Of a DNA stretch of 64,000 nucleotides, positions 1 to 64,000 are shown piece by piece. This DNA is from Octopus vulgaris (Eukaryota). The stretch is taken from positions 46,252,001-46,316,000 of the forward strand of contig OX597817.1 in NCBI GenBank assembly GCA_951406725.2. The letters are read 5' to 3'. Under the pieces are notes generated by a model. The model had not been told where the DNA came from and ran no database searches. It saw only the letters and a list, made by a program, of their open reading frames with translations. The translations under genes and the position numbers were made by a program. The first letter of the stretch is position 1. Every line of letters starts with the position of its first letter.

Positions 1-263
1 TTTTTTGTAAACATACTGCAATAAATCAAACCTATACGATGCTTATATAGTCACCTATTCACGTTCGACTCAATTCCAGTTTAATCACAGATATTGCACT
101 GCTATGAATGTATAATCACTTCCGAAGCTGTCGCCACTATCTTGTATTTCTATGTATATTCATGCATTTTGATATCTCTCTTTCTCTCTCTCTATATATA
201 TATATATATGTATCTTTTCTTCTCTCACTTCTCACTCTCTTTCTCACCTTCCTCCCTCACTCA

Positions 264-329
<66 letters not shown>

Positions 330-585
330 GTTTGTATGTATGTACATCCAGTGCATACCTATCTATATGCATATCACCTTTCATTTTCGCTTCCTTTGTA
401 TTCCTCTTCGTATATATATATATATATATATATAAACATGTATATATATACATGTATATATGTATGTATATATATGTATATATACACACAAATTTATATT
501 TATGTATCTATGTATGAATAAATGTATGAATGTATGTATGCATGTATACATATATATTATTTTTAACAAATATAGTATTTACCAC

Positions 586-920
586 AAATTCGAAGTTTCA
601 GGCTTGTAAACCATCATCGGACTGTAGTAAATTTGACTTGATCTTGGCATTATATATCCTCTATTGATTAAAACGTTTCTGTAGTATGAAGAGCTATTTT
701 CAATGATAATTACATTGGAGGTAAGATTACAGCGGAGTGGTGGTATAGAAAATTTTTATTGAATAAATTTGGGGTTGAGGTATTGTTCAGAATTTATTCA
801 TGCATTTCGCTCTTTGTAATCAAATGTTTATTTAAGTGCGTCAGCCTCAGGTTAATGCAGTCGTTTTAGGATTGTTTAGTTTGTGTATTATCTGAATACT
901 AAGGGAATTTAACTTTTTGT
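586..920 (-). mobile_element. Penelope-like element 3'/pseudo-LTR relic with degenerate hammerhead (586-624)
   Basis: Minus strand has CAGT-CCGATGA-tggtttacaagcct-GAAA-CTTCG. It resembles 2455-2640 in the opposite orientation (AACCCC...TCAATAAAAA). Confidence 0.4.
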
Positions 921-1105
921 TTGTGAGCCCTTAAAACATGCATGACGCAAAATCTAACACATCTATTTACCAAGGATTAATTGGTAGGCTGAAGTCTGAA
1001 CTTTAATCTTCACATAACTAGAAAAGATTAAGTACCCCATTAGTATCTATATAGTACCTTCAAGAACTCAAACTAGTGGAGTATCTACTGACTAACTGAC
1101 CCTTT

Positions 1106-1141
<36 letters not shown>

Positions 1142-1184
1142 ACACACACACACATACACACATATATATATATATATATATATA

Positions 1185-2349
1185 CTAGCATTAAAGACCC
1201 GTCGTTGCCGGGTCATAGTGCTAGTGCATGTATATATGTGTATATATATGTGTACATATTACATGTACATCTATATATATATATATACATCTACACATAA
1301 AATACAAAATACAAAGTTATAACTTGATATCACTAGTGATAACAATACTCAAAATATATAACAGACTGGAATTGTTAGCCCGTCACTTGTAATTTCGATC
1401 AATTGCATCTTGTCCTCCCTCTTGTATAGAATTGTGACTACAATCCACCCTACCTCTACTTCTGAGGGGGGGGGGGGGCATTAAACATTTTTTCCGGAAC
1501 GTTCTACGTCCCAGATATAAATGTAAAAATAAAATAATTCCACTTCGCAAACTCGAGTCGAGTACTCCCTTGCACGCCCCGTTGACTCGAACCTTGCTTC
1601 TATTGTGGCGAATTTACCGCCTCAATAGATACCTTTCATAGTCGCACCAAGACACTTTTTGAAGGTGCTTTCATCCATATGTTCAAATCTTTTTTCTCTA
1701 CATTGTATACTTTAGAGACAATAGTCTTTTCTTTAATTTAATTTATTATTATTCCTCTGGACTATTCCATTTCTGCACGCTATTTTTAATTTATTCCCAT
1801 TCATGTGAAACCACTTATTCAAGTTCAAATCATTGATGCAATTTATACCAATTGCTATTTTTACTTTTGTCATGTTACTTTAGTTTGATTTTAATTATTA
1901 CTTACTACATATAATTCAATTGTTATTATTATTTTTATTGTTAAAGTGAAAGTATCTGACATAAAATAGAGAAACGTTTTCGTTTCACTTTTAACACGTA
2001 ATACTGAAATAGTGGAGAAGATATGATATTGCTATGGGCTCGCTCTAGGCAAGAAGTTGAACATTTGTTTTGCCCATGAAACTACATGGATCCTAAGTAA
2101 GGTATGTGTAAAATTTGAATGGAATTGATTGTGTAGTTCTGAAGTTTTAGGGAATCGTAGTGGAGAAGATATGATATTGCTGTGAGCTCGCCCTAGGCAA
2201 ACAGTTAAAATTGTCTTTTGCCGATGACACTCCCCGGACCCTCAGTAAGGCATGTGTAAAATTTGAATGAAATCGGTTGTGTAGTTCTCATGTTTTAGGG
2301 AAACACACAGACAGACAGACACACATTCTCAGTTTTATATATATAAAGA
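1185..2349 (-). mobile_element. Non-autonomous Helitron
   Basis: Minus strand starts A|TCTTTATATATATAAAA followed by (TGTC)n. It ends with hairpin GACCCG...CGGGTC (1196-1214) and CTAG|T (1185-1188). Inserted at an AT site with no TSD. Internal ~150 bp tandem duplication around 2010-2300. Confidence 0.8.
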
Positions 2350-2592
2350 TATATTCTTTCGAGAACTCATATAAACATCCCCATCACTTCAAACTGGCAT
2401 ATAAATAGACACGCACAATTACAAAGTTTTTAATGCATGGGTGATTTCTGATCAATTCCACAACCCCAGATTAATCAATAAAAAATGTCATAACACCTCC
2501 CCATCAAACGCTTACAACCAAAATAATACCAATGATCAAAGCTACACCTACACCAGAAAGACTATAAGAAGTGAAGACAAATCAAATGTGCC

Positions 2593-2637
2593 GCAGTCCG
2601 TTGATGCCTCAGCGGGCTGGAACATCGAAGTCACTGT
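2593..2637 (+). ncRNA. Decayed minimal type I hammerhead (Penelope-type)
   Basis: GCAGT-CCGTTGA-t-GCC tcagcg GGC-t-GGAA-C atcgaa G-TC-ACTGT. The three helices pair but the core carries substitutions. Confidence 0.45.
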
Positions 2638-2743
2638 CAGTACTATTCTTGGTAAAGAACAGTAATTTTGGTTTCTACAAAGAGTATTATGTAATCCATT
2701 AGTTTAATATAAAAGTGTTATTATACCTTAATACCTCTGTCAG

Positions 2744-2788
<45 letters not shown>

Positions 2789-2874
2789 ATACATACATAT
2801 TTATATATATACGTGTGTACTAAGTTGAAAAGGAATACACGAGTTGATATATATAAAATAGATAAAAAAATAAA

Positions 2875-3080
2875 TGCGCCCTGTTTAGAGCCTAGCCAGG
2901 TTCATGGGCCGAGTTTCCCGGTTTCTGTAGCGTATGTGATACCCAGCTGAGCGGGACGCCAGTCCATCGCAGTGTTACTCAGTTTTGACAGCTGAGTGGA
3001 CTGGGGCAACGTGAAATGAAGAGTTTTACTCAAGAACACAACGCGTCGCCTGGACCAGCAATCGATCATGATGCTGACAC
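2875..3080 (-). mobile_element. tRNA-derived SINE, 5'-truncated (family of 57719-57964)
   Basis: Shares CGGGACGCCAGTCCATCGCAG and CAGCTGAGTGGA...CAAGAACACAACGCG with 57719-57964. Confidence 0.75.
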
Positions 3081-4016
3081 CCTCGAGTTGATATATATGT
3101 ATATGGAAAAAATGTCAAGGTAGAAAATGCTAAAACAATGTTATAAAAATATTTCAGTACCACTTTCGGTAATTGAGACTTTTTCAACTGTAAGTATGGA
3201 AAACAATTAAATTTTGGTAAAATTAAAAGAAAAGATTTGTAAAAGAATATTCGCATAGTATTCAAATACAATTTGTGCGTGTTGTTGTTCCCATATAACA
3301 CGACAGGGCGCAAGGAGAGTAGCGAAGCTAGAGGCTAATTAACATGTCCTCTAAGCCCTGTAGCACTAGGATAACGATTCCATAAACAAGCAGAAAGAAG
3401 AGTATCTTTGAGAGGATCCCGTGTTTGTGAAACTAAACCTAGATTCTTTCTGTTAGTCCAGGTTTTTGTACGCTTTCAGCCAACATTCTAAGTTTGCTTT
3501 GGTCACCATCATTGAGTCAACCAATTCTCCTTTAAACTGGTGTTAAGTACCTGCCCGAGATTTATTACATACCGAAGGTTCTGTGATAAGCGGAATGGGA
3601 TTTCCTCCTACATTCAACTACAACACGGTGATATCCCTTTCTTCGAAAACACACAGTGAGACTTTGCAGATTTGAAGTTTATCCGTTCCCTTGCCAAGAG
3701 ATTCTCTAAGATATCTTATAGACTAAATATAGTAAAAACTCACTGTGTTATTTATAAGGAATTTTTAAAAAATGGGAGCACATATTCCTTTGTATTATTC
3801 ACACAGGTATTAGTTACTGGACAAAATATAATCAGAGGAGTACGTGTGCACTCACAATATTTGACCATCAAGTGCAGATGAACGAAATACGTACTGCTTA
3901 CTTTCATACATTATCAACAATTATGCCGCGCGTGTTCGTCTCTGCGTTTACGTGCGTTTGCACACACACACACACAACACACACACAAACACACACACAC
4001 ACACACACATACATAC

Positions 4017-4078
<62 letters not shown>

Positions 4079-4391
4079 AAATATTTATATACGGTGTGTG
4101 TATGTGTATGGGTACATTTTATGTGTAAAATGCGTCAAATGGATGAATGCACGTCCAGTGATATGCAGATATATAGCACAGTTTCTGATAAACAAACAGG
4201 CATAACGTGTGCTTCGACAGAAATATATACGCCAAAAGAGAAAATTAGAACACATGTATACAGACACACATACACACACAATCGCCAACCGCGAAAACAT
4301 CCTTAACTTAATGTGTATACGTGTATATTCTACTGTATATGTGTATATGTGTATATAACTACTGATTACTCACATACACATAAACACAGAT

Positions 4392-4423
<32 letters not shown>

Positions 4424-4470
4424 GTGTGTGTATACGTATATAATTTCAAAGATAGATATGAAGATATAGG

Positions 4471-4518
<48 letters not shown>

Positions 4519-4727
4519 TGCAAATACATGTACATGCGCATCTATATATGTACATATACGTATAAATACCTACAATTTTAATATGTATATATTATATGCA
4601 TAAATATATGCAATATATATGTGCGTGTGTGCACGCGCGTTGTGTGCATGTGTCTATGTGAATGCACATGTATATGTACATGTGCATGCACAAAGACATA
4701 AATATGTATGTATATATGCAAGTGTAC

Positions 4728-4784
<57 letters not shown>

Positions 4785-5036
4785 GTATATATATATACAT
4801 ACACAAACGAGCGCATACACACACACACACGCAAATACATGTGGTGAGTGAAGAAGTCAACAAGTGGACTAATTGAAATGCTGTGTAAAAAACATTGACC
4901 TTTATCTCTAGGACCCGAGACAGCGAACAGGACTTGAAAGGAAATCTAATTGCGCATGACTAGAGTGTAACAAATAACGAAATAGAACTAAGAGCAAAAC
5001 ATATATGTGTGTATGTGTGTGTATGCGAATATATAC

Positions 5037-5105
<69 letters not shown>

Positions 5106-5198
5106 TGCCAAAATCACAATAACAGCTGCATCCTCAATAGGAACAACGTTAACCATAACATCGAGATCTGTAAACTCATCATCTTCAACAATTATATA

Positions 5199-5240
<42 letters not shown>

Positions 5241-5311
5241 GGTCCCGGGTTGATTCGGGGTTAACCACAGTAAGTAAGGTACTCAATACATAGCAGAGTA
5301 AAATTAATTTA

Positions 5312-5714
<403 letters not shown>

Positions 5715-5727
5715 GTGTGTGCATATG

Positions 5728-5787
<60 letters not shown>

Positions 5788-6842
5788 TGTATATATATAT
5801 ATGTATATATATATATGTATGTGTATATATATATATATATATACACACACATATATATATATATACATATATATACAAACATACATACATACATACATGC
5901 GTACGTACTTACGTATATAGAAATTTATATACATAAAGATATATGTATATACACATATATATATGAATATATGTGTGTGTACACATACATACACACACAT
6001 ACACAATTATATATACATGCATATATATTTATACATATATAAATATACACGTATGTAAATGCATACACTCACACACAAACATCAGTGTGTGTGTGTTGTA
6101 TGTGTGTAGTCTGTGCGTGTGTGGGCGAGTGTGTGTGTGTGTGTGTTTAAGAATTTTATTTTGGATAAATATTAAGAGTCGAGAAGTAAAAGAATCTAAA
6201 ACAACAATAATAAAAGGAACAACAACAACATGTAGATAATCAGAGCGTGTGGAAAAACACATAAGTAGCATTAAGAAAATCGAGTCATATCGATTAGCAA
6301 ATATTTAGAATAATAACCATTACTAGCTTACTTCTTTCTCAACTAATTATTATTATTGTTATTATTATTATCATCATCATTCGGTAGTCTTGTTTTTATC
6401 ACGTGCTTTTGCTGCACCACCGAGCGCAGCTCTGTATGCCTTCGGTATGTTGTTGGTTTGTTGTGATAAAAGGAACAACAACAACATGTAGATAATCAGA
6501 GCGTGTGGAAAAACACATAAGTAGCATTAAGAAAATCGAGTCATATCGATTAGCAAATATTTAGAATAATAACCATTACTAGCTTACTTCTTTCTCAACT
6601 AATTTTTCCAGTTCCCTCGTTCTTACTTCAGGTTTTAATTATCTACAATTTTTTTTCTGATAATTAATTTTGGAATTTTTGACATTTTGTTGGATAATTT
6701 CATTCCATTTCTTAATTACTTGTTACTTTTATTTTAATATCTTTATATGCATTTTTACTTACTCTGTTATATCTGGCGCTGATTTCCTTCGAATTTCTGC
6801 TATTTTTAATGTCCCTTTCCATTAAAAAAAAAAAATTTATTA

Positions 6843-7189
6843 TTATATGTTTGACTTTTGCTTTGTATCTGAACAAGTCAGTTCCAACTCTTACCCAGAG
6901 ACCTCAAGAGACAACAAGTTAGAAGTTCATGTTGGTGTTATGCCTAGGGTGTCATATATTTGATCTAGAGACTGTTTTGATCTAGAGAATGTTTAAGAAA
7001 ACATAAAATTATAAGTTTGTTTTAAAATTTGAGATTACATAGGCAGTATTTTACGTACGATATGGGCAGTTCCCATGAACATTATCTTTTGAATTTCTGC
7101 CATTTTGGGGTTTCCTGGTATCAGTCCCTTTTGCTATCAGCTGGTATCGGAGCTAGTTAGGAACCAGCCCCTTTTGTTGTTTTTGTTGT

Positions 7190-7254
<65 letters not shown>

Positions 7255-7296
7255 TAATAATAATAATGATTATTATTATTATTATTATTATTATTA

Positions 7297-7331
<35 letters not shown>

Positions 7332-7758
7332 GTTATTATTATTATCATCATCATTCGGTAGTCTTGTTTTTATCACGTGCTTTTGCTGCACCACCGAGCG
7401 CAGCTCTGTATGCCTTCGGTATGTTGTTGGTTTGTTGTGATGCTCTTACTTTCATTGTATTACACGTGCTTTAAGTAGGATATGTGCAGTGCCTAGTAAT
7501 GCTATTCTCCTTATGTTTTATATTTTGTAATTCCTGGCGTTTTGGTTGTGTAGTCGTCTGAATATGTTTCAATCATACATAATACACCTATTATTATAGG
7601 GATTGTTGCTGTTTTTACGCTTCACACTCGAGTTGCCTCTATTCAGAAATGTTTGTATTCTGAGGTCTTCTCCGTTTCATCTAAAGATGAATTGTCATCT
7701 GCTGGTATTATTGTTATTATCATCATCATCATCATCATCATCATCATCGTCATCATCT

Positions 7759-7817
<59 letters not shown>

Positions 7818-7821
7818 AATG

Positions 7822-7875
<54 letters not shown>

Positions 7876-8752
7876 TTATATGTTTGAGTTTGCTTCGTAT
7901 TTGTACAAGTTGGCTCTAAGTCTCACCCAGAGACCCCAAGAGACAAGTTAAAAGTTCCTGATGGTGTTATGCCTAGGGTGTTATATATTTAGATTTGCAC
8001 AAAGTATTATTCTAGGAAATGTTTAAGAAAACATAAGAAAATTATAATCTTTTTTTAATTTTGAGATTACATAGTATTTACGTAGGATATGAGTAGTTCC
8101 CATGAGCACTACCTTTTGAATTTCTGCAATTTGGGGGTTTCCTGGTATCTGAGCTAGGTAGCAATCAGACCCTTTTTGCTGGGTCCCTAATGACAACAGG
8201 CATTGTTTTAGTTTTGAGGTTCCACATTTTGCCAATTTCTATTTCAAGATCTTTATACTTGCTCAGTTTTTGGTAGGTGTAGATGCATACATTTATGTCG
8301 ATTGGGACAGTCATATCAATGAGGAGGCATGATTTTTGTCTCAAGTCCTTTAATATAATGTCTGGCTTATTCGCATCTCTTTTTCTGTCAGTTTGAACGG
8401 TGAAGTTAGGGAGGAGTGAGATGTAACCATTTTCAAGCACTGGAAATGGTTTGTGTTCCCACCAGATTTTTCCATGTGGTATGACCAGGATTTTTTTGCA
8501 AATTACCCAGTGAATATATTGTACTGCAATATCATGCCTTTTCAGATACTCTGTAGGCGCAAGAAGACTGCAGATAGAGACAACATGATCAATGGTTTCA
8601 TTTTCTTGTTTACATACACGACATGTTGGGCTATTGTCGTTTTTTAATATGTTAGCCTGATAGCTCCTTGTAGGTAGACATTGATCTTAGGCTGCTATGA
8701 TAAACCCTTTTGTTTCTGATTTTAAACCAGAAATACTATTGATGGATAAGGG

Positions 8753-8819
<67 letters not shown>

Positions 8820-9775
8820 GATCAATTCTTGAGAACATGTGGTTCAGCTTGTACACAATCACTATGTCCAGCTTCTTGTGCCCTAACACCTGGTCTTTTT
8901 GGATTGGGAAATCCTACAGGATTTTGCAGGTCGCCGACTGTACATTTCTCCAAGTTTCGTGCTTATACCATGTCTTGCCTTTCTCTAGACCTCATTTTTC
9001 ATAACGGTCCAAATGTAGCACTTGTCGCCACAACATACAATGGTTTTGGGCAAGTCTAGTACACATTATTTACATTCGACGGATACTTGTCCTCATCTTG
9101 TTTGTTGTTAACACAACGTTTCGGCTGATATACCCTCCAGCCTTCATCAGGTGTCTTGGGGAAATTTCGAACCTTGGTTCCCCTTCCTAAGGTATTTTTC
9201 GATGTTATTATTATTATTATCATTATTATTATTATTATCATTATTCAGTAGTTTTATTTTTTATATCGTGCTTTCGCTTCAGTACCGAGTGCAGCTCTGT
9301 GTACCTTGGGCATGTGCTGTGATTTGTTGTGATGCTCTGATGGTTATTGTATGGAAATAGTTCTGCGTAGGATGTGTGCAGTGCTTAGTAGTACAATTTT
9401 CTGTATGTTATATATGTTTGTAAGTCCTGGTGTTTTTGTTATGTATTTGTCTGAATATTTTTTATCATGCCTAATGCACCTATTATGATAGGAATTGTTT
9501 CTGTTTTTAAATTCCACATTCTGGTTACTTCTATTTCCAGGTCTTTGTATTTTGAAAGTTTCTCCATTTCTTTTAGAGACACGTTGTCATCCGCTGGTAT
9601 TGATACATCAATTAGAAAACATTTTTTTCTTCATGATCTCTCACAACAATATCTGGTCTGTTGGCCTTAATTTCGCTATCTGTGTGTATTGGCATATCCC
9701 AGAGTATGGTTGCTTTCTCGTTTTCTGTGACCTTTTCTGGTGTGTGCCTATACCATCTTTTTTCTGTTGTTATTA
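6843..9775 (-). mobile_element. Stack of about five R4/Dong-like (RLE-type) non-LTR retrotransposon 3' fragments separated by (TAA)n/(TTA)n
   Basis: Minus-strand translations include QTDRKRDANKPDIILKD...CLLIDMTVP...KLSKYKDLEIEIGKMWNLKT, IQKVVLMGTTHILRK and LWDFPIQKDQVLGHKKLDIVIV, typical of PD-(D/E)xK endonuclease C-termini. Fragments at ~6843-7190, 7355-7705, 7880-8750, 8820-9055 and 9243-9775. Confidence 0.8.
9057..9205 (-). mobile_element. Short repeat carrying a minimal hammerhead (9110-9155); second copy at 15320-15490
   Basis: Minus strand: GACAC-CTGATGA-A-GGCTG gagggtatat CAGCC-GAAA-CG-TT-GTGTT. Helices I and II pair; helix III is reduced to palindromic ACGT. Confidence 0.7.
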
Positions 9776-9779
9776 TTAT

Positions 9780-9875
<96 letters not shown>

Positions 9876-9898
9876 CAGCAGCAGTAGTAGTAGTAGTG

Positions 9899-9933
<35 letters not shown>

Positions 9934-10900
9934 CACAATGCTGGCGATGGAGACTGCAGTGGTGCTGTGAATTTATGAATCTATAGAACGACTGACAAAT
10001 ACTCAACCATATTGGAAATGTCGAAATATAATTTGGATCAAGACAGGTTCCGTTGAATAAATGAAGACCGTTCTGAGCCGGCTCTTTCCTGTAGAGGCCA
10101 TAAGCAAATTACGATATTGAATGAAGTGAAGGCGGATTTCGTGAAGAAAGTAGAATGAGATGGATGCAAAATCTGTAATGCCATGTAATTTGGAAAGAGA
10201 GGAAACGATGCCAAAAAATTGTTCTCATTTTTTTAAAAGACGTTATTTGTCAGTGTGAGAGCGAAAGAGGTAATGCAGAATGGACTCAAGTAATAGCTAG
10301 CAATTTCGCTCAAAAAATAATTGAAAACAAGGATTTATAAATAGCATGGTTTTCAGAACAACAAAAAATAAGTCAAATTTGCTTTTGATCACGTCCTGTC
10401 TTCTCAAAAATTGCACTGACATGTCAGATAAAGAAATCCATTCATGGATTTCTTTATCGAATTGGCACGACGGGCACGCTTCTATTCATTAATAAACTCG
10501 AACAGAGCTGAACTAGAAATGAACAGCAACATTTCCTTCTATGTGTTTAGAACGTGTGCTTAGATTCTACCAAAGTTGATTTAGATTCCGTTTTCCTATC
10601 CAGACCTTATCAATAATATACGCACTGGACACATTTCTGTCGATTATAGAACATAACTAAAAATGGCCTGCTTACGTGCAGTGAAAAGAGATTAGGAGAA
10701 TTAAATAAAAATATACAAAAATTCCCTCACTACGTTTATTAAGAATGCTTTATGATGATTATATTAAAAGTAGATTGGGTTTCATTTCATTTCATTTCAT
10801 TTCCACACAACCACATATATACACAGACGCATAGAAAGAGTGATATGTATACATATACTAACATTTTACGTTTATTTCACATATGTAAATATATACATAC

Positions 10901-11044
<144 letters not shown>

Positions 11045-11904
11045 TATCAACAATCGTATACTATACCTGTATACACACACATATATATATACACACACTC
11101 ATATATATATATATGTATATACATATATATGTATGTATGTCTATTTGTGTGTTTTATAATATAATATAATCTTTTTCTCTCGAAGAGGGATAAATTGAAT
11201 AATTTGATTAGGAATTTTATTTCGGTGAACGGAAAAATAATTAGGCGAATATTAGATACGATGTGATACGGTAGAAGTTTATTTAAATTAATTTGAAATT
11301 TGTTTGCAAGAAATCGAATTTAATTCAATGATTAAGTGAAATCTGCCGATATGCCATAACATAAATAGGCATAAGCGACTCTGAAATGAAGCAAACACGC
11401 CATGCGTTGGTCACATTTTCGAAGAGAAAATAGCGTTAATTACGTTTAATTGCGTTTAGCAGGCGGTGAAGTTCCATACGGACTTCGCGTCTGTATTTCT
11501 GGGTACGTAACACCGTGTGCGTATGTGTTGCGTATAAATGTGTGTGTATATACGTGCGCCTGTGGTGTGTACATGTGTGTTGTGTGCATTTGCATGTGTA
11601 TGTGTATGTATGTCTGTAATAGTTGTTTGTGTATTGGTCTATGTTTGTTCTTAATGTGTGAGCAGGTTTGTTTGGCTTGAGTGTAGGTGTTTATGCTGGA
11701 TAACATTTTTTTAAAAAGTGTGTGTTCACAAATTATATTCCCCCAATAAACACAGCTAGAAATTGGCATACGTATTGGCACAGTACACATACACACGTGT
11801 TTATACATACGAGTGAGCGCCCATTGATATGTATTGGTAGAAATTCTATGCGCCTTTATGCATGTATCCATGCCTATACGCACATACATACATACACACA
11901 CACG

Positions 11905-11936
<32 letters not shown>

Positions 11937-12045
11937 GCAAACAAATACATATATGGGTGTTGTGATATACGTATGTATATACTTATATGTGTGTATGAGC
12001 GTGTGTTTATGCGTCTCTCTCCTTTCTATTTCTTTACATACATAC

Positions 12046-12082
<37 letters not shown>

Positions 12083-12208
12083 GATAGAGAGATAGATAGA
12101 GATAGAGATACTTGCAAATACATGCATTCTTTTGAAAGAGAAGGATGAGATTAAAAATCTAAAATTTACAGATTTGTGATTGCAACCTTACACACTCACA
12201 CACAAAAT

Positions 12209-12264
<56 letters not shown>

Positions 12265-12358
12265 GCATATATATATATACATATATATATGCATATATAT
12301 ATATATACATACATACATACATGCATACATATATGCATACATATATACATATACACAA

Positions 12359-12422
<64 letters not shown>

Positions 12423-12490
12423 ATATATATATGTATATATATATGTATGTATGCATGTATATATGTATATATGTATGTATGTATATATGC

Positions 12491-12537
<47 letters not shown>

Positions 12538-13561
12538 CGCGCCCACACATATAGTAGCAAATCCAGCGGAGTGCAGTTATTAGGATAATTTAATGATCCT
12601 AACTCGCACACATACACAAACACACAAACACACATACACAAAAAATAAAAACAAACAAACAAACGCACAAACACACGACATTATCACTCACACATAAAGC
12701 AGTATCTAATGAAACACGTAGAAAAGCGTATGTGGATATGCTTGTATGGAAGATATACGATAACATTTATTTCGTATATCAAGGCGTGAGTTGAATTTAA
12801 TTGGAAACCGAGGCATTTGGTTCAATTCAGGTGAATCGAATAATGAATTAAATTATATATTTCTTCATATTAAAGTTCATTCTCCCTTCCTCGTCTTTCC
12901 CAACTTCATCACCTACGAGGTTCTTAATCTAGCGTTACTGTTACTTTCACTGCGCATATATGTTTTCTAAGTCATATGTAGTTTTCTTTTCCTGCTGCCG
13001 AGAATTATTATTTAATCTTTTCTTCTGCTGTTTTGCTTTTCAACGCAATCTTCGTTTTAAGGTCTCATTTATAATTAAAGGAAAGTAGCAGTTTGGATAA
13101 CGTGTGAACAATTACTTGGTAGGTTAGTTTTGATCTTTTATAGTAGACGTTGGTGTAATGTTGTATTATCCAACTTTTTTGTTTTTTAAAGATAGTGTTT
13201 ATAATATAATAATGTATTCGATACTTCGTACTTCTGATATGGCGTTGTCATTGAAAAAGTTACCTCGAATTAGGGTACGTTTCCTATACAAATACGGTAG
13301 AAGAATACAAATCAAACACAGAGAGAAAGGGAGAGACCGGGGGGTGAAGATGAGAAGTAGGGAGTAAGTGATCCACTATGAATTCTCAGAAACTGCACCA
13401 TATATTTCTTTATTGCCCACAAGGGGCTAAACATAGAGGGGACAAACAAGGACAGACAAAGGGATTAAGTCGAATACATCGACCCCAGTGCGTAACTGGC
13501 ACTGTATTTAATCGAAGCGGTGTCGTAAGTCAAGTTATACATGATTTGCATCTATACACGT

Positions 13562-13860
13562 GAAGGCACATGGCCTAGTGGTTAGAACAGTGGACTCGCG
13601 GTCGATGGATCGCGCGTTCGAATCTCAGACCGGGCGATGTGTGTGTTTATTGGCGAAACACCTAAGTTCCACGCGGCTCCGGCAGAAGGTAATGGCGAAC
13701 TTCTGCTGACTCTTTCACCACAACTTTCTCTCACTCTTTCTTCTTGCAGCTCACCTGCGACGGACCGGCGTCCCGTCCAGGTGGGGAACATATATGCCAA
13801 GGAAACCAGGAAACCGGTCGTTATGAGCCAAGCATGACTCGAGAAGGAACAAACAAAAAC
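13562..13860 (+). mobile_element. tRNA-derived SINE (family 2)
   Basis: A box TGGCCTAGTGG, B box GTTCGAATC, (AAC)n-like tail. Paralog at 14574-14862. Confidence 0.85.
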
Positions 13861-14573
13861 AAGCGTCTATACCTATTATCGGATTTTGTTAAGGCCTCAT
13901 ATGGTAAGCATGTGGGTTGGGAAAATGTGAGTAGAGTGTGATGTGCTAGCAACCATCTCCCCTTTTAATAAAGTAAAAACAACAACACAAATAACTACAC
14001 AGAGGCAGCCCTGGTTGAAACAAGAACAACAAGCATTATTAAAAGAGGAAAGAATCACGGAAAAATGAAATAACTCTAGCATTTCAGTTTGGGCAAGTGT
14101 ATCATATGTGCCAACTTCGGAGTAACCAGTGAACATCGAAGAATCAACACCAAGAAGGAAGAAATATTAATTGCATATATGTATTCGTTTCCCTGTCAGG
14201 TAGTTAGAGACAGTAGAATATGTAGTGATAGCGAAATTCATTTTCGATAGTGACAAAAAGGTTGCTGTCTGCCAGTAGAGAGGGAAAGAGTAAGGAATGC
14301 ACGATGCTGACTATTACGGAAGAAAGGAATAAGGTGGCTCTGCTCTGATTGGCTGTATGCAAATTAGTTCATTACTGGGATCCGGAACTCTCGTGGGGAA
14401 AAAAATCGCATCTATCGTAAGGGCATCTCCCTAATCACTAGGCTACGCACGTTCACCAGAAACACTATGACTGGCCAAATAAGGGATCCGCTCCGAAAGT
14501 GGAAATTCTGCTTCCTTAAGATTTCAATGAACGTTTATCACATTCATATGTTTGTTTCATACCATATGTGTTG

Positions 14574-14862
14574 TGGAGGCACATGGCCTAATGGTTAGAG
14601 CAGCGGACTCGCAGTCGAGAGATCGCAAGTTCGAATCTTAGACGGGGCGATGTGTGTGTTTATGAGCGAAACACCTAAGTTCCACGCGGCCCCGGTATAA
14701 GGTAATGGCGAACCTCTGATGACTCTTTCGCCACAGCTTTCTCTCACTCTTTCTTCCTGCATCTTGCAGCTCACCCGCAATGGACCGGCGTCCCGTCCAT
14801 GCCAAGGGAAACCGGGATACCGGCCCTTATGAGCCAGGCATGGCTCGTGAAGGAACAAACAA
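14574..14862 (+). mobile_element. tRNA-derived SINE (family 2)
   Basis: A box TGGCCTAATGG, B box GTTCGAATC; colinear with 13562-13860. Confidence 0.85.
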
Positions 14863-15319
14863 TATGTGTTACACCTGTCAGTGTTTCAGTTGTGGAGAAA
14901 GGCTAGAATAGAATTATGCTTTGAAAAATGGTGACTAACCAGGATTGTGAATTTGTCTCGACCTCTACACACTGTCACAAAAGTGGACTTTTATGCTGTA
15001 CTTTCATCATATGCGTAGTTTGTGGGAGGCCACTGAAGATATTTCTCTACGTGTGACTTTCTTGGAAGTGGTCAATACCGTAAGACAAATAATTTATTCC
15101 TGAATACCGGCAAAATATTCCCAAACTATATAGGACTCGCGACAGCAAGATTATTTAGTATGTATGAACAGAGGCTCCCGCTTCGGTTTTGTATCTTCCA
15201 CGGCGATTGAACAACAGAAGAGAGTAAAATAAATACCGTTTTAATAATTGCATATATCTTTGGTTTAACCATTAGGAAGTCGTATATGTGCCAGGCATAG
15301 TGTCTAAATACAGTTCTAT

Positions 15320-15484
15320 ATTTAAGAGATGAGGAATTATGTACATTATTTATATTATTTACATTTGACAGATATTTGTCCTCATGTTGTTTGCTGTTAA
15401 CACAGCATTTCGTACCCCCCAGGCTTCATCAGGTGTTTTGGGGAAATTTGGAACCTGGGTCCTCATTCCTAAGGTATTTTTCGA

Positions 15485-15490
<6 letters not shown>
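15320..15490 (-). mobile_element. Diverged copy of the 9057-9205 hammerhead-bearing repeat
   Basis: Colinear with 9057-9205. CTGATGA retained (15426-15432); helix II partly deleted. Confidence 0.65.
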
Positions 15491-15544
<54 letters not shown>

Positions 15545-15663
15545 CATCATTATTATTACACACACACACACATACATACATTCTGTATGTGTTTATGTAA
15601 CTTTATTTATTTCGTGCGCATCCTATCTAGGTTTCCAAATTTCTCTAAAGTAATAAGATACAT

Positions 15664-15945
15664 ATGTGACAAGTATTCGGTAGCCATGATAAAACTTCGA
15701 GTTTCGGATGCCGAGGCGGAAACCCACGCCAGCATCTCTTCAGTTGCCGAGCCATCGAAAACAAATTCTATGAAAATATATCGATGACCCGGTAACTGAA
15801 GAGATGGAGACACGGGTTTCCGCCCCGACATCCGAAACTCGAAGTTTTATCATGGCTACCGAATAAGTGTCACATGTTATATTTACAGATAAGTTCCTCT
15901 ATTTATATAAAATCGAGGTCTCTTTCATTCTTTTGTTTCCTTGCC
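15664..15945. mobile_element. Inverted pair of Penelope-type pseudo-LTR fragments, each with a type I hammerhead (15688-15747 minus; 15791-15851 plus)
   Basis: Plus arm: GGTAA-CTGAAGA-GATG...CATCC-GAAA-C tcgaa G-TT-TTATC. The arms are inverted over 15664-15875. Third copy at 35190-35370. Confidence 0.7.
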
Positions 15946-15980
15946 ATTTCTATCAATATGTATATATATATATATATATA

Positions 15981-16043
15981 TAGTAGAAATGAGGTACTCA
16001 GAAGATCGGATGGTTTATATTTACAGATATTTATTTATATATT

Positions 16044-16114
<71 letters not shown>

Positions 16115-16295
16115 TATCACTTAGATCATTAGCGCTTTCTCCCATTCTAGTAGGGTTTTCAAATCAAACCCCACTAGAATGGGAGAAAGCGCTAATGATC
16201 TAAGTGATATGATATATATATATAAAAAATGTAATATATAAATAAATATCTGTAAATATAAACCATCCGATCTTCTGAGTACCTCATTTCTTCTA
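15981..16295. repeat. Long inverted repeat with internal (TA)n; contains a hammerhead 3' half GAAAGCGCTA
   Basis: AGAAATGAGGTACTCAGAAGATCGGATGG... is mirrored at the right end. Inner arms are at 16111-16155 and 16170-16212. Confidence 0.7.
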
Positions 16296-16980
16296 ATATA
16301 TAATACCTGTACATCATCTCCAAACCTTCCAATATATATATATATATTCATACATATACGACGACGGTGTGATGCATAGTTCCTGACTTTAAGGACATCG
16401 CCAAAGGCCTGGTTGAGGGCGAACCTTTCGAGTTCCTTTACAGGGCTCAGAAAAGTGAAGAACTGCTGCAAAAACTGTGTGGATCCGAGAAAGGAACATG
16501 TTAAATTAAATCATAATTAACTGATCCTATCTTATTTTATTTTACCCAGAGCCAAAACCTTTTCAGCACACGCCCTCATATATATATATATATATATATA
16601 TATGCATATGTACATACATACATATATCAACGTACTGAGAAGGGAATAAAAGAAATGATAAGTGTTGTGAATAGAACTGAAGCTGTAGATATTGGTTAGC
16701 TTTAGAAAGAGAGCGAGAGAGAGAGAGAGAGATAAAGATAGACAGAGAGAGTTTCGTACATCACGATGCGTACATTGAAACAGACACACCACCAATATAT
16801 CAGATATGGCATGGGTATACATAAGCGGCGTCCTTCAAACCAAATGAAGGGTGTTGATATATATGGATTTCTATAATTATTAATAGGCATGCATAAATGT
16901 ATTTAGACATTTCAGTATATATGCCTTCAATACATATATGTTAATATATGCGTAAGATTTGGCTTTTATGTACGTATGCC

Positions 16981-17027
<47 letters not shown>

Positions 17028-17383
17028 AATGTGTGAGAATAAATCGATAGCTTCTACCAATGTCTATCAATACATACATTATTGATTAATATTCTATTGA
17101 CGTTCTCATTACTCAGTGGCGGTCAATGTGTTTATTGTTAAGCGAATACTAGGCTATGTTTGATGTCCACCATTCATTATTCAAAAAATCAAAGGCAAAA
17201 TAACCGAAAATCTCATTAAATACCCTCTAAAAATAACTTAGTCATGTGTGTTTGGGGAAGAGATGGCTACTGGAATCAATGAAGCGTTAGAATTTTTTTT
17301 TCCTAAATGTCAAAGCTGCATTTTTTTAGGTTTTCATCTTTTTTGTTTAACGCTTCCGTTATTTTTTATGCTTATATAATACA

Positions 17384-17515
<132 letters not shown>

Positions 17516-17634
17516 GGTATATATATATATTTATATATGTATGTATGTATGTATACATAAATATAGTGAGAGTGAGAGATATTGATATAGGTATATACAT
17601 ATATTCATTTATACCTATATAATTATGTATATGC

Positions 17635-17687
<53 letters not shown>

Positions 17688-17735
17688 TATACATATATAC
17701 ACACACACACACACATATATATTTATAAATATTTA

Positions 17736-17779
<44 letters not shown>

Positions 17780-18057
17780 TTTAGGTTTTGAATTTTAAGT
17801 GTCACGTCGCTGGTCGACAGCATTTATAATTGAGGATGAATAATATAAGTGATTAGAGTGGCTTTATAGCGGTTTTGACTGCTATTCCTAGCCATGTAAG
17901 GATTTTAACCCTCTCCGTCATAATTGTAATTTTTCACAATTATTGAACTCTTCTTTTAAGAAAAGTGCAATAATTGTTCTGGCCAACTGATATATTAGTG
18001 GATAATTTTGAATTGTCTACAATACATCATGCGTATTGCGTTTTTACATTCATTCCT

Positions 18058-18112
<55 letters not shown>

Positions 18113-18178
18113 GCATGCATACATATATGCACACACACACGCACATATATATGTATGTATATATGTATATATATATAT

Positions 18179-18340
18179 ATATAAATACAGTGTACATTTA
18201 AACACAAAAAGGTATCCATCATAAGAGTACTTGCACGCTAGAGAGAACAGTTAAATTCCAAACCACTCTGTCCTCTGTAGCGTACAGGTAGTCCTATGAT
18301 GGATATCCCTTTTGTATTTAAATGTATATTGTATTTATAT
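18179..18340. repeat. Diverged inverted repeat (~70 bp arms)
   Basis: ATAAATACAGTGTACATTTAAACACAAAAAGGTATCCATCATA pairs with TATGATGGATATCCCTTTTGTATTTAAATGTATATTGTATTTAT. Confidence 0.65.
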
Positions 18341-18949
18341 TAATAATATATAGTCTATTGACTAAATGTTTTACACGCTAGGCCACTGGTAATGGAAACT
18401 TCTAATATTTCAGTTTGCCCTATGATATTTATTATATATACGTATGTATAAATGCATATTTGTGTGTATGTGTGTGGGTGTGTGAGTGTCTTCGCGCACG
18501 CGTGTACAGATCCGGAGAAAAAAGTTAGATATGTGTTGGTAGTTAGTGAATAAACGTGGAGAAAGCGAGATTATAGAGGTTTTGGTGTGTGGCATTTGTT
18601 TGACAGAAGAGTTCTTCTAAAGAGAATATAACCTCCGATATCCATATCCAGATGTGTATGTACCTTTCTGTGATTGTTTGTTTCTGTGTGTCGGTATGTA
18701 CAACTGTGTGTGTGCGCGTGCGTCATTCTGTGTCCGTGGTTGTGAGCAGAACACGTGTTTTCGCAGGCTGTCATTATAAGACGTTTCCTGCGCTCTTAAT
18801 GAGAGACAAAACTGGGCGTAATTTTAGAATTTTCGTTACTATTTATTCAGCTACAATTGTGAAGTATTCAATATGAAAATAATTTAAGGTGTTCAAGACT
18901 GATTATCTTCTGTGTAGAAATGTGAAGAAAGTATCATCCATCTCAGTGA

Positions 18950-19320
18950 AGTGAAACCCAATTTTTATCCTTGACAGTTAAGCATAATTGATATCTCTTA
19001 CCGTTCTTAGTGAATGGTTTTGTTCAATTTACTTCATCGTTAACCCACCAGATGTTGAGATGCCATATGCCTTGTAATAATGATGTGGAATTCATTGTGT
19101 CTTCGTTTCCATTGACTGGATATATTATGTGCATCAAGCTTTGAACATGTATTTGCGGTTTGTACGGACGTTCGTCAATATCGACATTTCTTCAGTCATC
19201 TTGGAAACGTCTGAACCGCTCGTACACTTGTGTGTGACTCATACACTCCACCAGTCCTCTTCCTGCAACTTTGTACAGGCCTCTGAGCAGGTATCGCCAT
19301 GACAAGTTTCTCTTTCATAG
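18950..19320 (-). pseudogene. Mariner transposase N-terminal (HTH) relic
   Basis: Broken minus-strand translation GDTCSEACTKLQ...ECMSHTQVYERFRRFQDD*RNVDIDERP. Confidence 0.6.
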
Positions 19321-20695
19321 TCAATGCGATGATCACACGCTACACAGCTTCCTTCCATGCATTGCTGCAAACAGCGAAAGTGCGATAGAACGCTAAAACC
19401 TATTGCACGACAGAGCTCAAGGTCAATTTTTTCCAAGCGCCATTGCTCTGCCTGCTTCAACTTTGTTACTATGGCAACATTCCGGATACTTATTGATCAG
19501 ATGTCGCGTATATCTTTTAAAGAATGTGACACTTTGAATTATAGGTTATGTGGTCAATTCTTCGTGTTGCAGCGGAACAATATGTATTAGACATATTATT
19601 AGCAAGCAGCTTCTCTGTTTCTCTGTTGCATTCGTAACTATAGTAACTGAAGTCGCTGAAAAATAGCAGTAATAAAAGCGATATTAAAACACCCAGAATG
19701 GCAACACTAATTATCGCTGCTAAAGGCGGTTACTATTAGCAATAATTAATCTCCCAAATTACCTGAAAATAACATGCTCACACAAGCTTTGCAAAATAGA
19801 ACTGCTTTTCTAAACAGTGTTAGATCTTATACATTTGTAAAAAATGTTTAATTAATCTGAAGCCACGTTTTAGTATGTAAAATTTTAATTCTGATGCTTT
19901 ATAACGAATGATAATTTACATGCATCCCTAATATCCAATAAACGAGAAGCATGAATATAAAAAGAAAATCTTTGAACATACGGTTGACTTGGGGGTTAAA
20001 TGTCAAAGCAGGATAAAAAAAAGCATTTATATGTTGAAATTAAAATATTGTTTGAGGAAGGGTTGGACCATGTACGTTTACCAAATTCGAAGGAATTAAA
20101 CTGTTATATCATCTCATGACAGACTGTGTACTTTGGGTCTTTGGGCTAGTTTTATTTGAGCTTACCCTGTTATGTTCATTCGCAGCATATACCGTCTCTC
20201 ACTCTCTGCTCGTCTTATGTTCTTGTCGATATTGAGACTCAGACATCTGAGAAAATGAACATTAGTATTAACCTTACTTATCTTGCAAGGATTAAATTCT
20301 TCAAATTTCCCGCTGATTCTTTTTAAAATGGAAGAAAATAAGCAAAGACAAACGATGATTTATAGAAGAAATAGGCAGTGAAAATTAGTAAACATTCAGA
20401 TACTGCTGTGACAAGAGTCACGGTACACCCTGCGAGAAAACACTTGACAGAACCACTATAAATAATAGCGGTCTGAGTGATAGACAGAGAGAGAGAGAGA
20501 GAGAGAGAGTAGGCGTTAATCGCAGGCAGTAGTAAGGTGTCGTTTGGATAGTTTGTCGAAATATCGTTTGTTGGTTCGTGTATAGTTCGTGGAGAGTGTG
20601 TTGGATCGTTACGTTGTTTTTCCTTGCTTCGTTAAATGTTTTATTTTATCTATAAAATTATAGTGTAACAAAACAGCCGTCATAACAATTGGCGA

Positions 20696-20991
20696 TACAA
20701 CGTGTGATAAATCACGCAGAAAACTTTACCACAGAAAAATAATTTTAAAAATTTAACCGCTTTACTTTTCATTTCAAAACCTACACCAATATGGACTTTA
20801 ACGTTTTCTCCAACAATGTTTGATAATTTTGGCTTGCGAAAATTGGTAAATACTTAGACGAATGCACATTTTCCAATTAGTACACAACGTGCGATAAATC
20901 ATGCGGAAAAGTTTACCAAAGAGAAATAATTTTTTAAATTTAACCGCTCTACCTTTCATTTCAAAAAACCTATACCAATATGGACTTTAAC
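20696..20991 (+). repeat. Diverged ~105 bp direct repeat (20696-20801 / 20883-20991)
   Basis: ACAACGTG.GATAAATCA...ACCAATATGGACTTTAAC occurs twice. Confidence 0.7.
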
Positions 20992-21965
20992 AATTTCTTT
21001 AGCGTTAGGCAACTTTGGCCTTATAATTTTATTTAACATTTTGCTGCGAACTTTTCCTTCAGTAGTCATTTTGATTTGGTCGAGTGAGTTTTATAGACGG
21101 CAAGTTTATGCTCTGTACATTTTAAGTGATAGAGAATCCCAAACTTTAATTAATATTTTTAATTCAGCAACTTATGCCTTTTAACTTTAAATGATATTTG
21201 AACCAAAAATATTTTGAATGTTTTAATTTATTAAGTGTTTTTCTCTTGAGTTTAATAAATCATACACTGGGAATCGGAGTGTTAATTTCAGAATATTATA
21301 GAATTCATATTTCACGTACAATTGCATGCATTTTTTCTTCTTGTTGTTTTTGCTAGTAAATATGTTTAAGGATCTATTACTTAATTGCAAAAATAAATAC
21401 AATTTTACATTTAGCTCTAAAATGCTTATAATTGCTTCATTTCGTTTTCATAACAACGATGCCGAAGAGAAATATTTATGTCGAGAGGGACGCAGAAGAA
21501 ATATTGAACATTATCGAAGCAAGTGAGCATTCCGAATTCTTCGCAGTTGAAACTGACGATGCAGAAGAGCTTCAATTTGTTTAGCACGCCCCAAATGATG
21601 GTCGAGATTCAGATATAGATGCCGCAGGCAGTGATTGCGAAAAGGCGTTAGCAAATCTTAGAATCAATGGTCTTGATGTGCATCACACAACGCGCAGAAT
21701 TTGGAGTTCGAAATCAAAATTATAAAAAAAAATCTTCATATAGATAGATGCGTTGTGTTGTCAAATTTGGCGCATAAAAAAGAATATAACCTCTGTATGT
21801 ACCACCGATAACGCTTACTTTAATAGAGCTGTATTTACTTTATAACCCATTAATGCCCAACATTTTTAAAAAGTTGGATATTTATAAAAAAAATTAGCAA
21901 AAACACCCGTCATTCATCAAGTAATTACTTTTATTCTTTCTAGGGAGCCACATTAAAAATGATAT

Positions 21966-22034
<69 letters not shown>

Positions 22035-22202
22035 TCACTCCTCCTGTATGTGTGTATTTGATAAGAAAAAACATAATAATTAAAGTAGAAAAAAGATAAT
22101 TTCATACAAGAACTTCTGTTTATTTATTATATGACAATAATAAGTGAGTTGTATGCGTTATTTCATATATCAGTATAGTAATCGCAATTATATAAAACAC
22201 AA

Positions 22203-22320
22203 ATCTTTGGTCGGCACGGAGCTGTAATGAAAGAGAATTGCCCAACATCCTGCACAGTGGGACTGAACCCAAGGTGACATGGTTGGAAAGCAAGTTTCTC
22301 AACCACACAACCATGCCTAT
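22203..22320 (-). mobile_element. Degenerate 5' half of family-1 tRNA-SINE
   Basis: CAGTGGGACTGAACCC...ACATGGTTGGAAAGCAAG...CCACACAACC matches the head of 49770-50169. Confidence 0.65.
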
Positions 22321-23602
22321 AAGGGAGAGATATATTTTTGGATAATATACTCCTTGATACAATATGCTTAACAAAAAGATGGGATGCTTACGGCGCGAAG
22401 ACCTTTGATTTTAATATTTACCCGAGCAACGCAACAACTAATAACGCTACACCATGCAGGGCGTTCCAGAATTAGCTATCCGTTTCAATGAAAGCAGACA
22501 TGCTGCTGGACATGCTGCGGTACGCAGGATTAGAAACGTGAAACATCAACAGGGCACTTCTGGAGAATAGCTGAATGTGTTTGTTGTGCCTTTATCCAGC
22601 AGCGTACACTCACATGGCCCGTATTTTGGGGGTTATATGAAAATCAGTTGTTACGTAGACCAGTGAAGCAAGCATGACGGATAAGAATGAAAGTAAGAAC
22701 TGGATATAAGAACTGTAAATTTCTCATTTGTTCTTTATAGTTTTTCGACTGTAAATTTTTCATGAGTTCTTTATAGTTGTTCCACTACCCACCTCCCTAG
22801 TTTACACAACGTTGCCTGACATTTGCGAATTTATCTCGCAAATTCTATTTGGGTGTCAGCGAAATGTTCTATACAAGTGGATGCTGTGTTTTAGGGAAAT
22901 ATCCAATGTGGAATATATAGCGGTAGAAAATGAAGTATTGAACCATGTTACTTTTTCTCTTTCTATCTTTTAAATAGCGAAAGGCAGAGAATCTTCTGTG
23001 CGTACTAAATACGATGTATCCATCTCGATAATATGAAGATATTTCTATTTGAGGATATTCTAGTGTCTGTTCAAGAAATTCATTCTTCTAAGGTTATAAT
23101 CATAACTACGGCATGATATGGATTCTAATAAGAATGTTCGAAGAGTAAACGATTTCAAAGAATGCCCATTCAACATATGTACTCCTTCGACAGAGACAGG
23201 GAAAATATACTTTCTTATCTTGTTTTATCAGCAGTAATCTTGGACCGGGTAACTACACGTTAAGTATAATCTAGAAGATGCTGGATAAGTTTCTTTGTTT
23301 GTTTAGACGAGAACAATACGAAACATACAATAAAAGGTTTAACAAGAAAACACAATTGCCTGTTGGTGGATTCTAAGCTATTAGTTTACATAATTTTCAC
23401 TGAAAATCTACTCAAATTAAGATAAAGAAGTATTCTTATCCATTGCATTAGAGCTATTCTCAATTCTTCAATCGATATAATATTATCAATTGTCAAGCAC
23501 TTGTCTAACTTCCTTTCACTTTCACTTATACACAAAATTGTGTGGGCGCACACAGACAGAATAGAAGGGAGGGAGGGAGAGATGTACACAAACATATTTA
23601 TA

Positions 23603-23649
<47 letters not shown>

Positions 23650-23694
23650 ATATATATATATGAGTATATATATATGTGTGTGTATATATATATG

Positions 23695-23747
<53 letters not shown>

Positions 23748-23906
23748 GTGTGTGTGTGTATATATATATGTATATATATATATATATATATACATACATA
23801 TATATATAACCGTAGGTAAGTAAGTAGAGATAGATAGAGATAGAGATAAATAGATACACACAGACATAACATGTAAACATACATAGACGGACTGACAGAT
23901 AGGGAA

Positions 23907-23974
<68 letters not shown>

Positions 23975-24479
23975 GTTGGTTGGCAGACCTTTTCATAAAA
24001 TGCATTTAAATTGTAATTACTAGCTACTTTGTAGCATAGTAAATATCTTTTGGGGGATATTCGTAGTTTGGTGCCCTTGTGGCAAACAAGGAAAACATTA
24101 CACGAATGATTATTAGTGTGTTTTCTTTTTTTTTTCTATCAATACTCCATTGTCTATAATTAATTTGAACACCTCACAGTCACTTTATTTTATGGAGGCT
24201 ATAATTAATATGAGGAAAAGATAATTTAACGGTTGTGAATCGGTGTAAAAATATGTATTGAAATGAATGTTTATGACTAATGGCAATATCTTTCATAAAT
24301 ATTTACTATATATACATGTAAACATATACACACCTACATATATCCCACTCCACCACCCAATGCACAGGCATATCTCTATCGTTTCACTTTCCATTCCATA
24401 TATGTGTGTTTGTGTGTGCATGTGTATGTATTTCTACATAGACACATGTTTATGCATATATACTTATATAATCAATATA

Positions 24480-24512
<33 letters not shown>

Positions 24513-24513
24513 T

Positions 24514-24558
<45 letters not shown>

Positions 24559-24615
24559 GTTTATATATGTTTATATATATATGTAAAATGTTTATATAGA
24601 TATATGTACAAGTAT

Positions 24616-24653
<38 letters not shown>

Positions 24654-24725
24654 ATACTTGTAAATATATTTATATAAACATATTTTACACACTCATATAC
24701 ACTACCTATATACACATTGATATAT

Positions 24726-24756
<31 letters not shown>

Positions 24757-24758
24757 CC

Positions 24759-24816
<58 letters not shown>

Positions 24817-25243
24817 CATATATACATATGTGTGTATGTATGTGTGTGTGTTTGTGTTTATGCAGACTTGAAGATTGGACCATTCATATAATCTCAAACA
24901 ATTACACACCCTCAGGATTATTTATATGTTTGTTCTGCTATAAACGAGAGCATGCACAAATGATTCATTTAATGTATTGTCTCTATGTTATACGTAAATA
25001 AATACGATAAAAAACATTAATAAAAGGAAAGAAAATTCATCAAGCTAAACACATTATTTTATTCCTAATCGCTATATGTAGAGTAATATCTTAATTAATT
25101 GCGATATAATATATAATACGATTCACCTTCAGAAGTTATAATGATTTTTCTAAAACAATCTACTGAACCACACTGTTTTAAACACTGCCGAAAGATTAGA
25201 GGCAAATATTATAAATAATAAATGAAAAACAAAACAAAATATA

Positions 25244-25302
<59 letters not shown>

Positions 25303-26055
25303 CATCTTTACATGATATTAATATGTATTTATTTCATTCTTTAATGGTTGTATATATTAATATAGTAATAATGTATAGCGTTTTTTCTATATATCGAGAC
25401 AGACATTTATATATGTGTGTACGAGTATGTAGGTTTACATATAAGTATGTGCATACGTATGGTAGTGTGTGTTGATGAGAGACAGAGAGACGGAGAGGAG
25501 AGAGAGGTGGGGGCGAGCTCGTGTGTTTATATATATGATGAGTTGGTAAATTTATTTATTGGGTAATGGTTTTGCAGTTTAATATTTCCAATCTCAATAA
25601 TATGTTACATAGATCAATAATTATGTAAGCTGCAATTTGAGATGGTTTTAGTATTCAGTGTCTGACTGATAACATTTTCCGCTACTTCTCCTGGTATTGT
25701 CACACGAAACAGTATCTTACTTTACACGTTCATATTTCTGATTCATTAAGTGGTAACATCCATACGTAAAATAATTTTAGAGACAGACCTGTAAAAGCTA
25801 GTTTTGCGTAATAGTTTCTTTTCTAGTTGTAATCCATCTTACAAAAGGTCTCTACTTAAATATATTTATTTCCTACAGACAAACGTCATAGAGTTTATAA
25901 TCCGTTTTCTGTTATTAGTTAAAACTACTTTAGTTAAGTAATTTTACTAATTTTCTTCATGATAATTTCTCACTTTCACTACCATTCAAAAATATAAAAT
26001 GTTCTTTCTCGTCAGCCATATCTATGGTAAAAAATATTCAGAGCATGCTTATCTA

Positions 26056-26394
26056 CAGTGTGCGTAAGGTATTTGAGGACATACCTTTTTTTGAACATTG
26101 CTGCATATTTTGTTAACTTTGTATATTCTTTTATTCAGAAAATAATGATTGCAGACACTCAACTTACGCAAGAAATGAAGAGGCATGCCGTTATTGTGGT
26201 TAGAAAGGTTGAGCATAACGATTTAGGAATATCTTCATTTTTAAAGTTGCCAGATCTTTCGTCTACAAAGTTTGTAAGAATCTATAGATTGAAGATGGAA
26301 ACGTATCACCAGTATCCAAGCATAAAAAGCATTCTAAACGCTCGGAAATCATCAGAATACTTGAATTTATCCAGGAAGTGTATCTATGTATCAC

Positions 26395-26461
<67 letters not shown>

Positions 26462-26478
26462 GTACTTACTTACTCACG

Positions 26479-26537
<59 letters not shown>

Positions 26538-27834
26538 TCCCAGGATGTCCATGAGGTCAATTGCAAAAGATCTCCATGCACAGGAGGAACAGCTAGAAAT
26601 GCAGTCAACGAAGACATCAGCTATAAATCTGATATGGTGAGGTTAGGTCAATTTGTCAGAAAAAGCAAAGGAAAATCACTACATCTTTATATATAAAAGA
26701 GAGGTTGTGTGTCTGTCTCCTACGATTTAGATTCCTAACTACTCCCACATTTTGCGGTGCAGTTTAACCAAAACCGGGTATCTTATAGTCGTGATTCATA
26801 TCGAGACCTTCTGGGTATTAGAGCGCGTCTACGATGAGTGTACGATTAAAAAAAAAATTACCATCAGTTTTTTCCATTTTAATGCATTTTTCGCTATTAT
26901 ATAAGGGAAGTAACTCTCTAAAAATGTCTACGATGAGTCAACGATTTAAAAAAAAATTACCATAATTTCTTTTCCATTTTTAATGCATTGTTTTGCTATT
27001 TTTTGACTATAACTCTCTAAAAATGCTTATATAGTTATTTCCCTAACAAACCCGAGTAACGCCGGGCGATACTGCTAGTCAGATATAAAAGGCTCTTAAA
27101 CAAACTCAAAAATCCAGCAGAATATATGATTTGGCTTTCCTTAAACGAGAGAAATTTCGACCAAGATCAAAAAGTTCACAGAACAGAATGTTATGTGTAG
27201 ACCTTTCTGAAGATCCAAGTGTTAAGTATACAAAATTTCCTGCAACTGTCATGGTTATATGGGTTGTCAGCAATGAAGAAACATGTGATGCCTCCTTACT
27301 TCTTTCTACAAGGCCTTAGAGTCAACTCTGCCGCCTACATTGAGGTCCTGCAAACAATTGTTAAGACCTGGATATACAGTGTATGCAATGGATGGCCATA
27401 TGTGTTTCAGTAAGACTCTGCTCTATCACACATGGCTCTAATAACACAAATGGATCGCTGAACATTTTGATGATTACATAACCACTAACTTTGGCCTCCT
27501 AATTCCCCAGATCTCAATCCATTGGACTATTACATGTGGATCGTTGCTGAGAGAGGTCAATGAACACGCCCATAATACCAAAGATTCATTGAAAGCTGCT
27601 ATAGTCAGAGTAATGTCCAGAATGAACCAGGGCCACTTGATTCGTGCATGTAGATGATTTAGATCTCGTATAGAAGCAGTTGTTGAAACTGAAGATGGCT
27701 TTATTGAATAACAATATAGAAAAGAAGGTTTATTTTTATCCTCATACCATTTTTTGATAAATAAAATTATAATCTGTTATTATATCTGTTTTTATATAGA
27801 CATAAATATGTCCTCAGATGTCTTACGCACCCTG
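26056..27834 (+). mobile_element. Tc1/mariner superfamily (DD37D/maT-like) transposon relic
   Basis: ~28 bp TIRs CAGTGTGCGTAAGGTATTTGAGGACATA / TATGTCCTCAGATGTCTTACGCACCCTG, with TA on the left. Broken transposase with VFQ*DSA, WPPNSPDLNPLDYYMW and SRIEAVVETEDGFIE. Interrupted by microsatellites and a Helitron. Confidence 0.85.
26684..27078 (+). mobile_element. Non-autonomous Helitron nested in the DD37D element
   Basis: Starts A|TCTTTATATATAAAA; ends CCCGAGTAACGCCGGG hairpin then GCTAG|T. Confidence 0.8.
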
Positions 27835-29357
27835 TTTATATCATGCTTAATCAGTGCTAGATTAGTTATTAATCAAAATAATCACTTGATTAACACATCA
27901 AAGACAGTGGAGTTCACAATTTTCTTTAAACTTGCTAAAATATTATTGGAAATGGTTTATATGATTGGGAAATTTACTTTCAAGACTTATTATTGTTTAT
28001 ATTTTGAATCATGTATATTGGAGCACCAAAACCCTTTAAGTGTTTTCGGCGTTTATCGTCTTAATCGGGCCTTGCACTAAATATTTATACATGTCGATAG
28101 GCCAGTTTTTGTAGTATTCATCTAGAGATAACCTCTTCGGTGAAAAAAGAATAAATATCAGAGGGAGAGAGAAAGAGGGAAAGAGGGAGACAAAAGTCCG
28201 TCCCTCCAGAAGCCAGCGAGAGCACTATATGCACTTCAGGCTCTGCGTCCCTTTTTAACGGTGCATACTCGCAACCATCCACTTGTTCAGACGAGAATTT
28301 GTCGCCTTCGCTATGGGAAGAAAAATAAATAAAATACTCTTTGATTTTTACCAATAGCCACCCAGCTGATCATAGGAGAATGTATCTAGTTAGAAGAAAC
28401 ACATATTTCAAAATATTGTGGCATACAACAAAAGCAATAAGTAAATTCTTGTAAACCTAATATCTCAGCCAAATCGTACCCCGGCTGCATCGAATTCATT
28501 TAAGCGATATTCCATAGCCTCATTCTCTTTCTTTTAATCTATGTTAGAAGCATTGATTTCTCTTAGAAATTGATATTACTGTTTAATAGATTTTCAAAGT
28601 TTTTTTTTTTTCATTGTTTTATAATTGAATGGTCAAATTTCAATTTTACTTTATGTATTACGCTTCGTTTCAGTTTATCCCCTTGTTTTACTAAAGTAGA
28701 GCAGCCGACGAGGAGCTGGTACGATCTGGCTACGATCTACTTATTTCCAATTTGTAATATCCTCTGGGAAATGAACAACTGTCTCAGAAACTTAGAATTT
28801 TCTGTTCCAGTTAGAATATAAGAATTCATCAACCATATCACTGAAGTAAAAGAGCAAAAGAAATTAAACACAGACACTTAGCTGAAATTTGATCTATGAA
28901 TAGATTAAGTTGAAATTAAAAAAATACAAAACAAATCCCTTCAAATTCAATCGGAGGGGCATATATGGCTCCGGGTTAAGAAATTCGCTTTGCAATCATG
29001 TGGCAATTTCTATACTAATGGGTTTCGCACATATCGCAACAATGAATGCATGCTTTTCAATTCTTTAGCTAGAATTTTATTTTCCAAAAAATAAAACCTC
29101 TTAGTAAGAGGCATATACTGGTCATTGGTGTATGGTGGTTATTTTGTTGGGTGTACTGCCACGCGCAATGCTGCCAAATTTCAAGCCAGGGTATAGTAGA
29201 GGTTTTCCATTAAGATTTGTGATTAAGTAAGGTATATTTGTAATATAGTTCTCATATTCGATGGGTGTGCAACGCACATAGCGCACCCAAAATATATGCC
29301 TATGCCCTTGATAAATAAGTGTCCTGAACTGAAGTACCCAAACTACCTCTCGTAAGA

Positions 29358-29399
<42 letters not shown>

Positions 29400-29627
29400 A
29401 TTAATCAATATAGGGTGGCAAAAAAAAAATTGTAGAATTATTTTTGCCACCAGCGGCCTAGTGGGAAAAAATTAAATAGTCATAGACCATTTTTAAGTTC
29501 AACATCAACAATCAAGGAACGGCCATAATAGGCCATTCACCCACTAGAAATAACAGCCAAAGCTTCAACCGCAAATAAAAATTAATTCCGTAAACCAGGA
29601 GAAAATTTAAAAAACATTTACCCTGTA

Positions 29628-29734
29628 ATTTCTTATACGATGCACCGTTTCATCTGCTGATTAATGGTAAACTAACCTGATTAAATTAATTCAAGCCAAT
29701 CTTCCATAGGCCCTCAGATTCTTCAGTAAGAAAT
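29628..29734 (-). ncRNA. Type I hammerhead ribozyme, array copy
   Basis: Reverse complement reads ATTTCTTA-CTGAAGA-ATCTG...CAGAT-GAAA-CGGTGCATCG-TA-TAAGAAAT. Confidence 0.85.
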
Positions 29735-30094
29735 AGCCCAAGTCGGAACAGATATTTTCACGAGGCATTTCCGACCTTGCCAAGGTTATATCTGACCTAA
29801 AATTTTCAAATCGTCGCACTCGCGCCAAATTTATCGGCAGCAAATAAGTATAAGCCGTCGATTCCATTACGGAATTAACCAGAAAATTCATAATTAATCA
29901 ATATAGGGTGCCAAAAAAAATTTTGTAGAATTCTTTTGCCACCAGCGGCCTAGTGGGAGAAAATTAAATAGTCATAGACCATTTTTAAGTTCAACATCAA
30001 CAATCACCCACTAGAAATAACAGCCAAAGCTTCAACCGCAAATAAAAATTAATTCCGTAAACCAGGAGAAAATTTAAAAAACATTTACCCTGTA

Positions 30095-30201
30095 ATTTCT
30101 TATACGATGCACCGTTTCATCTGCTGATTAATGGTAAACTAACCTGATTAAATTGAATCAAGCCAATCTTCCATAGGCCCTCAGATTCTTCAGTAAGAAA
30201 T
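30095..30201 (-). ncRNA. Type I hammerhead ribozyme, array copy
   Basis: Same core and helices as 31298-31404, on the minus strand. Confidence 0.85.
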
Positions 30202-30821
30202 AGCCCAAGTCGGAACAGATATTTTCACGAGGCATTTCCGACCTTGCCAAGATTATATCTGACCTAAAATTTTCAAATCGTCGCACTCGCGCCAAATTTA
30301 TCGGCAGCAAATAAATATAAGCCGTCGATTCCATTACGGAATTAACCAGAAAATTCATAATTAATCAATATAGGGTGGCAAAAAAATTTTGTAGAATTTT
30401 TTTGCCACCAGCGGCCTAGTGGGAAAAAATTAAATAGTCATAGACCATTTTTAAGTTCAACATCAACAATCAAGGAACGGCCATAATAGGCCATTCACCC
30501 ACTAGAAATAACAGCCAAAGCTTCAACCGCAAATAAAAATTAATTCCGTAAACCAGGAGAAAATTTAAAAAACATTTACCTTGTAATTTCTTATACGATG
30601 CACATATGTATATGTATATATATATATCAACAATCAAGGAACGGCCATAATAGGCCAGCGGCCTAGTGGGAAAAAAATTAAATAGTCATAGACCATTTTT
30701 AAGTTCAACATCAACAATCAAGGAACGGCCATAATAGGCCATTCACCCACTAGAAATAACAGCCAAAGCTTCAACCGCAACTAAAAATTAATTCCGTAAA
30801 CCAGGAGAAAATTACCTTGTA

Positions 30822-30928
30822 ATTTCTTATACGATGCACCGTTTCATCTGCTGATTAATGGTAAACTAACCTGATTAAATTAAATCAAGCCAATCTTCCA
30901 TAGGCCCTCAGATTCTTCAGTAAGAAAT
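30822..30928 (-). ncRNA. Type I hammerhead ribozyme, array copy
   Basis: Same core and helices as 31298-31404, on the minus strand. Confidence 0.85.
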
Positions 30929-31297
30929 AGCCCAAGTCGGAACAGATATTTTCACGAGGCATTTCCGACCTTGCCAAGGTTATATCTGACCTAAAATTTT
31001 CAAATCGTCGCACTCGCGCCAAATTTATCGGCAGCAAATAAATATAAGCCGTCGATTCCATTACGGAATTAACCAGAAAATTCATAATTAATCAATATAG
31101 GGTGGCAAAAAAAAATTTTGTAGAATTTTTTTGCCACCAGCGGCCTAGTGGGAAAAAATTAAATAGTCATAGACCATTTTTAAGTTCAACATCAACAATC
31201 AAGGAACGGCCATAATAGGCCATTCACCCACTAGAAATAACAGCCAAAGCTTCAACCGCAAATATGCCTCGTGAAAATATCTGTTCCGACTTGGGCT

Positions 31298-31404
31298 ATT
31301 TCTTACTGAAGAATCTGAGGGCCTATGGAAGATTGGCTTGATTTAATTTAATCAGGTTAGTTTACCATTAATCAGCAGATGAAACGGTGCATCGTATAAG
31401 AAAT
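31298..31404 (+). ncRNA. Type I hammerhead ribozyme (predicted cleavage 3' of GUA at 31394-31396)
   Basis: Helix I ATTTCTTA(31298-305)/TAAGAAAT(31397-404), 8 perfect bp. Core CTGAAGA(31306-312). Helix II ATCTG(31313-317)/CAGAT(31376-380). GAAA(31381-384). Helix III A-U, C-G, G-C, G-U closing a TGCA loop. Cleavage triplet GUA. Confidence 0.88.
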
Positions 31405-31789
31405 TACAGGATAAATGTTTTTTAAATTTTCTCCTGGTTTACGGAATTAATTTTTATTTGCGGTTGAAGCTTTGGCTGTTATTTCTAGTGGGTGAATGGC
31501 CTATTATGGCCGTTCCTTGATTGTTGATGTTGAACTTAAAAATGGTCTATGACTATTTAATTTTTTCCCACTAGGCCGCTGGTGGCAAAAAAATTCTACA
31601 AAATTTTTTTTGCCACCCTATATTGATTAATTATGAATTTTCTGGTTAATTCCGTAATGGAATCGACGGCTTATATTTATTTGCTGCCGATAAATTTGGC
31701 ACGAGTGCGACGATTTGAAAATTTTAGGTCAGATATAACCTTGGCAAGGTCGGAAATGCCTCGTGAAAATATCTGTTCCGACTTGGGCT

Positions 31790-31896
31790 ATTTCTTACTG
31801 AAGAATCTGAGGGCCTATGGAAGATTGGCTTGAATTAATTTAATCAGGTTAGTTTACCATTAATCAGCAGATGAAACGGTGCATCGTATAAGAAAT
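31790..31896 (+). ncRNA. Type I hammerhead ribozyme, array copy (GUA 31886-31888)
   Basis: Identical core and helices, 492 bp downstream of the previous copy. Confidence 0.87.
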
Positions 31897-32281
31897 TACA
31901 GGGTAAATGTTTTTTAAATTTTCTCCTGGTTTACGGAATTAATTTTTATTTGCGGTTGAAGCTTTGGCTGTTATTTCTAGTGGGTGAATGGCCTATTATG
32001 GCGGTTCCTTGATTGTTGATGTTGAACTTAAAAATGGTCTATGACTATTTAATTTTTTCCCACTAGGCCGCTGGTGGCAAAAAAATTCTACAAAATTTTT
32101 TTTGCCACCCTATATTGATTAATTATGAATTTTCTGGTTAATTCCGTAATGGAATCGACGGCTTATATTTATTTGCTGCCGATAAATTTGGCGCGAGTGC
32201 GACGATTTGAAAATTTTAGGTCAGATATAACCTTGGCAAGGTCGGAAATGCCTCGTGAAAATATCTGTTCCGACTTGGGCT

Positions 32282-32388
32282 ATTTCTTACTGAAGAATCT
32301 GAAGGCCTATGGAAGATTGGCTTGATTTAATTTAATCAGGTTAGTTTAGCATTAATCAGCAGATGAAACGGTGCATCGTATAAGAAAT
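32282..32388 (+). ncRNA. Type I hammerhead ribozyme, array copy (GUA 32378-32380)
   Basis: Identical core; substitutions seen only in the helix II extension. Confidence 0.87.
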
Positions 32389-32772
32389 TACAGGGTAAAT
32401 GTTTTTTAAATTTTCTCCTGGTTTACGGAATTAATTTTTATTTGCGGTTGAAGCTTTGGCTGTTATTTCTAGTGGGTGAATGGCCTATTATGGCCGTTCC
32501 TTGATTGTTGATGTTGAACTTAAAAATGGTCTATGACTATTTAATTTTTTCCCACTAGGCCGCTGGTGGCAAAAAAATTCTACAAAATTTTTTTGGCACC
32601 CTATATTGATTAATTATGAATTTTCTGGTTAATTCCATAATGGAATCGACGGCTTATATTTATTTGCTGCCGATAAATTTGGCGCGAGTGCGACGATTTG
32701 AAAATTTTAGGTCAGATATAACCTTGGCAAGGTCGGAAATGCCTCGTGAAAATATCTGTTCCGACTTGGGCT

Positions 32773-32879
32773 ATTTCTTACTGAAGAATCTGAGGGCCTA
32801 TGGAAGATTGGCTTGATTTAATTTAATCAGGTTAGTTTACCATTAATCAGCAGATGAAACGGTGCATCGTATAAGAAAT
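32773..32879 (+). ncRNA. Type I hammerhead ribozyme, array copy (GUA 32869-32871)
   Basis: Identical core and helices. Confidence 0.87.
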
Positions 32880-33264
32880 TACAGGGTAAATGTTTTTTAA
32901 ATTTTCTCCTGGTTTACGGAATTAATTTTTATTTGCGGTTGAAGCTTTGGCTGTTATTTCTAGTGGGTGAATGGCCTATTATGGCCGTTCCTTGATTGTT
33001 GATGTTGAACTTAAAAATGGTCTATGACTATTTAATTTTTTCCCACTAGGCCGCTGGTGGCAAAAAAATTCTACAAAATTTTTTTTGGCACCCTATATTG
33101 ATTAATTATGAATTTTCTGGTTAATTCCGTAATGGAATCGACGGCTTATATTTATTTGCTGCCGATAAATTTGGCGCGAGTGCGACGATTTGAAAATTTT
33201 AGGTCAGATATAACCTTGGCAAGGTCGGAAATGTCTCGTGAAAATATCTGTTCCGACTTGGGCT

Positions 33265-33371
33265 ATTTCTTACTGAAGAATCTGAGGGCCTATGGAAGAT
33301 TGGCTTGATTTAATTTAATCAGGTTAGTTTACCATTAATCAGCAGATGAAACGGTGCATCGTATAAGAAAT
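33265..33371 (+). ncRNA. Type I hammerhead ribozyme, array copy (GUA 33361-33363)
   Basis: Identical core and helices; followed by a variant unit. Confidence 0.87.
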
Positions 33372-33991
33372 TACAAGGTAATTTTCTCCTGGTTTACGGA
33401 ATTAATTTTTAGTTGCGGTTGAAGCTTTGGCTGTTATTTCTAGTGGGTGAATGGCCTATTATGGCCGTTCCTTGATTGTTGATGTTGAACTTAAAAATGG
33501 TCTATGACTATTTAATTTTTTTCCCACTAGGCCGCTGGCCTATTATGGCCGTTCCTTGATTGTTGATATATATATATACATATACATATGTGCATCGTAT
33601 AAGAAATTACAAGGTAAATGTTTTTTAAATTTTCTCCTGGTTTACGGAATTAATTTTTATTTGCGGTTGAAGCTTTGGCTGTTATTTCTAGTGGGTGAAT
33701 GGCCTATTATGGCCGTTCCTTGATTGTTGATGTTGAACTTAAAAATGGTCTATGACTATTTAATTTTTTCCCACTAGGCCGCTGGTGGCAAAAAATTCTA
33801 CAAAATTTTTTTTGCCACCCTATATTGATTAATTATGAATTTTCTGGTTAATTCCGTAATGGAATCGACGGCTTATATTTATTTGCTGCCGATAAATTTG
33901 GCGCGAGTGCGACGATTTGAAAATTTTAGGTCAGATATAACCTTGGCAAGGTCGGAAATGCCTCGTGAAAATATCTGTTCCGACTTGGGCT

Positions 33992-34098
33992 ATTTCTTAC
34001 TGAAGAATCTGAGGGCCTATGGAAGATTGGCTTGATTTAATTTAATCAGGTTAGTTTACCATTAATCAGCAGATGAAACGGTGCATCGTATAAGAAAT
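33992..34098 (+). ncRNA. Type I hammerhead ribozyme, array copy (GUA 34088-34090)
   Basis: Identical core and helices. Confidence 0.87.
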
Positions 34099-34317
34099 TA
34101 CAGGGTAAATGTTTTTTAAATTTTCTCCTGGTTTACGGAATTAATTTTTATTTGCGGTTGAAGCTTTGTCTGTTATTTCTAGTGGGTGAATGGCCTATTA
34201 TGGCCGTTCCTTGATTGTTGATATATATATATACATATACATATGTGCACATATAGAATATATACAATACTTATGTATATATATATATTATATGTATATA
34301 CACTCATGTATATTATA

Positions 34318-35172
34318 TTAGGTCGTCAAGAATGAAATTTGAAGAAAAGAAAAACATGATTGCTAATGATTTATAAATACAAGGAATATTTGTATTCGTC
34401 AAAGTATGCACCCGTATTGTTAATATAATTTTGCTATTTAAGCGGTAGCTTGTCCAGTCCGGAATAGTAAAAGTCTGGAAATCTAGAGTCAATAAAATCT
34501 TGGAAGGCCTATTTTACAACATCATCGGAATTAAATTATTTTGCAAGAAAGAACTCATATTTCAGAACTGAACGTATTTCCGACTTATCCATCTCTAAAC
34601 AAAAATAGAAAAAAAAAAACGATTTATAAATCTCTCTCTATATAAACGGCAGTTTGTCTGTGTGTGTTTCTGTGTGTCTGTTTGGTTGTACCCTCACTCT
34701 GAGCACGGCTTTCAACCGATTCTGATGAAACTTGACACACACATAGCCCAATGTCATAATTCAAAACTAACGCAGTGAAAATTTTGAAAAGTTCCCCCAG
34801 TTCTGAAAAAGACCGATAAATTCGACATGGGGTCAACAATCAAAAACACAAACCACAGATGGTCTAGGGGACGCAACTCGACCTTTTTAACTATCAAAAA
34901 AAAATTTACCATAATTTTTTTTCCCATTTTTTTCCTATTTTTTGGCTATAACTCTCTAAAAATGCTTTATAGTTATTTTCCTTACAAACCCGAGCAACGC
35001 CGGGCGATACTGCTAGTACTTTATAAAGCGCGAAATGAGTTACAATAAAGAAATAGATGTGTCAGCTTTCTAACAAAAAATAAAGATTGTCAAAATATAA
35101 TAATGGCGCAAAATAAGTAGCCGTCAAAGTTTACCATATAACTTACAACAAATTTCGTACTTGACGACCTAA
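34318..35172 (-). mobile_element. Internally deleted mariner element
   Basis: TIRs TTAGGTCGTCAAGAATGAAATTTG / CAAATTTCGTACTTGACGACCTAA with TA on both sides. Minus translation AFQDFIDSRFPDFYYSGLDKLPLK*QNYINNTGAYFDE is a mariner C-terminus. Confidence 0.85.
34631..35016 (+). mobile_element. Non-autonomous Helitron nested in the mariner relic
   Basis: A|TC start; ends CCCGAGCAACGCCGGG...GCTAG|T. The 3' ~130 bp is shared with 26684-27078. Confidence 0.8.
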
Positions 35173-35189
35173 TATATATATATATATTG

Positions 35190-36055
35190 GTAGGACAAAA
35201 GAATGAAAGAGACCTCGATATTATGTAAATAGAGGAATTGATCTGTAAATGTAATATGTGACAATTATTCGGTAGGCATAATAAAACTCCGAGTTTCGGG
35301 TGACGAGGTGGAAATCCACGCCGCCATTTCTTCAGTTATCCGGCCATCGGAAAAGATGCTATGAAAATGACTGTCATACAAAGGGAAATTATTGTGTGAT
35401 TGACCGTTATTAAGACAAAAGAGCTATTTGAATGAGCGCTAAATGAGGGGAGGAAGTAAAATTAAGGGGGTATAAAAGTTCAATGTATTCGCGTAAGCGC
35501 GCATGTTCACACCTACACGTGTGTGCGTGAATGTATTTATGTGTGACGATTGCCTGTTATTCAAACCAACTGACGGTGTGCAGCTTCTACGACGACTACT
35601 AAATTCTGTCTTCTCTTTCAGATTCTATGCTCAATAATGACAATTGGCCTTGTTTAAAGAGACCATTCTTTAAACCCAACCACACGCTTTCAATGGCTAG
35701 CTGTCGTATTCTCTTTCAAGTGGCGAAGATTTATTTGTACCTTGATTTGGATGTTGGACGCTTGAATGGCTCTCAGTTACAAGTTATGAGTTCAACATCT
35801 AAAGGTTGACTGATATCTAGAGTGTTTATATCCCTTGCATTTCACCTCAATCACAGGTGTGTATAACGCGATACTCACACAATGCATGAACATAATAGCC
35901 ACATACCAATTAACTTCGCGGCATTTGCAGTCAGATCAAATTTCAGGTTGTCTTTCCTTCACTTCAGTTTTTAAGACGGGTCGTTTTCTAGAATATAAAG
36001 TAGGGGTCTGTTTGTATTACATTCACCCTCCGAACGAATTATAGGGCCTACTCAC
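35190..36055 (-). mobile_element. Penelope-like element relic: decayed GIY-YIG region plus pseudo-LTR with hammerhead (35280-35340)
   Basis: Minus fragments DCKCRE..WYVA and LRHLKENTT resemble a PLE GIY-YIG domain. Downstream: GATAA-CTGAAGA...GAAA-C tcgga G-TT-TTATT. Confidence 0.55.
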
Positions 36056-36139
36056 CTCATTCTGACAGGTCTCGAGGGAACTTGTATAATTAAAACTTTT
36101 GCTGACATCGAAACCACAATACCATTCACATAGCCCCTC

Positions 36140-36171
<32 letters not shown>

Positions 36172-36402
36172 TGTATGTATGTATGTATGTATGTATGTAT
36201 GTATGTATGTATGTATGTATGTATGCATGTATGAATGTATGTATGTATGTATGTATGTATGTATGTATGTATGCATGTATGTATGTATGTATGTATGTAT
36301 GTATGTTTGTGTGCATGTAAGTATGAGTCTAGTGAGTTCAGTACAATGAGTTACAGAAGTAAAAGATAAAAGGCAGAAAATATTGACTACTTAAGTAAAG
36401 TA

Positions 36403-36956
<554 letters not shown>

Positions 36957-37959
36957 TTGGATAAACTGAAAAGTAACCCAGCTGAAATCGACTCGAAATT
37001 CGAAACAAGGATTTCTCAGTTCTCTGTAATTAGTATCTGTACCTTTATTTCATGTATCGTGGGTGTATTTTACCCATTTCGTCCGGGTTTTATTAGCGTA
37101 CTGGCAATTTTCTTTCATGTTTATATGTAATCAATTGCCATTCAGAGAAGAATTCGTTATCCAGATCAGATTTACATAATGGCATGCGTATTGTGTTCGT
37201 AGATCTTCCAGATATTACTTTGATCTGAAACTGTTGCTGAGCTTGTAACCAGAAACAACTGTAAAATATGTATTATGAAGGCATTCGTACTTTTCTACTT
37301 TTTTTCCCCCCATCATATGCAACTAAAAGATACCTTTATTTCTCTTCGTTCATTGATCTAAATATAATTGCTCCTTTGATATCCATGCATAGGATCAATA
37401 ATGGTAGAAACAATCTCAAATACTTTATGGAATGGAATTGTACAAACACGCTTCAGAGACCTGAGGTTACATATTAGGATCCAATGTAACTATTGAAATC
37501 TCGAAACACTGAAAATCCCGAGAATTCACTCTTTTCAATATGTTTATGCCGTTTCTAATATCCACATTGTGATAAATTTCCAACTCATAAATCATTTTAA
37601 AGTATTTTGGTTGGGACCACAGTAAGGCCGCGTCACGGGTTTTTAAATGCTTTGCTTTCCTTTTGAGTTTTTACGATTATTTACATTGCCTGTTCTCACT
37701 CATGTTACATGTTCTCGTAAATTGTCGTTTCTCGTATAAGTCTCTTCCCATGGCGATTATTGCTGATATTTTCTATTGCTGTAGGTTTGATGCTTGTTTG
37801 CATCTGTTTACACTGTAACAATGTATAAACGAATTAGCAGAGCCGAAACAAAATGCTTTAACAATGTCCGGGTGACGATGGTTGGTCGGAGACATGAGAA
37901 AACATCTACCATGCATTGTCATGAATACATAGGAGAGATGCTATATGATATATGACATA

Positions 37960-38036
<77 letters not shown>

Positions 38037-38038
38037 TG

Positions 38039-38098
<60 letters not shown>

Positions 38099-39109
38099 TG
38101 TTATAAGGCTATGTATAATTTGTCGTGGTCAATAACGTGATGTATGCTGCAGTATTATGGTATTTTCCTGGCTATAAGAACTGGAGATATTTAATAGCAT
38201 GAATGAGCTTGACCACATCGAAACTGAATGGCTGATAGACATTGAGATCATATAAAGTTATTGAACACATACACGCGCACACGGCCAGACACTCTCCAGT
38301 GCACAATCACCCATGCACAACCATACACTCGAACTCACACACATACGCCCACACTTAGAAGCAGTCATGCATATGAATAGGTAAATCGCTATATTAAAGA
38401 ACGCAAACATTTATATGTATTTAATTTCTTATACTTACGTATATGCCGTTACAGCACTTGGGCTATTAACTTCTTGATGGAGTCGTAGAGGCGTTGTCGT
38501 GTCGATGTTGGCTTATACCTGGCTGAAATCATATCCCTTAGATATTTCTACGATCGATTACTTCCATAAAGAAAAAAAAAACAAATGCAAAAAGGAGAAA
38601 ATGGGGAGTAGAAAACTGGACACCAGTACGAGACTTGTATATTATTTATCGAATCGGAGGGGATTATAGAAAAATTGACCACGATGTCATTTGAACTCCA
38701 AGCATAGAAATGTATTGCTTACCGTAATGCTTTCCTCAATTCAATCTATTCATCGTCCTACCGACACTGACAGTTTGTCATGCATGGGTGCAGGTGAGTG
38801 TGTATGTATGTATATATTATGTATGTATGTATGTATTATGCATGTATGTATGTATGTATGTGTGTATGCATGCATTTATATAAGTATCTATTTATATGTA
38901 TTTATATATGCATGCACGTATGTGTGAATGTATGTGTGTATATATGTGTGTATAGACGCATGCACGCACACACACATATATAGACAGACAGATAGATAGA
39001 CAAATAGATACATAGGTAGATAGATATGTTTCTTTATTAGCCACTCAGGGCTAAACACAGAGGGGACAAATTACAAAGTAGAGCTTTTCTTTTTGGGGAG
39101 AAAATATAT

Positions 39110-39150
<41 letters not shown>

Positions 39151-41152
39151 CAGATAGACAGACAGATAGATATGTTTCTTTATTAGCCTTAAACACTGAT
39201 TGACATTTTTATCAAAGAACAGAAAATACACAAGTGTATACACTCATGTGCACACACGAGCAGGCGAACACGCTCGTATATTCGTAAAGCATTTTTTCCA
39301 AAGTCATACTCATGCGCATAAACACATTTATATATACATACGCACAATCGAACATACATGGACACGCGCAAATACATTGCATACAATCATACATACAAAC
39401 ACATACAATTATACACCGATTTAGAGACACTCGAAGGGAGCAGTCGCATTGTTGACTTGCGAGAGAGTTTAGTGAGTATATGCTGTATAGCTTCTCCAGC
39501 ATCAACGCTGAAGTTGCCAGTCTTATTAAGTTACTGGTTATTTTACTGATCATCCGGTGATAAATAATAATTTAGTCAAAATCGTAGAGGCATGTCACTC
39601 AAGCATGAAATACCCGTGCACGAATCTATTACGAAGACACTCGGATGAAAATGATAAAACGAAAGCTACCGAAGAAGTCCCGAGAACTAAGCATCGAATA
39701 AGGTAAACAAAATATTTCTTTCATTTTGGGATTTGGTTTGCAAGATTCTTTATATGAGTTTGTGTGTTGAAGCATATTCTGTTGTGTCTGGGGAGAGTCT
39801 TTTTCTTTTGGTGCATTTTAATGTAACACATTCACCAACACAAAAAGAAGGCACGATGGATAGATTGGTTTGCGGAATGCATTTCGGTAACCAATTCATT
39901 TCTACGCTTTGAGTTCAAATGCATCGAGGTCAATTTTTCTATAATCCCCTCAGATTCGATAAATAATGTACAAATCCCGAATTGGCATCCAGTTTTCTTC
40001 TTGCCATCTTTTCCCTTTTGTATCTGTTTTTTAAGGCACAAAGAGAAAATGACTCTCCCCAGACACAACAAAATTTTTCTCCTTTTACGTATCGAAGAAA
40101 TCAATTTCGTGGAGATGTGAACACAATAACGATCTGTGTGATTGTTATAAAGTGGCAAAATAAAATTCCTTCAGGTGGAAGTATGAAAAGAATGAGATCA
40201 TAATGGGACGAGCTTAATCGTTTTACCACCAAGCAATTACGTCAACGGGTGAGATTTGTTGAACGAAAGAATATCGATTATGGTTATTTGTGTTCGAAAA
40301 ATTACGAGTGTAAATGTTTTCTCCAAAATACAAACACGTTACACGTGAGCTTTGTTCTAGATCAGGTATGACTTTGACAATCACCGATGTCCTTCTTTCA
40401 ATAACGCTGCCTATCAAATCAGGCTGACTTCTACTCTTTCCATGTCAGAAAGTATCCTAGGTGACTGCCAGCTTACTATCAGTGAATCTAGCAACCATCG
40501 AGCAACAATATTCTCCTGTTCGACACACAGAGAGAGTATTATAAACATTTGAAGGATTTTCTCAACGAAATTGGGATTGAGAAAATACCACAACAAAGAA
40601 AAAAGAACAAAGAACGAAATAGACTGATTCCCACTAAATCAAGGGAGATTATTAACAATGTTGAAACTCATTTTGGCAAATTAACGCTTGTTTATAAGCT
40701 CTTTCAACAACTTCTACAGGGTACTACCTTGGAGATACTGAATGATCAAAGAAAGCTAAATCAATAAAAACATGCTGTCGAGGGTTGAGAAAATAGAATA
40801 AAAGGATCTTTGTTCTACGGAGAACTATCTCTCATGTGACGTTGTTTATTACATGCATGTAGGGAAATCTATATATTTCCCACCATCAAAGAAAGAAAAG
40901 TAAAATAGAAACAATATTTGGAGATTGTAAACAGAGTATTTGAGGGGAGATTGATCAACATCAAACAGGCACAAAAAGATGTCGACGGCAAAAGAAACAA
41001 AACCACCATGAGAAAAGAAAAGCTGAAATTAAATGTAAAAATAGTATAACCAAAATAGATTGGCAATTATAAGGGAGCAGTCAATAAATATATCACTGAG
41101 ATCACTTCATGGACTAAAGTCTCGAAGGAAGCAAAGGAGTTTCGTTAGATTG

Positions 41153-42045
41153 CAGGGTGTCTACAAGAAATCTGAGACATATATTGTCTTCGTATTTAGC
41201 CAAAATTATACACTACCAATAGCTAGACTCGTTCTTTTTTCAATAAATGCTATATATGTTGGTGAACAGTCCACGACATTGGAAAGCTTAAAACTACAGA
41301 TGCAGTCGAAAACCATTAGCTGATATTGGAGACTTGAAGCCATATGAATATTCGAAAAGCGTTACCTTTATCATTATGATACGCGCCGGGTATCAAAATA
41401 GTGATATCTTAAATGCTGCTCAATGTTCTGTGAACACTGTAATTTGTAACATGGACGTCTGCAACGGAGACCACGAAATCGTGGCCAACAAGAACGCACA
41501 CAACAGGCGTTCTTACTGCGAGAGATCCATATCCACATACATGTTTGAATAGAGCCTCAGACTGAATTTACGCGGGTACGTGGAGCAAATGGTGACTTGC
41601 GAAACCTGGTCTGAAGAGTAAGGCTGCTGGGAGGCCATATATTGTAGCAAGATTCGCCTCGTTGCTACACTTCCGGCAAGAGTCAGAAGTGGTTGTAGAA
41701 GAATTTCTACGACTCCACCATCTCCAATTGCTGACCTACAGACAACAATGAGATTGATAAAAATAGCATCCCCTCTGCCTAAAGTTCCAAGACCGAGCCG
41801 GTGGCCAAAATCAAAGATGAGTTCGAAATTAACAGTGGCACAGTTAGGAACGCGTGCTCATGTTCCGGAGTCATGTTGTGGCAACGTTGCAAATTCAGGG
41901 CGGCTATTTGAGTACACCGTTTTCTCCCAAATATAACCTAGTTCGCGGTTTTTGATTATTTTCAATACATTTATTTTATATTGAATGGGATTGGGTGTTT
42001 TCATTTGCTTTTATGCAAACAGTCAAATTCAGCAGGGACACCCAG
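41153..42045 (+). mobile_element. Degenerate Tc1/mariner (DD37D-like) relic
   Basis: Ends CAGGGTGTC / GACACCCAG. Traces of PY.QQDS.....SQKWL..NF motifs at 41630-41730 and a GGYFE-like end near 41900. Confidence 0.45.
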
Positions 42046-42247
42046 TAAGCACACGTACAAATACAATATGTGTGTAAGTATGTGTGTGTTAGAGTGTGTG
42101 TATGTATTTTTATGCATATATGTATGTAAATAAATATATGTATGTATGTAGTTATATACCTATGAAAATATACATAGGCATATATATATATATATTTTTA
42201 TACGTATATATTTTTTACTTATATAGGTTTATATGTATCTAAACATT

Positions 42248-42376
<129 letters not shown>

Positions 42377-43521
42377 GTATATATATAAATATATATATAT
42401 ATGTATATATATACATATATATATATACATATACACTTGTGTGGGAGAAAGAGAGAGAAATTGTACTATGTATGTATGTTTGCAAGCATGTTTGTGTGTA
42501 TAATATGTCTGTCTGTCTGTATGTATGTATGTTTGTATGTATGTATGTATGTTTGTATGTATGTATGTATGTTTGTATGTATGTATGTATGTATGTATGT
42601 ATGTATGTATGTATGTATGTATGTATGTTTGTGTGTATGTATGTTTGTATGTATGTATGTGTGTATGTATGTATCACTGCAGGCAACCAAACGTTAAAAT
42701 ATCAATTTGACCACCAGCACCTGCATACCCCGCGCACTTTTCCCATAAGCTAAATTACTCGAAAACATTAAAAAAAAAAACCTCTACTAATGTACATAGA
42801 CTTTGTTTCCCGCTCCCAAGCCAAACCCATGTAAATGTCCAATAATGTTTTGTACAAATAACAAATATTATGCGCCAGTGAATCACATTTTCACAAACAA
42901 ACTAATATGACTGCTCTCCTCCTACAGCTCCACACCTATTCACGCTTAAAGAAAGCCATCTAACGGGAAAATTAATTTCATCTACAGCTATCGTCATATA
43001 GTACTAATCATCAAAATAGACATATTTGCTTATCGAATGAACGAGCATGCACAGAGAAGAACACACGCGTGCGAGCGCCAGCAAGCTCGCAGTCACACAA
43101 ATTTCCTCAATCGGAACAAAACTGAAATCAAAAGGCATAAATTACGAATGAATCTTCGAAGTAGTGCACGCACATGACAGACATATGCATAAGTTTCACA
43201 TTTGTGAGTGAAATATTTGAACTGACACGTCAAATAATCGTGCTAGGAATGAAACTACAAGCCACTGTATGTATTTATATATTGCCGATACTTGGCAATA
43301 AAATTCATCTACAACTGTTTAGAGTTCTTTCCCTTGCTCGCTGAAAGTCAAAATTTATACAAAACTTATACTTCTGTGAATGTATTATATATGCGTATGT
43401 GTGTGCGTGCGTATATATACATATATATATATATACATATATATACATGCGTGTGTGTGCATGTGCTTGTGTATATATAGAGAGAAAGAGAGATATAGAT
43501 ATACACACATCCATATATACG

Positions 43522-43575
<54 letters not shown>

Positions 43576-44837
43576 GGACACAGAGAAAGATATTACAGTT
43601 CCGATATAGGTAGGATTAGCAAAAAATATTTCATCTAGTGATCCAGTGAGAGATATATATTAATATGCACAATTTATAAAAGATTTCCTTATAATTTCAT
43701 GCTTTGGAGATACAATAAACTAGCAGATTTACGTAGCAGACCACGTAATCTCCAAGCAATCTTTCGGACTCAGTCATACCGTTAGAGGTGTGAATAAGCC
43801 TTGACGTTCGTGCATGCGAAAACGTGAGTAAAAAACAAAAAAAAAAAGAGAAAAGAAACGAGAAAATTTTTGATGCTAAAAGTGAAACGAGACCAAAGGA
43901 AAGTAAGAAAACAAAGCTTTTCATCTTTTTCATCTGTAGAAATCATAACTAATCTTGCTGGTCCAAACTCTAGCAGTAACACGCCAAAGTCTGTCATTCG
44001 CTTGTTAATCTGAAGAGGTTTTGCTATTTTCTCTTTCCTTCCTTCTCGTTTCATTCTTTGCACCAATCTTCGTGTCTTTTTTTCCCATTTTTTTGTCTTC
44101 TTTTCTCGTAAACCAATGTTCTGATTTTTAAATGTATCTAACGATATGCGCTGAACTTAGCGCCACACAACATACGATAAAGTGGAAAATAGTCGAAAAC
44201 TCTATCCAAACCATAAAAAATGTGAACGATGCGGAGCTGAAAGAACTCAGATCCTTTTCATATCTAAGAATTCTCAGCGGTTGTAGGCATATGGAAAATG
44301 TCACCCTCTCCGGATTGAATAATTGTACCAAGATTCTAACACACCATCTTTTCAGCATCATATTTTAAAGTCTAAGGAGAAATAACTTTAAACTCATCAA
44401 CACCAATTTGCCTCTTTCTGTTTTCTTTTTCGTTTTTCAGTTTTTCAACCTTCCACCTTTTATAATTACTTATTTCTCGCGTTTTTTCTCATCCTATCGT
44501 CCCATTTTTAGTTCGGTATATATACTATAAGGGCAGTGCTTGATTATTGTCCTAAGACACCAGACATGTTAAATAAAGCTGTCTCGCATGTTCTAAACTT
44601 ATGAAACTAATTGTATCACATGCATATAACTGGTGTTTATTAAATAATCATTCTATGCTGATTGGTGATACAGTATGGGCAGATGTTCGAAATCCAATGA
44701 ATCTTTATACATTTATACAGTTAGAAAATTTTACAAATACACTTTTTCAAGGAGACCTGATAAACCTATTATAATGGATAATACTACATGTACTATTTTT
44801 ATTTTTTATATTGTGATGTAATCTTTGGACCAACAAT

Positions 44838-44928
44838 GGTTCCGGCTGAAGAAAGCTTTAAACCATCTTTTATATCAATAATACACTGATATACTAACTG
44901 ATATAATAAAGCTTGAAACGCGTGAACT
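44838..44928 (+). ncRNA. Degenerate hammerhead-like motif with long loop 2
   Basis: CTGAAGA-AAGCTTT...AAAGCTT-GAAA-CGCG-T, with palindromic ACGCGT. The cleavage site and helix I appear damaged. Confidence 0.45.
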
Positions 44929-45349
44929 GCGATATCCTTTGTGTTCTGTTTTTAATTTATATTTGATATATACCATCTCACCTCTGCAAATATCTGGCAT
45001 ATACAGGTGCTTACACTTATCAAGTATTCACTCTAAATTTACAGTACCTACTTGATATATATATATATATATATATTGTTGACGACCAGCCTTCGAACAT
45101 TTCTATCGTGAAGTGTTCTTCAACTCAACACTTACATTCTAATATCTGTAGCATTATGTATGCTTCAAGATCCAGTAATGCAAACAAAGAAATATGCATA
45201 TACATATACACACAGATAGATACCCACCCACACAAGGATAGATAGATAAATAGGTGAATAGATACATGGATAGATTAGCAGAAAGATATATTTTTATATA
45301 TGTAAATATATATATATATATGTAGATAGATCGATAGATCGATAGATAT

Positions 45350-45428
<79 letters not shown>

Positions 45429-47281
45429 TATAGATAGATAAATAGATATATAGATAGATAGATAGGTAGACTGACAGTCAGAAGACAGACAGACGGACAG
45501 ACAAGCATAAAGACAAACAAACATATACGTACATAATACATACATATATACATGCATGCATGCACACATTAATATATACATAAATAAATGCATACTTATT
45601 TTCATACATGTGCATATGTGTATGGGAATGCATACATATATATTCGTAAAGCTATGCATAGATTTTATATATGCATAGGAATTAGAAAATTGTCACTTGA
45701 AATATGGACGTTAACCAACAATCTTATGGAATATATTGACAAAGATAATGAGGAAGTTAATTGCAACACAACTGTTTTGTCTTCGAATTCGATTATATCT
45801 CATATAGTTATTATATTAAAATCGAAGATGCATAATACCTGCATAACACATGTTTTTTTCTGAAGAAATATTGTACAATATATCATTTAGTGGTAGGAAT
45901 ATACGGATTTTAGAAATACTGCTGTGGAATTTGACATTAAGATGTTTTAATAATACAAAGATTACAAAATAATGGAATAACTAGACAGAAGTTATATATA
46001 TTTAAGCATAAGCTAGTTATTTTAAAAAGAAGCCAACATGAAGAGATGTGTGAGAGAAAATTACTTTAGATGTTAAATAGGAAGATTTATGTTGAGAATC
46101 AAACCATTTCATGAAAGTCTCGTTTCTTTTGTGGAATATTTCTAATACAGAAATTTGGGTAGGGTAACTTGAAAGTAAATGATTATGTAAGGAACATTAC
46201 ATCACGAAAATGGTATTAGTAGCAAATCTTTACTTCTTAAAAACAGTATACGTGGAGTGGAAAAGTTCATGAAGATTATATAAGAATCTAAAACTCACTA
46301 TTGCATTGTACATACTGAATAGTATAATAGTATAAATCACATGTTTGAAGATATTAAAAAACTATAGAATTCTTAACAATTAATTATCTATCACGCTAAG
46401 AATGCAAGAGAAAATATCTCGAATAGTTACATGAAGATTGACGAGGTATGAAAAGTGAGAAAATTATCGTTTAGAATGTTGAATGATGGTTCTGAATAAA
46501 AAATGTTCCTTCATATTACTAAGCATCCACTTCTAAACTTCTGTGGTACACTTACCTTTTCTTTCATTTTGTGCTAGGGCTAGAGGAACGAACAGCGTGT
46601 ATGGCCTTTGCAGGCTCTTTAAGACCAATGAGATTGACACTGTTATCATTGTATTTCGGTTCTTACAGGTCCACCCTCGCATGAAATTTATGACTGGGCC
46701 ATACATAACTTTGGTGGAGAAAGATGCTTCATCCGCAACACAACACCTTTCGTCATAGCCACTAGAGAGATAATCACCGCCTGCTCTATATTGTTAAAGA
46801 CAGCTGGTGAGGTGACCTTCATAATGGATTCGGCTGATGGCCAGATTTTTCTCATACACGATAACAGCTATCCGACATAACTCCACAAGTAACGCTCGGA
46901 CGCTGCACGAATTCGTGCAGTACAGTTTCTTAGCTGTGCACACACCTTAGAAGTCCCGTCCGTCTCGCAGCGCTTCCGTGCTTGTAGGGCTTAATTCGAG
47001 CTGGAAGTTTTCCTGAGAAGCATTGAGACTTAAAGAATAAAGAGACTTAAGGAAAGTTTCCATGATAGTCCGATCTCGATATTCCTCCGAAATAGGCTAG
47101 CTAATTCATACTCGTCGACGCCTAAAATTTCCCTGCGATGGTCACCATTCTTATCCACAACTATATTTCTTTGTACAGCTAACGTAGAACTTACACTAAC
47201 CGTATTGCCCTGATATTTGGGGGAAGTGAGCACCTCATGACATTCCAGATGCTAAATAAAAATACAACATCAATAATAATA

Positions 47282-47820
47282 ATGCCCTGATGCAGTACCA
47301 GACACTGGCCCTCGTGACTTCTGATCTTAACTGACTGGAAGTGCTATCATGTACATTGTTTTGTCTTGTCATAAAAGATGGGCTACAGTAAATATTCTGC
47401 TCAATACCACAGATTTACTTGCCAGTTGCTTCACCTTAACCAGTTGGACATGTCCTTTAGTGGCTGATGATACGTGCATCTCTGAACACGAGCAGAAGTA
47501 GTGGGAGGGGACATCATATCCATGTGTTGCGAGGAATGAATTCTTCGGGAAACATTTTTAATCGAAAACTTATTTAGGGACCTTTTGAGCAGGATGAGCT
47601 GCTCAACCAGAAGAAAATTCTAAATGGGCCCCACCTGCAAGGTCATGCACTGTTTATCTTGATATGAGATCATCGTGTCACACACATATGGTTGTGATGC
47701 ATGCATGTACCCTTATCAGACGGGTAGTCATGATGGGTATATTGGGCTTCGTATATTTGTACTCCAGTTTCACTTTCATGGCATGCGCTGCTCTTTCACT
47801 TAATAATAAAGATAATAATA
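47282..47820. repeat. Unclassified interspersed repeat bounded by (AAT)n
   Basis: Higher-GC block flanked on both sides by AATAATAAT tracts; no ORF recognised. Confidence 0.35.
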
Positions 47821-48954
47821 ACAATCGTACCAAATTTCGGCACAAGGCTAACAGATAGAAGCGAAAACGATAGACGATATCATTATTCCCACAACTTACT
47901 TAATACTTCAATTCAACGAGCCCGAATCGAAATTTGATTCGGTGGATTTGAAATCATACAATTGAAGTATAGCCATAATTTTTTGAGGGGAGAAATTTGA
48001 CCGATTATATTAACACTTGTTAACTGGTACTTCTTTTTTTATCCCAGGATGACGACAGGTCAAGTTCGTCTGGCGTGGATTTGAACTCAGAATGCGAAGG
48101 GGTGGACACAGAGCAATGCATTTTCTCTGAAACTTTAACGATTCGGCCACTCCATTAATTAAACTTATTTATGCCAATTGTTTTGTTTTGGTAATCTGAC
48201 GCATCCTGACTAGCACAGGTGAATCAAGACACAAAATTACTGAAAAGCCAAAGGAGGAGATCTCAGCTCTTCTGAGAGTTAGTACGATCTTTTCTGACCA
48301 AAATATCGTCTGGAAAGTTGTCGATAAATTATTATTATTATACAAGAGCCATGATGTGTGAACCTCAGATATAGTGCATTAAACTACAAAGAGTACTTAT
48401 AATAATTAGACAATTAAGTATGATGAATTATAAATTAAACAGAGCCGGACAAAAATTGTAACATACAGTACGAGTATGAGATATTTTCGCTCAGGCATTT
48501 TGATGTCGCTGTATTGCGGCTGATGTTTCAGTACACCTCTTACATTAACGTTTCTCTTTTCTCTCTCTCCCTCTCCCTCTCCCTCTCTCTCTCTATCTTT
48601 CACACTGTCCCTCTCTCCTGCCCTCTTTCTCTGCTTATATATGTGAGCATAATTCTCTTTATGTGTACAAGGAGAGGGCATATATTTATGGTAGTCGTTA
48701 TCAATTGATAATTGGTATTATACCTCCCTGTCTCTGACTTTATCAGTATGCACACATTTCTGTGCTTGCGCCCGTGCGAGTGTGTATGTTTATTTGCCTC
48801 CAGCGCCAAAAAGTACTGTTGCCAACACACGTTCAATACTCAGTCAACTGTTCCGTATATTCAGCGGTCAAACAGCCGTGTCCAGTCGTCCCATTTCAAT
48901 ACAATGCAACTCTACACCAGTCCAAATAGGACACAAAGCACACACACACACACA

Positions 48955-48998
<44 letters not shown>

Positions 48999-49282
48999 TA
49001 CATACATACATACATACATACATACATACATACATACATACATACATACATAGGTTTGGTGATGCAAACGCAAAATCATACTCAAAATATTTGTATATCT
49101 ATTTTTTTTTAATATCAAGCAGAAATGTTGATAAATATTAATCTTAGATAACTGCTAACGTATGAACCTCTCGGTCTCTGGCTCACTTTGTTACCTCTGC
49201 TAAATTTTAATTCGTACATACATATATATATGTGTTTGTGTGTGTATGTGTGTGTGTGTGTGTGTGTATGTGTGTGTGTGTG

Positions 49283-49715
49283 TAATGAAAAAACAGAGAG
49301 AATAAGAAAAGGAAAAAACAAAGATGAAGACGTAGGATAAGCAATGTATTAACATGACACTCGGTCTCCGAGGAAGAGAGTTGTTGTTTTACGTTTCGAG
49401 TATAGCTCTTCGTCGGGAAGAGGAAGAACAGGAAAGTCCAAAGGGAAAGAAGGAAGGAGGGAAAACCGCCAGCAGTCCTCTTTCGGTTACAGTCTGACAC
49501 ACACACACATACACACACACACACACATACATACACACATACATATATAAACGAAATTTGTTCTCTCCTTGTTTCTCGCCATGTTTTCTTTTCCCTTCTG
49601 AAGAAGAGCATAGGCTCGAAAAGTAAAAGACTTTTTCTATTCCTAAGCGTTATACTAATATATCTGTTTGTTTTGTACACTACTTGTCTTCGTCTTTTGT
49701 TTTTTCGTAAACTCT

Positions 49716-49720
<5 letters not shown>
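49283..49720. mobile_element. Two divergently oriented Penelope-type pseudo-LTR fragments with minimal hammerhead cores (49390-49416 minus; 49598-49625 plus)
   Basis: CCGACGA-A-GAG ctata CTC-GAAA-CG-TA and CTGAAGA-A-GAGC atag GCTC-GAAA-AG-TA. The plus copy ends ACTCTCCC(TA)n, as does 61230-61414. Confidence 0.6.
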
Positions 49721-49769
<49 letters not shown>

Positions 49770-49771
<2 letters not shown>

Positions 49772-50169
49772 TTTACTCTTTTACTTGTTTCAGTCATTTG
49801 ACTGCGGCCATGCTGGAGCACCGCCTTTAGTCGAGCAAATCGACCCCGGGACTTATTCTTTGTAAGCCCAGTACTTATTCTATCGGTCTCTTTTGCCGAA
49901 CCGCTAGGTTACGGGGACGTAAACACACCAGCATCGGTTGTCAAGCAATGCTAGGGGGACAAACTCAGACACACAAACATATACACACACACTTATATAT
50001 ATGTACATATATATACGACATGCTTCTTTCAGTTTCCGTCTACCAAATCCACTCACAAGGCATTGGTCGGCCCGGGGCTATAGCAGAAGACACTTGCCCA
50101 AGATGCCATGCAGTGGGACTGAACTCGGAACCATGTGGTTGGTTAGCAAGCTACTTACCACACAGCCAT
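49770..50169 (-). mobile_element. tRNA-derived SINE family 1
   Basis: Reverse complement colinear with 36403-36956. Confidence 0.88.
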
Positions 50170-50693
50170 ATATATATACATACATATATACATATATACA
50201 TATACAGACGTTCTTGATCACAGTTTCCATAGCACATATCCTAAACAAAGGAACGAATCGCTACACAAGAAACAGCAAAAACAAACATCACAGATAAACA
50301 ACACATACAACTGCAAACACTCTTATCAATGTTACGTGCATGCACACACACACACACAGACACAGAGACACACACACACACATACACACACACACATACA
50401 CACACATGTCAGTCAGACAATATAGCGCCTGGTAGTTTAGTAGAAGTTCGTGTATGAAACTGGTGGAGACATAACGATGACATTTCCTCATTAATCATCG
50501 TAAAATATTTGAACTTATTCCTTTTGCGTTTGTCAACTTCGATTAACTGTGGCTCTCTCAGTAGTTATAGAGTGTGTGTGTGGGGGGAGTAAACGAATGA
50601 GTTTTATTATAGGTGCGGGTTCTTTCAGAATGTTGGGTGCACAGATTCGTTCAAATAGCGACACTGTTATAGGACCTATAAGAAACGTTAAAA

Positions 50694-50854
50694 CACAGAC
50701 ACGGCTGTGTGGTAAATCGTTTGCTTCCCTAACACATGGTCTCGGGTTCAGTCCTACTGCGTGGCAAATTGGGCAAATGTCTTCTTTTGTAGCTTCGTGC
50801 CGACCAAAGCTTTGTGAAAGGATTTGGAAGATGGAAATTGTAAGAAGTCCGTCG

Positions 50855-50894
<40 letters not shown>

Positions 50895-51180
50895 CGTGTG
50901 TGCGTGCGTGTGTGTGTGCGTGTGTGTGTGCGTGCGTGTTTGTGTATTTGCGTGCACGTATGTCTTTGTATTTGTTTCTCCCCACCTCCACCATTTTGCA
51001 ACCGGCGTTGGTGTGTTTACATCTCCGTATCATAGCTGCACCTGCAAGAAGAAACCGATAGAATAAGTAGCAGGCGTAGATAAATAATTACAGGGATCGA
51101 TTCTTTTGATCAGCATTCTTCAAGGTGGTGCTCCAGCATGGCCCGTGTAATGACTGCAACAAGTAAAATATGAAAAATAA
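50694..51180 (+). mobile_element. tRNA-derived SINE family 1 (older copy)
   Basis: GGCTGTGTGGTAA head, GGTTCAGTCC, internal microsatellite, tail GGTGGTGCTCCAGCATGGCC...TGACTGCAACAAG. Confidence 0.8.
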
Positions 51181-54100
51181 ATCCGAATACATGCAAAAGA
51201 GAATATTCTTCTTTGTTAACAGTGTGTGAAAATTGCTTGTAACACACGCACAAGGCCATTTGAGAGAAGGAAGCTGTCAATAACATCAGCCTCAGGACTT
51301 GAGAATGTACTGAAATTTATAAGACCCGGCATATCACAGTGTTATATCGCAATACTCGGATGACCTCTACTCAATTCTGCTCTTCTTCTCTTCTGTATTC
51401 CGACTGCTACCCAGCTGTGCTCCTGACGTCTAGGCTTCTCCCTCTATATATACGTATTGGGCTAGCCTACTTCACCGCTAGGGGGCGTCCACATAACACA
51501 CAGACAGTTGACGTCATCATGATTTGAACTCAGAGTGAGTATAAAGCGATGCATTTTCTCTGACACTTTAGCTGTTCTACCAGCCTCCACAGTTGGCATT
51601 CAACGACATTTTAGACATAGGAGAGATAAAACGCAAAACGGATCCGAAGGTTCTTTGAATCTTTGGTACAACATCAAAGAAGAAAATTCCAATTTAATTT
51701 TCCATTAGGTTTTCAGAAAAACAGTAACTGATGCGTAGCACCTTTATTCGCAATTGTTGATAATTTCTATGTTGAATTAACATAACGGGAAGAAAAAATG
51801 TTTTAAACGTACTCAAAAACAAACAGACAAAAACAAGATGTCGGATTACTCATCGTCATTTTTGCTTCGTGTTTAAATTTTTCAATAATTATACATAACA
51901 AACAATTGTTTATTATGTATGCCATATAATTAATTCCTTAAATGATTTCCATTTTTCTTCCATTCTTCCTCAACATCATAAAATTTTGTTTATGTTTGTT
52001 TTCATTGTTTTGTTTCATTTTTTAGAAATTTTGTTCATCATTTTACTTTTTAATTATTAATTCAGCATTGTCTTTTAGGTTCAGAATATTTTGTTTAACA
52101 TTTATTCATTGGTATTGGATATATTTGTTTATTTATTTTCGCAGGAATTTCGGCACCACGTTTGAGATAAAAAAACAACAACAATATAACATATTATAGA
52201 GAATATTAAACCTTCTGGAGAAAACATCAATTTTACAAATTAATGCATCTATAATGTTTGTAATTAACATTTAACTATGACAAATATAACCATATCCGTG
52301 TTACAACACATCAAATGCTACTATAACAATATTGAGCTGTACGTTTATTAAACAGCAGCCATTTTAACTACATCGTCGTCAGAAGCAACACATACGAAAC
52401 CGCTTAATAAGACAACGCTGTTGCGTAAAGTGATACAGTTTGATAACACAACACTATTGATAGTGAAAATGACACAATTTCCGTTGTGATATTCAATCTT
52501 GTTAGTCAACATTGCAAAGATAACATACTTGATGGAATGTAGAAAAGAAATATTCAAAGCTCTTCTCGCTGTCTTTATCTATATAATTCCCTTCTTAGCT
52601 TGTTCTCCAACTGTTACATTGTCCCTCTTTAATCAATAATATTACTGGTGAAATTATCTATAGATTCCTTGGAGTTATTTCCCTTTTTCTCAGCGAATCT
52701 CCGTCAATTACAGCAAGATTTTGCTTACGTATTTCTAATTAAAGGAAGAATTTCAGGGGAAAATATTTTGTACACGTTTAATATACTCTTTAATTCATTT
52801 TACCGCTTTTCTGGTATCTCCTTTAGAATTATTTTTTATAATTTCATTTATGCAACAAACATAATAATCATAAACAGTAATAAATACAACCCATTTTCTA
52901 AACATAAAACGCGTTATACGTAAGCATCACGTAACTGCAAGCTTTATTATATTGACAAAGTTAAACACCGTGATATATTGCCACAGCCTTTTATTTATAC
53001 ATATCTGCAACTTAGATCGATCTATCTTTCCCATATAAATTTGAGTTAGAAATTTGATTCACCTTTGCATGAAATTATTCCGCTTTAATCAGGGAGACAC
53101 TAAAAGATATACGAATAACACATCAGTCCTTTTTATAGGCGTGTCTTTGTGTCTTACCACATGCCATTCTTCAAGTCCGTTTACTGGCTGGAACTACGTC
53201 ATATCTATAATAACTTGACCTGACAACGAACGGTGTGTAGATCGAGAGACTGAAACTATTTTTCTTTAGGCTGTAATTACATATTCTTCGGATAAAGCCA
53301 TCACCTCAATGGCCCATCTCCTGCAATGGCTCATCTAGTTAAGGTTGAACTGATCTGGGAATTCAAGTAGCACTGTTTACAACAAATAAACTAAAGTCTT
53401 TAGACGTTCTTACAAAACCTAAGCCCATGTTCAACAATTTCAAAGGAGGAAAGATATCATTTGAGAGATTGTTATTTCCACCATTTGCATGTTACTACCA
53501 ACACCACACTGACCCGTTCTTATAGCAATATATCCAACTCCTTGTTAAAAAAATATCATGTAACTTAAGCTATATACGACGTAAGAGACCTCCATTATTT
53601 AAATGGTAAAACACGTTTTCAGTTACTAATGTATTAGCCAAAACAGCAGCGTAGCTGTTCATAGACTATAGTAAGTCAAAGCTATCATTTGTGGTTGTAT
53701 TGGTGAACAGGTTTGGGGATTTTATTCAATATCTCAGAGTCGTATTTAAAGAAATATATATATATGGTGTATATGCACTTCTAAAAATAATCATTAATGT
53801 AAGTATTGTGAACTTGCTCTCAACGGAAATCAAAATTTGATCAATAAGTTTGTTTGCCAGGAGCTTTTTTCTGCCCTATTGCATTCTATAAATAATAATA
53901 TTTAATCGGCCAGGAAACTGAATTAAACACACAAGAGCGCACAGGAACACTCACACAAACATGCCACACAAACACAGAGACGCACATTTTCATTCTGAAA
54001 CACATGCATACATGCGTGTGTATGTGTGCGTGTGTGTACGCGTGGTGCAAACTTACACGCTTCTTAATTTGGGCCAAACGGAATCCGATGTAATATCTGC

Positions 54101-54190
54101 TTTTCACATTAAATTTCGCCATTCATTCTACTTGCACAAGGTATAAAATACGAGATATGGTCTTTTGAAAGCAACAGTTATACTTATATG

Positions 54191-54456
54191 TCTCTCTTTA
54201 CTCTCTTTTACTCTTTTACTTGTTTCAGTCATTTGACTGTGGCCTTGCTGGAGCACCGCCTTTAGTCGAGCAAATCGACCCCCAGGACTTATTCCTTGTA
54301 AGCCTAGTACTTATTCTATCGGTCTCTTTTGCCGAACCGCTATGCTACGGGGACGTAAAACACACCAGCATCGGTTGTCAAGTGATGCTGGGGGACCAAC
54401 ACAGACACACAAATATACAGACGCGTACGCACACACACACATACACAAATACACAA

Positions 54457-54549
<93 letters not shown>

Positions 54550-54710
54550 CGGGCTTCTTTCAGTTTCCGTCTATCAAATTCACTCACAAGGTTTTGGTCG
54601 GCCCGAGGCTATAGTAGAAGACACTTGCCCAAAGTGCCACGAAGTTGGACTGAACCCGCAACCATGTGGTTCGTAAGCAATCTACTTACTACATAGCCAC
54701 TCCTACACCT
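54191..54710 (-). mobile_element. tRNA-derived SINE family 1
   Basis: Colinear with 49770-50169. Confidence 0.88.
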
Positions 54711-54788
54711 AATAACGCGTGTGGAGAGGAGTATATGTGTGTTCATGCATGCGTGCATGTGTACAGACGTGCGTTCATACGTGCATAC

Positions 54789-54820
<32 letters not shown>

Positions 54821-54869
54821 GAGTACGTGTATGCGTGTGTGTGTGTGTGAATGCGTGTATGCATTTGAC

Positions 54870-55740
54870 AGAAGCGTCGAAGACAAACCAAGGTCAGAAG
54901 ATCTTCTGAGAAGGACGATGAAGTTTTGCTTGAAATGTCTGAACATCAGCCAAACCTCAAACTCTCGTACATTGTCAGCAGAAATTTGTCGTTGACAAAG
55001 TACCATCAATCGACAACTACATAAGCTCGGCGTTGTAAAGAGATGATGTCGAGAAACTCGCTATGAACTGACCCATGTCCAGGCTCAATAACTTGCGAAC
55101 ATTTGCAAACAACTGCTAGCAAATCCTAGAGATGCCCGTTTTTGGATTCGAGATGTAAGTGGAATGAAATGTGGATCTATTACTTTAATTCTGATAGAGA
55201 AATCAGTGGATTCGTTCTGATGTGACTTCACCACATATCAGACAAGATTTGAACAGATCTTGTTCTGTATTTGGAAGAATTTCGACCGGTTGTTGCACTT
55301 TGAGCTTCTCCCTGATGATGGTCAACCTGTGAACGCTTAACCACGATGCACAATTATAACGTGTCCGTGATTCTTTGAAATTCCACTACGCAGCATTGGT
55401 CAATCGAAGACGCGTACTCCTTCGTAAGAAAATGCCGCAGCAGGTACTGCCAACGTAACGAATCTTAAACTTCAGGAGTTTGAGGAATTTGAGGGCCTGG
55501 AATTGTTGCCTCACCATGCCTACAGTCCACATCTTGCACTATAAGATTTAAACATTTTCTGAGTCATGGCTCATTTCCTGCCCAGGCAGAGGTTCAACAA
55601 TATCGTTGAGTTTAAAAACGGGATGTTGGAAGTTTTTACTTCCAAACCCGACAAGTGTCATGAAAATGGAATCGAGCATCTCGCACAACGATAGCAACAG
55701 AAAGTAAAACAGGTTGAGATATATTTTGATGAATAAAATA
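54870..55740 (+). pseudogene. Mariner (DD34D-type) transposase relic
   Basis: VEDKPRS, LLPHHAYSPHLAL*D (a YSPDLAPSD-like motif) and YFDE* at the end; many frameshifts. Confidence 0.75.
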
Positions 55741-57427
55741 CTTTATTTGCAATGTTTAGAAAAGATTTGTTGAAGAATAGTGAAATTGCTTAAAGTCAAA
55801 CATAGCCGCTTATGGGTGCATGTATGTATGTATGTATGTATGTATGTATGTATGTATGTATGTATGTATGTATGTATGTATGTATGTATGTATGTATGTA
55901 TGTATGTATGTATGTATGTATGTGTGTGTGACAGAGAGGGGGGATAAGTGAGGTTATTTATATCCTATAGGTCCTCTGTTTCTCAAAATTATCCTTCGAT
56001 TTTCTCATCTATGTGCAGGTCAAGCCAAGGGGTCTTTTCATTTTTTCGATAACTAGCAGTTACAAATGCATGTAACGCGTTCTTCTTCAAGTTACTAGTA
56101 TTTTAACCAATATAACGGTCGCCATCTAGGGCAACGAATAAAGTGAAACTAGATGGGACCAATTTCTTCACAAGTCATACAGTGAGCTGGATCAAATTCC
56201 GCAAATAAAAATGACTCTAATAGATGCGCCATGATACGAACCTTGAATAGTATTTCGCTATCGATACCAAAAAGATGAAAGGCTATTTTGACCTCATTGG
56301 AGTTTCAATACACAGCACAGAAGATCGGAACAAATCAACTCAGGGAATTCCAATCATGTTAATTTATTCATATAATTAACTAAATATAACATTCGCACAG
56401 AAGAATGTGATCATTTTTAATTACTCGTGAAATTATATTTATTGATCTCTTTCCTCCCTACTCACAAGATGTTCGGTTTACAAGCTTCCGAAACAGGATT
56501 TTGAATCGTTATGTTCTTCCCAAGGATATTTGTGTTTTAAATAGTACAATATTAATTCACTCTGGAATAATAATGGCACCGCTGACGCTTTTCCAAAATT
56601 TACACACAAATCTATAATCATAACTGAATAATGCATAAGGCAGAAATTCTATATCTGAGGTACCCCTGGGAGAAACAGAAAGAGGATTCAAGGAAAGATA
56701 TGGTTAAAAATTGATGGTTATATTGGTGTGGTAGCTGAGTAGCTGGCTTATTCTGAAACAGTGAAATGTTGACACGTTCTACTTTCATAAAATTACTATT
56801 TTGTCATAATTCCATTAATTTATGAAAATAAAAGGTGAATTAGCTTAAGTGACATTCAAAATTTCTTGATAACATAATTAACGTGAAATGAAAAGGTTTC
56901 TTTCAAGAGAAACAGAAATAGTTTTGCAGTTTCTGATAATCAGATATTCTAACTTGCTCTGATGCACCAAATATGTACGGAAATCAAGTTGCATAAAGAT
57001 GATGTAAAAACGTGAATGAATATCCGTCAGTTATGATGATGAAGATGCAGTTAATCTCTCAGCTGAATTACCTGCTCATTTAATTAGCTTATAAGTGGCT
57101 GAGTATTCCGCTGAAACGTGTATCATTAAAGCAGCCTAAAATAGAATCAATATAGTTCCATTTTTGACAAGGTTGTACCGTTGAGTTACAGATAAAGTCC
57201 ATCGGACGGGTTTTCGTGCAGTTTCCGACTAAGCATTTTCACATACAAGACTTTCGTTGACAACGAAACAAAGATAGAAGACATTTTTCTCAAGATAGAA
57301 TAGCACAGAATAGGACTGAAACCGCATCATGTTTATAGCAACAAAAGTATATAGAAAGCTAATTCTGCAATAACGGTTTTGTTTCTGCTTCATGTATGTC
57401 ATATTACATTTAAAAAAAAAAAATTAT

Positions 57428-57706
57428 ACGCCTTTTTCAAGCCTAGTCAGGCTCATGGGCTCGGTTTCCTCGTGTCAGTGTCGTATGTTCCCACCACCCA
57501 CCCGCCAGCTGGACCGGACGCCAGACCATCGCATCGTTACCCGAGAAACAGGAAGAAAAAGTGAGAGAAAGTTAGGGCGAAAGAGTACAACCTGCCGGAG
57601 CCTCTTGGAGCTTTCGGTGTTTTCGCTCAATAAACACACACAACGCCCGATCTGGGAATCGAAGCCGCGAGTCCGCTGCCCTAACCACTGGACGATTGCG
57701 CCTCCA
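57428..57706 (-). mobile_element. tRNA-derived SINE related to family 2
   Basis: Minus head GGAGGCGCAATCGTCCAGTGGTTAGGGCAGCGGACTCGCGG...TTCGATTCCC. Confidence 0.8.
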
Positions 57707-57718
57707 AATTAATAAATA

Positions 57719-57964
57719 AGCCCTTTTAAAGCCTATCCAGGTTAATGGGCCGGGTTCCCCGGTTTCAGTGGCGTTGAAATTTCCTTGCTGGACGGGACGC
57801 CAGTCCATCGCAGCGTTACTCATTTTTGCCAGCTGAGTGGAATGAAGCAAGGTGAAATCAAGTGTTTTGCTCAAGAACACAACGCGTTGCCCGGTCCAGG
57901 AATCGAAACCACAATCTAACGATCATGTTGTTGACTCCCTAACCACTAAGCCACGCACCTCCAC
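57719..57964 (-). mobile_element. tRNA-derived SINE, in tandem with the preceding one
   Basis: Minus head GGAGGTGCGTGGCTTAGTGGTTAGGG...GGTTTCGATTCCTGG; 3' tail shared with 57428-57706 and 2875-3080. Confidence 0.8.
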
Positions 57965-58905
57965 CGTATTACTTTTGCCCTGATTAATTGTATAAACAAT
58001 ATGCTTGCATGATTTTGCCGAGCTTGGCAGACTAGATGACAACAAATCAATGATGGCCAGAATATACTATGGCGTTGCCAAACTTAACCATACAACCAAA
58101 GACAAAAAAACAAACTGCTGTGGCAATAGTTACGGCTCACACTTTATCTGGAAACCTAGTCTCTATTCACTGATATATATTTTTCAAACGTTGCGGTAGT
58201 GTACCTATAGTAGAAACTATATTTTATGCAATGTTACGTTTCACTTTGCGAAATGTAGCAAATATTATAAAGGGCTGGGCTAATATATTTCTATCTAATT
58301 TCATCAATTCAATTAAAAAAAAGCTGAAAAATCGATTGTATATTTCTCTACATCGAAGTGGATAAAACAAGAACCATCAATAATATTTAAGTATAAACAT
58401 CATATCTGTAAAATTACTGCCTATTTTAATTATTTGCTTTGATTCCATATCCGAAACAGTTAACATACGTATCGAAAAATCCACGTAAAATGAATAATTA
58501 CATTTTTGTAAAAAAAAAAATACGTATTTAAACATCGCCTTTATGTTTACATACGTCTACGGAGATCCATTCTTATATTAGATATTCACACAATAGTTAG
58601 ATATAAATATATTTCCAAATCTACTTTTTTTTTTTCTCTTTATCTTTTTCATTGTCATTGATTCAACAATACAGCCTCGCCTTTTTTTAATACATCGGCA
58701 GCATTGTGTAAACATTCCCAACACAATACCAAAATACTTATAAAAAGAATCTGCGCAAAAAAAACAAAATGGACGTCTAAATTCCTTAGAAATTTTTACC
58801 TAAAGAATTTCATTTCTTTCCAGTTCTAAAAATAATTAGTTGCTTAGATACAATCTCTGGCGATATTTTAAGCGGACTAGATACGTGCGTTTGTGCATCT
58901 GGTCA

Positions 58906-58943
<38 letters not shown>

Positions 58944-59262
58944 ATTCTCTCTCCCGCTCTCACTCTCTCGTTTTGTTCACTCTATCGCTTATCTATCTAC
59001 CTTTCTATCTTCTCTCTCTCCTGGAATCTGTTTATCTACCTATTTACGCATCTATTCAGCCATGTATGTGTGTGTGTGTGCGAGAGAGAGATAAAGAAGA
59101 AGAGAGAGTGTGTATAGAGAGAGACGGATAAACAGAGAGAGAGAGCGAGAAAGAGAGCAGAGAGAGAGAGAGAGATAGACTGCTAGATAGATACATACAT
59201 ATACAGACATACACACACAAAAAGTATATATGTCTCTACATATATATATATATATGTGTGTG

Positions 59263-59298
<36 letters not shown>

Positions 59299-59388
59299 AT
59301 ATGTATATATGCATTTATATACACATGTTTGTATGTATATACACGTATGCATCGATCTAGCTGTCTCTCTCTCTTTCTCTCTCGCTCC

Positions 59389-59423
<35 letters not shown>

Positions 59424-59459
59424 GACACGGACACACACACACACATATATATATATATC

Positions 59460-59533
<74 letters not shown>

Positions 59534-60193
59534 AAAGATAGATAACATAGATAAGATAAATAGCGTGTGAGAGATACAAATAGAAAGTGAGACAGATGCG
59601 GGATAGAGACAACCAAAGTGTAAATATATACATATTTCATCTTCTCCAAACTCGTATATATCTCGGAGCTTCTCTCCCTATCTTCCTGTCTTTTCTTTTC
59701 CTCCCCTACTCCATCCCTATTCATATCTAACATTATATCGCCATACAGGTATGCATGCACACAATCACTCGCCATTTCAAAGACGCTTATTCATAAATTC
59801 TAGCGAATAAACACTTCAATGTATGCATCAACATAGGCATCAATTATATTAAATTAGGCAAGCATCCTCAAGGGATGGATGATTATATATATATACATGC
59901 AAATATAACTATATATATATGTGTGTGTGTGTGTGTGTATGTGTGTGTGCCTGTGCGTGTGTGTGCCTGTGTGTCTGTGTATGTATATATATATGTGTGT
60001 GTGTGTGTATGTGTGTGCCTGTGTGTCTGTGTATGTATATATAGGTAGGTGATTGAGTATATATATATATGTACGTAAATGTGTGTATATCTATGTATGT
60101 GTGTATATATATATTTATAGATATATATATGTATGTGTGTATGTATATATGTACATATATATATGTGTGTGTGTTTCGGTATACATATATATG

Positions 60194-60245
<52 letters not shown>

Positions 60246-60460
60246 TGTGTTTATGAGTATATAAATATGTATGAATATGTATGTATACATATACATATAT
60301 ATAGAGAGAGAGGGAGAGAGATACATGGGTATATGTGTATTTATATATGTATATATGTGTGTATGTACGGATGTTTGTATGAAAATGATAGTGAACGGAT
60401 CAACAAAGTAAGGAAGTAAGACGATAAGACAGAAAGAAACGTGGAAACAAGGTAACAGAG

Positions 60461-60491
<31 letters not shown>

Positions 60492-60805
60492 ACGAGAGAG
60501 AGAGAGAAAGAAATAGAGATAGAAAGGATGGAAGAAACCCTATAACGGTAGCTGTAGCTCTCGTATAATATATAGAATCAAACCTTTTGTCTCGTGATGA
60601 GCAGCTTCATATGATAGGTTGCATCGTCGTATCTCTTTCAGGTTCTGAAACGATATCTGTGGCTAGAGGATAGTTTCAAGATATTGTATACAGTACGTAT
60701 AATGTACATTAATAAGGCCAAGAATATAAGAATATTCTTATCAATAAATAAAAGCTGGAACATATGTTTATCAAAAATTTCTAATTGAAAATAATTTTTA
60801 GTTGC

Positions 60806-60857
<52 letters not shown>

Positions 60858-60894
60858 ATGTGTATGAATGTATGTATGTATGTATGTATGTATG

Positions 60895-60956
<62 letters not shown>

Positions 60957-61121
60957 GGTAGCAGAAGTGACTTTATGGTAAGTAGCTTGCTTACCAACCA
61001 CATGGTTCCGAGTTCAGTACCACTGCGTGGCACCTTGGGCAAGTGTCTTCTACTATAGCCTCGGGGCACCAAAGCCTTGTGAGTGGATTTGGTTGACAGA
61101 AACCCAAAGAAGCCCATCGTA
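60957..61121 (+). mobile_element. 5' half of family-1 SINE
   Basis: Colinear with 36403-36567; ends in (TA)n. Confidence 0.8.
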
Positions 61122-61158
61122 TATATGTATGTATGTATATGTATATATTTATATATAC

Positions 61159-61229
<71 letters not shown>

Positions 61230-61232
<3 letters not shown>

Positions 61233-61414
61233 AGAGTTCACAAAAAAAATAACAAAAGACAAAAACAGATGGGCAGGAAACAAACAGATGTAGCAGTGTA
61301 ACGCTCGGGAATTGAAAATGTCTTTAACGTTTCGAGCATAAGCTCTTTTACAGACAGGCACACTGAAGGAAAACAAGAAGAGAAGAAATGTGTGTAATGG
61401 CTAGTGATATACAT
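61230..61414 (-). mobile_element. Penelope-type pseudo-LTR fragment with mutated hammerhead core (61326-61353)
   Basis: Minus strand CTGTAAA-A-GAGC ttat GCTC-GAAA-CG-TT; colinear with 49590-49720. Confidence 0.55.
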
Positions 61415-61425
61415 ACATATATATA

Positions 61426-62938
61426 TAAACTTAGATAAACTTAGATATGTTTCGACCAAAGATTGGTCCAGGCCATGTCTAACTTAATAGCACCACCTGA
61501 TAGGATTATTCGAATCCTGTTTAAGTCAAGTTTTGTTCAAGTCAAGTTTTGTTCAGTGAGTTCTTGTTGGGTGAGTTGTATCCAATTATGGGTGGCTTAT
61601 CTGGTATTCTTTGAAGGAATCTATCCAGACTCTGTTTAAAGTTGATTGGATCCTTTTCCTCTTTGATCTCTCTCGGGACAATGTTAAATAGGGCAGGGCC
61701 TGTTGAGGAAAATAAATTATGTTGCAGTGTACATGTATGTTGTGATCTTGAATTGGTCAGGGGACGTATAGCCCGTGGTCCAAGTCTTGGATGAACCTTG
61801 AAGCTAATGTTTAGGTCGTTTGGGCATAGTTGGCGGTATATTTTCCACATCGTACAAATGATGTACCGCTCACGGCGACGCTGGAGGGAGTAAAGTTTCA
61901 AGGCTTTAAGGCGATCCCAATAATCGAGAGCAGCCATGCCTTCAATTCGTTTAGTGAGTGCCCTCTGGGGTGACTCAATTCTGGAGATGTTTTGTCTTGT
62001 GTGAGGAGACCACAGTGGGCAGCAGTATTCAAGATGTGGCCGTACAAAGGAGGAAAAAAGTGGTATGATGACACCTTGTTCTCTGGACCGGAAAGTTCCT
62101 AAGATCCAGCAACTCATCCTACGAGCTATATCGACCTTCTTGTTGATGTGTGCACTCCAACTGAGATCGTCATCAACAATTACACCCAGGTCTCTGATAT
62201 TGTTAGAGGTTGTGAGCGGTTCCCCTGAAGGAAGAGAGTATGGCTGTTTTAGTGAGGAGTTTCTTCCAAAATGCATCAGCTCGAATTTTCCCTCGTTCAG
62301 TTGCATTTTGTTTCTGTCTGCCCATTGACTCACATCATATAGATCAGACTGGAGTTGAGTTCGGTCTGCTTCTTCATTGACGATTTGCTGGAGCTTGGTG
62401 TCATCAGCAAATATTTTCACTTTGCAGTAATGTACGACACTGGAAAGGTTGTTTATGTAGATTATGAAGAGTAGCGGACCCAAGACAGTCCCCTGGGGGA
62501 CACCGCTGGTGACTTTTGCTGGGCTTGAGTGGACTCCATCAACTACAACATGTTGTGTTCTATTCGCCAGGAAATACTTGATCCAGTGTAGAACTTTTCC
62601 ACGGATTCCAACATTTGCCAATTTTGAGAGTAGGATATTATGGTCTACCCTGTTGAACGCTTTACTGAAGTCAAGATATATGACATCAGAGTTCGAACCT
62701 GTTCCCAAGGCTTTGAGTACATCTTCAATGTGGTGTAAGATCTGTGTTAGACAGTCCCTGTCACAGCGAAAGCCATGCTGATTTGCATTTAGGAGTTTCT
62801 GGGTCTCCAGGAAGTCAGCCAACCTTGATGTTAACACTCTTTCAAACACTTTGATGATGTGGGAGGTGAGTGAGATTGGGCGATAGTTGAGTGCGAGGGA
62901 TCTGTTTCCCTGTTTGAAAACCGGGATGACTGACTGGG

Positions 62939-62940
<2 letters not shown>
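61426..62940 (-). mobile_element. 5'-truncated CR1-group LINE with intact 3' end
   Basis: RT ORF plus a 3' UTR stem-loop GACC aatcttt GGTC-GAAAC and terminal tandem (ATCTAAGTTT)x2. Sits in (TA)n. Confidence 0.88.
61542..62940 (-). CDS. Non-LTR retrotransposon reverse transcriptase (CR1-like ORF2 C-terminal part, 5'-truncated, open frame)
   Basis: VIPVFKQG..NYRPISLTS upstream and in frame with the 435 aa ORF. Motifs QHGFR, YLDFSKAF, GVPQGTVLGPLLF, FADD, DLGV, RPHLEY and LYSLQRRRERY. Confidence 0.9.
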
Positions 62941-63004
<64 letters not shown>

Positions 63005-63135
63005 ATCACTAGCCATTACAGGCACACTGAAGGAAAACAAGAAGAGAAGAAATGTGTGTAATGGCTAGTGATATACATATATATATACATATATATATAT
63101 ATGTATGTATACGTGTATATATATATATATATATG

Positions 63136-63354
63136 ATAATACCTCGACTATCATGGGTGTTACGTTCCAAAACCGCCCGCAATAGGTAAAAATATCCGAA
63201 GTAGAAACTGTAGCGTACTGTATTTTCTCTTTATCGTCTTTATAATTTGTGTATATTTATTTTATTATAAATGCACAACAACACCATGGAGGAATTATTG
63301 TAAGCTCAAATAAGAAACCGCAACAGGTGAACCGCGATATGGCGAGTGATTACT
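63136..63354. mobile_element. Tigger/pogo-like MITE relic
   Basis: Imperfect TIRs ATAATACCTCGACTATC / GATATGGCGAGTGATTACT with CCGC(A/G)ATAGGT subterminal repeats. Confidence 0.5.
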
Positions 63355-63608
63355 CTTTTTGCGCGTGCGTATGTGTTTAAGACAGAAAGGGGGGGTGGGA
63401 GAGAGAGAATAAGAGTGACATGTGGCTTTTCTGCGAGTTTGCTTGCCCGCGTTTAGCATTTTTCATAATTTTTGGCATATTTTTAAAAATCCAAAATTTT
63501 TTAAATAATTTTTACGTTATTGGCAAGAAAAACCTTATAATCCCATTCTTAATAACAGTTTGAAATGATGTCACAGGTCTAGCAGTTACTGTGAGGCGGG
63601 GAATTCCA

Positions 63609-63781
63609 CTACATCGACCTCTGTACTTACGTGGCTGTCACTTATTTTATAGACATCAAAAAAAAAAAAAAGAAAAAAAGGCAAAGTCGACCTTAGCGGA
63701 ATTTGAACTCAAAACGTAAAGACGGACAAAATCACGCAAAGCAATTTGCCCATCGTGCTAACGATTCTCTCAGCCCGCCTC
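63609..63781 (-). mobile_element. tRNA-derived SINE family 3 (other pieces at ~13404-13514, 38620-38720, 39865-39970, 47998-48150)
   Basis: Minus head GGCGGGCTGAGAGAATCGTTAGCAC...GAGTTCAAATTCCGC..GGTCGACTTTGCCTTT. Confidence 0.7.
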
Positions 63782-64000
63782 TGTTGCATTTCGTAATAAT
63801 GCCGTGTATTATGTGGCTTGTGGAAATATACTCAAAAGAAAGTGATATACAAATTGTAAACAATTTATGAACGAGATAACATAAGACGTGATATAACAAT
63901 GCGTGCATTAATTAATAGCAGAGAATACCAGATTAATTAATATTAAAGCATGAGTCAATATAATAACCTGATAGGAAGTTAATTAATGGATGCACACGCG

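Follow-up and report, generated by a model that had tools for sequence, protein, structure and literature searches.

Paired-arm insertions of a hammerhead-bearing repeat in Octopus vulgaris, probably a non-autonomous retrozyme copied by a Penelope-like element protein

The window considered here is a stretch of 64,000 nucleotides of the Octopus vulgaris genome in which an array of units, each with a predicted type I hammerhead ribozyme, lies in (TA)n. Positions within the 492-nt unit are given as q coordinates, with q1 the first base after the predicted cut site; start site 1 (q132) and start site 2 (q238) thus lie 132 and 238 nt past the cut. A preliminary description, made from the letters alone, had taken the locus for a run of 492-bp tandem monomers. 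The unit length is borne out by the spacing of the plus-strand predicted cut sites in the window (492, 492, 491, 492, and 727 nt), whereas the simple tandem arrangement is not: the locus consists of two head-to-head arms set into (TA)n, and their single junction at 31264 accounts for the orientation of six motifs on the plus and three on the minus strand. Both ends abut (AT)n, as the earlier placement of the array implied. The features, in window coordinates, are as follows.

29361..29396, no strand: (AT)n target, left flank
29397..31264, minus: left arm, inverted, 5'-truncated at q59; 3' end at start site 2 (q238 at 29397)
29414..29451, minus: conserved hairpin spanning q185-221, its end 17 nt short of start site 2; changes relative to the sister family are compensatory
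29628..29734, minus: type I hammerhead motif
30095..30201, minus: type I hammerhead motif; the adjoining unit 29636-30102 has a 25-nt deletion
30594..30829, minus: rearranged cassette, inverted copy; flank copy at 30599-30625
30822..30928, minus: type I hammerhead motif
31264..34222, plus: right arm; begins at q360 and ends at start site 1 (q132 at 34222)
31298..31404, plus: type I hammerhead motif; predicted cut 31396/31397
31397..31888, plus: full monomer, 492 nt, reference unit; the "tail" between both start sites is 31529-31634
31790..31896, plus: type I hammerhead motif; predicted cut 31888/31889
31889..33363, plus: three more full monomers (492, 491, 492 nt)
32282..32388, plus: type I hammerhead motif; predicted cut 32380/32381
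32773..32879, plus: type I hammerhead motif; predicted cut 32871/32872
33265..33371, plus: type I hammerhead motif; predicted cut 33363/33364
33364..33599, plus: locus-specific cassette (unit start, q29-186, q101-132, 27-nt right-flank copy at 33568-33594, q483-492)
33600..34090, plus: full monomer, 491 nt
33992..34098, plus: type I hammerhead motif; predicted cut 34090/34091
34188..34209, plus: conserved hairpin spanning q98-119, 13 nt short of start site 1; changes relative to the sister family are compensatory
34223..34300, no strand: AT-repeat target, right flank; the 27 nt copied into the cassette come from 34223-34249

The rearranged cassette with its 27-nt right-flank copy is present in both arms, and its q186/q101 junction occurs twice genome-wide, both times at this locus. 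Two extra motifs in the window, at 33590 and 30586, are 3' halves only. The array contains no stop-to-stop open reading frame (ORF) of at least 90 amino acids, in agreement with the earlier statement that no protein is encoded; a 66-codon frame in the unit was rejected as a gene, being broken in 4 of 10 readable loci. The unit was likewise rejected as an autonomous Penelope-like element (PLE), an ORF for RT and GIY-YIG being absent from the array and from the anchored loci. An assembly artefact was discounted as the source of the inverted arms: the same layout is found at dozens of loci, and the two arms in the window differ by private changes.

All nine complete hammerhead motifs reported earlier (six plus, three minus) were located, and their constant core, 8-bp helix I, 5-bp helix II base, and helix III are identical in 9/9. 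Variation within these nine motifs is confined to a 58-nt helix II extension, which upholds the remark that copies differ outside the core. The core elements CUGANGA, GAAA, and UH occur in type I order in 9/9 window motifs and in 90 of 91 full copies at 74 other loci; at 50-52 other loci the 11 core positions are invariant, whereas any of the four bases can stand at N7 and either A or C at the cut. Core invariance by itself is weak evidence, as 0 of 11 core positions vary compared with 68 of 443 positions elsewhere (chance about 0.16). A sister family, 65% identical, retains the hammerhead core with different helices and, in most copies, U at position 3. Because the core is both fixed at 50-52 loci and kept in the sister family, the motif is not due to chance. 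Within helices I-III, 98.6% of cells are paired, compared with at most 48% when the helices are slid, and double changes affect two of the pairs among 18 related sequences. Judged from these comparisons, the predicted hammerhead ribozyme is under constraint. The Rfam hammerhead models, to which the preliminary description had looked, gave no match at the gathering score or at E<=10; we infer that the long helix II insert defeats them. For one motif, the MFE fold scores z = -1.05, and helix III does not appear in it. A circular fold (z -4.35) was discarded as evidence, as the antisense strand scores -3.94.

The unit belongs to a dispersed family of at least 670 insertions genome-wide, with 2,280 ribozyme 5' halves in the genome and exact junctions with (AT)n at 237 site-1 and 670 site-2 ends (0 in controls). 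The family is young. It is also multicopy and scattered over the genome rather than restricted to a single locus, and the 65 anchored loci have no RT body attached, whereas one would be expected were the unit the pseudo-LTR of a locally amplified PLE; on both counts the retrozyme reading offered earlier holds. Like non-LTR retrozymes generally, the family has short tandem units that each carry an intact type I hammerhead. Among the datasets listed, the unit is present in 20 rows of 7 studies under four organism codes, none listed as RNA. Contigs from four runs (three guessed to be RNA and one of unclear type; organisms A and B) cover 24-30 of 30 bins, and one run contig bridges a cut junction, although contigs cannot show strand, ends, or circles; these runs are given no weight as evidence of expression.

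The most informative property of these insertions is where they end. Copies begin not at the cut site but at q132 or q238, both fixed and internal to the unit. Two-armed insertions account for 36/45, 12/20, and 5/9 loci in three samples, and every one sampled (53/53) has one site-1 and one site-2 end, as do two further long arrays; one site-1/site-1 insertion is known, picked outside the sample. The sister family repeats this pairing: of 30 loci, 7 are clear cases. Fixed 3' ends at two sites, variable 5' truncation, an inverted arm, and a (TA)n target are the marks of mobilization by a PLE, and this anatomy, together with the tail, supports the PLE link that was earlier only supposed.

The 5' ends, in turn, gather just inside the predicted cut site. 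Arm ends fall in q1-41 in 37 of 113 cases, compared with 4 in the mirror bin q452-492; for first-pass stops the figure is 30/46, a 6.2-fold excess, and with one arm taken per locus the pile-up has p of about 1e-4 to 1e-8, depending on the background. The two arms of a locus are concordant, with both stopping in q1-41 at 12 loci, both crossing it at 23, and a mixed outcome at 3 (Fisher 4e-7). As these ends lie just inside the cut site, and in both arms together, self-cleaved sense RNA is indicated as template; for the arms that end there, the sequence pattern points to it. Most q1-41 stops are at q5-37 rather than q1, so that trimming has to be assumed. Later passes show a weak excess in q1-41 (7/66 stops, 2.5-fold, p 0.03), which counts against pure circles, since these do not predict it. 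Re-insertion from circles, as first proposed, fits the long multi-unit arms, whereas many insertions look to have been templated by linear cleaved RNA instead.

Some arms continue across as many as nine units, all of a single haplotype, as circles would give. Within-locus divergence averages 0.58%, compared with 1.2% to the nearest other locus, and is the lower value at 24/32 loci; at the remaining 8/32, the window locus among them, it is not under that to the nearest other locus. Variants in 21 loci comprise 104 singletons and 7 that are shared. N7 is uniform at 22/23 multi-copy loci (first 100 rows, by eye), in one array six 488-nt units in a row comprise 2 distinct sequences, and 11 array-wide private variants occur in 8/28 loci, 9 of them on both arms. 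At two loci (L113 and L122) the two arms differ, so two templates do occur.

Tandem type I hammerheads are known from schistosome Sm-alpha and Dolichopoda pDo500, and by description also from newt satellite 2 and axolotl HHR_Amex1, which share a palindromic helix III loop with the octopus unit; the amphibian hammerheads cleave as dimers. Stem III is longer in the octopus unit. Also comparable are the metazoan non-LTR retrozymes (Cervera and de la Pena 2020; PMC7229834), which, in the text available, are likewise non-coding tandem repeats with a GC content below 45% and a single type I hammerhead in each unit, found in genomes that also contain PLEs, and which include a mussel family. Their units are about 170-400 nt, compared with 492 nt and a long helix II extension here, and circles, demonstrated for them, are a proposed step in the octopus family. 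The words "cephalopod," "inverted," and "target site" are absent from the part of that main text available. No described octopus family was found in the literature searched; supplements of retrozyme papers, Repbase, and subscription papers lay outside its scope and may list the family. A giant squid genome paper, in the portion available, reports 235 matches to Rfam hammerhead models but does not analyse them (PMC6962438).

That PLEs copy retrozyme circles has been proposed from co-occurrence and pLTR similarity (Li, Clavereau, Pollet, bioRxiv 10.64898/2026.07.22.740005). PLE dependence is concluded for those vertebrate retrozymes as it is here, but the accessible text covers 35 genomes with no mollusc and contains no insertion-end analysis, whereas here the link rests on ends, and no pLTR homologue was found in 62 loci. 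For EN+ PLEs, the excerpts available describe two internal start sites, a one-arm tail, an inverted 5'-truncated arm, AT-rich or (TA)n targets, and a hammerhead upstream of the start sites (PAc, PMC11167929; rotifer Penelope, PMC3846280; Naiad/Neptune, PMC8557442), all as in the octopus family. Their tails are 30-40 nt, compared with 106 nt in a retrozyme without an ORF, and pairing is optional in them and nearly strict here, where in addition 5' ends gather at the cut site. In the anole Poseidon element PAc, the PLE tail is bounded by two internal RT start sites, and nicking and extension take place on both strands; the element did not need ribozyme cleavage in vitro, and no reads ended at the cut site in the results available (Frangieh 2024; PMC11167929). 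The inverted 5'-truncated copy, the tail, and the (TA)n bias are known PLE traits (PMC8557442, PMC3846280), and head-to-head inversions were proposed to arise via self-priming on an antisense template (Arkhipova 2013; PMC3846280). The kind of element and the one-arm tail are thus already known; what the octopus family adds is the near-strict pairing and the pile-up at the cut site.

Taken together, the family is most probably a non-coding, non-autonomous metazoan non-LTR retrozyme copied by a PLE protein. Arrays would be transcribed on the ribozyme strand, and the type I hammerhead would cut after GUA or GUC, probably as a dimer via the palindromic helix III, as conservation and insertion ends suggest. 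Some monomers would then, by analogy and from array homogeneity, be ligated to circles, a step we slightly favor, with others left linear or uncut. A GIY-YIG PLE protein presumably nicks both (TA)n strands, and two cDNAs, one per strand and usually from the same RNA, would be primed at q132 and q238, where the ends are observed to lie. On a cleaved linear RNA both cDNAs would run off near q1, and on a circle or an uncut multimer they would continue for up to nine units, matching the two patterns of 5' ends. Joining of cDNA ends by short homology would yield the head-to-head array, and a very short or lost second cDNA a one-armed copy. At the window locus, a local template switch, either later or concurrent, probably carried the 27 nt of right flank, along with a portion of one arm, over to the opposite arm.

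More tentatively, and with rather less than even confidence, a single protein dimer on one sense RNA may prime both strands at hairpin-set sites, with cut linear monomers and ligated circles both serving as templates. If true, this would amount to in vivo evidence that transposition does pass through hammerhead products and circles, and it would take the place of antisense self-priming in explaining head-to-head PLE inversions. How PLEs produce such inversions with a one-arm tail, and what role their hammerheads play, are questions these insertions address: hundreds are short, young, and fully readable, and as one genome offers ends that can be counted, a template of 492 nt, and candidate enzymes that are intact, each step is testable.

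The same element and enzyme might also work with no circles, all templates being linear, partly cleaved multimer transcripts of existing arrays, so that long arms are uncut stretches copied and homogeneous arrays reflect homogeneous sources. This is a less probable but serious reading: it accommodates the later-pass q1-41 excess (8/56 arms) and a seven-unit arm that also ends near q15, and the main substrate of the anole PLE is uncut RNA in the results accessible (PMC11167929). Array-wide private variants, array-uniform N7 and period, and a repeated 241-nt mini-unit at L122, however, need repeated passage through a single monomer, and first-pass stops (30/97) exceed later ones (8/56) at p 0.03, with arms that are not independent. 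That the pile-up reflects RT stalling at the folded ribozyme, or a microhomology hot spot, with the ribozyme slow or silent in vivo, is unlikely. Stops do concentrate immediately 3' of helix I, at q8-13 and q16-37, and a published assay, as given in the available text, found that 8/9 predicted Xenopus retrozyme dimers failed to cleave (bioRxiv 10.64898/2026.07.22.740005), but in the unbiased sample eight arms stop at q1-8, within helix I, stops are less frequent inside the ribozyme (q411-492) than anywhere else in the unit, and a barrier is expected to act alike on all passes.

Very improbable is the view that the unit is a mere pseudo-LTR of an unsampled autonomous PLE, the copies being its 5'-truncated remnants. 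Against it stand the seamless succession of up to nine units, the finding of units only between the ends of 48 two-armed loci and of no PLE body in 17 one-armed loci, and the retention of the monomer form by several subfamilies and the sister family, even though the ends behave exactly as PLE ends, 62 of 6,136 GIY-YIG candidates were read, and 24/57 Xenopus families resemble known elements, mostly PLE ends, in the text available (bioRxiv 10.64898/2026.07.22.740005). Such a PLE may instead be the ancestral source. Tandem units, and a cassette duplication in the window that was probably DNA-templated, would suit a satellite spread at the DNA level by recombination or extrachromosomal DNA, an explanation to which we give almost no weight: it is largely refuted by the end pattern, in which 3' ends are paired and fixed while 5' ends vary, and the (TA)n targets and RNA-structure covariation also speak against it.

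For the retrozyme reading, a partner enzyme was sought among the PLEs of the genome. The monomer was compared by blastn with 30 + 12 + 20 GIY-YIG loci, with a two-family profile in addition, and no DNA similarity between the monomer and a PLE end was found in these 62 loci of 6,136 candidates; matches were retrozyme pieces (L048, L104) and one weak match (L053, E 0.005). At L198, where two copies of the sister family lie 4.6 kb from each other, there is no ORF of at least 110 amino acids. An open frame of 781 aa with RT and GIY-YIG marks the autonomous PLEs of the genome, in 16 of the 150 GIY-YIG rows listed; a few homologues of this protein are filed under bivalve gill symbionts, and by the cysteine finger before GIY-YIG alone the intact PLE would be of the Neptune/Nematis type. 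Copies of these PLEs end in (AT)n, some carrying a 37-nt tail and others not, and the sole two-armed autonomous copy has one end with a tail and one without; in other PLE families the 3' ends have tails of about 30-45 nt, compared with 106 nt in the retrozyme. By eye, the autonomous PLE with the 781-aa frame likewise has a hairpin followed by about 17 nt where its tail ends.

The head-to-head array of hammerhead units at 29396-34222 of the window, a candidate retrozyme, consists of two inverted arms whose 5' ends join in mid-array and whose 3' ends face outward. Positions in the 492-bp unit run from q1, the first base 3' of the predicted cut (window 31397), to q492.

29397-31264, minus strand: left arm, 3' end at q238
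31264-34222, plus strand: right arm, 3' end at q132
30001-31264: inverted copy of 32930-34192, 99.3% identity

The preliminary description had reported nine motifs, a 492-bp period, (AT)n flanks, no encoded protein and copy differences confined to regions outside the ribozyme core. All of this held up: the motifs lie where it had placed them and vary solely in the helix II extension, and no open frame of at least 90 aa occurs within the array. The element is not an autonomous Penelope-like element (PLE). Each arm contains a cassette of two internal jumps plus 27 nt copied from the right flank of the locus; its junction occurs twice in the genome, both times in this array, and it would have arisen by local template switching or self-insertion.

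The earlier suggestion that the monomer be sought as dispersed arrays, as opposed to a single locus, had a clear outcome in this genome. A motif search of its 2.8 Gb returned 2,525 candidates, of which the 40 scored are 98-100% identical, and exact junctions with (AT)n number 237 for q132 (site 1) and 670 for q238 (site 2), with none for controls. Ribozyme 5' halves gave 2,280 exact matches (controls 0), and subfamilies are about 90 to 99% identical. Three samples were read: the first 45 of the 237 q132 matches (set A), 20 loci from among the first 24 q238 matches, those outside set A (set B), and nine further loci from the motif search, biased to long copies (set C).

The motif combines helix I (8 bp), CUGAAGA, helix II (5 bp, extended by 58 nt), GAAA, helix III and GUA. 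The Rfam hammerhead models, proposed earlier as a check, gave no match at the array, and the minimum free energy fold computed for one motif does not stand out (z -1.05), so that the ribozyme call stands on pattern and variation. The core is kept in 90 of 91 full copies from 74 loci other than the window. Over 50-52 loci, the 11 core positions show zero variation. Position 7 of the core, N7, is A in 27 loci, U in 15, and C and G in 4 each; the cut base is A in 42 and C in 10. These are the two hammerhead positions that tolerate variation. Given 68 variable positions among 443 outside the core, however, 11 invariant positions have a chance of about 0.16, and core invariance is thus insufficient on its own. 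Helix III, short and with a palindromic loop in each of the nine motifs, varies elsewhere solely at the middle two bases, the loop being UGCA or UAUA, each palindromic, plus one intermediate. Its folding energy as a hairpin is -0.2 kcal/mol, and as a self-duplex -17.5 and -13.6 kcal/mol for the palindromic forms and -7.1 for the intermediate. Palindromes and computed energies fit the double-hammerhead (dimer) cleavage described for amphibian repeats; monomer cleavage may be the alternative. In 18 chosen, related sequences, 98.6% of the cells are paired, and two pairs, representing few events, changed on both sides, one of them the helix III pair specific to the dimer. Self-cleavage of the predicted ribozyme is quite probable, and its mode would be that of the dimer.

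The insertion ends mark two start sites, each used by one arm. Two-armed loci make up 36/45 of set A, 12/20 of set B and 5/9 of set C, and all 53 combine an end at q112-137 with one at q233-242. By eye, a second arm of the opposite type, though very short, is present at five loci scored as one-armed, and four long arrays picked later comprise two mixed pairs, one with a short site-2 arm and one that is one-armed. Among the first 100 of the 237 q132 matches, one site-1/site-1 pair was confirmed (L199); no site-2/site-2 pair was seen by eye among the first 100 of the 670 q238 matches. The L199 pair lies within a duplicated flank of ~100 nt, not so at other loci. A hairpin precedes each start site.

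A sister family (3,181 candidates, units of 472-485 nt, 65% identity to the window family over q1-242) carries a core of hammerhead type in the corresponding position, U at core position 3 in most copies, different helices, a GUC site and a different palindromic helix III. Between the families, in essentially one comparison, 7 of 17 hairpin pairs changed on both sides, and the distance from hairpin to site 2 is 17 nt in both. Among thirty sister loci, seven clearly pair the two sites, two are ambiguous, and one seems to carry the same site on both arms. This family (L127, L168-L197) is older, with ~90% identity between copies, and shares the two-site design. A GC-rich box followed by TTTGAA (window about 31695-31725, q300-330), common to both families, is a putative CDE/CHR-like cell-cycle promoter element, and sense-strand T-runs speak against polymerase III read-through of the unit.

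In an anole PLE, the tail is bounded by two internal start sites and both target strands are extended (PMC11167929); a tail on one inverted arm and a (TA)n bias are PLE traits already described (PMC8557442, PMC3846280). With paired ends and (AT)n targets, the insertions here show the pattern of a PLE-mobilised element, as the preliminary description had supposed, and a PLE enzyme would be the copying agent.

Where arms stop bears on the template. Of the 46 stops in sets A and B that precede the first junction, 30 lie in q1-41, a 6.2-fold excess (p 2e-9, arms not independent); with one arm per locus, 15/53 and 15/44 of the arms reaching q1-41 stop there, against 2.5-5 expected. Arm ends number 37/113 in q1-41 versus 4/113 in q452-492, and past one junction the excess is weaker (7/66 stops, 2.5-fold, p 0.03). 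Although arms reach q1-41 after ~120 and ~215 nt travelled, they mostly stop or cross together: of 48 two-armed loci, 12 have both arms stopping there and 23 have both crossing; 3 are mixed, and in the other 10 a stop comes earlier. On the simplest reading, both arms would have run off a common sense template whose 5' end the ribozyme had made, and the cDNA ends would then be trimmed and joined by microhomology; alternatively, the folded ribozyme may have stalled the copying.

Long arms cross unit junctions without a seam, for up to nine units. Divergence within loci averages 0.58%, versus 1.2% to the nearest other locus, is about equal across arms, and is lower in 24 of 32 loci; the remaining eight include the window locus. 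Singleton variants outnumber shared ones by 104 to 7 in 21 loci (19 to 5 in one of the four long arrays), 11 variants are each fixed in one array and absent from all other sampled loci, and N7 is uniform in 22 of 23 multi-copy loci. At L122, one arm repeats a 241-nt unit retaining the ribozyme and site 1 alone, while the other has full units. Together, these patterns require that single monomers be traversed repeatedly, as circles would allow. The array would be transcribed, and circular RNA templates are somewhat favored, although, on the about 80 loci read, homogeneous linear sources may have served instead. The L122 mini-unit (L122:3227-3795, q392-492 plus q1-140) is a possible minimal replicating unit.

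A GIY-YIG search for candidate enzymes gave 6,136 candidates, and of the 150 scored, 16 belong to an open frame of 781 aa that encodes both an RT and a GIY-YIG domain. Copies of this PLE family abut (AT)n, some through a 37-nt tail and others directly; the single two-armed copy has one arm of either kind. Several further PLE families were found, one of which combines a ~30-nt tail with a hammerhead containing CUGAAGA. No sequence is common to the retrozyme monomer and any PLE family compared, and none is therefore named as partner. The 781-aa family (L076-L087, e.g. L081:2239-4584) is young and autonomous, with partial tandem pLTRs, a further frame upstream, a hammerhead-like motif with a U3-A8 core (by eye) and a palindromic hairpin ending ~17 nt before the tail end, as in the retrozyme. 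A second family (L088, L089, L096, L106, L107) has its own hammerhead, whose core in L106 is CUGAAGA, and its two 3' ends are separated by about 30-45 nt.

By its sequence features, the element is a metazoan non-LTR retrozyme, in agreement with the earlier reading, and is an additional family of a kind already known. No described cephalopod family was found in the open-access main texts searched; derivation of vertebrate retrozymes from PLEs is already published (bioRxiv 10.64898/2026.07.22.740005). The readable insertion ends make the combined cycle of PLE and retrozyme testable.

Other features were noted in the window. To the right of the array, a 17-nt inverted repeat pair seen by eye (about 34315-34331 and 35160-35176, ~830 nt between) perhaps delimits a small DNA element. 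Open frames on the minus strand at 8165-8686 and 9612-9932 adjoin trinucleotide repeats and resemble the C-terminal region of a further non-LTR element. A 487-aa frame at 61542-63005 (minus strand; RVT_1, E 4e-31) encodes a LINE-type reverse transcriptase, possibly of a young copy, with no relation to the array.

Follow-up and report, generated by a model that had tools for sequence, protein, structure and literature searches.

The window, meaning the whole 64,000-nt stretch of Octopus vulgaris DNA analyzed here, holds a repeat array between 29393 and 34222, in which we found nine full hammerhead copies, each differing from the copy at 31289..31410 at 0–2 of 122 positions, and no overlapping open reading frame of at least 100 aa. 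The array has an inverted and a direct part; their coordinates, together with the predicted elements of the copy under study, are as follows.

29393..31264, minus strand: inverted array part, with hammerheads at 29622-29743, 30089-30210 and 30816-30937, bounded by (AT)n at 29361-29399
31264..34222, plus strand: direct array part, ending in (AT)n, with further hammerheads at 31781, 32273, 32764, 33256 and 33983
31397..31888, plus strand: a single 492-nt unit bounded by successive cut sites, the predicted monomer RNA
31289..31410, plus strand: the type I hammerhead ribozyme copy under study, assigned by sequence, with core and helices I and III covarying in alignment A1
31293..31297, plus strand: predicted pseudoknot strand on the helix I side, (G)GGCU
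31298..31305, plus strand: helix I 5' strand, 8 bp with 31397-31404, with covariation in A1
31306..31312, plus strand: core CUGAAGA (C3-A9), assigned by sequence
31313..31317, plus strand: proximal helix II 5' strand, 5 bp with 31376-31380
31318-31324 and 31369-31375, plus strand: helix II internal loop, 7x7
31320..31324, plus strand: predicted pseudoknot strand in the helix II internal loop, GGCC(U)
31325..31368, plus strand: hairpin extending helix II, with a 6-nt loop and pairing at 18 of 19 positions
31381..31396, plus strand: core GAAA (31381-84), helix III (31384-95) and GUA triplet (31394-96)
31407..31436, plus strand: downstream hairpin, CAGGA (31407-11) with UCCUG (31432-36), a rival of distal helix I (31290-93 with 31407-10)

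Alternative insertion 3' ends lie near unit positions 132 (31528) and 238 (31634). A 1,265-base stretch at 30001-31264 recurs as an inverted duplicate at 32930-34192 with 99.3% identity, and because the duplicate includes an internal (AT)n junction (30600-30657 / 33536-33594), it points to a second copying round of an already complex insertion. Another short repeat family with a shared terminal motif occupies 34610-35020 and 26827-27080 of the window, one copy being inserted just 3' of the array, and a 487-aa open frame at 61542-63005 on the minus strand resembles, by eye, a fragment of a LINE-type reverse transcriptase.

Judged from sequence, every 492-bp unit carries a real, intact-core type I hammerhead for which self-cleavage is predicted. 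CUGANGA, GAAA and an NUH triplet surround three helices, with helix I open, and the predicted cleavage falls between 31396 and 31397. The AUCUG (31313-17)/CAGAU (31376-80) helix and the 7x7 internal loop are present as the sequence-only reading described them. Rfam hammerhead models gave no match in the window at the gathering score and none in 31200-31900 at E values up to 10; RF00163 spans 45 positions, relative to which the helix II arm of the window motif is a long insert.

We searched the genome (2.8 Gb, 227 contigs) for relatives. A 141-base query returned 2,528 candidates, and the 40 that were scored are all 98–100% identical, too close for covariation. Sister subfamilies, ~70–93% identical to the window unit, were traced from loose contig ends and then retrieved by patterns and regions; a pattern joining helix III to a downstream motif matched at least 3,799 copies genome-wide, and its reversed control matched 0. 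Alignment A1 comprises 42 distinct variants chosen by hand, with a mean column identity of 64%. Excluded from it were near-identical and 5'-truncated copies along with some decayed single copies; L138, L147 and L150 are among the exclusions, and all three break the central pair of the pseudoknot considered below. RNAalifold on A1 missed the helix II extension owing to indels, and we used a count over the named structure instead, in which 93.9% of 1,230 cells were paired as against 28–51% with slid partners. CUGANGA is present in 42 of 42 rows, most of them retrieved with that same pattern. The inner six pairs of helix I are 98% paired, with both-side changes at five of the six, and the four pairs of helix III are 100% paired over the 42 rows, with double changes at two.

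Position 10.1-11.1 is A-U in the window copy and G-C in C116 and most H rows; subfamilies D and C (L074, L076, L060, L118, L129 and relatives) show A·C, A·A or extra bases there. Multi-copy subfamilies with a CCGAUGA core (U4 to C), represented by L187, L188, L191 and L193, spread nonetheless. The existence of multi-copy subfamilies with A·C or extra bases at 10.1-11.1, or with the CCGA core, suggests that perfect catalysis may not be needed for spread.

Helix I had been proposed to extend past an internal loop through CUUG/CAGG. This pairing is possible but doubtful, as it loses to the downstream hairpin in folding models: in the window copy its probability is ~0.35, but 0.00 when the folded sequence is lengthened by 30 bases on the 3' side. 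Folding with the proximal helix imposed gives AGG a downstream partner in 29 of the 40 rows that could be evaluated, and clade C has UUAGG/CCUAA, a compensatory form, at the downstream hairpin site. The CAAG variant offered in favor of the extension does occur, in two of the nine window copies; the two are mirror images of one inverted duplication and count as one event. A fast monomer hammerhead with distal helix I as first drawn, CUU/AGG closing internal loop 1, is a tentative alternative that we consider doubtful. Three distal pairs can form in 38–39 of the 42 rows, and the helix would arise first in transcription, ahead of the competing 3' strand; set against this, a single cell shows a double change, and the downstream preference is complete in the window copy. 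Because distal helix I hardly covaries and downstream pairing is preferred, the modeling suggests that loop 1 may be a free 5' strand or a transient loop.

Helix III (31384-31395, ACGGUGCAUCGU) is fully self-complementary over 12 nt, a property that the sequence-only reading did not mention. The same is true of 42 of 42 rows, partly by construction, as most patterns demanded UGCA. For the window copy the computed energy is -0.2 kcal/mol for helix III alone and -17.5 kcal/mol for the two-copy duplex; over all 42 rows the hairpin ranges from 0 to -1.0 kcal/mol and the duplex from -14.5 to -18.7 kcal/mol. Among the first 100 of the 3,799 matches listed, read by eye from a pattern that did not require the loop, loop III is UGCA in 69, UAUA in 22 (at 4 loci), UACA in 7 (at 1 locus) and wobble-compatible in two, and it is self-complementary in 93. 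The step from UGCA to UAUA is a double change within loop III that keeps the palindrome, and by analogy with the available text of PMC4209133 and PMC6765202 it points to a double-hammerhead fold in use. UAUA also marks a young sub-subfamily (L184, L185, L195) with long arrays of 9–10 units and nine shared diagnostic changes.

These properties bear on whether the ribozyme cuts singly or in pairs. Cleavage might occur only when two adjacent units pair via helix III, leaving monomer circles protected, a scheme that we regard as rather unlikely. The large stability gap between duplex and hairpin in every row and the prevalence of self-complementary loops among the matches listed speak for it, as does folding of the circular monomer, which is predicted to lack helices I and III; moreover, a palindromic loop 3 is described as a mark of dimer cleavage in the accessible part of PMC4209133. 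Against an obligate dimer, the four pairs and tetraloop of helix III exceed those of invertebrate motifs with shorter helix III that are reported to cut well as monomers (PMC7229834 and PMC7761336, available portions), a seven-copy array carries the non-palindromic UACA loop, and UGCA was required by the patterns that found most subfamilies. Monomer activity, as the sequence-only reading had it, is an unproven prediction, and the palindromic helix III resembles that of dimer-cleaving hammerheads.

The helix II arm ends in a hairpin formed by 31325-31343 and 31350-31368. As had been claimed, 18 of its 19 positions are paired, five of them as G·U; the remaining one is an A·A mismatch. None of 2000 dinucleotide shuffles of the 44-nt arm attained 18 pairs (best 17). 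The hairpin stands, but its given length of ~30 bp does not; this figure is obtained only by adding the proximal helix and the internal loop to the 19 positions of the extension. The fold is favored on the ribozyme-sense strand: the arm reaches -25.2 kcal/mol (z -4.76, 0 of 200 shuffles as good), the opposite strand -9.0 kcal/mol (z -0.55), and folding makes sense more stable than antisense in 37 of the 42 A1 rows. Selection on RNA structure is borne out by compensatory changes among sister subfamilies. Eight of 15 pairs of the main helix are altered on both sides in the named-structure count on A1, and in the 25 rows nearest the window 439 of 475 extension cells are paired, with 104 G·U against 7 A·C and a G-C to A-U replacement at 31340/31353 in eight rows. 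G·U richness, by contrast, fails as a trait, the arm of the H clade being shorter and A-U-rich. The hairpin is conserved, being found in every subfamily examined, whereas its G·U content and length are not.

We considered whether the G·U pairs could be A-to-I edits fixed by re-insertion. Distinct variants of young genomic copies comprise 21 G>A, 12 C>T, 7 T>C and 4 A>G changes; since there is no A>G excess, the pairs cannot be attributed to fixed editing. None of the datasets that hold the unit is on record as RNA. Four runs that are only guessed to be RNA (X9, X11, X16 and X17) hold it as contigs, in which circles are indistinguishable from tandem DNA. In their contigs A>G changes number 27, 10, 22 and 45, and G>A changes 4, 7, 3 and 9. 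Comparison of window 31264-32247 with these runs gave an excess of A>G plus T>C, and A>G changes occur in clusters within loose ends; a pattern derived from one run contig matched nowhere in the genome. The excess, seen in runs with no matched DNA control, is compatible with transcription and suggestive of A-to-I editing on both strands.

The extension would most likely serve as a stable cap whose length can vary, presenting the internal loop and having no catalytic role. We think it unlikely that it is instead a binding handle for a Penelope protein or host factor, or an ADAR substrate that tunes cleavage, and is kept on that account. Its presence in all subfamilies examined, the long helix II arms of unrelated hammerhead families in the same genome, and the excess of A>G plus T>C over G>A plus C>T in the four putative RNA runs, opposite to the genomic spectrum, favor such a role, but the arm ranges from 46 to 77 nt across A1 with drifting sequence, the runs come from other individuals or species and include sister subfamilies, and one A>G site (31325) also occurs in genomic copies. 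At least three of these other hammerhead families (L032, L033 and L036, at G000 C7, C1 and C15; L085; L156 and L181) have helix II arms of ~55–70 nt and a short palindromic helix III, with no evident likeness to the 492-bp unit; long arms recur in this genome.

The internal loop that the cap would present contains one strand of the proposed pseudoknot. The pairs open to GGGCU (31293-97) and GGCCU (31320-24) are G·U, G-C, G-C, C-G and U·G, and this contact between loops 1 and 2 is supported by compensatory changes in sister subfamilies. Scoring positions by anchoring on the GG strand and the aligned CC, we found the central pair to be C-G in 32 rows, U·G in 1 and U-A in 9. One inner G-C pair is G-C in 41 rows and G·U in 1, the other G-C in all 42; the outer pair is paired in 19 rows (U-A 12, A-U 5, wobble 2) and the last pair in 31 (U·G 20, U-A 8, C-G 3). 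Consecutive pairs number five in 12 rows, four in 26 and three in 4, giving at least four in 38 of 42. In tree order, the central pair passes from C-G to U·G (C116, a basal C-clade row) to U-A (C clade), and the relatives L188 and L193 retain C-G. Crown C has perfect 5-bp matches, AGGUU/AACCU and AGGUC/GACCU; its outer pair gains A-U, and its opposite end is U-A, U·G or C-G. Natural variants of the strand pair include GGCU/GGCC, GGUU/AGCC and GGUU/AACC. In the named-structure count the pseudoknot comes out lower, at 88.5%, owing to a one-column displacement of the GG strand by MAFFT in seven rows.

The covariation has clear bounds. The central double change is essentially one clade-level event, and the two nearly invariant G-C pairs give no covariation signal. 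The predicted partner of the central base is its best complement among all alignment columns (41 of 42 Watson-Crick, raw column), but a second column, unrelated to the pseudoknot, reaches 40 of 42, making a phylogenetic confound evident. Distances from the two strands to the core correlate (rho 0.59), the rows being related. An apparent second, independent switch in subfamily H1 was not significant (2 of 7 versus 2 of 26, p 0.19). In an unselected check we matched 110 distinct copies in all fetched loci and skipped three whose 5' half had been replaced; the 3-bp core is kept in 93 of 107 and absent in 14. By eye, these exceptions comprise five truncated flanks, one alignment artefact and eight single-copy breaks; L150, with its broken central pair, escaped the pattern used for this check. 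G31293 is claimed by both the CUUG/CAGG helix and the 5-bp pseudoknot, which are mutually exclusive.

Taken together, the alignment makes it very probable that a pseudoknot exists between the helix I side strand and the helix II internal loop. That the GG/CC match is a by-product of shared descent, the ribozyme using other tertiary contacts or none, is most improbable: independent changes are few, GGCU/GGCC is short, and mussel retrozyme hammerheads cut without recognizable contacts (PMC7229834, available text), but the stepwise route via a wobble pair, the coordinated changes at three positions and the near-invariance of GG and CC amid 64% mean column identity all argue against it. Both pseudoknot strands lie on the catalytic half, which would make the contact compatible with a single or a double hammerhead.

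The element itself is a non-coding, (TA)n-targeted Penelope-like repeat, a non-LTR retrozyme. It has the attributes of that class, with tandem non-coding units, a type I hammerhead in each, GC under 50% and dispersed copies showing retrotransposition, as well as those of a non-autonomous Penelope-like element, namely 5' truncation, an inverted 5' copy, an optional tail and a microsatellite target. Of 37 distinct copy ends (22 sites), 36 run into (AT)n, mostly near unit positions 132 or 238, and inverted insertions often have one of these two ends on each side. Seven of 13 arrays have positions at which every unit that spans them carries the same non-majority base, bases scored as diagnostic of a subfamily being set aside; this pattern fits a single template for the copies. 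According to the available portion of PMC11167929, a Penelope element has two reverse-transcription starts and a "tail," which the two insertion ends resemble; inverted, truncated, (TA)n-biased insertions as reported in the accessible text of PMC8557442 have their counterpart in the inverted 5'-truncated copies seen here.

The genome also has Penelope ORFs with reverse transcriptase (RT) and GIY-YIG domains, including 781-aa frames, and a (TA)n run lies within 1.5 kb downstream in 28 of 29 RT-EN loci. We found no sequence shared between the unit and the autonomous elements at 30 GIY-YIG, 6 extended and 29 RT-EN loci, a small sample of the genome's Penelope copies in which separate insertions of the unit were set aside; local alignment of the unit to three Penelope 3' regions scored no better than shuffles. 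A Penelope ORF beside an H-type copy (L140) was a candidate partner but proved to belong to a separate element, which lies past an (AT)n run and has an unrelated terminal repeat of its own. Autonomous Penelope-like families that seem recent (L107-L112; L167-L183) have RT-EN frames of 781 aa and ~753 aa with a Cx4Cx2C linker; their 3' ends at (TA)n are alternative ones, and two of L107-L112 have an upstream ORF; a simple scan of their terminal repeats found no canonical hammerhead. Hammerhead cleavage was dispensable for in vitro insertion of one Penelope element (PMC11167929, as available), and in vitro cleavage was not seen for eight of nine predicted Xenopus retrozymes (bioRxiv 10.64898/2026.07.22.740005, in its accessible text).

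Our main reading, to which we assign a probability of roughly 0.7, is that the motif cuts tandem transcripts to 492-nt units and that a Watson-Crick pseudoknot of 3–5 bp is predicted to replace the usual loop-loop contacts. Tandem transcripts would likely be cleaved by the hammerhead, the pseudoknot holding helices I and II side by side; both modes, a single hammerhead or a double one formed by adjacent units via the palindromic helix III, are likely open. The downstream hairpin would likely strip distal helix I and refold the 5' end after cleavage, and the units would likely be circularized and copied in trans by a Neptune-type Penelope reverse transcriptase-endonuclease, a hypothetical partner. 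Known chemistry is left unchanged and no new element class is revealed. What this reading adds is a covariation-backed brace between helices I and II for animal hammerheads, together with the finding that a single genome holds thousands of ribozyme motifs that evade Rfam models because of their long helix II. The pseudoknot strands, the UGCA, UACA and UAUA loops and the arms of 46–77 nt offer natural variants for tests of tertiary contact and of monomer versus dimer cleavage, and the two fixed insertion ends and (TA)n target link the retrozyme directly to Penelope-type integration.

A bolder possibility, which we hold to be rather improbable, is an undescribed natural architecture: a fast, pseudoknot-braced type I hammerhead whose catalytic half folds by itself around a long arm and which switches among single, double and downstream-hairpin forms, the arm acting as a handle for a Penelope protein or for A-to-I editing. 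If so, it would be one of several long-arm hammerhead families overlooked by standard descriptors, with a natural series of compensatory mutations ready within one genome.

Among the texts covered, a part of the literature that included the review PMC6155905, we found no type I motif that combines a long helix II arm with a pseudoknot through its internal loop; in the same texts, neither a description of the window repeat family nor anything relevant on hammerheads in octopus appeared. The label "new structural variant" is fair for the arrangement but not for the contact, stem I/II pseudoknots being already known from the accessible portions of PMC3088659 and PMC7936874. The comparisons that follow refer to the available text of each source. 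Metazoan non-LTR retrozymes (Cervera and de la Pena 2020, PMC7229834; Li et al. 2026, bioRxiv 10.64898/2026.07.22.740005) share with the window element tandem non-coding units with one type I hammerhead each, low GC and co-occurring Penelope-like elements. Unit size is 492 nt here, compared with 170–400 nt (PMC7229834) and 51–972 nt (bioRxiv 10.64898/2026.07.22.740005). In those retrozymes helix II has 4 bp and a terminal loop, whereas here the arm is 68 nt with an internal loop, the contact, unlike theirs, is a Watson-Crick pseudoknot, and a homologous pLTR of an autonomous element, unlike in theirs, was not found among the loci sampled.

Hammerheads in Penelope-like elements, of minimal and dimer type (Cervera and de la Pena 2014, PMC4209133), are likewise type I, with a palindromic helix III and loop 3, a tandem setting, a larger-than-usual helix II and many variant subfamilies. 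They have a helix II of 7–8 bp, almost no helix III and poorly defined tertiary contacts; the window motif, in comparison, has a 4-bp helix III and a covarying pseudoknot. In ~40% of hammerheads a pseudoknot links stems I and II (Perreault et al. 2011, PMC3088659), where at least 4 bp must be possible between the stem I and II regions, and 5 bp are possible in the window copy. There the partners are terminal loops or tails, whereas in the window motif helix II contributes an internal loop, with an 18-bp hairpin as its cap. In the PK hammerhead crystal structure (Zhan et al. 2024, PMC11300833) the core is likewise stabilized by a pseudoknot, which substitutes for helix II, whereas the window motif keeps helix II whole. 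An internal loop, an extra hairpin cap and a GCC/GGC-type match to the loop of the other helix also occur in the type III hammerheads of HDV-like RNAs from toad and termite and in related genomic motifs of flies (de la Pena et al. 2021, PMC7936874). The window motif mirrors their arrangement, with an extended helix I in a type III ribozyme there and an extended helix II in a type I ribozyme with a palindromic helix III here.
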